From the NCBI GenBank assembly GCA_048938005.1, contig JBHLMQ010000022.1, positions 1 through 24,000 on the forward strand: a stretch of 24,000 nucleotides of DNA, written 5' to 3'. The notes below the pieces were generated by a model. It was not told the origin of the DNA. It did not search any database and saw only the letters and a list, made by a program, of their open reading frames with translations. This stretch comes from Promethearchaeota archaeon (GTDB taxonomy: Archaea > Asgardarchaeota > Lokiarchaeia > Sigyniarchaeales > SOKP01). Below are positions 1 to 24,000 of the stretch, one piece after another. How positions within the stretch are numbered: position 1 is the stretch's first letter; each line of letters begins with the position of its first letter. Made by a program: the position numbers and the translations under genes.

Positions 1-608
1 ACAGCTTCTCCTAAAGTCGCATATACTCGCATTACTTCCGTACCCGCGGTAAGGAGGGGAGCAGTATCAATTTTTTCTTTCTTCATCTCTTGCATAAATA
101 TTAGAGCATAGCGAAAAAGGACATATTTTTCTTTAAATATTAATTGAGTTGGTAATTCTGTAAATCCAATCTTAATTATATCCCATTTCTCTGAAGCATA
201 CTCATTTAGCTCTTGCCATAACTTCAGATTCAAAGTTGGAATATGAAGCTCCTCTGATTTAAATGTAGAATTTTCAATTTCATGAAGATATGGAGCTAAA
301 TCACTAAAACATCGTTTCCTTCCTTTCATCAATTTTGGACCAAACCTAAGTATAATTTTAAACGTTGAACGACCCGCCCCTGCTTCCTTTCTAGCTAGAT
401 ATATCCTTTTTATAGGATGCATCTGTGAAGATGGTGCTCCATTTAGTTGATCATTAAATCCAATTCCAAATAAATAAGCAAAACCTTCTTGTACTGAGGA
501 TTCATGATACTTAATAACTTGACCAGGATATTTTCGACAGAATTCTAAAAAAGCTCGTTCATGTTTTCCTGCCATGGGATTAAAGGTATGATCTTGAATA
601 CTAGACAT
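1..608 (-). CDS. Partial CDS: the N-terminal ~202 aa, with the C-terminus lying beyond the window start. Tentatively a reductive-dehalogenase/QueG-like Fe-S oxidoreductase.
   Basis: Absent from the ORF track because the window edge truncates it. My minus-strand translation from the ATG at 608-606 stays open to position 1: MSSIQDHTFNPMAGKHERAFLEFCRKYPGQVIKYHESS...WDIIKIGFTELPTQLIFKEKYVLFRYALIFMQEMKKEKIDTAPLLTAGTEVMRVYATLGEA. The last ~55 aa resemble the region just upstream of the Fe-S motifs in RdhA/QueG-type proteins. The diagnostic Cys motifs would lie outside the window, so the functional call is weak. Confidence 0.5.
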   Translation of the reverse strand, partial: MSSIQDHTFNPMAGKHERAFLEFCRKYPGQVIKYHESSVQEGFAYLFGIGFNDQLNGAPSSQMHPIKRIYLARKEAGAGRSTFKIILRFGPKLMKGRKRCFSDLAPYLHEIENSTFKSEELHIPTLNLKLWQELNEYASEKWDIIKIGFTELPTQLIFKEKYVLFRYALIFMQEMKKEKIDTAPLLTAGTEVMRVYATLGEA

Positions 609-733
609 AATAAAATAATATGAAAACAAGTATTTATTGATTTAAAAAAAAGGAATTTTTTCGTGAAACAGACCTTTTACGTATTTTTATATATCCCTAG
701 ATAATCCACTGATATTATTAGAATAATATAGTA

Positions 734-1042
734 TTATTGATTTGAACTTGGTGTTCTTGTAATTTTCGCAATTATTCTAGCGGTAGGATCTGGACATCGC
801 ACAAATTCAGTTGTAATTCCATTAGGATTAATTTTTTTTTCATAAGGTGTCTCACTATACGTCCACGGAAGTGTACCACCATATTTAAGAACACGAATCA
901 TAGAATTCATACTATCTAATAACCATTGGCAAATTTTACCATTATCTTCCGGATACTTAAATTTTTCTCCGACTTTATGACGTGTGCAAACACCATCACT
1001 TTCAAAAATTTCAATAACTATATCATAATTGAGATTTACCAT
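734..1042 (-). CDS. Small Cys-containing protein, TIGR04076-like family, function unknown
   Basis: 102-aa ORF. The pattern 'DGVCTRHKVGEKF...GKICQWLLDSMNSMIRVLKYGGTLPW...VRCPDP' matches my memory of the TIGR04076 signature (C..H.VGD.F ... G.C.W ... L..GG..PW ... CPDP). Same strand as, and upstream of, the partial Fe-S-like gene. Confidence 0.6.
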   Translation of the reverse strand: MVNLNYDIVIEIFESDGVCTRHKVGEKFKYPEDNGKICQWLLDSMNSMIRVLKYGGTLPWTYSETPYEKKINPNGITTEFVRCPDPTARIIAKITRTPSSNQ

Positions 1043-1260
1043 TTAATTCACTTTTAAATTATGTGTTTTAGATTTAGAAAGAAAGGATTTCATATTTTTT
1101 TTATTACCTTATTTAGTTTTTCCTTTCTCTTATTAAAAATAAATCTATTTTTTTATTATTATTTCCTAGAGCATTTCTCTTTCTTCCTTGGAAGCTGTAT
1201 GCAATTTTTCATATAATCGCTCAATTTCTTCCAAGAATAATGTCCACTTAAAAAGTAAAG

Positions 1261-1393
1261 TGCGCCCTCCGGGATTTTCCCGAGGAATCAAATATATTCC
1301 AAGAATTGAACCCGGGTCGCTAGGATCGCCTCTCTGGTTTCAAAAACACAGAGGTTTGGCAACCTAGCATACTTACCACTATACTAAGAGCGC
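1261..1393 (-). tRNA. tRNA-Gly (anticodon GCC) with two putative introns, no encoded CCA
   Basis: The minus-strand sequence folds by hand into a cloverleaf.
- Acceptor stem GCGCTCT/AGGGCGC plus discriminator A.
- D-arm GTAT-AGTGGTAA-GTAT (with G.U pairs).
- Anticodon stem CTAGG/CCTAG with loop TTGCCAA; GCC lies at + strand 1358-1360.
- Variable region CGAC.
- T-stem CCGGG/CCCGG with T-loop TTCAA..AT.
The 133 nt comprise 72 nt of exon, a ~31-nt insert after the anticodon loop (+ strand ~1325-1355) and a ~30-nt insert inside the T-loop (+ strand ~1276-1305). Confidence 0.75.
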
Positions 1394-1417
1394 TATTTTA
1401 CAACAATAATAAAAAGA

Positions 1418-1427
1418 TTTTAAAAAA
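1418..1427 (-). promoter_or_regulatory. TATA-box-like element upstream of the tRNA gene
   Basis: The minus strand reads TTTTTTAAAA about 25-34 nt upstream of tRNA position +1 (1393), which is the usual archaeal TATA distance. Such strings are common in AT-rich DNA. Confidence 0.3.
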
Positions 1428-1481
1428 TTAAAATGTAATGATTCTTAAGAAAATTTATTAATATTTCAAAAAAAAAAGAAT

Positions 1482-2366
1482 TTATTCTTGTTTTTTTAAT
1501 TCAATTAAAACATCCATTTTATCGGTAATTCCACGGTTCCTTGCCTTATTCAAAATGTATTTGTTTCTCTTTTCCTTAATTCTATCTAATATTATCAAAG
1601 CCGGAATGTTGGGGATTATCAGTATTATTGGAAACGGGATAAAAATTATTAGAGTAACAATAAACAGTGCAAGATCACCCCCAGTTTCAATGAAAAAAAT
1701 AGTGATAAACTCAACATAAGAGAGCAATACAGATACTCCAGCATATCCCTTTAAAAATTGTTCATACCATCTTCCAATAGATCTAATTTCAAAAGGTTTG
1801 TTTGTTTCCTCCAATTTCTTTTTATTTGAATATAATATTCCAGAATCCATTAGAAACCATGTTGGGGAGAATATTAGATTAGTTAAAACAGTTGTAAGGA
1901 TTAATATTACAACAAAAGCAACCACGTATTCATTAGCAGTTAAATCCTCGTCAGATATACTAAAGTTCCAAAGAGCAATACGAACAGTATCAGGATTCAA
2001 CAATAATAATGATATATTTATTGCCATTAAAGCAGAAAATAATCCTTGGGAAGCAAATTTAAATTTCTTATATTCAGGTTTAATATATATTCCATATTCA
2101 TATCGATTTCTAAACACTTTTGTATGTAAATAGAGAAATAGTGGACTAAATAAATATCCTCCAATTAATGTACCAATTATATATGAGATAGGTAAAAGTA
2201 AAATAGAAATCAATCCAATTTCCATACCAGCATCAGAGAAAGGGATAAGAGGTGTTAAATCTTGACCAAAACCTAAGATTCTAGATATTGCAATCGAAAT
2301 CGCTACCCAAAATACACCGTAAATACTAAAAATTATAAGAGAGTTTCTGTATTTATTCTCTTTCAT
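1482..2366 (-). CDS. Polytopic integral membrane protein, function unknown
   Basis: 294-aa ORF with several long hydrophobic segments (e.g. LIIFSIYGVFWVAISIAISRIL, IGLISILLLPISYIIGTLIGGYLF, VVAFVVILILTTVLTNLIF, LALFIVTLIIFIPFPIILIIPNIPALIIL). No motif recognised. Confidence 0.7.
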   Translation of the reverse strand: MKENKYRNSLIIFSIYGVFWVAISIAISRILGFGQDLTPLIPFSDAGMEIGLISILLLPISYIIGTLIGGYLFSPLFLYLHTKVFRNRYEYGIYIKPEYKKFKFASQGLFSALMAINISLLLLNPDTVRIALWNFSISDEDLTANEYVVAFVVILILTTVLTNLIFSPTWFLMDSGILYSNKKKLEETNKPFEIRSIGRWYEQFLKGYAGVSVLLSYVEFITIFFIETGGDLALFIVTLIIFIPFPIILIIPNIPALIILDRIKEKRNKYILNKARNRGITDKMDVLIELKKQE

Positions 2367-2399
2367 AAAAGATTCTCTAATTAATTATTTTGATACGCT

Positions 2400-3422
2400 T
2401 TAAACAATTTCTGATATTACTTGTTTAATAGTATTATTATTTACAAAATTTTCTAGTTCCTGTATGCTATTAGGTAATCCTTCTCGGACACCAATTTCCT
2501 TACATTCTAAGAAGGACATAGCAGTAGCCATTTTTGATGTCTTCTCAAGTGAGAAGCTATTTAATAGAGAAATTAAAATTCCGGCCAAGAAGGCATCACC
2601 CGCCCCTGTAGTATCTTCAACTTTTCCCGCACTATAAACTCCGCTATTTATAATAATTTTACCATCAGAAATAATTGAACCAATAGGACCATCAGTAATA
2701 GAAATTAATTTTATCCCCATATCTAAGAAAATTTTAATCATTAAGGTCTTTTTATTTTCACCTGTAAACTCTTGAGCTTCTTCTAAATTCAACGACACTA
2801 CATCAGAATTAGAAATCAAAATTTTTGCCCATTCTGGAGCATTCTTTATAATTGACATACTTGGAGCCGCAAACACCATTCCTCCTTTGTTTTTTGTGAA
2901 AGTTATTGCTTTTTCTATAGCCTTACAAGCATCATCAGTAGTTAAAGAGGTCCAAGCAAATGCTTTGATATTATTAAATAATTCCTCTTTGATATCTGAA
3001 GGTTTTAATAGATTATTGGCGCCTTTATAGGCAAGAATACTGCGATCTTTACCCCAAGGTGTTTTTAATATTATGGACAGTGCTGTTGTGTCTTTATCAG
3101 TCTGAATAACTTGAGAAAGATCTACACCACGTTTCCTCAAATCTGTTAGACAAATATCTGCTGAAAAATCATTTCCCATTACACCAATATATGCACTTTT
3201 TAATCCTAACATAGAACAATTTGCAGCTATATTAGCACCTGACCCTCCCGGAGCAAATCTAACATCCTTTACATTCAATTTACGAGAATATTCAATAGCA
3301 GTATACTTTTTTATAATATCTTTATCAAATAATTCAAAGCGTAATATATCATCAATCTGAATTAAAATATCTAAAGTATTACTTCCAATTGTAACTAATT
3401 CTGGAAAATTCATATAATCCAC
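2400..3422 (-). CDS. PfkB-family carbohydrate/nucleoside kinase (ribokinase-like)
   Basis: 340 aa. Carries the N-terminal 'APGGSGANIAANCSMLG' Gly-Gly motif and the C-terminal 'DTTGAGDAFLAG' PfkB signature 2. Confidence 0.85.
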   Translation of the reverse strand: MDYMNFPELVTIGSNTLDILIQIDDILRFELFDKDIIKKYTAIEYSRKLNVKDVRFAPGGSGANIAANCSMLGLKSAYIGVMGNDFSADICLTDLRKRGVDLSQVIQTDKDTTALSIILKTPWGKDRSILAYKGANNLLKPSDIKEELFNNIKAFAWTSLTTDDACKAIEKAITFTKNKGGMVFAAPSMSIIKNAPEWAKILISNSDVVSLNLEEAQEFTGENKKTLMIKIFLDMGIKLISITDGPIGSIISDGKIIINSGVYSAGKVEDTTGAGDAFLAGILISLLNSFSLEKTSKMATAMSFLECKEIGVREGLPNSIQELENFVNNNTIKQVISEIV

Positions 3423-3526
3423 TTAAAAATATTAAATTTTAATTTAAAGAATATTGTAAAAATAGAATGAAGTCTTTTAATAATTTTGGAAAGAGGTGAG
3501 TATTAGAGAAGATAAAAAATATTTAT

Positions 3527-4147
3527 TTATTCATCTGATTTGAGACGATTTAATTCTTTCTCTAACTCGGCTATTTTTTCATCAGAAGCTGCCGTAGGTA
3601 ATGCCGCGCCCATTTCTACTTGAATTTCAGCATCAATTTCACCTAGAACTTCATTTACATCTGCATCGCTGACAGCCGTATCTAATGTAATACTATCTAT
3701 ACCATCTGTTGCGATTTCTGCGGTAACGGCGAAGTCTTCCATATCAACATCAATATTTTTCATGATTTCTGTAAGTTGTGGAATCGACATTTGGGCTTTT
3801 AAGGTTGCGAGAGATTTTGCTATTCCTACCATGATTTCAGATACATCTTTTACAGCATCAGCTTGCTCTAGTTTAAATAATAATCCTTCTAAGTTTGTCC
3901 TGAATCCATCTAAAGCACGAGCATGTTTTTTCGTTTGAAGATAATTTCTTGCATGGAATTTTGAGCCATCCATGTCACCTTGTTTTCGAAGACTCACTGC
4001 CTTATCTCTTGCTATTTTTGCGCTCATTTCCATCTTTTTTGTCTGCCGCATCAATTTTTTATTAAAAACTCTCAATTTAGTTGCTGGACGAACATCTTTT
4101 TTCCTACCTCCTGAAAGCCACTTAGAGATATCTTTTAGAAAACCCAT
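3527..4147 (-). CDS. ESCRT-III subunit, Vps2/Vps24/Vps46 (CHMP1-3)-like, with a C-terminal MIM1-like helix
   Basis: Snf7-family helical hairpin core. 'KQGDMDGSKFHARNYLQTKKHARALDGFRTNLEGLLFKLEQADAVKDVSEIMVGIAKSLATLKAQMSIPQLTEIMKNIDVDMEDFAVTAEIATDGID' aligns closely with human CHMP2 'KQGQMDAVRIMAKDLVRTRRYVRKFVLMRANIQAVSLKIQTLKSNNSMAQAMKGVTKAMGTMNRQLKLPQIQKIMMEFERQAEIMDMKEEMMNDAID'. An acidic C-terminal part ends in 'IAELEKELNRLKSDE'. The track ORF begins at a TTG (4156); I prefer the ATG at 4147, which gives MGFLKD.... Confidence 0.87.
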   Translation of the reverse strand: MGFLKDISKWLSGGRKKDVRPATKLRVFNKKLMRQTKKMEMSAKIARDKAVSLRKQGDMDGSKFHARNYLQTKKHARALDGFRTNLEGLLFKLEQADAVKDVSEIMVGIAKSLATLKAQMSIPQLTEIMKNIDVDMEDFAVTAEIATDGIDSITLDTAVSDADVNEVLGEIDAEIQVEMGAALPTAASDEKIAELEKELNRLKSDE

Positions 4148-4425
4148 ATTTATCAAATCTAATTAGTAATTATATATTATATAAATATTTATTTACTAAT
4201 ATAATTTTTTGGAGACCAGTAATTATCCTCGTTGTTTAAACAGTAAATTTGATTTATGCTAATAAAATTATTATTATTGCAGAAGGATATTAAGAAATTT
4301 CATAGTTATGCAAAATCTTTGTCTCTACTTTTTTACCAACTATAAGTAAATATGATATATTCTCGATAAATATTATTTATATATAATAATTAATACAATA
4401 ATCAAAACAAGAAAAGATGAAATGA
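4148..4425. promoter_or_regulatory. Divergent promoter region between the ESCRT-III and Vps4 genes
   Basis: 278-bp very AT-rich spacer between divergent start codons. It contains ATAAATATTTAT (4181-4192, 34-45 nt upstream of the ESCRT-III ATG), ATAAATATTATTTAT (4366-4380, 46-60 nt upstream of the Vps4 ATG) and a central 10-bp palindrome TGTTTAAACA (4233-4242). Assigning TATA/BRE function is inference only. Confidence 0.4.
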
Positions 4426-5643
4426 ATGTCCTCAGTCGATTCTAAATTATATCAATATGCTGTTAAAACAGCAAAAGAAGCAGTAGCTTTAGATAATCAA
4501 GGAAAGTTAAGACAAGCTATTAATATGTACTCTAGAGCTGCTGAAATCTTGATGCAATTTATGAAATATAATAAAAATCCTCAAATGAGAATGCTATGTC
4601 AAAGAAATATTGAAGAGTATGTTGATCGGGCCAGAATTTTGAAATCACATTTAAGTGGGGTGAGACCAAGGAGAGTAAGAGCTGCTGAAAGACCAAGTGA
4701 GGCACAAGATGCTGGAGCAGATTCTGAAGGAGTTGCTGTCTCATCAGAAGAACAGGAACTTATTGATATGATATCAGGAACAATAGTTACAGAATCACCA
4801 AATGTAAAATGGGATGATATTGCTGGATTACAAAATGTAAAGCAAGCTTTAAGAGAAGCAATCGTTTTACCAATAGTAAAACCAGAATTATTTAAAGGTG
4901 CGAGAAGACCTTGGTCAGGAATATTGCTATTTGGGCCTCCTGGATGTGGTAAGACTTTATTAGCAAAAGCCGCTGCAACTGAATGTAAAGCTACTTTTTT
5001 TAGTGCATCTTCAGCTGATTTATTAAGTAAATGGTTAGGTGAAAGTGAAAAGTTAATTAGTTCATTATTTAAAGTTGCTCGTTTAAAAGCACCTAGTTTA
5101 ATATTTATGGACGAAATAGATTCAGTAGCGACAAAGCGGGGAGAAGGTTCTGAAAGTGGAGGTGAAAGAAGGGTAAAAACGCAACTTTTAAGTGAAATTC
5201 AAGGATTAAAGTCGACTTTTGATAAACCATTATTAGTTTTAGGAGCCACAAACCGTCCTTGGGATATTGATAATGCTATGTTAAGTAGATTTGAAAAAAG
5301 AGTGCAAGTGCCTCTTCCAGATTTAAAGGCTCGAGCAGGAATTTTTAAAATTCATACTGAAGGAGTCAATTCAGCATTAACAGATGAGGATTTTATTGAA
5401 TTAGCTGTAAGGACTGAAGGTTATTCTGGTAGAGATATTGCAAATATCTGTCGTGAAGTGATTATGTTACCTATTCGTGAATTGGATATGAGTGGTCTTT
5501 TAGAAAATTCAGATAAAGAAGTAAAACTTAGAGATATCACATTGAAGGATTTCAAGAAAACACTTAAAAAAGTAAAACCGATGACTCACACGGCATTAAT
5601 GAAAAAATATAATGATTGGGCAGAGGAATTCGGAGAAGTATAA
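4426..5643 (+). CDS. vps4: Vps4-type AAA+ ATPase (N-terminal MIT domain plus a single AAA cassette)
   Basis: 405 aa.
- MIT-like three-helix N-terminus: 'AVKTAKEAVALDNQGKLRQAINMYSRAAEILMQFMKYNKNPQMRMLCQRNIEEYVDRARILKSHL'.
- Ser/Glu-rich linker.
- Walker A GPPGCGKT (nt 4933-4956).
- Walker B 'LIFMDEIDS'.
- Second region of homology 'GATNRPWDIDNAMLSRFEKR'.
- Vps4-type C-terminal helix 'YNDWAEEFGEV'. Confidence 0.93.
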   Translation: MSSVDSKLYQYAVKTAKEAVALDNQGKLRQAINMYSRAAEILMQFMKYNKNPQMRMLCQRNIEEYVDRARILKSHLSGVRPRRVRAAERPSEAQDAGADSEGVAVSSEEQELIDMISGTIVTESPNVKWDDIAGLQNVKQALREAIVLPIVKPELFKGARRPWSGILLFGPPGCGKTLLAKAAATECKATFFSASSADLLSKWLGESEKLISSLFKVARLKAPSLIFMDEIDSVATKRGEGSESGGERRVKTQLLSEIQGLKSTFDKPLLVLGATNRPWDIDNAMLSRFEKRVQVPLPDLKARAGIFKIHTEGVNSALTDEDFIELAVRTEGYSGRDIANICREVIMLPIRELDMSGLLENSDKEVKLRDITLKDFKKTLKKVKPMTHTALMKKYNDWAEEFGEV

Positions 5644-5652
5644 AAATTTTTG

Positions 5653-6555
5653 ATGATTAAAATGGAAAGGCAGAGAGAAAAAACTACAGAAATTCCTAAG
5701 GAAGTCAAAGAGAGAGCTGAAAAAGAGTTAGAGGAATTAAGGAAAGAGCTTGCTAGATTAAGAAAATTAAAGAAAGAAAAAGAACAGTTGGAAATAGAAG
5801 CAGCTCAAAAACAAATCATTAAGGAAGAAGAAATTAAGGCAACTGAGTTAAACTATATAGAAGAACAATTTGATAAACTTGAAGATATATTATCATCCAA
5901 GTTGGGTGAAATTGATCAAAAAGTATACCGCCAACATGCTGATCAGATCGAAGCAGAACTGCAAACCCTTGAAGAAGAAATTATTGGAGAAAAAGGTGTA
6001 ATAGAAAAAAAATTAACTGCTTACGAAAATTTATTGAAAGCTTATCCTTGGCTTAAGGAGGAACGTAAGAAGTTTATGTATACAATGCCAAACAAGAAGA
6101 AAAATAAAACTGATTACGTTTCTTGGAAAGTAGAATGGGCAAAAGTTCTTTTTGATTACGCAAGATTTGCTGTCTTACATATAATTTATATCAGAGAATT
6201 GAATTCTCAAAAGCCATTTTCAAATTTCACAAAACGAGAAGAATACATAAAGGAAATTGCAGAGGAATTAATAAGTCAAAATCAAGCGAAATGGCTCTCA
6301 AAAGAGAAAAAGAGATTAAGAGTATACTGGAAGACTTTAGAAGCTTGGTCAGACGAAATCTACAAATGGTGTTATGAAAATGGGAAAATCGAAACTATTA
6401 TGATATACGAATTACGAGAGGCATCTCAAGAAGATTTTAGTACACTTCCACTAGAAGATCTAGAAGAAATATTTAAAATCCTAGCAAAAAACCAAAGAGC
6501 TAAGGTATTTAAATTAGAAAATGGACAATTAGCATTTAAGATTAAACTGGAATAA
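5653..6555 (+). CDS. ESCRT-II Vps25-like protein (tandem winged helix) with a long N-terminal coiled-coil extension
   Basis: The C-terminal ~170 aa align along their length with human VPS25. 'YPWLKE..FMYTMPNKKKNKTDYVSWKVEWAKVLFDYARFAV' corresponds to 'WPWQYRFPPFFTLQPNVDTRQKQLAAWCSLVLSFCRLHK'. 'LRVYWKTLEAWSDEIYKWCYENGKIETIMIYELREASQEDFSTLPLEDLEEIFKILAKNQRAKVFKLENGQLAFK' corresponds to 'FLIMWRRPEEWGKLIYQWVSRSGQNNSVFTLYELTNGEDTEDEEFHGLDEATLLRALQALQQEHKAEIITVSDGRGVKF'. The N-terminal ~130 aa are E/K-rich heptad-like coiled coil. The gene starts 10 nt after the Vps4 stop, so it is probably co-transcribed. The ATG at 5653 or 5662 is preferred over the TTG at 5650. Confidence 0.78.
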   Translation: MIKMERQREKTTEIPKEVKERAEKELEELRKELARLRKLKKEKEQLEIEAAQKQIIKEEEIKATELNYIEEQFDKLEDILSSKLGEIDQKVYRQHADQIEAELQTLEEEIIGEKGVIEKKLTAYENLLKAYPWLKEERKKFMYTMPNKKKNKTDYVSWKVEWAKVLFDYARFAVLHIIYIRELNSQKPFSNFTKREEYIKEIAEELISQNQAKWLSKEKKRLRVYWKTLEAWSDEIYKWCYENGKIETIMIYELREASQEDFSTLPLEDLEEIFKILAKNQRAKVFKLENGQLAFKIKLE

Positions 6556-6570
6556 TATAAAATTCTTATT

Positions 6571-7284
6571 TTACAAAGAAGGGAAATACCATTGTTTCCC
6601 TGTTAGGATATTTTCCCTAAATTTAGCTACCCCACTCTTTTCGAGAGATTCTAAGGCTCGAAGAGCACGATCTTGCGACCATTCTAAATTAGCGCACACA
6701 TCTTCTAAAGTAAGAACTCCTTTCTCTTTAGCTAAATCAACAACTTTTGCTTCATCGCCTGTATATTGAATAGGAAAAAACCGTACAATAATAGCTCCTG
6801 AATCTAATTGGATAATATCTTCAATAACTCTTGTCTTTTTCAACATTTTCAACGCCTTTTCAACATCTTTTATTTCGACATTCCCTTTCAAAATACCCGT
6901 ATTTACTAGTTCAAACACTTCTGATAATGGGATTATGCCTCCAGTTTCTTCTTTACTCATCAAAACTCTCTGATATGCTAACATCCCTAACTTCTCGTGA
7001 TCAATTTTGGAGAATTTCCTCAATACATCATGCTCTGTAATTTGTTCAGTAATAATTTTTGAAGATGGAATGTTATATTTTTTTTGCAATTCTTTTACTT
7101 CTTCTCTTAATTCTGGTGTTAAAGCTAATAAAACTCCATGTTTCTTAGCTAATTCTCTAAGATTATCTTTTGTAAATTTTTCAACTGCAGCTTTTGCTTG
7201 TATATCTTTCATTTTCAGTTCTGCTGCCTTCTTTTTCATCGCTTCTTTTAAATCAATCTCATCTTCTATCTTTCGAATGCCCAT
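6571..7284 (-). CDS. ESCRT-II Vps22/Vps36 (EAP30/SNF8)-like protein
   Basis: 237 aa, aligning over the full length with human SNF8/EAP30.
- 'FTKDNLRELAKKHGVLLALTPELREEVKELQKKYNIP' corresponds to 'FKTNLEEFASKHKQEIRKNPEFRVQFQDMCATIGVDP'.
- 'ETGGIIPLSEVFELVN' corresponds to 'RNGGLITLEELHQQV'.
- 'VVDLAKEKGVLTLEDVCANLEWSQDRALRALESLEKSGVAKF...GKQWYFPSL' corresponds to 'VLQLAEKNGYVTVSEIKASLKWETERARQVLEHLLKEGLAWLD...EAHYWLPALF'. Confidence 0.82.
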   Translation of the reverse strand: MGIRKIEDEIDLKEAMKKKAAELKMKDIQAKAAVEKFTKDNLRELAKKHGVLLALTPELREEVKELQKKYNIPSSKIITEQITEHDVLRKFSKIDHEKLGMLAYQRVLMSKEETGGIIPLSEVFELVNTGILKGNVEIKDVEKALKMLKKTRVIEDIIQLDSGAIIVRFFPIQYTGDEAKVVDLAKEKGVLTLEDVCANLEWSQDRALRALESLEKSGVAKFRENILTGKQWYFPSL

Positions 7285-7363
7285 TTTTAGATAACACTAT
7301 TTTTTAATACCTTTATTGATTAATAATAATAAAACTTCTTATTTCTTTTTATTTTTATTAACA

Positions 7364-7942
7364 ATGAGCAATATTTTGAGTTTTAGACAGATCAACGAAA
7401 TTGAAAAAGAAATAATGATTACTTCTCTTTCAAAGATCTCTTCAGAATTTTCACAGATTATTGAGAATTATAGAACATTTTTATATATTTCAATAGAAAG
7501 GGCAGTATCTAAAAACAAATTTCCCAATATTTTTTTAATTTCAAAAGATCAAGTTAGGTTATTACATTCTTTAAACAACAATAAAATTATCTCAGCCGGT
7601 TTATATTTTGGATTTATCAAGAAAGGTAATTTTTATTTAAGCTTAGAAGGTGCGGAATTTCTATATAAACAAGATATTTTTTCTGATTTTAAAAGACTTT
7701 ATATTAACGAGAAAGGAGAAAAGTCTATTCTATATGGAAATAATATTTTAAAAAAAATGGTTATCAAACCACCTTCAAATCTCCAGAAACAAGATTTTTT
7801 ATTAGTCTTTAACGAAATTGATGAAATAATAGCTATTGCCCAATCTAAAGTTGAGAATATAAAGTTCAAACAGTTAAAATCTAATGAAATTATTGCTGTT
7901 AACTTAAGTGATAAAGGACTTTATTTAAGGAAAAAGCAATAA
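7364..7942 (+). CDS. nip7: NIP7-like ribosome-biogenesis / PUA-domain RNA-binding protein
   Basis: 'KIISAGLYFGFIKKGNFYLSLEGAEFL', 'GEKSILYGNNILKKMV', 'FLLVFNEIDEIIAIAQSK' and 'NLSDKGLYLRK' parallel human NIP7 '[28 protein letters not shown]', 'AEQSFLYGNHVLKSGL', 'VVVYSMADIPLGFGVAAKS' and 'HQADIGEYVR'. The track ORF starts at a TTG (7316) and adds a hydrophobic low-complexity leader. The ATG at 7364 (MSNILSF...) is preferred. Confidence 0.75.
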   Translation: MSNILSFRQINEIEKEIMITSLSKISSEFSQIIENYRTFLYISIERAVSKNKFPNIFLISKDQVRLLHSLNNNKIISAGLYFGFIKKGNFYLSLEGAEFLYKQDIFSDFKRLYINEKGEKSILYGNNILKKMVIKPPSNLQKQDFLLVFNEIDEIIAIAQSKVENIKFKQLKSNEIIAVNLSDKGLYLRKKQ

Positions 7943-8210
7943 AAAACATAGTTAGTATATTTCAAAATATAAAAATATAAGGACTAAATTTTGACAAACT
8001 ACAATTTTGTAAAAGATTTTTATACCTTTGATTCGTTTAAAGGGAGGATTTCACCCTAGTTTCTCCCAAAACCTTTAAGTTAAATTAATGCATGAATTAT
8101 TTCATTTTTTGTAAATATAAATTCATTAGGACCAAATTTTTACAAAAAGTCATAAAAAGAGAAAAAAACGTTATTAATTTTCAAAAAATATGATTCTTTA
8201 AATTTGTGAA

Positions 8211-9539
8211 TTAATTATAATGCTCTCCATTTTTTTCGTAGTTTTTATTTAATAACTTAATCTCTTCATCCGAAATTTGTTTCATCTCATCTTCTAGCTC
8301 ATCATAGAGTTTTATAAACTCAGATGGGAAGGAGAGAGGAGATTTTATCAATTCAGCTTTAATAGATTGAAATTGTTCTTCATCTGTAAATATTTTTTTG
8401 AGTTTATTTTCCAATTCTAATGGAATTTTCAAAAATCTACCCGTTAATAATAGAGGTTGTTTTTTACTTTTTATAATTTTGTAAGGAAAATTGGAAAAAT
8501 ATTTTTCAATCAATTCAAATGCGCTTTCATATTGAGACATATCTTTAACCGATTTTTTTAATTCTCGCTCAAATTTTTTCTCGAAATCTTGTGTAAAATT
8601 CAAAACAGACTCACGTAACAATTTGGAAGATTTAGATGCGACTAAACCCACTGTAATTGATTTTGATTCATTCAAAATCAAAATACCTTCTTCCAAATTG
8701 ATATCTAATAAACCCCCAATATTCATTAGTTCTTCGCTCATGAGTTGAACAGCATTTAAAAATCCTGTAAATATATCTTCATCGATGTTTAATTCAGTCC
8801 AATCATGATCGTATATTGGATAACCTTCTCTATCTTTTACAACTAATCTATATATGGTGAATGGTAATATGTATAGCAATTTTGGTTCTTTTATAATAGC
8901 AATGATAAAGATTAGAATTCCTAAACCCATCATAATATCTGCATATACAATAAATATTGGCTCCAAATAAAAAAATATATACACGATAAGAGAAGCTGGT
9001 AGAGCAAGGCAAATACCTAGGAATAATATTAAGGCTTCTTTTTTAATTAAAAAAGGAGCATTTAACCAAGTTTTAAAACCCCAATAAAAAAGGATAACCA
9101 CTCCAGAAATTTGAAACAAATCACCCATTATCGCTAAAATACCGGCCCAATTTACATTAAAATATCCAGATTCGAATACAATTACAGCAGTTCCTGGTAA
9201 AAATATTGAATAACATGCTATTGAACCTAAAATACAGATTATGATTAAACCTACGGATTTAAAAGATTCTGAAATAACATAATTCACTCCTATTACTAGA
9301 AAAATTATGGCAAAAACAACGAAAATTAAGCTAATTTTTGATAATATTTGGTTCACTAAAAGAATTGTTAGGCAATCAATATAAAAATATATGGCAATTA
9401 AAAGGATACCTAGTCTAATAAAAAACAACGATTTTATTTTTTTTGTTTTAGGTTCAAAATAAGTTAATGCTGAAGCTATTAGTGTTATTGTCGCAACATA
9501 CAAATCCACTATTGCTTCAGGTGCCCAGTTTAATTCCAT
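8211..9539 (-). CDS. Polytopic membrane protein with a cytoplasmic longin/roadblock-like domain and a helical acidic tail
   Basis: 442 aa. Residues ~1-218 are successive hydrophobic helices. Residues ~225-330 (nt ~8550-8867), 'IYRLVVKDREGYPIYDHDWTELNIDEDIFTGFLNAVQLMSEELMNIGGLLDINLEEGILILNESKSITVGLVASKSSKLLRESVLNFTQDFEKKFEREL', show the beta-beta-alpha-beta-beta-beta-alpha pattern and the 'GFL.A...F' signature of longin/sybindin/roadblock-type domains. The domain assignment comes from pattern recognition only. Confidence 0.6.
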   Translation of the reverse strand: MELNWAPEAIVDLYVATITLIASALTYFEPKTKKIKSLFFIRLGILLIAIYFYIDCLTILLVNQILSKISLIFVVFAIIFLVIGVNYVISESFKSVGLIIICILGSIACYSIFLPGTAVIVFESGYFNVNWAGILAIMGDLFQISGVVILFYWGFKTWLNAPFLIKKEALILFLGICLALPASLIVYIFFYLEPIFIVYADIMMGLGILIFIIAIIKEPKLLYILPFTIYRLVVKDREGYPIYDHDWTELNIDEDIFTGFLNAVQLMSEELMNIGGLLDINLEEGILILNESKSITVGLVASKSSKLLRESVLNFTQDFEKKFERELKKSVKDMSQYESAFELIEKYFSNFPYKIIKSKKQPLLLTGRFLKIPLELENKLKKIFTDEEQFQSIKAELIKSPLSFPSEFIKLYDELEDEMKQISDEEIKLLNKNYEKNGEHYN

Positions 9540-9594
9540 GTTTCCTATTTACTCCTCTATTAATATATTAGTATTTCTATTTTAATATTTAAAT

Positions 9595-10314
9595 TCATTC
9601 AACTGTATTTGTTTTTTTAGTTAATATTCGAACAATAAAATCTTTCTTATTTGGATTTATATAAATCAAGTTATCTAATTCTTCTTTTACTAATAAAATT
9701 TTATGTTCAATTAAACCATTGATTCGATAATACACATTTTCTCTTTTTTCATTGATTAACTTATAAATTTCTGATTTTTTAAGTGATTCTTGCTCAGTTA
9801 TTAAATTAACAATTTTCATATTAATTTTGTCTCCTAACAAAAAATTAAGAATTCCCATTTCCCTATCCATTTCATATGGAAGAAAAACAGAGTAGTTCCC
9901 AACTTTTATTTTTTTAATATATTCGAATTTCAATAGCATCTCTAAATGCCAGATTAATTGCCCCGAACTTACTAAATTGTCTGTTTGATTATCTTTTAAA
10001 ATTTTTCTAATTAAAGAGTAATGAACTGCTCCATTTTTTTTAATGAAGCGAAAGATATTATATCTCAATCTATTTGAAAGTACAGTTTCTTTAGAAAATT
10101 TGGAGCCTTCTATTAATATCTTTTTATTAATCAAAAAATGGATGATAGATATTAATCCGCTTTTCGGTATTTTTAATCGTTTTTTTGCTAAATTATATAA
10201 ATTCTCTAGGTTGAGAATTTTATTTTTATTCATAATTTCCTCAGCTATCTCCAAAACTCTCTTCACACTTGGATGTTCTAATCCAATTGGTGTAGTTAGA
10301 ATCTGAGTTTTCAT
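9595..10314 (-). CDS. Multi-winged-helix (2-3 wHTH repeats) protein, putative DNA-binding regulator
   Basis: 239 aa with three successive ~65-aa segments that look like winged-helix domains. Examples: 'RLRYNIFRFIKKNGAVHYSLIRKILKDNQTDNLVSSGQLIWHLEMLLKFEYIKKIKVGNYSVFLP' and 'MKIVNLITEQESLKKSEIYKLINEKRENVYYRINGLIEHKILLVKEE'. It lies 55 nt upstream of the membrane-longin gene on the same strand. Confidence 0.6.
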   Translation of the reverse strand: MKTQILTTPIGLEHPSVKRVLEIAEEIMNKNKILNLENLYNLAKKRLKIPKSGLISIIHFLINKKILIEGSKFSKETVLSNRLRYNIFRFIKKNGAVHYSLIRKILKDNQTDNLVSSGQLIWHLEMLLKFEYIKKIKVGNYSVFLPYEMDREMGILNFLLGDKINMKIVNLITEQESLKKSEIYKLINEKRENVYYRINGLIEHKILLVKEELDNLIYINPNKKDFIVRILTKKTNTVE

Positions 10315-10331
10315 ATTAGAGATAACCTATT

Positions 10332-10718
10332 TTATTCTATGACGTAAATCGAATTATAATGCTCCTTATCAGATATCATATATAATTCTTTTTTTAAATT
10401 GTTGAATAAGCATATAAATTCTGAAAATGTTCCCTTTGGGGCTTTCAGAATTTCAAGTTTTACTAATTTCCTAACTTTGGCATCTTTAATAGATTTATCA
10501 AGAATTCTATAAAGATTGTTCCTTAATAAATATAGAAATAAATTATCCTTAAAAATATATATTTTGAATATAGGTCTTAAAATTTTTGGTAATGTTAATA
10601 ACTTGTAATTTTTTCTGTTTAATTTTTGAATCCTACCTTTAGATTTTGAGATTAAATCCTCTGTTCTTCTTAAAGTATTTGATTTCCTATTACTGCCTTT
10701 TTTTATTGAATTCTGCAT
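10332..10718 (-). CDS. Small basic hypothetical protein
   Basis: 128-aa ORF with a Lys/Arg-rich N-terminus (KKGSNRKSNTLRRTEDLISKSKGRIQKLNRKNYK). It ends 17 nt before the wHTH gene on the same strand. No recognisable motif, so the coding status rests on ORF length and operon context. Confidence 0.45.
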   Translation of the reverse strand: MQNSIKKGSNRKSNTLRRTEDLISKSKGRIQKLNRKNYKLLTLPKILRPIFKIYIFKDNLFLYLLRNNLYRILDKSIKDAKVRKLVKLEILKAPKGTFSEFICLFNNLKKELYMISDKEHYNSIYVIE

Positions 10719-10752
10719 AGTAATGAAATTTTTTTTTCTTACGAGGATTCCT

Positions 10753-10771
10753 TGATAAATTTAATTTATCA
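10753..10771. promoter_or_regulatory. 19-bp perfect palindrome, candidate operator
   Basis: TGATAAATT-T-AATTTATCA (9-bp arms, 1-nt centre), located 35-53 nt upstream of the start codon at 10718 of the three-gene minus-strand operon that encodes the multi-wHTH protein. Confidence 0.3.
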
Positions 10772-10831
10772 GATAGAAGAGAATTAAATTTGTCCTATAA
10801 AATTGTGTAGACCAAAATTCTACAAATAAAA

Positions 10832-11737
10832 TTAATCCAATTTTTCAAAAAGACAGAAATAAAATCCTATGGTATCATGGATATGAGGATATAATCTTTG
10901 TGAGAATTTCAAATCCTCTATCAAGGTGGTTCCAAAAACCTTAATTAATCCTTTCACACCATAATTCTCGGAAATTTTAATTATAGTAAAATTATTTAAC
11001 ATATTTAACACACTATGAACAACTAACTCATTTTCTTCGGGAGCAATTGAACATGTACAATACAAGAGTCTCCCTCCTGATTTTAATGCGGTTAATCCTG
11101 CTTTTAATAACTTCTTTTGAATTGAAGCCATCTGTTCGATATCTTTCATTCTTTTATTTTTTTTTCTAATCGGATCTTGTCTTATTAATCCTTCTCCTGT
11201 GCATGGAGCATCTAAAAGAATTTTATTCGCTTTGATGTTTAATTTTGATAAATTAATAGAATCCATATTAAGGGCAATTGAATTAATAATTCCCATTCTA
11301 CGTAAATTAGTTTCTAAAGCAGGAATTCTATTTTTGTTTTTTTCAATTAAAATTAACCTGCCTTCATTTTTCATTAATTGAGCTATATGTGTTGCTTTAC
11401 TTCCAGGAGCAGCACACATATCAATTACAGTATCATTAGACTTAGGATCGAGAATAATAGCAGAAAGCATTGAAGCAACATTTTGTAAATAGTAATAGCC
11501 TTGGAGAAATTCATGTAAAGAACCTAAACTATAGGTTTCCTTAATTATTTTAAATCCATAAGGAATCCATTTAATTGGTTCTAACTCGAATCCTTTTTTT
11601 TCTAATCTTTTCTTTAGTTCTAAGGTAGATATCTTAAGAGTATTGACTCGTATTGATGGTATTAATGGTTGCTCATTTGCCCTTAATAAATTTACAGTTT
11701 CATCAATACCAAGAAATTGAATATATCTTTCTATCAT
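10832..11737 (-). CDS. NOL1/NOP2/Sun-family RNA (cytosine-C5)-methyltransferase
   Basis: 301 aa. SAM motif I 'VIDMCAAPGSKATH', motif IV 'ILLDAPCTGEGLIRQDP' (Pro-Cys) and motif VI 'GGRLLYCTCSIAPEENE' (Thr-Cys). Confidence 0.88.
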   Translation of the reverse strand: MIERYIQFLGIDETVNLLRANEQPLIPSIRVNTLKISTLELKKRLEKKGFELEPIKWIPYGFKIIKETYSLGSLHEFLQGYYYLQNVASMLSAIILDPKSNDTVIDMCAAPGSKATHIAQLMKNEGRLILIEKNKNRIPALETNLRRMGIINSIALNMDSINLSKLNIKANKILLDAPCTGEGLIRQDPIRKKNKRMKDIEQMASIQKKLLKAGLTALKSGGRLLYCTCSIAPEENELVVHSVLNMLNNFTIIKISENYGVKGLIKVFGTTLIEDLKFSQRLYPHIHDTIGFYFCLFEKLD

Positions 11738-11879
11738 ATAGGGGAGATACCCATATTCTTCTGCGAGTTTTCTTGCATCTTTCCGTAATTGAGAAATTGA
11801 AATGTCAACTCGATTTCAATCTATTAATACTAATAAAAAATAATAAATTATAATTGTTATTAGAGAAAAAATTAGCGTT

Positions 11880-12488
11880 ATGATTGAAGTAGAAATTAAA
11901 GTTAAAATCTCAAATCCAGACCTAATTCGAAAGAAGTTTGAAAAAAATAACGGAATTTATAAAATTTCCCTTGTTCATGAGGATACTTATTTTAATATGC
12001 CGAAAGGTCTGAGAGATTTTAAAAAAACTGATGAGGCTTTAAGATTGAGGAAGTCCATTGAATTTAGCAAAAATGAAGTATCAAAAAAACCAGTTATCAA
12101 TCATTTTATTACTTATAAGGGAAAGAAAATGGATCTCTACACAAAAACGCGTAAAGAACTTGACATTAAAATAGAAGACATTGAAAACATGAAATTACTA
12201 CTTGAAAATTTGGGGTTTCAAGAAATCTTTACCGTTAAGAAAGAAAGAGAATTATATGAATTTGAATTTAATAATTACCTTATTGAAGCATTAATTGATT
12301 ATTTACCAATATTGAACCAATATTTTCTAGAAGTTGAATTTTTATTAGATTCTCCCAAAAATCTTGAGGTTTCTAAAAAACTCCTATTCGATTTTTTGGA
12401 TATGCTTGGTATTAAGAAAGAAGAATCTATTAGAAAATCATATTTAGAACTGATTGCTGAAAAACTTAAAGGAAATCTAAAGAGTTAA
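11880..12488 (+). CDS. CYTH-domain protein (triphosphate tunnel metalloenzyme / class IV adenylate cyclase-like)
   Basis: 202 aa. N-terminal ExExK motif 'MIEVEIKVKI', 'DEALRLRK', 'ITYKGKK', 'TRKELDIKI', 'VKKERELYEF' and a C-terminal 'FLEVEF', which is the typical CyaB/ThTPase strand pattern. Confidence 0.8.
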   Translation: MIEVEIKVKISNPDLIRKKFEKNNGIYKISLVHEDTYFNMPKGLRDFKKTDEALRLRKSIEFSKNEVSKKPVINHFITYKGKKMDLYTKTRKELDIKIEDIENMKLLLENLGFQEIFTVKKERELYEFEFNNYLIEALIDYLPILNQYFLEVEFLLDSPKNLEVSKKLLFDFLDMLGIKKEESIRKSYLELIAEKLKGNLKS

Positions 12489-12505
12489 AGAGTATATGTA
12501 TTAAA

Positions 12506-12784
12506 TTATTTCTTTAAATCTTTATATTGCCCATCCATGATTTGTGCTATGTATCGTCTTCCCTTAATAATCCACATTATTTTATGTCCTTCTCTTGCTT
12601 TTTTACCCCACTCGGATTTCTTATTACGATTTTGTTCAATATATCGATACCCAAAAAGATCCACATATTTTACACCACTTGAGAACTTTTTTATAGAGTA
12701 TTCAATCTCGTCAATTTCAACGCTTTTTTTTCCTTCAAATATAGCATCAAATATCTTCAAACCATTTTCTTTTATTTTTTCCAT
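12506..12784 (-). CDS. Small hypothetical protein, translationally coupled to the upstream HD-domain gene
   Basis: 92-aa ORF preceded by a perfect Shine-Dalgarno sequence. Contains 'YIEQNRNKKSEWGKKAREGHKIMW', a conserved-looking stretch I cannot assign to a named family. Confidence 0.6.
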   Translation of the reverse strand: MEKIKENGLKIFDAIFEGKKSVEIDEIEYSIKKFSSGVKYVDLFGYRYIEQNRNKKSEWGKKAREGHKIMWIIKGRRYIAQIMDGQYKDLKK

Positions 12785-12792
12785 ATTTCTAA

Positions 12793-12800
12793 ATCACCTC
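12793..12800 (-). promoter_or_regulatory. Shine-Dalgarno ribosome-binding site overlapping the upstream stop codon
   Basis: The minus strand reads aTTTGAGGTGATttagaaatATG. GAGGTGAT is an 8-nt complement of the 16S rRNA 3' end and sits 8 nt before the ATG at 12784. The TGA stop of the HD gene (12801-12799) overlaps the first two SD bases. Confidence 0.55.
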
Positions 12801-14280
12801 AAATAATTATGATATCATGTGCTATGATATTTTCCTTTTTTTCCTTCTTATGTTTAATTATTTTAATGTCATGAAGGTTAATAGTAGTTTTAGGAAATAG
12901 GTTTCCACTATTTAACCTTCCAAATGTTTTTTTCTTCTCATTTGAAAATAGATTGAAATTAAATTTCATTAGATCTTTAGCTTGTTCATTTCTAAATTGC
13001 ATTAACCATGAAAACTCGTCTAAAGTTAGTAATAGCTCATCTAAGAGAGTGACTTTTTCCAATTCAGTTGTAAAATATGTATCGCGTATTTGAATTGGAA
13101 TGGGTCTACCCCACTCTTGTAGTTCATCTATTAGCATTAAGAAAAACGCCAATGGTTGCTCATCAAACAAATAATCTTTAAGATTTGCTTTAAAATTATG
13201 CAAAGCTATGGCTCGTGCTGCTAGAATATATCCAATATATTCATCATTTTTTTTAATTTCTTCTGGTGTTCCAAGTCCCTTCAGTAGAGAAAGTGCAGAA
13301 ATAACTCCATGATCTAATTCTACAGGGCTCTTGTAATTATATTCAGGATGACCATCTGGTTGATTCAAGAAAATTTGAGAATTTTGAGAAGGAAGTTCCT
13401 GAAATTTAAATCCAGCGCCTTCTCTTATTAAAATACGAGCTTCTTTAGAAAGTCCTTCTTCTATAATCGTCAGATATTTTTCTTGCTCACCTTTCCAAGC
13501 TAAATTGATTTCAAAGGGAATAAATTCTAAATCTATAGTAGGATAGCATTTTAGGATTTGGTTAACAAGTGAATAGTTAACAGCGGTTGTCATTTTACCT
13601 AATGGATAACCAATATCATGGAGTAGCCCTACAATCCACCAAAATTTGTCTTTAAGAAGATTTCTGTCTAAGTCTGTTAATTCAGAAATAATTCCTTCTA
13701 AGGAACCTTGACCAAGGTCTTGTTCTAATAAGAAATCTCCTAATACTGCCACACGAAGTGCATGTTCAGTATGATCTCTATAATACTTTTTTACACTTGT
13801 ACTATAAAGAAAAGCTTCTAGGTCTGGTAAAGCACGTATTAAATACAACAATCCCTTTGATTCGATACCTCTTTCTTTAGATACATCATAAAGGGCCGAT
13901 GACAAATTTTTTTTCTTTCCAGTTAGAAAATCCAATCCAGGAATTACGTCTAATTTTTCAATCCCCTGAAGAGATTGTTCAATTCCTTTAGTTATTGGTT
14001 TTTTAACACTTTCAATGATATCCATTGAAAAACTCGAGAATTTTTTCCCAAAACCCCCTAATTTGGCAAATTCTTTTTGGGCTGAAGCTAACTCCTTATC
14101 TAAGTCCTGAAAGGAGATTTTATCTTTTTCTTTTTTAATTTGTTCAAGAACTTCTGGAGGTGCTTCTTCAAGTGATCTTTCGACTGATTCTAACAGATTG
14201 TTTACCCAATTAGAAAAACTATTGCTTTGGGAGGATATCCTGTTTAAGATCCAATCATCATTTATATGGAAATCTGGCAA
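12799..14280 (-). CDS. HD-domain metal-dependent phosphohydrolase with long N- and C-terminal extensions; start uncertain
   Basis: 493-aa ORF. HD signature 'YYRDHTEHALRVAVLGDFLL ... WWIVGLLHDIGYPLGK ... ELDHGVISALSL ... ARAIALHNF'. The track start is a TTG at 14280 and the first in-frame ATG is ~85 codons downstream. The intervening sequence looks protein-like, so the true start is unresolved. Confidence 0.7.
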   Translation of the reverse strand: MPDFHINDDWILNRISSQSNSFSNWVNNLLESVERSLEEAPPEVLEQIKKEKDKISFQDLDKELASAQKEFAKLGGFGKKFSSFSMDIIESVKKPITKGIEQSLQGIEKLDVIPGLDFLTGKKKNLSSALYDVSKERGIESKGLLYLIRALPDLEAFLYSTSVKKYYRDHTEHALRVAVLGDFLLEQDLGQGSLEGIISELTDLDRNLLKDKFWWIVGLLHDIGYPLGKMTTAVNYSLVNQILKCYPTIDLEFIPFEINLAWKGEQEKYLTIIEEGLSKEARILIREGAGFKFQELPSQNSQIFLNQPDGHPEYNYKSPVELDHGVISALSLLKGLGTPEEIKKNDEYIGYILAARAIALHNFKANLKDYLFDEQPLAFFLMLIDELQEWGRPIPIQIRDTYFTTELEKVTLLDELLLTLDEFSWLMQFRNEQAKDLMKFNFNLFSNEKKKTFGRLNSGNLFPKTTINLHDIKIIKHKKEKKENIIAHDIIII

Positions 14281-14541
14281 ATCAATACAACAGAGAGATT
14301 TAATTATTGGTTTAAATCTATTAGCATTTAATTTTTTTACAGTTTTAAATTTACGTTAAAATATGAGAGAGATGAAAAAATTGAACTTCATTAGTTATTA
14401 TCTTAGAATAGGATTTACTACTATAAATTTAAATGCGTGTTAAGTTATGTTAAACCAAATAAAAACACGAATTAGGTTTAAAACTAGAAATTTCTTATTT
14501 TATCTAATTTTTAAAAATACAGCTGAATTCGGAAATTCTCC

Positions 14542-15915
14542 ATGGTTTATTTTGAGATTGATCAGTTAGGATTTAATTGCGGAAAAATTAAAGAGAAATG
14601 TTCAAAGTATCCTAAGTTTTGCATGGATTGTGTTAAAAATAAATTAAAACAACTTGGTTTTGAAATAGATTCTAATTTGAAAGTATTTGAAGTTGATTCT
14701 TATGAACGTCGCCTTCAGATGGAACGCGAATTAATTTGGCGAAAATTTTTAGATGTTCTAAATATAAGACATGTTATAATTATTGATAAGGATTCTGGAT
14801 TAACTCTTTTAAACTATCCTGTATCTGGTGAAGAGATAAACGCAGATTTATTGAGCGGTTTCATTCAAGCAAATATCACCTTTTCTGAATCACATAAAGG
14901 TTCATACAAGAGTTCACCCTCAGCAAGAAATCATAAATTTTATGAATTCCAATACCAAAATTTCAATATACTTTTAAGGAATGGAGAATTCATTCGGCTT
15001 TGTTTAATGCTTGATCATAAAGCTTCTGAAAATATGAGAACTCAAGTTCTCCAATTCATTCCTGAATTTGAAGAAATTTTTAATCAAGAGCTACAAAATT
15101 TTAGAAATGCTGGAATGTTTTATTACAAGAATATGGTTGATTATATCATTGATATACTTGAAATTAAGTTAGTTTTTCCGATGAAATTGGCTCATTCAAT
15201 CACTCCTAAAGATTTAGAAAGTATTAATCAAAATCAACTTCAAAAAGCGATATATAATATTGCTAAGGAATTACTCATTTCAAAATCATTCTTTTTTATT
15301 AATAATCTACTCAACCGAGTGAAAAAAATTGTTAATCTAGATGCAAATGTTATTTTATTTCAGATATATCAGTTAGTAGAGAATAAAACCATTATTCCAA
15401 CAAAGTTAGAAGCAGCTGTAAGTAATATCGAGATGATTCAAGAAGCTAGGGACGAAAAGATTGCTAAATATAAGCCAATTTCTTCTATTATTATAACAGA
15501 TTCAGATTTGGAAAATTTAAAAGAAAAAGTAGAAGATATGGATGAGAGTTCAGCAAATAAGATGATAAAGGAATTGATCAAGAAAGGAAAAGCAGCTGAA
15601 AAGTCTCTGGCGTATCAGGTTGGCGAACATGAATATAAAAAAGCCTTATTTCTAGCAAGGGAATTTAATTTGAAAACAGAAATGGATAGAATTTCAAAAT
15701 TGTTATTAGATTTAGATAAACAAGTTAAACAAATAGAGTTAGATTTTACTTTGAAAGCAGGAGAAAATGCCGAAAAAAGTGGTGATAAGATAAATAGTAT
15801 TCACTATTATCAAAAAGCATTAAAGATACTTGAAAGTTTTTTAATTTATAATATTTCTGATTCTCGAATTAAAAAATTGAAGAAGAAAATTATTAAACTC
15901 CGTGAAGAGATATAA
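14542..15915 (+). CDS. Multidomain protein: Cys4 N-terminus, longin/roadblock-like domain, winged-helix-like segment, C-terminal TPR/MIT-like helical repeats
   Basis: 457 aa.
- N-terminus: 'FNCGKIKEKCSKYPKFCMDCVK' (C-x6-C-x6-C-x2-C).
- Residues ~74-186 (nt ~14761-15099): 'IRHVIIIDKDSGLTLLNYPVSGEEINADLLSGFIQANITFSES...YEFQYQNFNILLRNGEFIRLCLMLDHKASENMRTQVLQFIPEFEEIFNQEL', the same domain pattern as in the 442-aa membrane protein.
- Residues ~338-457 (nt ~15553-15912): two helical repeats, 'GKAAEKSLAYQVGEHEYKKALFLAREFN' and 'LKAGENAEKSGDKINSIHYYQKALKILESFLIYNISDSRIKKLKKKIIKLREEI'. The second resembles a MIT/TPR three-helix unit. Confidence 0.6.
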   Translation: MVYFEIDQLGFNCGKIKEKCSKYPKFCMDCVKNKLKQLGFEIDSNLKVFEVDSYERRLQMERELIWRKFLDVLNIRHVIIIDKDSGLTLLNYPVSGEEINADLLSGFIQANITFSESHKGSYKSSPSARNHKFYEFQYQNFNILLRNGEFIRLCLMLDHKASENMRTQVLQFIPEFEEIFNQELQNFRNAGMFYYKNMVDYIIDILEIKLVFPMKLAHSITPKDLESINQNQLQKAIYNIAKELLISKSFFFINNLLNRVKKIVNLDANVILFQIYQLVENKTIIPTKLEAAVSNIEMIQEARDEKIAKYKPISSIIITDSDLENLKEKVEDMDESSANKMIKELIKKGKAAEKSLAYQVGEHEYKKALFLAREFNLKTEMDRISKLLLDLDKQVKQIELDFTLKAGENAEKSGDKINSIHYYQKALKILESFLIYNISDSRIKKLKKKIIKLREEI

Positions 15916-15924
15916 TCTCTTACA

Positions 15925-17061
15925 CTAGGTTATATCTAACCTCACTACATCATGATGACATACTGTAAGTGAGTTATTGGAAGGAGCGATTAAACTCACA
16001 TTATCTAGTACTTCGACGTACGAAGAAAGAATTACTAAATTTTGGAGGTTTCCTTTTAATTTGACTCCATCATGAATCATACTATTATCGGCGATTATTG
16101 ACCTTTCTATATTTACATTATTTGAAACATAAGCTTCGTTGTAAATTAGGGCATCTTTGATTTCTGTATTTTCGCCAATATAAACATTATTTCCAATAAT
16201 TACATTTGGTCCAATTCGACAATTCTTTCTAATGACAACATGTTCTCCAATAGTTACAGGAGGATATATTATTGCTTTACCTTCGATATCCAAACTATCA
16301 TCAATAAGATTTTCCTGTTTTATTTTTAAGTTTTTCAATATATCATTCATTAATTGAATATTTGCTTCTAATAGCTCTTCAGGTTTACCAATATCTTTCC
16401 AAACACCAGGTATAGAATAATGATATAATTTTTCTTTACTCGCAAGAATAGGAAAAATCTCTCGCTCTATTGAGACTTTTTTTTTTGGTTCAATATATGA
16501 AAGGATTTCTGGCTCTAAAAGATAAACACCCGCATTTATTGGCATCGGAATATGTTTTCCCTCTGGAGGAGTGTATTCAGTTTTTTCAAGAAATTTTAAA
16601 ATTCTATTTGTATCTTCCTCAACAATTAACACACCATACCTTGAAGGATCTGGAACGATTTTGCTAGCAATTACTCCTTTACCCTTGTATGTTTCATGAG
16701 CTTTAACGATTTCTTTAAAATCAAAATTTATTATGACATCTCCATTTAGCATAAAAAAATTTTCATCCTTTAGAAAATCTTCGGCTAATTTTATTGCTCC
16801 AGCTGTTCCTAATGGATACTTCTCATCTGTATATTGAATATTAACTCCAAGTTTCTTCCCATTTCCAAAATAATTTTTCAAAATATCCGACATCACACTA
16901 ACAGCTAAGATTATTTCATTAATCCCAGCGGATTTGAGTAATAGGATTTGTCGTTCGATAACTGGCTTATTGACTACAGGAATCAAAGTCTTAGGAATGG
17001 TACAGGTTAAAGGTCTTAGACGAGTCCCCCACCCTCCAGAAAGTATTATTCCTTTTGTCAT
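15925..17061 (-). CDS. Sugar-1-phosphate nucleotidyltransferase with a C-terminal left-handed beta-helix domain
   Basis: 378 aa. N-terminal 'GIILSGGWGTRLRPLTCTIPKTLIPVVNKPVI' (G-x-G-T-R-x-x-P-x-T motif). C-terminal hexapeptide repeats 'IGPNVIIGNNVYIGENTEIKDALI'. Substrate (Glc-1-P, Man-1-P or GlcN-1-P) cannot be determined from sequence alone. Confidence 0.85.
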   Translation of the reverse strand: MTKGIILSGGWGTRLRPLTCTIPKTLIPVVNKPVIERQILLLKSAGINEIILAVSVMSDILKNYFGNGKKLGVNIQYTDEKYPLGTAGAIKLAEDFLKDENFFMLNGDVIINFDFKEIVKAHETYKGKGVIASKIVPDPSRYGVLIVEEDTNRILKFLEKTEYTPPEGKHIPMPINAGVYLLEPEILSYIEPKKKVSIEREIFPILASKEKLYHYSIPGVWKDIGKPEELLEANIQLMNDILKNLKIKQENLIDDSLDIEGKAIIYPPVTIGEHVVIRKNCRIGPNVIIGNNVYIGENTEIKDALIYNEAYVSNNVNIERSIIADNSMIHDGVKLKGNLQNLVILSSYVEVLDNVSLIAPSNNSLTVCHHDVVRLDIT

Positions 17062-17270
17062 ATTAATAATTTAGTGATTATATAGAAATCTTGTTTCTTA
17101 AGATATTGATAAGGAATTAAAAAAGAAATTAAAATTTATTTAAAAAATATTAAAATTATAAAACTAAATGAAAGCTTTGATTTGATCATATCAAAACTGT
17201 ACGAAATTAAGAAAAAGATTTTTTAAATTTTTAGAGACTCTTCATTTTTTAAAAAAAATAAGAAAAAAAT

Positions 17271-19034
17271 TTATTTTTTATACAGAGGATCCGCTTCTTG
17301 AAGAGTGCGTCTTTCAACTTTTCCCATAACACTTTTAGGAATTTCGTCAATGATATCAATCATAGCCGGACATTTCCATTTGGTCATATTCTTTTCAGTC
17401 CAAGCTATTAATTCTTCGCCAGTGATTTTACCTTTATATTCAGGTTTTAAGGATACCCATGCTTTCGTGATTTCTCCTACTTTTCCAGCAGGATCGGGTA
17501 ATCCTGCAACAGCAGCTTCAGAAACAGCCTCATGGCTCATTAGCATGGTTTCGACCTCAGCTGGAAAGACTGAATGACCGGCAACTTTTATTAATTGCTT
17601 TTTTCTATCTCTTATAGCAATAGTTCCATCATCATTCATAAATCCAATGTCACCTGTTAGGAGCCAAGTTCTACCATCCCAAGTTTTTAAAGTTTCTTTT
17701 GTTTCTTCTGGTTGGTTAAAATAACCTTTCATTACTTGAGGTCCACAAACACATATTTCTCCTGTATGTTCTTCTCCATATTTTGACCCTTTTAAACCAT
17801 CTGCTATTGGCCCTTTCTCAAAATCGTCTATATCAAATATTCCCCAATCAGTGCCAGTAAAAGGCATACCAATTACTCCAACAGGACTCTCACCAAATAG
17901 ATTTCCTGCGCTAACTACAGGACTTGCTTCTGAAAGACCATATCCTTCTACGATTCTCCCACCTGTATTTTTTTGAAATGATTCTTGTACTGGAGCATGT
18001 AATGGTCCAGCACCAGATATACAGAGTCTTAATCTACCCATTAAATTCGGAAATTTCTGTAAATTAGGAAAATCTGCTATTCTTTTAAACAAAATTTCAG
18101 CACCAGCATAAAAAAGACCTTTTTCAGCAGGAATGTGAGTAATTTCCTTTAAAAATTCTTCAGTTTTGGGTGGTCTTGGGAACAACATCATCCAACCTCC
18201 TAAACCAATGGCGACATTCATAATTGCAGTCATAGCGAATGAATGAAATAAGGGTAAAGCCCCAATATCTCCAACTCCTGGATCTTCACCTCCTACCCAT
18301 AAAACACATTGAGTAGCATTTGATACCAAGTTGAAATGTGTTAAAATTGTTGCTTTAGGAACTCCGGTAGTTCCACCTGTCATAATATATGTTGCAGGAT
18401 GTTCAGTTGGATCAAACTCTACTCTTGGAAGATAAGGTTCAGTTTCAAGAAGTTCTAAAAATTTAATAGCTTTTGGAAAATCAACCTTGCCTTTTGGAAG
18501 TATACCAAACAGTTTTCCTATTGATTTCTTCCAACCAGGCAAACCAGAAGCTAAATCAGCTACATTTGTATGGATTACCATCTCAATATTAGTCTTGTTA
18601 ATAATAGGGCGTGCTAATTCACCATATAATGCATCTAAAGTAATTAATACTTTTGCATCTGTTAATCTTAGATGATGTAATACTTCTAATGGTTTATAAG
18701 TTGGATTTACACCTGTTGCAATTGCTCCCAATTTTACAGTCGCATAAAAGCTAATTACATATTGAAAACTATTAGGCATTAAGAATGCTATTACGTCCCC
18801 TTTCTTAATCCCTAATTTATGAAGTGCTGATGCAAATGAATCTATATATTTACCTGCTTCTTCATATGTCATCCAGGAGTCTATAAACCACATCATAGGT
18901 TCATTAGCATATTTTTTTCTTTGTCTTTCGAAAAAATCTCCTAAAGATATATTTTCAAAATCATAGTTCTTGGGTGTTTTTTCAGGCCACCATTTTTTAA
19001 ACCATGCCTTATTCTCTTTTACTTGCCAGCTCAT
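17271..19034 (-). CDS. AMP-forming acyl-CoA synthetase (long/medium-chain fatty acid-CoA ligase-like)
   Basis: 587 aa. AMP-binding motif 'YIMTGGTTGVPKATILTH', 'EGYGLSEASP', 'TGDIGFMNDDGTIAIRDRKKQLIKVAGHSVFPAEVE' and C-terminal 'IPKSVMGKVERR'. Confidence 0.9.
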   Translation of the reverse strand: MSWQVKENKAWFKKWWPEKTPKNYDFENISLGDFFERQRKKYANEPMMWFIDSWMTYEEAGKYIDSFASALHKLGIKKGDVIAFLMPNSFQYVISFYATVKLGAIATGVNPTYKPLEVLHHLRLTDAKVLITLDALYGELARPIINKTNIEMVIHTNVADLASGLPGWKKSIGKLFGILPKGKVDFPKAIKFLELLETEPYLPRVEFDPTEHPATYIMTGGTTGVPKATILTHFNLVSNATQCVLWVGGEDPGVGDIGALPLFHSFAMTAIMNVAIGLGGWMMLFPRPPKTEEFLKEITHIPAEKGLFYAGAEILFKRIADFPNLQKFPNLMGRLRLCISGAGPLHAPVQESFQKNTGGRIVEGYGLSEASPVVSAGNLFGESPVGVIGMPFTGTDWGIFDIDDFEKGPIADGLKGSKYGEEHTGEICVCGPQVMKGYFNQPEETKETLKTWDGRTWLLTGDIGFMNDDGTIAIRDRKKQLIKVAGHSVFPAEVETMLMSHEAVSEAAVAGLPDPAGKVGEITKAWVSLKPEYKGKITGEELIAWTEKNMTKWKCPAMIDIIDEIPKSVMGKVERRTLQEADPLYKK

Positions 19035-19298
19035 AGTTTTTTCACTCTTTTAGTCTAAACTCTTATTAGTTTATAATTTAAATTTTAATATTGGAATATT
19101 AATTTAAATTAGTTTAAATTTATAAAGTTTATATTAAGGAATCATAAAGAAATAACCGAATCTAAAATATATAGAGATTAACCAACAGATGAAAGATTTA
19201 TTATCCTAAAATATAATTCTTATTTTTTTACTCCTAAATAAGAAGTTGATCACTAATTTTTCATATGATTTATATTGATAGAAATCAATTAATATTGG

Positions 19299-19808
19299 GT
19301 GAATCATATTCCGATAGAACTAGGGCAAACTGTAAAATTAGCTGTTAGAAAAGACTTAGTGATTCCGCAGGAATTTACTAAAAAAGCAGCAGAGAGATCT
19401 TATTGCATACTTTATATGGGGAAAGAAGATGGAAAATTTGAATTATGCTATCTGCTTAATAAGATGGGGCTCTCTTTAAAAAGTGTTGAAAATATTATTC
19501 GACATTTTAGAGAAGATCCAAATCTTATAGACGATTTAAGGGATTTTGCTGAAAGGAATGTTGAATTTAATCCGAATATATCTAAAACGTCATACTATGG
19601 AATAAGATATGAGGATTTAAAAGAAAACTATTATTTATTGAAAGGTTATAAAACATACTACGACTCAGGTGCGATTGGTGAAGATGAAGATTATGAAGGA
19701 ACGGACTTCTACATCTTTTTTAACAACAGAATTGGCGACCTTGAAGAGCCAAAGACATTCTTTAACGGTGAACTCATAATCCTCGAGTGCGAATTTGTAG
19801 GATATTGA
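19299..19808 (+). CDS. Hypothetical protein (orphan)
   Basis: 169-aa ORF with a GTG start in the track; the first ATG is ~40 codons in. The composition is protein-like with an acidic C-terminal half. No motif recognised. Confidence 0.45.
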   Translation: MNHIPIELGQTVKLAVRKDLVIPQEFTKKAAERSYCILYMGKEDGKFELCYLLNKMGLSLKSVENIIRHFREDPNLIDDLRDFAERNVEFNPNISKTSYYGIRYEDLKENYYLLKGYKTYYDSGAIGEDEDYEGTDFYIFFNNRIGDLEEPKTFFNGELIILECEFVGY

Positions 19809-19959
19809 ATCATCGAATTGAATTTGAATTTAAATGGAATTTCACATGATTTTGATAGCTTCATTTAATATTAATTATCTTAAAAAATTATAATAAAAAG
19901 AATTAAATGATACAAATAATTCGAACTAATTAGAATTATAAAATAAAAAATTAGAAAAA

Positions 19960-20322
19960 ATGCCTTGTATTCACGGTTTAGATGAAATAAATTGCCCTAC
20001 GTGCCGAATTTTAAAATCCAACGTGCCATTAAAAGGTATTAGTTTAAAAAAGACAATTTTTTTACAAGTTAATAACCTCACTTCTAAAAAAAATAAAGAT
20101 CTGGAAAAAAAATTAATAAATGAGATTACGTCTAAAAAAATGCATTTACAGCCACCAAATTTTATATCCAAACCGGGTATTATAGACGAAATGTCTAATT
20201 TTAAAAATGAATTATTTTTGGAAAGATTCAAAGATCTCGATATAGGTAAAGAAGATCCTTATGGAATTACTAAAAAAACTCCTCTTGAAAGTCCTGAGTG
20301 GAAATTTGAAGAAGAGGATTAA
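19960..20322 (+). CDS. Small hypothetical protein with an N-terminal Cys-knuckle (C-x-H...C-P-x-C)
   Basis: 120-aa ORF beginning 'MPCIHGLDEINCPTCRILK', followed by a Lys-rich low-complexity middle and an acidic tail, 'PEWKFEEED'. Confidence 0.45.
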   Translation: MPCIHGLDEINCPTCRILKSNVPLKGISLKKTIFLQVNNLTSKKNKDLEKKLINEITSKKMHLQPPNFISKPGIIDEMSNFKNELFLERFKDLDIGKEDPYGITKKTPLESPEWKFEEED

Positions 20323-20455
20323 ATGTCTCTTTTTTATTTCTCATAAAACAATCGCATTAATTTATAAATTTTAAGATATAAATATAAAGCATATTATCAT
20401 AATATTAAAATATAAATCCTTTTTTGAAATAATTTAAAGTGGTGAAATAAAAAAA

Positions 20456-21103
20456 ATGACAATGGATATTACTTGGCTTGGTCATGCTGCCTTTAAAATA
20501 AAAACTCCTAGCGGAAGAATTATATACATTGATCCTTATCAGATTAAAAAAGGAGAAGAGAAAGCAGATATAATTGTTTCAACGCATTCTCATGGGGATC
20601 ATTTTGATTCAAGTAGTATACAAAAACTTATGAGGGATGATACGGTTGTCATAGGACCTGAGAGTATTGCTAGTAGCCTGCAAAAGTTCAATGGTACACC
20701 GTTGAAATTAGGACATTCATTTGACTATAAAGATCTTTCTATCGAATTAGTTCCAGCATATAATATTAAGAAGCCAAATCATCCCAAAAGAAATGAATGG
20801 GCGGGGGTTATTGTTAGTGCAGAAGATACAAGTGTATATCATGCTGGAGATACCGAACGAATCCCTGAAATGAAGGATTTAGCAAAGCGAAATATCACAG
20901 TAGCTATGATGCCTTGTGGTGGAACCTATACTATGGATTTTGATGAAGCTACTGATTCAATTATCGATGTTAAACCTAAGATCGCAATTCCAATGCATAA
21001 TTGGGGTAAAGATTTAACTAAATTTAAAAAACTCTTAGAAAAAAAAGACCCTAGCATTAAAGTAGAAATATTAGAAGAAGGTGGAGAACCCCTAAAAATC
21101 TAA
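20456..21103 (+). CDS. Metallo-beta-lactamase-fold metal-dependent hydrolase (UPF0173-like)
   Basis: 215 aa. 'ITWLGHAAFKIKT', 'IIVSTHSHGDHFD' (HxHxDH), 'YHAGDT' and 'IPMHNW', as in the small archaeal/bacterial MBL-fold UPF0173 family. Confidence 0.8.
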   Translation: MTMDITWLGHAAFKIKTPSGRIIYIDPYQIKKGEEKADIIVSTHSHGDHFDSSSIQKLMRDDTVVIGPESIASSLQKFNGTPLKLGHSFDYKDLSIELVPAYNIKKPNHPKRNEWAGVIVSAEDTSVYHAGDTERIPEMKDLAKRNITVAMMPCGGTYTMDFDEATDSIIDVKPKIAIPMHNWGKDLTKFKKLLEKKDPSIKVEILEEGGEPLKI

Positions 21104-21277
21104 ATTTTATTTTTTATTATATTCACTTCTTTTATTCTCTTATTTTTCTAATTCTAACGATAATGATTAATCAATATTTTATTAAGATAAGATTTTAAAC
21201 TATGGATTTTAAAAATATTATATAAAATTCTAAATATCAACAAAATTAGCATAAGATAATGCAAAAAGTGTAGAAAA

Positions 21278-22993
21278 ATGGAAATCGATGATGATTTGAA
21301 AAATAATACTAATGTAGCATATATTTCTATGGAGATAGCTGTTGATTCAAATATTCCTACATATAGTGGAGGTTTAGGTGTATTATCGGGTGACACAGTA
21401 CGGTCGGCTGCAGATTTAGAGATACCTATGGTTGGTATCTGTCTATGTTACAGCTCTGGGTACTTTTATCAGTTCTTCAACGAATATGGAGATCAAAAAG
21501 AAAAGGAAATTGCTTGGAACTTCTATTACGAGTTTGATAAAGTAGAAAAGCCAATTACCATGAAAATAGAAAACAAAGATGTTCTCGTTAGTGCGTGGTT
21601 ATATCGAGTAATAGGTCAATCAGGTCACGTGCTTCCGATTTACCTTTTAACTACTGACGTTGAGGGAAACGATGATTGGATAAGGCGTATGACTGGATCT
21701 TTATATGATTCTACATCAAGATGGAACAGAATTGTACAAGAAATGATCTTGGGGATTGGAGGAGTTAGGCTTTTGAAATCTTTAGGATACAATAATATCA
21801 AGACCTATCACCTTAATGAAGGGCACGGTTCTTTTTCTACTTTAGAATTATATAATGAATTAGGTAATATTGATAAGGTAAAAGAGAAAGTTGTTTTTAC
21901 AACTCACACACCGGTCCCAGCGGGTCATGATCGTTTCAAACAAGATTTAGTTGATAAGGTTTTTGAAAATAGGATGCCAAGGGAAATTAGAAAACTTGCT
22001 GATGATAAAGGTGAATTCAATATGACATTTTTAGGTATGGCTCTTTCTAGATATCGAAATGCTGTGGCACGAAAGCATGGAGATATATCAAGAAAAATGT
22101 TCCCTCAATATGAAATTGACTATATTACTAATGGAATACACTTGCCTTTTTGGGTTTCTAAACCATTCCGAAAAATGTTTGGTAGAAAGTGGCCAAATTG
22201 GAGATCAAATCCTTCTCTTCTTGAGAATGCAATTGAATTAGATGATCTAGATGTATTCGATGCACATATAGAGAATAAATTCAATCTAATAAATTATCAA
22301 AAAGGTCATAGTTGGAATTTACTTGATGAGGAACTGATTACTATTGGATTTGCACGACGTTTTGCGGCCTACAAAAGAGCAATCCTAATATTTCATGAAA
22401 TTGATAGATTAGGTAAAATCTGTAAGAACAATGTTCAATTTATTTTTGCAGGAAAAGCTCACCCAAAAGATCAAATGGGAAAGGATTATATTAAGAAGAT
22501 TCATGAATCTGGAGAATATTTATATGATAATTATGGAGTAAAAGTAGTAATGATGGAAAATTATAATATGGATCTCTCTCATATGCTTATATCTGGAGTG
22601 GATGTCTGGCTTAACACACCGAATAGATATCGAGAAGCTAGTGGTACAAGTGGGATGAAAGCCGCTTTAAATGGTGTACCAAATCTGAGTGTTCAAGATG
22701 GATGGTGGCTAGAAGGCTATAAGAGGAATCCATTAGCAGGGTGGGCTATTGGTCCTGACGATTCTAATCCTGACGATCCTGGAGTTTCAAACAATTGGGA
22801 CATTGATTCTAACGCGATATACGAGATATTAGAAAACAAGATTATTCCAACTTATAGGGATCATGATGAATGGATTTTCAGACAAAAAAATGCTATTTCA
22901 TTAGCGGCCTTCTTCAACACTCATAGAATGTGCATGGATTATGCTGACCGTGCTTATAAATTGAAGAAACAAAGACCTTGGAAATATATTTAA
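21278..22993 (+). CDS. Alpha-glucan (glycogen/maltodextrin) phosphorylase, GT35, short archaeal type
   Basis: 571 aa. N-terminal 'VAYISMEIAVDSNIPTYSGGLGVLSGDTVRSAADLEIPMVGICLCY', 'HLNEGH', 'FTTHTPVPAGHD', 'FAGKAHPKD' and the PLP-lysine region 'EASGTSGMKAALNGVPNLSVQDGWW'. Confidence 0.88.
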   Translation: MEIDDDLKNNTNVAYISMEIAVDSNIPTYSGGLGVLSGDTVRSAADLEIPMVGICLCYSSGYFYQFFNEYGDQKEKEIAWNFYYEFDKVEKPITMKIENKDVLVSAWLYRVIGQSGHVLPIYLLTTDVEGNDDWIRRMTGSLYDSTSRWNRIVQEMILGIGGVRLLKSLGYNNIKTYHLNEGHGSFSTLELYNELGNIDKVKEKVVFTTHTPVPAGHDRFKQDLVDKVFENRMPREIRKLADDKGEFNMTFLGMALSRYRNAVARKHGDISRKMFPQYEIDYITNGIHLPFWVSKPFRKMFGRKWPNWRSNPSLLENAIELDDLDVFDAHIENKFNLINYQKGHSWNLLDEELITIGFARRFAAYKRAILIFHEIDRLGKICKNNVQFIFAGKAHPKDQMGKDYIKKIHESGEYLYDNYGVKVVMMENYNMDLSHMLISGVDVWLNTPNRYREASGTSGMKAALNGVPNLSVQDGWWLEGYKRNPLAGWAIGPDDSNPDDPGVSNNWDIDSNAIYEILENKIIPTYRDHDEWIFRQKNAISLAAFFNTHRMCMDYADRAYKLKKQRPWKYI

Positions 22994-23061
22994 TAATTTT
23001 TTTTAATTACATTTTCTAAAGTCAGATTAAATTCTTTTTTTAAATTTAATTGTTATGTTTT

Positions 23062-23982
23062 TTAATTTATCTTCTTAAAGGATTTTCTTAATTTTTCTAC
23101 GATCCCATTTACAGACTCATCTTGTTCTGTAAGACGTAGATATACATCCTCTAAACTCGCACCAAATCTATTTGTTTGCTGGCGGAGTTCTTCTAGAGTT
23201 CCAATTCCAACAATCTTTCCCTTATTAATGATCCCTATACGATCGCATAAATCCTGCGCTACTTCCAAGATATGCGTAGAAAAGAGAATTGAACCGCCTC
23301 TTTGCGTATGTAACTTCAATATTGTTTTTACGACCTTTACAGATTTAACATCAAGTCCGGCAAGTGGTTCATCTAATATGAGTAAATCTGGTTTATGGAG
23401 TATGGCCGCAATAATTTGTAATTTTTGTTTATTACCATGAGATAAGCCATCAATTAGTTGTTCATAGATTTCTGTAGCTTCTAAGCTCTCTAAATAATCT
23501 TTTGCCACTTTAGTTGTCTCAATTTCATCTAATTCCCTAATTGATGCTACAAAGTTAAATAACTCTTTAGGGGTTAATGCTTTAAAGATAAAAGGCTCTT
23601 CTGATACATATCCTATGCGCTTTTTAATTCGAATTTCGTCAATTTCAGGATTTAAACCGAAAAGACTTATTTTTCCTTCCTCTGGCTCGAGGATCCTTAG
23701 AAGAAGTTTTATGGTTGTTGTCTTTCCTGCACCATTAGGTCCTAAAAGGCCAAAAATTTCTCCCTGATGAACATTAAATGAGATACCATTTAAAGCTTTA
23801 ACATTTCCAAAGAATTTTTTTAAATCTTCAACGGTTATTACTCTTTTTGTTAAAACAGCTTCTTTTTCTTTAATTTCTTGCTTAATTTTTTTAGATTTAA
23901 TCTTTAATGGATAAAGTTCTGTTGATTGGTCCGTAGCTATTATATCCTTTTCTCTAGATTTTTTTTTCTTTCCAATTAGCAT
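23062..23982 (-). CDS. ABC transporter ATP-binding protein
   Basis: 306 aa. Walker A 'GLLGPNGAGKTT', Q-loop, ABC signature 'LSHGNKQKL', Walker B 'LLILDEPLAGLD' and H-loop 'STHILE'. It has a Lys-rich N-terminal extension of ~45 aa. Any permease partner would lie beyond the right window edge. Confidence 0.88.
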   Translation of the reverse strand: MLIGKKKKSREKDIIATDQSTELYPLKIKSKKIKQEIKEKEAVLTKRVITVEDLKKFFGNVKALNGISFNVHQGEIFGLLGPNGAGKTTTIKLLLRILEPEEGKISLFGLNPEIDEIRIKKRIGYVSEEPFIFKALTPKELFNFVASIRELDEIETTKVAKDYLESLEATEIYEQLIDGLSHGNKQKLQIIAAILHKPDLLILDEPLAGLDVKSVKVVKTILKLHTQRGGSILFSTHILEVAQDLCDRIGIINKGKIVGIGTLEELRQQTNRFGASLEDVYLRLTEQDESVNGIVEKLRKSFKKIN

Positions 23983-24000
23983 TTCAGTTAGAATTATTAT

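Follow-up and report, generated by a model that had tools for sequence, protein, structure and literature searches.

Four adjacent genes in a stretch of archaeal DNA raise the question of whether they encode an ESCRT machinery of the eukaryotic type, and whether their arrangement is particular to this genome. The window, 24,000 nucleotides in total, comes from a MAG of the Promethearchaeota (Lokiarchaeia), i.e., an Asgard archaeon. This classification of the contig agrees with a preliminary description of the same DNA, which had proposed an Asgard-type locus. That description also placed the four genes exactly where the ORF listing has them, at 3527–4156 (minus strand), 4426–5643 (plus), 5650–6555 (plus) and 6571–7284 (minus).

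We are confident that this region constitutes the core pair of ESCRT operons in an Asgard archaeon of the class Lokiarchaeia, with an A-type ESCRT-III gene divergent from vps4-vps25 and a convergent vps22. Our analysis establishes the presence of the genes, their domain architecture and their catalytic and binding motifs, as well as the tight coupling of vps4 and vps25; it also shows that sequence, gene order and intergenic motifs are conserved throughout the Lokiarchaeia. None of the observations contradicts the identification as ESCRT. The four family assignments made earlier (Snf7; MIT, AAA and Vps4_C; ESCRT-II/Vps25; EAP30) all exceeded the curated Pfam gathering cut-offs, which were 27.3 bits for Snf7, 21.3 for Vps4_C, 27 for ESCRT-II/Vps25 and 26.8 for EAP30.

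Identity of the four proteins

The ESCRT-IIIA gene (Vps2/24/46 or CHMP1–3 class) lies on the minus strand at 3527–4147. Comparison of 34 orthologues suggests that it starts at a conserved ATG at 4147, whereas the mechanical ORF begins further upstream with the TTG at 4156; the resulting length of 206 aa is also given by gene callers. The protein has the N-terminal motif MGFLKDISKWL, and Pfam Snf7 matched residues 26–192 to profile positions 4–169 of 171 (59.9 bits, E = 3.3e-16). The best match among PDB sequences was CHMP2A (9.8e-11, 45.1 bits). CHMP1B scored 33.8 bits, the Asgard ESCRT-IIIB protein 9fn1_U (Vps20/32/60-like) ranked below both with 30.1 bits, and no Snf7, CHMP4 or CHMP6 occurred among the PDB matches at E < 0.01. 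The C-terminal MIM1-like helix reads KIAELEKELNRLKSDE, and the MIM1-type motif KIAELEKELNRLK, with its LxxxLxxLK spacing, is predicted to bind the MIT domain of Vps4. Conservation peaks at this C-terminal stretch (0.96 among the 34 orthologues, the maximum of the protein). Judged by its ranking of best matches and its MIM1-like C-terminus, the protein is an A-type (CHMP1/2/3-like) ESCRT-III, in line with the CHMP2-type protein proposed before. This is consistent with a published tree in which Loki Vps2/24/46 groups with the eukaryotic proteins (PMC7240154).

The vps4 gene (4426–5643, plus strand) encodes the MIT, AAA and C-terminal helix architecture that had been described, and Pfam recovered every domain. 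These are MIT at residues 10–74 (1.7e-13, 50.9 bits), a linker, AAA at 166–297 (3.4e-40, 138 bits), the lid AAA_lid_3 at 320–355 (2.1e-11, 43.6 bits) and the Vps4_C helix at 364–403 (7.3e-6, 26.3 bits versus the cut-off of 21.3). Yeast Vps4 was matched in the PDB at 9e-96, and across 37 orthologues no variation occurs in Walker A (GPPGCGKT), Walker B (LIFMDEID) or the pore loop (SKWLGESEK). When 1.84 billion cluster representatives were searched exhaustively, the top single-AAA matches were a Lokiarchaeia-like representative (68% identical) and then two clusters named after Asgard MAGs, followed by three of unspecified source, mouse VPS4B (320 bits) and plant VPS4.

Two features set this ATPase apart from yeast Vps4. 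With the two arginine fingers identified according to PMC5413351, Ser occupies the position of R288 while the equivalent of R289 is Arg (AMLSRF versus AIRRRF). The serine is common to all Lokiarchaeia examined and is possibly an undescribed detail. Furthermore, the eukaryotic beta-domain, which binds Vta1, is missing: 7 residues stand at a site where yeast Vps4 has ~36 (yeast chain positions 276–312 aligned with positions 89–96 of the query fragment), and the insertion of mouse VPS4B is missing in all archaeal representatives aligned. As far as the alignments go, this rules out a eukaryotic type of Vps4 in the strict sense but is compatible with a place among the Asgard Vps4 proteins.

The vps25-like gene, encoding an ESCRT-II subunit, was placed at 5662–6555 (plus strand, 297 aa), with alternative starts at 5653 and 5650. 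The most likely start is the ATG at 5653 or 5662, giving 300 or 297 aa compared to 301 aa for the ORF, and the gene begins 6–18 nt past the vps4 stop. Pfam ESCRT-II/Vps25 (PF05871) matched residues 160–260 (2.2e-13, 51.1 bits versus 27). In the PDB, residues 106–299 matched the archaeal ‘ESCRT-II complex subunit’ 9uyv (1.5e-47); the tandem-winged-helix Vps25 of 7pb9 (2.7e-23), human VPS25 (1.7e-7) and the yeast protein (6.5e-5) were also found. The entry 9uyv is probably VPS25 of Ca. Prometheoarchaeum syntrophicum MK-D1. Judged from these matches, only the C-terminal ~170 residues constitute the tandem winged-helix core. The first ~125 residues form an E/K/L-rich extension, predicted to be helical and about as conserved as the core (0.70–0.84 versus 0.77–0.92). 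AF2 predicted helices at residues 13–49, 64–78 and 86–127 of this extension (pLDDT 73–89); its model of the core, with a pLDDT of about 50 from a shallow alignment, was set aside.

The vps22-like gene (6571–7284, minus strand, 237 aa) is convergent with vps25 and lies 15 nt from its stop. It encodes an EAP30-family ESCRT-II subunit that is 83–95% identical across 40 orthologues. Residues 1–219 matched positions 1–214 of 219 of the EAP30 profile (4.7e-14, 53.1 bits versus 26.8), and by its PDB matches the protein is nearer to Vps22 than to Vps36 (SNF8 1.7e-11, yeast Vps22 6e-9, VPS36 4e-4). A search of the protein for a GLUE/PH, Zn-finger or steadiness-box extension found none. Hence the 237-aa and 301-aa proteins were both recovered above cut-off, as EAP30 and Vps25, respectively. 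The statement of the preliminary description that the proteins align over their length holds for the full-length EAP30 match, but not for the Vps25-like protein, in which only residues ~106/130–299 match Vps25. The restriction of ESCRT-II to eukaryotes and Asgard archaea stands for the sequence families, while distant double-winged-helix analogues occur in other archaea (PMC10936438).

The locus shares the Pfam families and domain order of eukaryotic ESCRT-II (Vps22/SNF8, Vps36 and two Vps25), A-type ESCRT-III and Vps4, along with a predicted MIT–MIM1 pairing, the AAA motifs, the pore loop and the arginines of pore loop 2 (KRGEG...ERR). Unlike in eukaryotes, however, the locus is organised in operons, encodes only one A-type ESCRT-III and has no Vps36 GLUE/PH subunit; its Vps4 lacks the beta-domain with its Vta1 site and has Ser for R288, and its Vps25 carries a coiled-coil-like N-terminal extension. 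MK-D1 resembles the window in the N-terminal extension of its VPS25 and in a VPS4 without the human insertion (bioRxiv 10.1101/2025.11.01.685982). The MK-D1 extension is called ‘unstructured’ in that preprint, whereas the extension in the window has three long helices in the AF2 model and core-level conservation. A VPS36-like paralogue with an OB fold, present in MK-D1, is missing from the window, as is any further paralogue of ESCRT-III, Vps22 or Vps25.

Proposed mechanism and cellular role

From orthologues and eukaryotic homologues we infer the protein-protein contacts, the order of assembly and the cellular process as follows. A Vps22 dimer with Vps25 arms would form an ESCRT-II-like complex, in which Vps25 would bring a B-type ESCRT-III, encoded elsewhere in the genome, to the membrane. 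The B-type polymer would recruit the A-type ESCRT-III of this locus, which would prefer curved membrane and constrict it into tubes. Through its MIT domain, a Vps4 hexamer would bind the conserved MIM1-like C-terminal helix of ESCRT-IIIA, thread this protein through the hexamer pore (pore loop KWLGES) and, at the expense of ATP, drive disassembly and turnover of the polymer, resulting in membrane remodelling or scission.

Several of these steps have been studied in orthologues, some of them about 80–85% identical. In yeast two-hybrid assays, Loki Vps22 self-interacts and Vps25 binds ESCRT-IIIB (PMC9192718). Asgard ESCRT-IIIB recruits ESCRT-IIIA, and ESCRT-IIIA tubulates membranes (PMC11804906). 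The Vps4 of Lokiarchaeum is an active ATPase that partly complements a yeast vps4-null mutant, and its MIT domain binds both Vps2/24/46 and Vps20/32/60 (PMC7240154). In human cells, the ESCRT-II, ESCRT-III and VPS4 proteins of MK-D1 are found at ESCRT sites (bioRxiv 10.1101/2025.11.01.685982).

Three points were counted against the mechanism. The window lacks the direct partner of Vps25 (ESCRT-IIIB) as well as ESCRT-I and ubiquitin; one arginine finger of Vps4 is Ser, though the related Lokiarchaeum Vps4 is reported to be active (PMC7240154); and the Vta1-binding beta-domain is missing.

The same families might do another job, mainly cytokinesis or the scission of protrusions or extracellular vesicles, independent of cargo sorting by ubiquitin and ESCRT-I. 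We consider this possible, although rather unlikely. A Pfam scan of the ORFs found no ESCRT-IIIB, ESCRT-I or ubiquitin genes in the window. Hence, the locus does not contain the complete Asgard ubiquitin-ESCRT pathway (ESCRT-I with Vps23/UEV, Vps28 and steadiness box; the ubiquitin system; ESCRT-IIIB), which is found in one locus in Odinarchaeum and Heimdallarchaeia. In Lokiarchaeota, these genes are kept apart in a separate genomic region (PMC9192718), and cultured Lokiarchaeota have protrusions and vesicles but no endomembranes (PMC11804906). Conversely, yeast two-hybrid data link Loki ESCRT-I (Vps28, steadiness box) to Vps22 and ubiquitin to UEV, pointing to a connected ubiquitin-ESCRT pathway (PMC9192718).

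It is also conceivable, but in our view improbable, that the locus represents a Lokiarchaeia-specific ESCRT variant in which the peculiarities serve a function instead of being neutral. The helical extension of ~125 aa in Vps25 could be a coiled-coil or steadiness-box-like arm that replaces the missing Vps36 and ESCRT-I contacts, and Vps4 may run on a single arginine finger (Leu-Ser-Arg versus Arg-Arg-Arg). A third element would be a syntenic Zn-ribbon–Roadblock–MIT/TPR-like protein at 14542–15915, 7 kb from the cluster, which could couple small-GTPase signalling to ESCRT-III by an MIT–MIM contact; this neighbour is possibly another undescribed detail. The literature searched contained no discussion of a role for the Vps25 arm, of a single-finger Vps4 or of a Roadblock–ESCRT link.

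Winged-helix regulators and the Cdv system

An alternative explanation of the ESCRT-II genes is that both winged-helix proteins act as DNA-binding regulators and simply resemble ESCRT-II, which would leave ESCRT-III and Vps4 as the only functional pair. Archaeal transcription factors are commonly winged-helix proteins, and in the EAP30 protein the C-terminal winged helix gave a weak TrmB match (E = 0.0085). Yet, EAP30 matched this protein over its full length above cut-off, and the SNF8 alignment spans both winged helices and the N-terminal helices. For the Vps25 core, matches to solved structures of Asgard Vps25 reach 1e-47 and 1e-23, vps25 starts immediately past vps4, and interactions of the orthologues with ESCRT-IIIB have been published (PMC9192718). 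We regard this explanation as very unlikely.

More improbable still is that the genes encode Cdv-type cell-division machinery (CdvB/CdvC) as in TACK archaea. The crenarchaeal Cdv system has a homologous pair of an ESCRT-III-like protein and an MIT-AAA ATPase of similar length, which also lacks the beta-domain, and the C-terminal part of our ATPase is collinear with CdvC of A. hospitalis. Its best NCBIfam match by name was indeed CdvC, with a full-length alignment of 281 bits. However, the equivalog cut-offs were missed by far (CdvC 281 versus 650 bits; CdvB 14.9 versus 370), the same CdvC model gives 243 bits for mouse VPS4B, and of seven of the above single-AAA matches scored on it, none reached the cut-off. 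Against the PDB, eukaryotic Vps4 scored higher (324 bits) than full-length CdvC (<288). The MIT domain, too, scored higher on sequence comparison with yeast Vps4 MIT (34.6 bits) than with CdvC MIT (25.6, 23.3 and 20.8), which places it nearer to eukaryotic Vps4. As noted earlier, the window holds no CdvA-like gene (0 matches in 23 ORFs scanned). The Vps25 and Vps22 genes that adjoin the pair are absent from Cdv systems, and the ESCRT-III lacks a C-terminal winged helix, in contrast to crenarchaeal Cdv. It does have a MIM1-like motif, whereas CdvB proteins lack MIM1 (PMC7240154) and crenarchaeal Cdv has only MIM2. The low equivalog scores, the lack of CdvA and the adjacent ESCRT-II genes thus largely refute a Cdv identity.

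Gene order, flanks and intergenic motifs

The order PfkB(−) ESCRT-IIIA(−) / vps4(+) vps25(+) / vps22(−) NIP7(+) was found in essentially all 41 species-representative relatives and on Loki's Castle contigs. Contrary to the preliminary description, which took the arrangement and the PfkB and NIP7 flanks to be specific here, this is the standard lokiarchaeial order. Eukaryotic contamination or an assembly chimera, which only the eukaryote-like families themselves would suggest, has a negligible probability and is refuted by this synteny, since 41 independent genomes (two deposited as whole chromosomes, CP070805 and CP070831) have the same order, the flanks are archaeal, the G+C content of the window is uniformly low (0.24–0.34) and eukaryotic homologues are no more than about 46% identical.

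An ESCRT cluster of Lokiarchaeota was reportedly described by Spang in 2015 for Lokiarchaeum GC14_75. The Lokiarchaeota cluster of Hatano 2022 (PMC9192718) and Lu 2020 (PMC7240154) has the same four genes in the same order and orientation, and shares the PfkB and NIP7-RsmB-CYTH flanks. Proteins on the Loki's Castle contigs are 80–86% identical to those of the window, but in these contigs vps25 and vps22 are separated by an IS605 OrfB/TnpB insertion. The window itself has an extra ~90 nt upstream of vps4, visible in the intergenic alignment, and a variable three-gene cassette after NIP7 (likely start at 7364).

Because the same arrangement occurs in dozens of published genomes, the cluster is not new; the preliminary description had rightly stated that such clusters are in the literature (PMC9192718, PMC10936438, PMC7240154). 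The locus is real, correctly interpreted and already known. ESCRT clusters of Asgard archaea are a central argument for the presence of ESCRT-II, ESCRT-III and Vps4 machinery for membrane remodelling in the archaeal ancestor of eukaryotes; the window supplies one more example of the canonical lokiarchaeial locus and so adds no new principle. It does add testable details, namely one arginine finger instead of two, the conservation of the Vps25 extension, a putative promoter motif and the neighbouring Roadblock–MIT/TPR-like protein. Moreover, gene order and flanks form a stable synteny block, which, with the genes still deposited as ‘hypothetical protein’, can serve as a marker when contigs are binned and annotated.

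The divergent intergenic region between ESCRT-IIIA and vps4 (4148–4425) contains blocks that are at least 90% conserved in an alignment of 32 orthologous regions. A TATA-like sequence, ATATAAAT, lies at about 4179–4186 and reads TTTATAT on the minus strand, 32–40 nt upstream of the ESCRT-III ATG. The motif TTTTTTGGAGACCA is conserved at 4205–4218, and GTAAATTTGATTTAT occurs at 4243–4257 with a second copy at 4346–4360. These putative motifs would have a promoter function. The 14-nt motif upstream of ESCRT-IIIA is common to the loci compared and possibly undescribed. Each locus has one copy of the GGAGACCA motif, which remains with ESCRT-III where an insertion separates the ESCRT-III/vps4 pair.

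Identity of the four ESCRT genes

The four ORFs of our listing coincided exactly with those of the preliminary description: ESCRT-III at 3527-4156 (-), vps4 at 4426-5643 (+), a vps25-like gene at 5650-6555 (+) and a vps22-like gene at 6571-7284 (-), in a window of uniformly low G+C content (0.24-0.34). Our criterion for family membership was the curated gathering cut-off of Pfam, which each of the four proteins passed. The ESCRT-III protein matched Snf7 at 59.9 bits (cut-off 27.3), and Vps4 contained the MIT (50.9 bits), AAA (138 bits), AAA_lid_3 (43.6 bits) and Vps4_C (26.3 bits, cut-off 21.3) domains. The ESCRT-II/Vps25 and EAP30 families proposed earlier for the other two proteins were likewise recovered by profile search, at 51.1 bits (cut-off 27) in the 301-aa protein and at 53.1 bits (cut-off 26.8) in the 237-aa protein. 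Homology over the full length, which had also been claimed, holds for the latter, where the whole EAP30 profile is covered, but not for the Vps25-like protein, where the match is confined to a core (~130-297) behind an extension of ~125 residues.

PDB sequence searches agreed with the family assignments of all four proteins. The ESCRT-III protein matched CHMP2A best (9.8e-11), followed by CHMP1B and an Asgard Vps20/32/60-like protein, and from these best matches it is classified as A-type. The ATPase matched yeast Vps4 (9e-96) and human VPS4B (1.4e-94), both as single-domain matches. The 301-aa protein matched the archaeal 'ESCRT-II complex subunit' 9uyv (1.5e-47), the tandem winged-helix Vps25 of 7pb9 (2.7e-23) and, among eukaryotic proteins, human VPS25 (1.7e-7) and yeast Vps25 (6.5e-5), while the 237-aa protein matched SNF8 (1.7e-11) and yeast Vps22 (6e-9), with VPS36 lower at 4e-4. 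The presence of four ESCRT genes is confirmed far beyond chance. The window contains no second ESCRT-III, Vps22, Vps25 or Vps4 gene, and an Rfam search of it returned no RNA family. A scan of the window for bacterial-type promoters and terminators was uninformative, the host being an archaeon.

The alternative explanation that the locus encodes a Cdv-type system is very unlikely. The ATPase did score 281 bits with the NCBIfam CdvC equivalog model, yet the cut-off of that model is 650 bits, and the ESCRT-III protein scored only 14.9 bits with the CdvB model (cut-off 370). Mouse VPS4B scores 243 bits with the CdvC model, and hence the Vps4 of the window is about as distant from CdvC as eukaryotic Vps4 is. 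In line with the preliminary description, a CdvA-like match was absent from the 23 ORFs scanned in the window. The isolated MIT domain matched that of yeast Vps4 (34.6 bits) better than those of crenarchaeal CdvC proteins (25.6, 23.3 and 20.8 bits). At full length, yeast and human Vps4 scored 324 and 320 bits, respectively, whereas A. hospitalis CdvC fell outside the 60 best PDB matches (<288 bits).

An exhaustive HMMER search with Vps4 covered 1.84 billion cluster representatives, of which the best 150 were examined. Multi-AAA Cdc48-like proteins dominated this search; the matches listed included ~10 single-AAA relatives and no labelled CdvC. The top single-AAA match among these 150 was a Lokiarchaeia-like representative, 68% identical to the Vps4 of the window, followed by two clusters named after Asgard MAGs (one Heimdall/Hod, one 'Asgardarchaeia') and three whose source is unknown or unspecified; mouse VPS4B (320.5 bits, 46% identity) and plant VPS4 came next. 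All seven single-AAA representatives tested scored below the CdvC cut-off. Our placement of Vps4 relative to CdvC is a similarity comparison based on rank, NCBIfam scores and cluster names. In published trees, Lokiarchaeota Vps2/24/46 proteins group with their eukaryotic homologues, and Asgard Vps4 is a close relative of eukaryotic Vps4, not of TACK CdvC (PMC7240154, PMC10936438, PMC11804906). For the sequence families, the earlier restriction of ESCRT-II to eukaryotes and Asgard archaea holds, but ESCRT systems of other archaea are reported to contain distant double-winged-helix analogues (PMC10936438).

A common lokiarchaeial arrangement

By protein similarity, the contig belongs to the Promethearchaeota (Lokiarchaeia) and is thus Asgard; the NCBI taxonomy ranks the Promethearchaeota as a phylum within the Asgard kingdom Promethearchaeati. 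An identical Vps4 protein, with the same neighbours, occurs on a 15 kb NCBI MAG contig (GCA_975963255.1). Databases contain 549 homologues of the Vps25-like protein, and the best 120 share 77-100% identity with it. Named entries among these 120 are mostly Promethearchaeota, Lokiarchaeota or Lokiarchaeia, including Loki_b32 and a Loki's Castle record, and a minority, equally similar, bear the names of other Asgard phyla. Several MAGs that are near-identical (80-90% protein identity, same synteny) likewise carry the conflicting names Hodarchaeota, Hermodarchaeota, Thorarchaeota, Odinarchaeota and Heimdallarchaeota. These phylum labels look unreliable, since the loci are clearly lokiarchaeial.

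Contrary to the preliminary description, the gene order and its PfkB and NIP7 flanks are not specific to the window. We sampled one genome per GTDB species, which gave 41 loci, and compared them by tblastn with the proteins of the window. The order PfkB(-) ESCRT-III(-) Vps4(+) Vps25(+) Vps22(-) NIP7(+) RsmB(-) CYTH(+) was found in essentially every locus of sufficient length, among them two from records deposited as whole chromosomes. The same order and flanks recur on contigs from the original Loki's Castle sample, whose proteins are 80-86% identical to ours. Because the order recurs in both comparisons, it is the standard lokiarchaeial arrangement. The sole difference in gene order between the Loki's Castle contigs and the window, which lacks the insertion, is an IS605-type OrfB/TnpB gene (with a Cas12f-like TNB domain) between vps25 and vps22, at 7517-8794 in contig L045 and 6176-7012 in contig L047.

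The locus belongs to the known lokiarchaeial ESCRT-II/ESCRT-IIIA/Vps4 cluster and is thus not new. The earlier remark that the module is not undescribed was correct, and the earlier reading as a whole is supported, with the corrections given here. The arrangement departs slightly from an Asgard-wide generalisation, in which ESCRT-III is co-directed with vps4-vps25 and vps22 lies beside vps23/vps28 (PMC10936438). It agrees with a report that, in Lokiarchaeota, ubiquitin/ESCRT-I genes occupy one region and ESCRT genes another, and that Vps25 has its tightest linkage to ESCRT-III and Vps4 (PMC9192718).

Gene junctions and protein anatomy

The conserved N-terminus of ESCRT-III (MGFLKD...) begins at the ATG at 4147, giving the 206 aa also obtained by gene callers; the residues upstream are variable in orthologues and often include non-start codons. 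The candidate starts of vps25 (TTG 5650, ATG 5653, ATG 5662) lie 6-18 nt past the vps4 stop, and database versions of the protein are 300 and 297 aa long. The convergent vps25 and vps22 genes have 15 nt between their stops, and NIP7 probably starts at 7364.

The divergent spacer between ESCRT-III and vps4 measures 278 nt, and comparison of 32 species shows blocks in it with conservation of 90% or more. The ESCRT-III ATG is preceded by a TATA-like element at a distance of 32-40 nt and, ~60-70 nt upstream, by the 14-nt motif TTTTTTGGAGACCA (4205-4218, +), which is conserved across related loci. The GGAGACCA / TTTTTTGGAGACCA motif occurs once per locus. In Loki_b32, an insertion splits ESCRT-III from vps4, and yet the GGAGACCA motif still lies beside ESCRT-III, for which reason it is probably part of the ESCRT-III promoter region. 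Elements of GTAAATTTGATATAT type occur on the vps4 side at 4243-4257 and 4346-4360; the window has ~90 extra nt before vps4, which carry a second copy of this GTAAAT...ATAT element.

The C-terminal end of ESCRT-III, KIAELEKELNRLKSDE, is a leucine helix with MIM1-like spacing and the best-conserved part of the protein (0.96 identity across 34 orthologues). Asgard Vps2/24/46 proteins are described as having leucine-rich MIM1-like motifs (PMC7240154), with which this helix agrees. The orthologue alignment of Vps4 shows no variation in Walker A (GPPGCGKT), Walker B (LIFMDEID) or pore loop 1 (SKWLGESEK), and the pore-loop-2 arginines are visible in the alignment with cluster representatives. The eukaryotic beta-domain (yeast ~276-312) is replaced by a stretch of 7 residues, and the VPS4 of MK-D1 (Ca. 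Prometheoarchaeum syntrophicum) has likewise been reported to lack it (bioRxiv 10.1101/2025.11.01.685982).

The second region of homology of Vps4 (5263-5289, residues ~280-288) reads AMLSRFEKR, compared with AIRRRFERR in yeast. In an ungapped alignment with full-length yeast Vps4, Leu stands at R287, Ser at R288 and Arg at R289. In yeast, both R288 and R289 are arginine fingers (PMC5413351). All 37 lokiarchaeial orthologues and the Loki's Castle contig share the Leu-Ser-Arg version; elsewhere among the archaeal representatives, the triplet is RRR in two that carry Asgard MAG names, and RSR and LRR in two whose source is unknown. We found no discussion joining Asgard, Vps4 and 'arginine finger' in the literature searched.

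The Vps25-like protein consists of a tandem winged-helix core (~130-297) and, in front of it, ~125 residues with a high content of E, K, L and I (5662-6040). This extension and the core are conserved to about the same degree. AF2 predicted three long helices in it (pLDDT 73-89), and these helices alone were used, as the model as a whole had a mean pLDDT of 62 and a badly modelled core, owing to a shallow alignment that is at least 77% identical throughout. N-terminal subdomains, some of them steadiness-box-like, have been reported for Asgard Vps25 (PMC10936438). The predicted helices differ from the equivalent region of MK-D1 VPS25, which was termed 'unstructured' (bioRxiv 10.1101/2025.11.01.685982). 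The Vps22-like protein is a plain EAP30 protein without an extra domain.

The likeness to eukaryotic ESCRT lies in the families and the MIT-MIM logic. In contrast to the eukaryotic system, the locus has a single A-type ESCRT-III and no Vps36 GLUE subunit, its Vps4 has one arginine finger and no beta-domain, and its Vps25 is extended. We consider it unlikely that the Loki-specific features are functionally meaningful.

Proposed mechanism and neighbouring genes

The best-supported model draws on the anatomy of the window, where parts, motifs, operon coupling and conservation are observed directly, and on published studies of orthologous proteins. We infer the contacts, the sequence of steps and the process that they serve in the cell. 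Vps22 would self-associate and carry Vps25; the latter would bind a B-type ESCRT-III encoded elsewhere (PMC9192718). ESCRT-IIIB may then assemble on flat membrane and recruit ESCRT-IIIA, which would prefer curved membrane and form tubes (PMC11804906). Finally, the MIT domain of Vps4 would recognise the MIM motifs, and the polymer would be disassembled with ATP (PMC7240154). Lokiarchaeum Vps4 is an active ATPase that partially rescues a yeast vps4-null strain (PMC7240154), and the ESCRT proteins of MK-D1 reach ESCRT sites in human cells (bioRxiv 10.1101/2025.11.01.685982).

A gene ~7 kb away from the ESCRT genes encodes a conserved Roadblock protein of 457 aa (14542-15915, +; 407 database homologues), and its synteny with the ESCRT block extends to at least six related loci. 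Its four invariant N-terminal cysteines suggest a Zn ribbon. Residues ~77-190 have a Roadblock/longin fold, with Foldseek matches to AP2 sigma, MglB, LAMTOR and MK-D1 Roadblock3. The confident C-terminal helical domain (330-457) matches Pfam MIT in 27 of the 52 orthologues (best E 5.5e-6), although the copy in the window reaches only E 0.07. This MIT assignment is tentative, because a profile search of the PDB matched only a 23-residue consensus-TPR motif. Possibly, the protein could be an ESCRT-III-binding adaptor; in the literature searched, we found no paper joining Asgard, Roadblock and the MIT domain.

Between NIP7 and RsmB lies a three-gene cassette (8211-10718, -; 442-aa, 239-aa and 128-aa ORFs), which 15 of the loci spanning NIP7-RsmB contain and 12 lack. 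Its proteins received no Pfam, NCBIfam or PDB assignment. The 442-aa protein is a multi-pass membrane protein whose cytoplasmic domain is weakly similar, and possibly related, to the Roadblock region of the 457-aa protein (hhalign P 0.0017). The 239-aa protein resembles three tandem winged helices and had no match in a PDB search. Local hhalign of this protein against the Vps22 and Vps25 alignments gave no similarity, in a test that is insensitive with shallow alignments since it also missed the Vps22-Vps25 link. Further along, a 493-aa protein (12799-14280, -), with only a marginal HD-domain match (E 0.057), is syntenic at 60-80% identity.

What the first reader, a model, noticed from the sequence alone, without database searches (positions are those of the whole stretch)
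8211..9539. Polytopic membrane protein fused to a longin/roadblock-like cytoplasmic domain
The N-terminal ~218 residues form a multi-helix membrane domain. Residues ~225-330 have the strand-strand-helix-strand-strand-strand-helix pattern and the 'DIFTGFLNAVQLMSEEL' helix. These recall longin/sybindin (TRAPP Bet5/Trs23, SNARE longin, AP sigma) and roadblock/MglB domains, which are regulators of eukaryotic vesicle trafficking and small GTPases.

A direct membrane anchor for such a domain is unusual. The gene lies under 1 kb from the end of the ESCRT/NIP7 block. It could be an archaeal membrane-recruitment platform. This is a pattern-level assignment, not a verified homology.
Basis: inference. 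Interest (0 to 1): 0.65.

Follow-up and report, generated by a model that had tools for sequence, protein, structure and literature searches.

The report
Asgard 7TM receptor with longin domain
This gene encodes a seven-helix membrane protein of Asgard archaea whose cytoplasmic part has the "longin" fold known from eukaryotic trafficking proteins; it is almost always paired with a DNA-binding regulator gene, so it is most likely an uncharacterised signal receptor rather than an ESCRT or vesicle-trafficking factor.

Summary
ORF 8211-9539 (-) encodes a 442-aa protein with seven TM helices (residues 7-217, N-out/C-in). A cytoplasmic β-β-α-β-β-β-α-α domain (229-348) and a low-confidence helical tail (355-442) follow. 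A confident domain-only AlphaFold model (pLDDT 84, pTM 0.80) hits only longin and roadblock structures in the PDB top 50. Longins align over the full length (Sec22b TM 0.73/0.78), so the fold is longin-type. Sequence support is weak (Fuz_longin_1 in 4/65 members, best E 1.3e-4).

The functional reading changes. ESCRT adjacency is synteny of one ortholog group only. The conserved partner is the upstream gene 9595-10314, a multi-winged-helix regulator: it is present in 50/52 genome loci, with a median gap of 24 bp and co-varying identity (r = 0.84). One Lokiarchaeal relative has it fused to the receptor. Tail-less relatives lack this partner. Other relatives fuse the same 7TM-longin module to HisKA-HATPase_c, in one case followed by a receiver gene. 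Cytoplasm-facing parts are conserved, and the TM and extracellular parts are variable. Small-GTPase genes are not enriched nearby.

Best reading: a paralog-rich, apparently Asgard-restricted family of 7TM sensors that use a longin-fold transmitter and control a dedicated transcription factor. Every step of the mechanism is inferred. I found no published description.

The parts
8211..9539 (-). Whole gene: 442-aa 7TM-longin protein (receptor)
   Evidence: ORF. It is conserved full-length in hundreds of Asgard MAG proteins. No Pfam or NCBIfam hit is significant.
8889..9539 (-). Seven-TM domain, residues 1-217, N-terminus outside
   Evidence: Hydropathy and positive-inside rule. AF2 helices have pLDDT about 90. 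Foldseek gives weak matches to GPCR 7TM bundles, best E 5.8e-3. Relatives give sub-threshold 7TMR-DISM_7TM and HisKA_7TM hits. This is the most variable part of the protein (entropy 1.62 in A1).
9147..9188 (-). Predicted extracellular beta-hairpin between TM4 and TM5 (residues 118-131)
   Evidence: AF2 strands 118-123 and 126-131. It is the most variable segment (entropy 1.88). G125 is 84% conserved across the superfamily.
9036..9062 (-). Conserved cytoplasmic loop motif N-A-P-F-L-I-K-K-E (residues 160-168, TM5/TM6 junction)
   Evidence: P162 is 96% and K166 is 79% conserved across 99 diverse members. Loop entropy is 0.81 against 1.62 for the 7TM domain as a whole.
8859..8888 (-). TM7-to-longin linker E-P-K-L-L-Y-I-L-P-F (residues 218-227), the most conserved segment
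   Evidence: Entropy 0.31 in A1. P219, L225 and P226 are at least 92% conserved across the superfamily.
8496..8855 (-). Cytoplasmic longin-fold domain, residues 229-348 (b1 b2 a1 b3 b4 b5 a2 a3)
   Evidence: Domain-only AF2 model has pLDDT 84.4 and pTM 0.80. All top 50 Foldseek PDB hits are longin or roadblock; Sec22b gives TM 0.73/0.78 and rmsd 2.6 A. Fuz_longin_1 hits 4/65 members, best E 1.3e-4. The best PDB sequence-profile hit is a Roadblock domain at E 0.14, not significant.
8214..8477 (-). C-terminal helical tail, residues 355-442; inferred docking region for the HTH partner
   Evidence: Low pLDDT helices, yet conserved within the subfamily (entropy 1.28). The tail is absent from the ~355-aa relatives, which also lack the partner gene. 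In P0123 the partner is fused after this tail.
9540..9594 (-). 55-nt junction between partner gene and receptor gene, with a GAGGAG Shine-Dalgarno-like motif at 9552-9557
   Evidence: Sequence read directly. The median junction in 53 homologous pairs is 24 bp.
9595..10314 (-). Co-transcribed partner: 239-aa multi-winged-helix (HTH) protein, likely a transcription factor
   Evidence: A homolog is found within the 6-kb flanks in 50/52 loci, and directly upstream on the same strand for 53 of 62 family ORFs. All 21 homologs hit HTH_HVO_0163_N (best E 3.3e-10); 11 hit HTH_20 (best E 3.3e-7), and others hit HTH_24, TrmB or HTH_5. The nearest PDB sequences are Lrp/AsnC-type HTH regulators. It is fused to the receptor in P0123 (45% identity, E 6e-52).
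8151..8190 (-). T-runs (T6, T7, T5) just downstream of the stop codon, consistent with archaeal oligo-T termination of the two-gene unit
   Evidence: Sequence read directly. The termination role is inferred.

Best explanation
The gene encodes a membrane signal receptor. A variable seven-helix bundle faces outward and senses a signal, which is unknown. The bundle is rigidly linked to a conserved cytoplasmic longin-fold domain through two conserved cytoplasmic elements: the TM5/6 loop NAPxxLKK and the TM7 linker PKLxYILPF. The longin domain acts as the transmitter, in the position that PAS, GAF or HAMP domains occupy in bacterial sensors. In this subfamily the output is a dedicated multi-winged-helix DNA-binding protein encoded directly upstream in the same operon. 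The receptor's C-terminal helical tail, with the longin domain, is proposed to bind and hold this regulator at the membrane and to release or capture it when the receptor changes state, so that transcription changes. Sister subfamilies wire the same 7TM-longin input module to a histidine kinase plus response regulator, or carry no built-in output.

Shown by computation: the architecture, the fold, the operon pairing, the fusions, the conservation pattern and the Asgard labels. Inferred: sensing, the physical receptor-regulator contact, DNA binding by the partner, and the direction of regulation.
For: Seven TM helices with N-out/C-in topology. Confident longin-fold model whose top PDB hits are exclusively longin or roadblock. 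The same 7TM-longin module is followed by HisKA and HATPase_c in P0178, P0206, P0270 and P0283; these sit in clusters of 4 and 9 members on separate contigs, and one is followed by a receiver gene. A partner HTH homolog is found in 50/52 genome loci, directly upstream on the same strand in nearly all (median gap 24 bp), and its identity co-varies with the receptor's (r = 0.84), so paralogs duplicated as pairs. The Rosetta-stone fusion P0123 is seen on 3 contigs. The tail and the partner co-occur: 50/52 tail-bearing loci against 0/6 short or HK forms, Fisher p = 7e-7. The partner is made of winged-helix DNA-binding-type domains. Cytoplasmic elements are conserved while the TM and extracellular parts are variable, and there are 2-4 paralogs per genome, as expected for a diversifying sensor family. 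Relatives give weak 7TMR-DISM_7TM and HisKA_7TM hits.
Against: There is no experimental data for any member. No ligand or signal can be named. The receptor-regulator contact rests only on gene order, one fusion and co-occurrence; I could not run a complex prediction. The identity co-variation partly reflects shared phylogeny. The window protein has no enzymatic output domain, and the tail is predicted with low confidence. Longin domains in eukaryotes are best known as GTPase or SNARE regulators, not as transmitters to transcription factors. One tail-bearing paralog (L028) has no partner gene.
Confidence: 0.55

Rival explanations
1. Membrane-anchored longin platform for small GTPases. The cytoplasmic longin domain, alone or as a dimer, recruits or regulates (as GEF or GAP) one of the many Asgard Arf/Rab/Rag-like GTPases at the cell membrane, with the 7TM part acting as anchor or sensor. 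This is.
For: The longin fold resembles GTPase-binding longins (AP sigma with Arf1, Mon1-Ccz1, TRAPP, SRX). The only recurring sequence hit is the Fuz/Mon1/HPS1 RabGEF longin. A few loci have a GTPase gene adjacent (L054 at 33 bp, L060 directly upstream). Asgard GTPase genes are generally not in operons with their roadblock or longin partners (PMC10933270), so missing linkage is weak counter-evidence.
Against: GTPase genes are not enriched near family genes: 11 in 707 kb, in 9 of 58 loci, at scattered distances. The conserved partner is an HTH protein, not a GTPase. The HK fusions place the domain in a classical transmitter position. Sequence similarity to GTPase-regulating longins is below curated thresholds.
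Confidence: 0.15
2. Transporter or channel with a cytoplasmic regulatory domain. The seven helices move a solute, and the longin domain and HTH partner couple transport status to gene expression, as in transceptor or Mlc-PtsG-type sequestration.
For: It is a polytopic membrane protein with conserved buried polar residues (D54, N86/E91, D200 in the A1 consensus). A membrane protein sequestering a transcription factor is a known logic for transporters.
Against: No transporter family is hit in Pfam, NCBIfam or the PDB. The best fold matches are receptor 7TM bundles. A single 7-helix bundle without an internal repeat is atypical for secondary transporters. The TM region is the least conserved part.
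Confidence: 0.1
3. ESCRT or vesicle-trafficking accessory. The protein is a membrane adaptor that works with the neighbouring ESCRT-II, ESCRT-III and Vps4 genes.
For: The gene lies 268 bp from NIP7 and about 1 kb from EAP30/ESCRT-II. This arrangement recurs in about 20 Lokiarchaeial genomes. Longin domains occur in other Asgard ESCRT-linked proteins (PMC10936438).
Against: The arrangement travels with general synteny (RsmB, CYTH and NIP7 are conserved too). Insertions of 2-4 kb often separate the gene from the ESCRT block. The more distant copies (below about 52% identity) almost all lack ESCRT neighbours, L028 being the one exception. The genes are on different strands, with NIP7 in between. 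The large ESCRT survey does not list such a component.
Confidence: 0.05

Closest known systems
Longin domains of eukaryotic trafficking proteins (Sec22b, VAMP7, Ykt6, AP/COPI sigma and zeta subunits, sedlin/TRAPP, Mon1-Ccz1, SRX)
   Same: Same predicted fold and helix order (b-b-a-b-b-b-a-a). TM-scores are 0.6-0.78 over about 125-140 aligned columns. There are weak Fuz_longin_1 sequence hits. Longin SNAREs are also membrane-tethered.
   Different: Sequence identity is 9-18%, and no curated longin model is matched above threshold. Here the domain is C-terminal to a 7TM bundle and joined by a short rigid linker, whereas in SNAREs it is N-terminal to a SNARE motif and a single anchor. The conserved partner is an HTH protein, not a GTPase, SNARE or coat.
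Asgard 'NPRL2-like longin' fusions with two-component signalling domains (Liu et al., bioRxiv 10.1101/2020.10.19.343400, Fig. 5c text)
   Same: These are Asgard longin-type domains wired into prokaryotic signal-transduction architectures. The HisKA-HATPase_c fusions found here may belong to that set.
   Different: The accessible text of that paper mentions no 7TM module and no HTH partner operon. I could not check whether this family is among their asCOGs. NPRL2 was not among the top 50 fold hits.
Prokaryotic 7TM receptors with cytoplasmic output modules (7TMR-DISM, HisKA_7TM kinases, E. coli DgcT/CdgI 7TM-GGDEF; PMC10760455, and own knowledge of Anantharaman and Aravind 2003)
   Same: A seven-helix input module coupled to histidine kinase or other outputs. 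Weak Pfam hits to 7TMR-DISM_7TM and HisKA_7TM appear in some members. GPCR-like fold matches also occur.
   Different: The hits are sub-threshold. There is no extracellular DISMED domain. A longin-fold transmitter and a separate winged-helix partner have not been reported for these families in the literature I could search.
Roadblock/LC7-MglB and the Streptomyces conservon (membrane sensor kinase + roadblock + GTPase; own knowledge)
   Same: A related alpha/beta sandwich superfamily linked to membrane sensors and signalling. Asgard Roadblock2 (9jq8) and a Roadblock domain (8yqk) are among the fold and sequence hits.
   Different: The roadblock N-terminal helix is absent and the helix order is longin (PMC10933270). 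Roadblock structures align over only 75-95 columns. No GTPase linkage was found.
Membrane sequestration of transcription factors (for example Mlc-PtsG, or anti-sigma/sigma pairs; own knowledge)
   Same: This is the proposed logic: a membrane protein holds a dedicated DNA-binding regulator encoded in the same operon and releases it on a signal.
   Different: There is no homology. The sequestration here is inferred, not shown.

Membership tests
Longin domain (SNARE-like / longin superfamily) | Five-stranded antiparallel sheet with order b1-b2-a1-b3-b4-b5-a2-a3 (no N-terminal helix, two C-terminal helices) | tested here: met
   The domain-only AF2 model has strands 11-18, 23-28, 58-64, 67-73 and 77-83, and helices 36-52, 88-110 and 116-130; pLDDT 84, pTM 0.80. 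The topology criterion is taken from PMC10933270.
Longin domain (SNARE-like / longin superfamily) | Full-length structural superposition on solved longin domains (TM-score > 0.5) | tested here: met
   Sec22b 1ifq_A gives TM 0.73/0.78 and rmsd 2.6 A over 128 columns. VAMP7, AP sigma, sedlin and TRAPPC give 0.57-0.65. 13 hits reach E<=1e-3, and all top 50 are longin or roadblock. The query is a predicted structure, not a solved one.
Longin domain (SNARE-like / longin superfamily) | Significant sequence match to a curated longin family model | tested here: inconclusive
   The window protein has no hit. Fuz_longin_1 hits 4 of 65 isolated domains, best E 1.3e-4, and 4 of 99 full proteins. The other Pfam longin models (Longin, Sybindin, Sedlin_N, Clat_adaptor_s) did not appear among the families listed.
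Longin domain (SNARE-like / longin superfamily) | Binding of a small GTPase, SNARE or coat partner, or dimerisation through the sheet edge | not testable with these tools
   This needs biochemistry or complex prediction.
Roadblock/LC7 (MglB, LAMTOR) | a1-b1-b2-a2-b3-b4-b5 order with an N-terminal helix; match to Robl_LC7 | tested here: not met
   No helix of the domain precedes b1, and two helices follow b5. Roadblock structures align over only 75-95 columns. There is no Robl_LC7 Pfam hit. PDB profile hits to Roadblock chains are not significant (E 0.14 and 1.3).
Eukaryotic GPCRs | Seven TM helices, N-terminus outside, C-terminus inside | tested here: met
   Hydropathy and positive-inside rule. 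AF2 helices.
Eukaryotic GPCRs | Significant fold or sequence similarity to GPCR 7TM families | tested here: inconclusive
   The top Foldseek hits of the full model are mGlu5, GPR56 and class A receptors, but at E 5.8e-3 or worse, with TMq about 0.3 and TMt 0.2-0.45. The PDB is GPCR-rich. There are no 7tm_1, 7tm_2 or 7tm_3 Pfam hits. No 7TM-only model could be made.
Eukaryotic GPCRs | Coupling to heterotrimeric G proteins or arrestins | not testable with these tools
   No such partners are known in archaea, and nothing in the loci suggests them.
Prokaryotic 7TM receptor modules (7TMR-DISM_7TM, HisKA_7TM) | Match to the family model above threshold | tested here: not met
   There are only sub-threshold hits in relatives: 7TMR-DISM_7TM in 4/99 (best E 2.6e-3) and HisKA_7TM in 2/99 (best E 4.9e-4). 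The window protein has none.
Two-component sensor histidine kinases | HisKA (DHp) and HATPase_c domains | tested here: not met
   Both are absent from the window protein. They are present in the relatives P0178, P0206, P0270 and P0283, which share the 7TM-longin module. The window protein works like their input half but is not a kinase.
ESCRT machinery component | Conserved genomic linkage with ESCRT genes across the family, or an ESCRT domain | tested here: not met
   ESCRT genes lie within 6 kb in about 14-20 of 52 loci, essentially only for the syntenic ortholog group. The more distant copies almost all lack them, the exception being L028, which lies downstream of the cluster flanked by L025 on the same contig. 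The protein has no ESCRT domain.

The most novel reading that the evidence does not exclude
The family is an archaeal receptor in which a GPCR-like seven-helix sensor carries its own longin transducer, and the longin domain acts on Asgard small GTPases (as GEF, GAP or docking platform) as well as on the HTH partner. That would make it a hard-wired prokaryotic antecedent of the eukaryotic coupling between membrane sensors and longin/roadblock GTPase regulators (SR-alpha/SR-beta, SLC38A9-Ragulator, GPR155-GATOR1). It would also be the first receptor-to-GTPase pathway in the lineage that gave rise to eukaryotes.
Probability: 0.1. Interest if true: 0.9.

Novelty: new variant of a known kind. Interest (0 to 1): 0.6.

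Why it matters
Longin and roadblock domains are counted among the eukaryotic signature proteins of Asgard archaea, and they are usually read as hints of vesicle trafficking. This family shows a longin-fold domain used in a different, typically prokaryotic way: as the cytoplasmic transmitter of a paralog-rich 7TM sensor family that feeds a dedicated transcription factor or a histidine kinase. If that is correct, it cautions against reading every Asgard longin as trafficking machinery. It also defines a new sensor architecture that appears confined to Asgard archaea. Finally, it gives concrete, testable gene pairs (receptor plus winged-helix partner) for studying how these organisms sense their surroundings. 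Should the longin domain also act on small GTPases, it would bear directly on how receptor-GTPase signalling arose.

Tried and rejected
- **Direct sequence searches.** Pfam and NCBIfam scans of the protein gave only chance-level hits (WbqC, acetolactate synthase). The PDB search with the full-length profile gave only a non-significant NuoJ TM match. With the domain profile, the Roadblock chains came top but were not significant.
- **Genome scan with diverse alignments.** The successful scan with A6 used a subfamily-specific motif, so its Asgard-only result covers the long subfamily only.
- **Named-database searches for the short subfamily.** The subfamily profiles returned only 5 and 10 proteins because of the word index. 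The 150-256-aa hits are fragments or mis-called genes, not a standalone domain: P0288 lies in a frameshift-rich contig after a 131-aa ORF, and P0291 starts at TM5 with 720 bp of unannotated sequence upstream.
- **Small-GTPase enrichment.** Tested and rejected.
- **ESCRT linkage as a family trait.** Tested and rejected.
- **Roadblock topology.** Rejected in favour of longin.
- **Literature.** Searches for 7TM, GPCR-like or transmembrane longin proteins in Asgard found no description of this family. The Liu et al. supplements are not held. HVO_0163 has no informative literature.
Full report

Yes. The window (about 24-34% GC) contains an ATG-initiated ORF at 8211..9539 on the minus strand that encodes 442 residues. 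It is a real, conserved gene. A word-indexed search found 401 homologs at E<=1e-3, and the best 120 are 53-68% identical over the full length. All are unannotated 'hypothetical proteins' with no Pfam domain, and every one that carries an organism label is assigned to an Asgard lineage (Lokiarchaeota/Promethearchaeota, a few Thorarchaeota or Hodarchaeota). An exhaustive profile search found 808 representative clusters at E<=1e-3 and 529 at E<=1e-10. Pfam and NCBIfam give nothing significant for the protein itself.

**2. Anatomy**

- **Topology.** Hydropathy shows seven hydrophobic segments. Lys/Arg-rich loops alternate so that the N-terminus is outside and the C-terminal region is cytoplasmic.
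- **Full-length model.** The AlphaFold2 model was built from 56 homologs (mean pLDDT 75; TM region about 90). It gives helices 7-28, 36-61, 64-90, 96-111, 134-160, 163-191 and 196-217, with a beta-hairpin (118-131) in the outside loop between TM4 and TM5. A low-confidence helical tail (355-442) ends the protein.
- **Domain-only model.** I modelled the cytoplasmic domain alone from 65 diverse sequences. The model is confident (pLDDT 84.4, pTM 0.80) and has the order b-b-a-b-b-b-a-a.

**3. What fold is the cytoplasmic domain?**

Foldseek of the domain model against the PDB gives 13 hits at E<=1e-3, and all top 50 hits are longin or roadblock structures.
- Longin domains align over essentially the whole domain. 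They include AP-1/2/3 sigma and mu N-terminal domains, zeta-COP, VAMP7, Sec22b (TM 0.73/0.78, rmsd 2.6 A, 128 columns), sedlin and TRAPP core subunits, Ykt6, Mon1-Ccz1 and SRX.
- Roadblock, LC7 and LAMTOR structures align over only 75-95 columns.

Longin differs from roadblock in lacking the N-terminal helix and having an extra C-terminal one (PMC10933270). That is the order seen here, so the fold is longin-type.

Sequence support is weak but consistent. Fuz_longin_1 (the first longin domain of Fuzzy/Mon1/HPS1) is the only structurally sensible Pfam family that recurs, in 4 of 65 isolated domains with best E 1.3e-4. The best PDB sequence-profile hits are a Roadblock domain (E 0.14) and the Prometheoarchaeum Roadblock 9jq8 (E 1.3), neither significant. 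I therefore treat the longin assignment as a well-supported fold prediction and a plausible but unproven homology.

**4. What is the membrane domain?**

The best PDB matches of the full model are GPCR seven-helix bundles (mGlu5, GPR56, HCAR1, opioid and chemokine receptors). They are weak: E 5.8e-3 or worse, TMq about 0.3 and TMt 0.2-0.45. The PDB is also rich in GPCRs. A few relatives give sub-threshold hits to the prokaryotic receptor modules 7TMR-DISM_7TM (4/99, best E 2.6e-3) and HisKA_7TM (2/99, best E 4.9e-4). No transporter family is hit. I describe it as a 7TM receptor-like bundle and do not claim membership of any named 7TM family.

**5. Family structure and fusions**

The profile search shows three architectures.
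- **(a) Long form (about 435-440 aa), like the window protein.** It has the 7TM domain, the longin domain and the tail.
- **(b) Short form (about 355 aa).** It ends right after the longin domain (profile positions 1-353).
- **(c) Kinase fusions (about 630 aa).** The 7TM-longin module is followed by a coiled segment, HisKA and HATPase_c: P0178 and P0206, P0283 and P0270. These sit in clusters of 4 and 9 members on separate contigs, and P0283 is followed by a stand-alone receiver gene.

In the kinases the longin domain sits where PAS, GAF or HAMP transmitters normally sit. This is the strongest argument that the 7TM-longin unit is a signal-input module.

**6. Gene neighbourhood**

The window carries PfkB, Snf7, Vps4, ESCRT-II, EAP30 and NIP7 on one side of the gene. 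On the other side it carries a 239-aa weak-HTH ORF, a 128-aa ORF, RsmB/F and CYTH. I fetched 52 loci from species-representative genomes; all that carry a phylum label are Promethearchaeota or Hermodarchaeota, and some genomes have 2-4 paralogs.
- **HTH partner.** A homolog of the 239-aa ORF is present in 50 of the 52 loci. ORF-level analysis shows it ends directly upstream on the same strand in nearly all of them. Only L028 truly lacks it; L056 is a 1.5-kb fragment, and L009 has a 1.6-kb insertion.
- **Spacing and co-variation.** Across 53 pairs the median gap is 24 bp (range -25 to 73). The partner's identity to the window's copy tracks the receptor's (Pearson r = 0.84), so the two genes duplicated and diverged as a unit.
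- **ESCRT, NIP7, RsmB and CYTH genes.** These accompany only the ortholog group that shares overall synteny (14-26 loci depending on the gene), often with 2-4 kb insertions in between. They are missing next to the more distant copies, with the single exception of L028. ESCRT proximity is therefore a lineage-specific synteny, not a property of the family.
- **Window junctions.** The 55-nt junction carries a GAGGAG motif 12 nt before the ATG. T-runs follow the stop codon.

**7. The partner**

All 21 aligned partner homologs hit HTH_HVO_0163_N (best E 3.3e-10, residues about 84-150). Eleven hit HTH_20 (best E 3.3e-7, residues about 161-208), and others hit HTH_24, TrmB or ArsR-type HTH_5. The nearest PDB sequences are archaeal Lrp/AsnC-type regulators (E about 3e-3). 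The partner is a multi-winged-helix protein with no TM segment and is most simply read as a transcription factor.

One Lokiarchaeal protein, P0123 (676 aa, seen on three contigs), is a receptor with this partner fused after the tail (45% identity to the window's partner, E 6e-52). That locus has no separate partner gene.

Short-form loci (L057, L059, L064, L065) and kinase-fusion loci (L058, L061) all lack the partner. The count is 50/52 against 0/6, Fisher p = 7e-7. The tail and the partner thus co-occur, which suggests, by inference only, that the tail is the docking site.

**8. Conservation pattern**

| Region | Entropy within the long subfamily (A1) |
|---|---|
| TM7-to-b1 linker EPKLLYILPF | 0.31 |
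| Cytoplasmic TM5/6 loop NAPFLIKKE | 0.81 |
| Longin domain | 0.81 |
| First cytoplasmic loop | 0.96 |
| TM helices | 1.5-1.8 |
| Outside hairpin | 1.88 |

Across 99 diverse members, the nearly invariant residues are P162 in the cytoplasmic loop and residues in the linker and longin domain. A variable outer face with a conserved inner face, together with paralog expansion, is the pattern expected of a diversifying sensor family.

**9. Small GTPases**

Longin domains often regulate GTPases, so I built a GTPase profile from the loci and counted hits. There are 11 GTPase genes in 707 kb, found in 9 of 58 loci at distances from 33 to 7229 bp. That is about one per 64 kb. From my own knowledge this is roughly the background for GTPase-rich Lokiarchaeial genomes, but I did not measure a background. 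There is no visible enrichment. Asgard GTPases are generally not in operons with their regulators (PMC10933270), so this lowers the GTPase-platform reading without excluding it.

**10. Most likely mechanism (confidence about 0.55)**

The protein is a 7TM sensor. Its outward-facing, variable bundle detects an unknown signal. The change is passed through the conserved cytoplasmic loop and linker to the longin-fold transmitter and the tail. These bind the co-expressed winged-helix regulator and control its availability for DNA binding. Sister subfamilies send the same input to a histidine kinase and response regulator.
- **Shown by computation:** architecture, fold, operon pairing, fusions, co-occurrence, conservation pattern and Asgard labels.
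- **Inferred:** sensing, physical contact, DNA binding and the direction of control.
- **Rivals:** a GTPase platform (0.15), a transporter with a regulatory domain (0.10) and an ESCRT accessory (0.05).

**11. Comparison with known systems and novelty**

- **What it works like.** It works like prokaryotic 7TM receptors with cytoplasmic outputs, and like membrane proteins that sequester transcription factors.
- **What its domain looks like.** The cytoplasmic domain looks like eukaryotic longins.
- **Prior reports.** Liu et al. (bioRxiv 10.1101/2020.10.19.343400) reported many Asgard fusions of NPRL2-like longin domains with two-component domains, so the kinase fusions may already be catalogued. 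Their accessible text mentions neither a 7TM module nor the HTH operon. I found no such description in the Asgard roadblock/longin structural study, the ESCRT survey, the 2026 structure-based ESP study or the GPCR-origin literature.
- **Taxonomic spread.** Every labelled member, whether long form, short form (P0156, P0243, P0291) or fusion (P0123), is Asgard. Most metagenomic members carry no label, so restriction to Asgard is likely but not proven.
- **Rating.** I rate it a new variant of a known kind: a receptor-type signalling system with an unusual longin transmitter and a dedicated winged-helix partner.

**12. Limits**

All structural statements rest on predicted models. No complex prediction, HHpred-type profile comparison or 7TM-only fold search could be run. 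The signal is unknown. The genome scan used a motif specific to the long subfamily.

Noticed in passing
window 10332-10718 (-): This 128-aa ORF has no Pfam hit. It is nevertheless conserved between the RsmB gene and the HTH partner gene in 17 of 52 Asgard loci, so it may be a small conserved gene of unknown function.
   Followed up: partly
window 12799-14280 (-) and 14542-15915 (+): Two large ORFs (493 and 457 aa) have no Pfam family. The syntenic region of L003 has a 501-aa gene without Pfam hits next to an LRR protein.
   Followed up: no
window 7316-7942 (+): The NIP7/UPF0113 ORF as listed starts at TTG (208 aa). The pre-PUA match begins at residue 24 and the L003 ortholog is 193 aa, so the true start is probably an internal codon.
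   Followed up: no
window 3527-7284: A compact Asgard ESCRT cluster: Snf7/ESCRT-III (3527-4156, -), Vps4 with MIT and Vps4_C (4426-5643, +), a Vps25-like ESCRT-II subunit (5650-6555, +) and EAP30/Vps22-36 (6571-7284, -). It is conserved in order in about 20 related genomes.
   Followed up: partly
L025 and L028 (contig CAYUTF010000013.1): Two paralogs of the family flank the ESCRT cluster on one contig. The upstream copy has the HTH partner. The downstream copy (L028) is the only complete long-form locus without one and instead has an unrelated 340-aa ORF upstream.
   Followed up: partly
L061 1-7887: The histidine-kinase fusion member P0270 lies next to a PAP2 phosphatase, PhoU, a PstS-like binding protein and an ABC permease. 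That hints at a phosphate-related sensor. An Arf-like GTPase gene with an adjacent 110-aa ORF lies 5 kb away.
   Followed up: no
L060 157-4502: In the receptor-HTH fusion locus (P0123), the gene directly upstream on the same strand encodes a 509-aa Arf/Ras/Roc-type GTPase. In L054 a 173-aa GTPase gene lies 33 bp from the receptor gene. These are isolated cases against a background-level overall density.
   Followed up: partly
window 8211-9539 (-), residues 54, 86, 91, 200: Polar or charged residues inside or at the ends of TM2, TM3 and TM7 (D54, N86, E91, D200) are conserved in the long subfamily consensus. They could line a ligand or ion site.
   Followed up: no

Follow-up and report, generated by a model that had tools for sequence, protein, structure and literature searches.

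The gene at positions 14,542 to 15,915 of the window (the whole 24,000-nucleotide stretch of the Promethearchaeota archaeon contig analysed here) is a real gene with an unannotated domain architecture assembled from known folds, and its function is something that we infer. In hundreds of giant Asgard surface proteins, the cytoplasmic tail is built from the same domain set. We propose, with a probability of roughly 40%, that its 457-aa product is a cytoplasmic scaffold linking membrane proteins, a small GTPase and ESCRT-III, by way of Roadblock pairing and a MIT-like helical bundle. What is established here is how the domains are arranged, that this arrangement is conserved, and that it is homologous to a 442-aa neighbour and to the surface-protein tails. 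The features discussed are the following:

14542..15915, plus strand: complete ORF with an ATG start, encoding a 457-aa protein (Cys4 – Roadblock – winged helix – linker – TPR/MIT-like)
14542..14661, plus strand: Cys4 motif C13-x6-C20-x6-C27-x2-C30 (residues 1-40), probably a small zinc finger
14698..15111, plus strand: Roadblock/LC7-fold domain (residues ~53-190), by AF2 and Foldseek
15181..15411, plus strand: winged-helix-like domain (residues ~214-290), from the AF2 secondary-structure pattern only
15412..15543, plus strand: low-confidence linker (residues ~291-334) with a conserved K-P-I-S-S-I-I
15544..15723, plus strand: first TPR-like helical repeat (residues ~335-394)
15724..15912, plus strand: MIT-like three-helix unit (residues ~395-457), by sub-threshold Pfam matches, hhalign, a PDB profile and Foldseek
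8211..9539, minus strand: ORF of the 442-aa membrane protein
8472..8855, minus strand: paralogous Roadblock-type domain (residues ~229-356 of this multi-pass protein), by alignment and profiles
3527..4156, minus strand: ESCRT-III (Snf7) gene (Pfam Snf7, E=3.3e-16)

The reverse strand of the gene contains stops throughout; a scan for sigma-70 promoters and terminators was uninformative, the host being an archaeon. Homologues of the protein number 407 at E<=1e-3, every named one coming from an Asgard MAG, and the family is conserved from end to end. Neither Pfam nor NCBIfam places the 457-aa protein in a family above threshold, and literature searches by locus tag, accession and concept found no description of the family; their coverage is incomplete, and earlier cataloguing (for example, in asCOG) is possible. 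A hydropathy scan of family representatives other than the window protein found no transmembrane segment, in agreement with the original prediction of a soluble copy.

The central domain had been described as longin- or roadblock-like. This description is supported, and from the structural model we favour a fold closer to Roadblock/LC7 than to longin. A first AF2 run used a shallow alignment (sequences at least 53% identical); it left the central domain at pLDDT <50, and Foldseek searches with that model returned mostly poor TPR superpositions. With a diverse alignment (A3) the region reached pLDDT 86.9 and pTM 0.81, with the order alpha-beta-beta-alpha-beta-beta-beta-alpha-alpha, the second helix carrying D-x-D-L-L-S-G-F-I-Q-A. 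This model gave 44 Foldseek matches in the PDB at E<=1e-3, nearly all of them to Roadblock proteins, the top ones being MglB, the MK-D1 Roadblock3, LAMTOR, the Rag C-terminal domains and dynein LC7. The likeness to the Roadblock/LC7 superfamily (MglB; the Asgard Roadblock structures 9jue and 9jq8; LAMTOR/Ragulator; Rag) lies in the fold, at E~1e-4 and TM 0.6-0.66 relative to the target. In contrast, the 457-aa protein has no detectable sequence similarity to Robl_LC7 or to solved members: Pfam Robl_LC7 (PF03259) was not matched by 27 diverse module sequences at E<=1, and a profile search of PDB sequences with the module recovered no Roadblock protein. Moreover, classical Roadblocks are single domains of ~100-130 aa, whereas here the Roadblock is one part of a longer chain that also has a Cys4 finger, a winged helix and a MIT-like unit, and its paralogues are membrane-anchored.

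A longin identity is less well supported. Longins (AP sigma, COPI zeta and the SNARE longins) have a related alpha/beta sandwich, and AP2 sigma and COPZ1 were matched at Foldseek E~3e-4. However, longin matches were few and weaker, with TM about 0.4 and larger rmsd, and the longin order (beta-beta-alpha-beta-beta-beta-alpha-alpha) has no N-terminal helix, whereas the model opens with a helix of 22 residues, which is typical of Roadblock.

The same domain was said to occur in the 442-aa membrane protein, and the two genes do prove paralogous over it, in a segment at residues ~77-184 of the 457-aa protein. Smith-Waterman alignment of the two Roadblock segments scores 60, against 28.8±4.9 in 2000 shuffles, none of which reaches 60 (z=6.3). 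Alignment of the two family alignments by hhalign pairs residues 75-217 with 229-356 (P=1.2e-4), and an HMM built from residues 55-300 of the 457-aa family matches the 442-aa family at 20-27 bits in a constant register. Whole-protein BLASTP between the two proteins missed the alignment, so segment and profile methods were needed for this comparison. An HMM built from unrelated membrane-protein tails alone, from which both window proteins were excluded, gives E=1.8e-56 for the 457-aa protein and E=4.3e-17 for the 442-aa protein.

These tails are the most extensive occurrence of the domain set, and their recognition is, as far as the Roadblock–winged helix(–MIT-like) set on large surface proteins is concerned, new here. 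The set lies just after the transmembrane helix in more than 100 cluster representatives of large Loki- and Hel-archaeal surface proteins, of up to 3,025 aa. In these representatives, as in the 442-aa neighbour, a transmembrane helix is followed by a basic stretch and then by the Roadblock and winged-helix module. The C-terminal helical unit is found in 28 full-length membrane-tail representatives as well, in up to three copies, and there too the MIT matches are sub-threshold. The module family comprises 760 cluster representatives at E<=1e-3. Neither the large tail-bearing proteins nor the module has a family in Pfam or NCBIfam, and a homologue search started from the module alignment recovered only the 457-aa family and yielded no names for the large proteins. 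Because the domain set forms the tails of giant surface proteins, the 457-aa protein may plausibly link membrane proteins, small GTPases and ESCRT-III.

What distinguishes the soluble form is its N-terminus, the Cys4 region being confined to the 457-aa family. The predicted C-x6-C-x6-C-x2-C start is borne out: C13, C20, C27 and C30 are invariant in 37 of 37 homologues, and all four are retained at 33-35% identity, where the middle spacing is x7. The AF2 model of the region has a helix and two short strand pairs, moderately confident as a fold (pLDDT 57-78), and the four cysteines probably bind a metal. Residues ~214-290, confident in both AF2 models, show the pattern H-H-(strand)-H-H-strand, like that of a winged helix, and this part of the profile also matches the first winged helix of a 239-aa protein (9595-10314). 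The linker that follows is at pLDDT <50 over residues 292-319, and its motif is conserved (S314 invariant, I313 and S315 at least 90%). A Cys4 motif together with a winged-helix-like domain could belong to a DNA-binding regulator, and the 239-aa neighbour has related winged-helix repeats. We consider this very improbable: the putative recognition helix (DANVILFQIYQLVENKTI), read from the sequence, is not basic, the same winged helix stands on the membrane-proximal tails of surface proteins, and no DNA-binding family is matched in Pfam or NCBIfam.

The C-terminus was predicted to end in two helical repeats, the last being a MIT unit. Two TPR-like repeats are indeed present, with AF2 helices at residues 335-354, 358-374 and 378-412 and, in the MIT-like unit, at ~395-412, 416-433 and 441-456 (pLDDT 65-82). 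The first repeat gives TPR_1 matches at residues 345-371 in family members and aligns with the Vps4 MIT domain at 56% probability only (hhalign). The final ~65 residues look like a distant relative of MIT domains. Their top match is Pfam MIT in 32 of 37 family members, always sub-threshold (13.7 bits for the window protein and 26.8 bits, E=5.5e-6, for the best member, against a cut-off of 30). By hhalign, the unit aligns with the Vps4 MIT domain at 92-94% probability over 40 columns, in a comparison where 3 of the 10 MIT sequences were entered by hand. Profile A4, searched against PDB sequences, finds 2v6y at E=2.6e-5 (positions 19-69), 2w2u at 0.005 and 4lcb at 0.007; only archaeal Vps4/CdvC MIT domains span all three helices, TPR matches being restricted to positions 19-41. 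Foldseek superposes the unit on 2w2u_B (the Sulfolobus Vps4 MIT domain) with TM 0.75 and rmsd 2.7 Å over 70 columns. The MIT assignment thus goes beyond a generic TPR signal, in the profile match over three helices and in the structure, but misses the Pfam threshold.

Three known systems invite comparison. The Vps4/CdvC MIT domains (PF04212; 2v6y, 2w2u and 4lcb) are similar in length, in their three helices and in the matches above, and the unit has the asymmetric three-helix bundle of ~65-80 residues that marks MIT domains; unlike them, every family member falls below the curated Pfam threshold, helix 3 is short and terminal, and the unit closes a protein that is not an ATPase and in which another TPR-like repeat comes before it. 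Eukaryotic non-ATPase and tandem-MIT proteins (Vta1/LIP5, MITD1, AMSH, calpain-7 and ULK3) resemble it in concept: they combine a MIT module with other domains and are recruited by ESCRT-III, and the tandem ones recall the two helical repeats here and the up to three units in paralogues. Their partner domains differ, however, and orthology is not indicated. As for TPR proteins, the strongest sequence signal of the C-terminus (residues 406-429) is a generic TPR motif close to the consensus, and UniRef calls a Lokiarchaeum homologue 'Tetratricopeptide repeat protein'; yet TPR proteins have three or more 34-residue repeats forming a superhelix, and here there are two motifs only, both sub-threshold. 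A pure TPR protein is rejected because the TPR matches span 23 residues and superpose badly (rmsd 12-15 Å on TPR arrays).

MIT domains bind MIM motifs of ESCRT-III, and some eukaryotic ones (Atg38/NRBF2) do not bind ESCRT-III. The Snf7 protein encoded in the window has a C-terminus (IAELEKELNRLK) that, read from its translation, resembles a MIM1 motif, which makes it a hypothetical ligand of the MIT-like unit. In clade A (22 loci, at least 64% identity), the gene lies in a conserved block, and an ESCRT-III/Vps4/Vps25/EAP30 cluster is found 3-8 kb upstream wherever the fetched flank extends far enough. Among relatives of 33-60% identity no ESCRT gene occurs within 10 kb, and the same holds for about 55 loci outside the close relatives; across Asgard lineages this placement is not conserved, being limited to close relatives (at least 64% identity). 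In the window, the gene stands alone with its immediate neighbours on the opposite strand, and between it and the ESCRT genes lie RsmB, CYTH, NIP7 and other housekeeping genes. Close relatives may therefore simply have inherited this synteny. The 457-aa protein itself has no Pfam match to Vps23/28/37, Vps22/25/36, Snf7 or Vps4, and the ESCRT surveys consulted do not mention its family, which places it, as anticipated, outside the canonical Asgard ESCRT gene set.

A different neighbour marks clade B (43-60% identity), where 31 loci have an orthologous small Arf/Ras-like GTPase gene downstream in the same orientation; in 10 of these loci the gap is just 137-240 nt. This arrangement recalls the MglA/MglB pairs, and Roadblock domains are known to dimerise, by way of the beta-sheet edge and helix 2, and to serve as GTPase platforms (MglB, Ragulator). 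The protein could then be a regulator or platform of small GTPases (GAP, GEF or scaffold) with no ESCRT role, its C-terminal helices being a general TPR-type binding module. The best structural matches (MglB, LAMTOR and the Rag C-terminal domains), the GTPase gene of clade B and the lack of ESCRT linkage outside one clade all speak for this; it is nevertheless somewhat unlikely in our view, as no GTPase gene occurs in the window or beside the gene in its own clade, and the three-helix C-terminus, taken over its full length, fits Vps4 MIT domains better than it fits any natural TPR protein. Some GTPase adjacency is expected by chance, Asgard genomes being rich in small GTPases, and a GTPase platform would be compatible with ESCRT binding as well.

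Elsewhere in the family gene contexts vary. In two loci (L006 and L071) the gene is flanked by genes for a ubiquitin E2 and a ThiF/E1-like protein, and no ESCRT link was seen in the gene context of the two membrane paralogues examined or of three further family members. Such variety would suit a generic scaffold or signalling role, involving neither ESCRT nor GTPases, in which surface receptors use the set as a tail for output or docking and the soluble form is a cytoplasmic partner or decoy. The set is indeed found mainly on tails of large surface proteins that otherwise have no annotated domain in common, and TPR-type motifs are common interaction modules. This explanation is unlikely: wherever Roadblock and MIT domains have been characterised, their known partners are specific and related to trafficking, and synteny is conserved in two different lineages, in one of them with ESCRT genes and in the other with a GTPase gene.

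The scaffold that we propose would have five parts: the Cys4 finger, the Roadblock/LC7 domain, the winged helix, a flexible linker, and the C-terminal TPR-like repeat with the MIT-like unit. By analogy with other Roadblock proteins, the Roadblock domain may pair with itself or with its membrane-anchored paralogues. The two paired domains could then form a platform on which a small Arf/Ras-like GTPase is docked or regulated. Meanwhile, a short helical motif would be bound by the MIT-like bundle, the MIM-like tail of ESCRT-III being the most probable candidate, and the protein would thereby bring ESCRT-III/Vps4 to particular membrane proteins or sites, or the reverse. Counted in support of the scaffold are the end-to-end conservation with its invariant Cys4, four independent lines for the MIT-like unit, the confident Roadblock model, the homology to membrane proteins, the synteny in clades A and B, the E2 and ThiF/E1-like neighbours in two loci and the MIM1-like tail; counted against it are the sub-threshold MIT matches, the generic TPR signal, the isolated position of the gene in the window, the ESCRT proximity in clade A only, the absence of ESCRT genes near the membrane paralogues examined, the chance expectation of GTPase adjacency and the Atg38/NRBF2 precedent.

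A stronger version, in which the C-terminus is a genuine, ESCRT-III-binding MIT domain and the cytoplasmic Roadblock–winged helix–MIT tails couple the giant proteins to ESCRT, we regard as quite doubtful. If true, non-ATPase proteins with MIT domains, which have until now been described from eukaryotes alone, would also form a family in Loki-type Asgard archaea, comprising the soluble Cys4 form as well as giant surface proteins by the hundred. Through Roadblock pairing and a small GTPase, surface proteins would then be tied to ESCRT-dependent sorting, or to vesicle or protrusion formation, as an archaeal cargo or adaptor layer upstream of ESCRT-III.

The archaeal ESCRT literature consulted here discusses no MIT-domain protein other than Vps4/CdvC. 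In the conserved set described here, Roadblock, a fold known from GTPase platforms, is combined with a MIT-like module, and Loki-type Asgard archaea carry this combination as a soluble protein and also in the tails of their largest surface proteins. It would offer concrete candidates for what directs the Asgard ESCRT machinery to particular membranes or cargo, and both the segment 335-457 and the tails of ESCRT-III are of a size that suits direct binding assays. Should there be no ESCRT role, the analysis still defines an unannotated family of 760 cluster representatives for which neither Pfam nor NCBIfam has a model.

The open reading frame at 14542-15915 (+) is real: it starts with ATG, encodes 457 amino acids and belongs to a family conserved end to end. 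The proposed Cys4 N-terminus holds well, as C13, C20, C27 and C30 are invariant in 37 sequences (53 to 100% identity to the target) and are kept, along with the full architecture, in relatives at 33 to 35% identity. That this copy is soluble is also supported, a hydropathy scan of the family representatives giving no transmembrane segment. In the linker, otherwise modeled at low confidence, a motif K-P-I-S-S-I-I (15478-15498, residues 311-317) is conserved at I313, S314 and S315, and might serve as a short linear motif, be phosphorylated or add a strand; related (I/V)-x-S-A-P-(I/V) stretches are seen in the membrane paralogues, again within their linkers.

AF2 could not resolve residues 65-210 from a shallow alignment of the family (pLDDT below 50). 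Given 27 diverse sequences, with distant relatives drawn from an exhaustive profile search across 1.84 billion cluster representatives, it modeled residues 52-303 at pLDDT 86.9 and pTM 0.81, in the order long helix, two strands, helix, three strands, two helices; from this Roadblock part a helical linker leads to a winged-helix-like unit. Foldseek found 44 matches in the PDB at E<=1e-3, of which the majority are Roadblock/LC7 proteins (MglB, Roadblock3 and Roadblock2 of Prometheoarchaeum MK-D1, MP1/p14/LAMTOR, RagA/C C-terminal domains, dynein LC7), whereas four weaker ones are longins (AP2 sigma, COPI zeta). The domain is therefore predicted, from the model, to have a Roadblock/LC7-type fold; of the 'longin/roadblock' label of the original prediction, the second half is favoured. 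In sequence the domain showed no detectable likeness to either Pfam Robl_LC7 or any solved Roadblock protein. That a protein carrying this winged-helix-like unit should work by binding DNA seems very improbable.

The similarity between the target and the 442-aa membrane protein is missed by whole-protein BLASTP. Alignment of the two segments gave z=6.3 against 2000 shuffles, and profile-profile comparison paired target residues 75-217 with residues 229-356 of the 442-aa protein (P=1.2e-4). An HMM of target-family residues 55-300 matched 442-aa family members at 20 to 27 bits in a single register, while another, built only from the tails of other proteins with both window proteins left out, recovered the target (E=1.8e-56) and the 442-aa protein (E=4.3e-17). 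Because segment, profile-profile and HMM tests agree, we regard the proposed paralogy as confirmed, over a region longer than first thought.

In the C-terminal region, two helical repeats, the last of them MIT-like, had been proposed. The first AF2 model is confident over residues 330-457 and contains five helices. Residues 406-429 fit the TPR consensus, which accounts for strong matches to designed consensus-TPR proteins. A generic TPR was nevertheless rejected: a profile built from 28 diverse sequences for the C-terminal 70 residues matched TPR proteins at positions 19-41 only, and TPR arrays superposed at 12-15 Å in Foldseek. The same profile matched archaeal Vps4/CdvC MIT domains over all three helices (2v6y, E=2.6e-5; 2w2u, E=0.005; 4lcb, E=0.007). 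With hhalign, the match to a Vps4 MIT alignment (ten MIT sequences, three of them entered by hand) had a probability of 92-94% and ran over 40 columns, where that to consensus TPR ran over 21-23, and the sole helical Foldseek match with good rmsd was Sulfolobus Vps4 MIT (2w2u_B, TM 0.75, 2.7 Å). Pfam MIT was the commonest family match (32 of 37 members, best E=5.5e-6; TPR_2 in 17) and spans ~50 residues, helix 3 included, at scores below the 30-bit cut-off in every matching member. We conclude that the last ~65 residues form a remote MIT-type three-helix unit with a second TPR-like repeat before it; the two repeats stand, and the likeness to MIT exceeds that to a generic TPR while falling short of the Pfam cut-off.

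The window (~30% G+C) contains a typical Asgard ESCRT cluster.

Genes of the window (coordinates, strand, description)
3527-4156, -, Snf7/ESCRT-III, ESCRT cluster
4426-5643, +, Vps4, clear MIT domain (50.9 bits), ESCRT cluster
5650-6555, +, Vps25/ESCRT-II, ESCRT cluster
6571-7284, -, EAP30/Vps22, ESCRT cluster
7316-7942, +, NIP7-like PUA protein, beside the ESCRT genes
8211-9539, -, 442-aa membrane protein
9595-10314, -, 239-aa protein, three winged-helix-like repeats
10332-10718, -, p128
12506-12784, -, p92, 92-aa ORF without family match, overlapped by an 89-aa ORF on the opposite strand
12799-14280, -, 493-aa protein, sole family signal a weak HD-domain match (E=0.057)
19960-20322, +, 120-aa ORF, cysteine-rich start MPCIHGLDEINCPTC…, no family match, possibly another small zinc-binding protein

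The C-terminus of the Snf7 protein (3527-3580, -) reads ...IAELEKELNRLKSDE. The MIM1 motif has the core L-x3-L-x2-L-K, and the last stretch, …DEKIAELEKELNRLKSDE, fits it as a putative motif, judging from sequence.

The p128, 239-aa and 442-aa genes, adjacent on one strand (8211-10718), look like one unit. The C-termini of p128 and the 442-aa protein are alike (BLASTP E=5e-6), and the module profile, in its winged-helix section, picks up the first winged helix of the 239-aa protein (E~3e-6). Nine related loci have both the 442-aa and the 239-aa gene, and five of these nine also have p128. The target gene stands alone, the upstream 493-aa gene being divergent and a nucleotidyl-transferase gene, 9 nt downstream, convergent.

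We surveyed 78 loci in species-representative genomes. Clade A (22 loci, at least 64% identity) shares the block NIP7 – (442-aa – triple-winged-helix protein – p128) – RsmB – CYTH – p92 – (493-aa protein) – target – NTP-transferase – AMP-ligase. Conservation of p92, close upstream of the target, extends to 19 related loci. The 493-aa gene, present in 12 of about 22 otherwise syntenic loci and missing from others, seems to have been inserted between p92 and the target. The ESCRT cluster lies directly upstream of NIP7 in Clade A wherever the 10-kb flank extends far enough, but no ESCRT gene was found within 10 kb in relatives at 33 to 60% identity, nor near the two membrane paralogues examined. 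Proximity to ESCRT is thus real yet clade-limited, and may be inherited synteny.

In 31 loci of Clade B (43 to 60% identity), within L028-L074 (examples: L036, 7667; L045, 3848; L063, 11531), the homologue of the target is followed on its own strand by the gene of a ~169-aa small GTPase of Arf/Ras/Roc type, orthologous from locus to locus. These GTPases are 55 to 85% identical to one another, and the gap is merely 137-240 nt in 10 of the 31 loci. This linkage fits the Roadblock fold; a role with a GTPase only, which it would also suit, is somewhat less probable than the scaffold reading given below. In L006 (9224-13675) and L071, from BAJA/BC3 Loki MAGs, the homologue is flanked by ubiquitin E2 (UQ_con) and ThiF/E1-like genes.

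Every named homologue belongs to a MAG of Promethearchaeota (Loki-type) or of another Asgard group. One contig labelled 'Candidatus Nanopelagicaceae bacterium' (L040, DATKTW010000013.1) carries a 52%-identical homologue with the downstream GTPase as in Loki MAGs, and is probably a mis-binned Asgard contig. In the JBHL… submission series, MAGs go under the labels Thor-, Odin-, Heimdall-, Hermod- or Hodarchaeota, with proteins 58 to 79% identical to those of Promethearchaeota MAGs and a common synteny. These phylum labels look unreliable, and the true range may therefore be Lokiarchaeia/Helarchaeales only.

Roadblock proteins are dimeric GTPase platforms, and MIT domains bind MIM motifs. By analogy, the target may, on the likeliest reading (probability about 40%), be a scaffold with two activities: through its Roadblock domain it would form pairs, either of two copies of the protein or with a membrane-anchored paralogue, for example its 442-aa neighbour, the pair perhaps engaging a small GTPase, and its MIT-like unit would take up a helical motif, for which the predicted MIM1-like tail of ESCRT-III is the most plausible candidate. 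Generic docking or signalling appears unlikely, more so than the GTPase-only role.

Asgard genomes are already known for many Roadblock/longin families with shuffled architectures. The component folds of the target are known; in the open literature searched we found no description of their combination, of archaeal MIT-type proteins other than Vps4, or of a Roadblock–winged helix surface-protein tail.

The exhaustive search returned 760 cluster representatives at E<=1e-3 (377 at E<=1e-10). Beyond the 457-aa family these are mainly proteins of 900-3,025 aa, with named hosts in Lokiarchaeota/Promethearchaeota, Helarchaeota and 'Candidatus Harpocratesius repetitus', in which the Roadblock–winged helix module (equivalent to target residues ~55-290) reaches or nearly reaches the C-terminus, directly preceded by a hydrophobic helix plus basic stretch. 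Pfam gave no matches in these large proteins; judged by sequence, the long portions N-terminal to the module appear extracellular. Of the full-length large representatives, 28 also have the C-terminal helical unit of ~125 residues, and four of seven surface-protein tails tested have sub-threshold MIT matches. Some giant surface proteins carry two or three such TPR/MIT-like units in tandem after the module (P0287, residues 1424-1858, up to three copies; P0336, residues 2701-2956). Since the module recurs after a membrane helix, and since the Cys4 N-terminus was found in the 457-aa family only, the target is a soluble, Cys4-headed form of the cytoplasmic tail found on many Asgard surface proteins.
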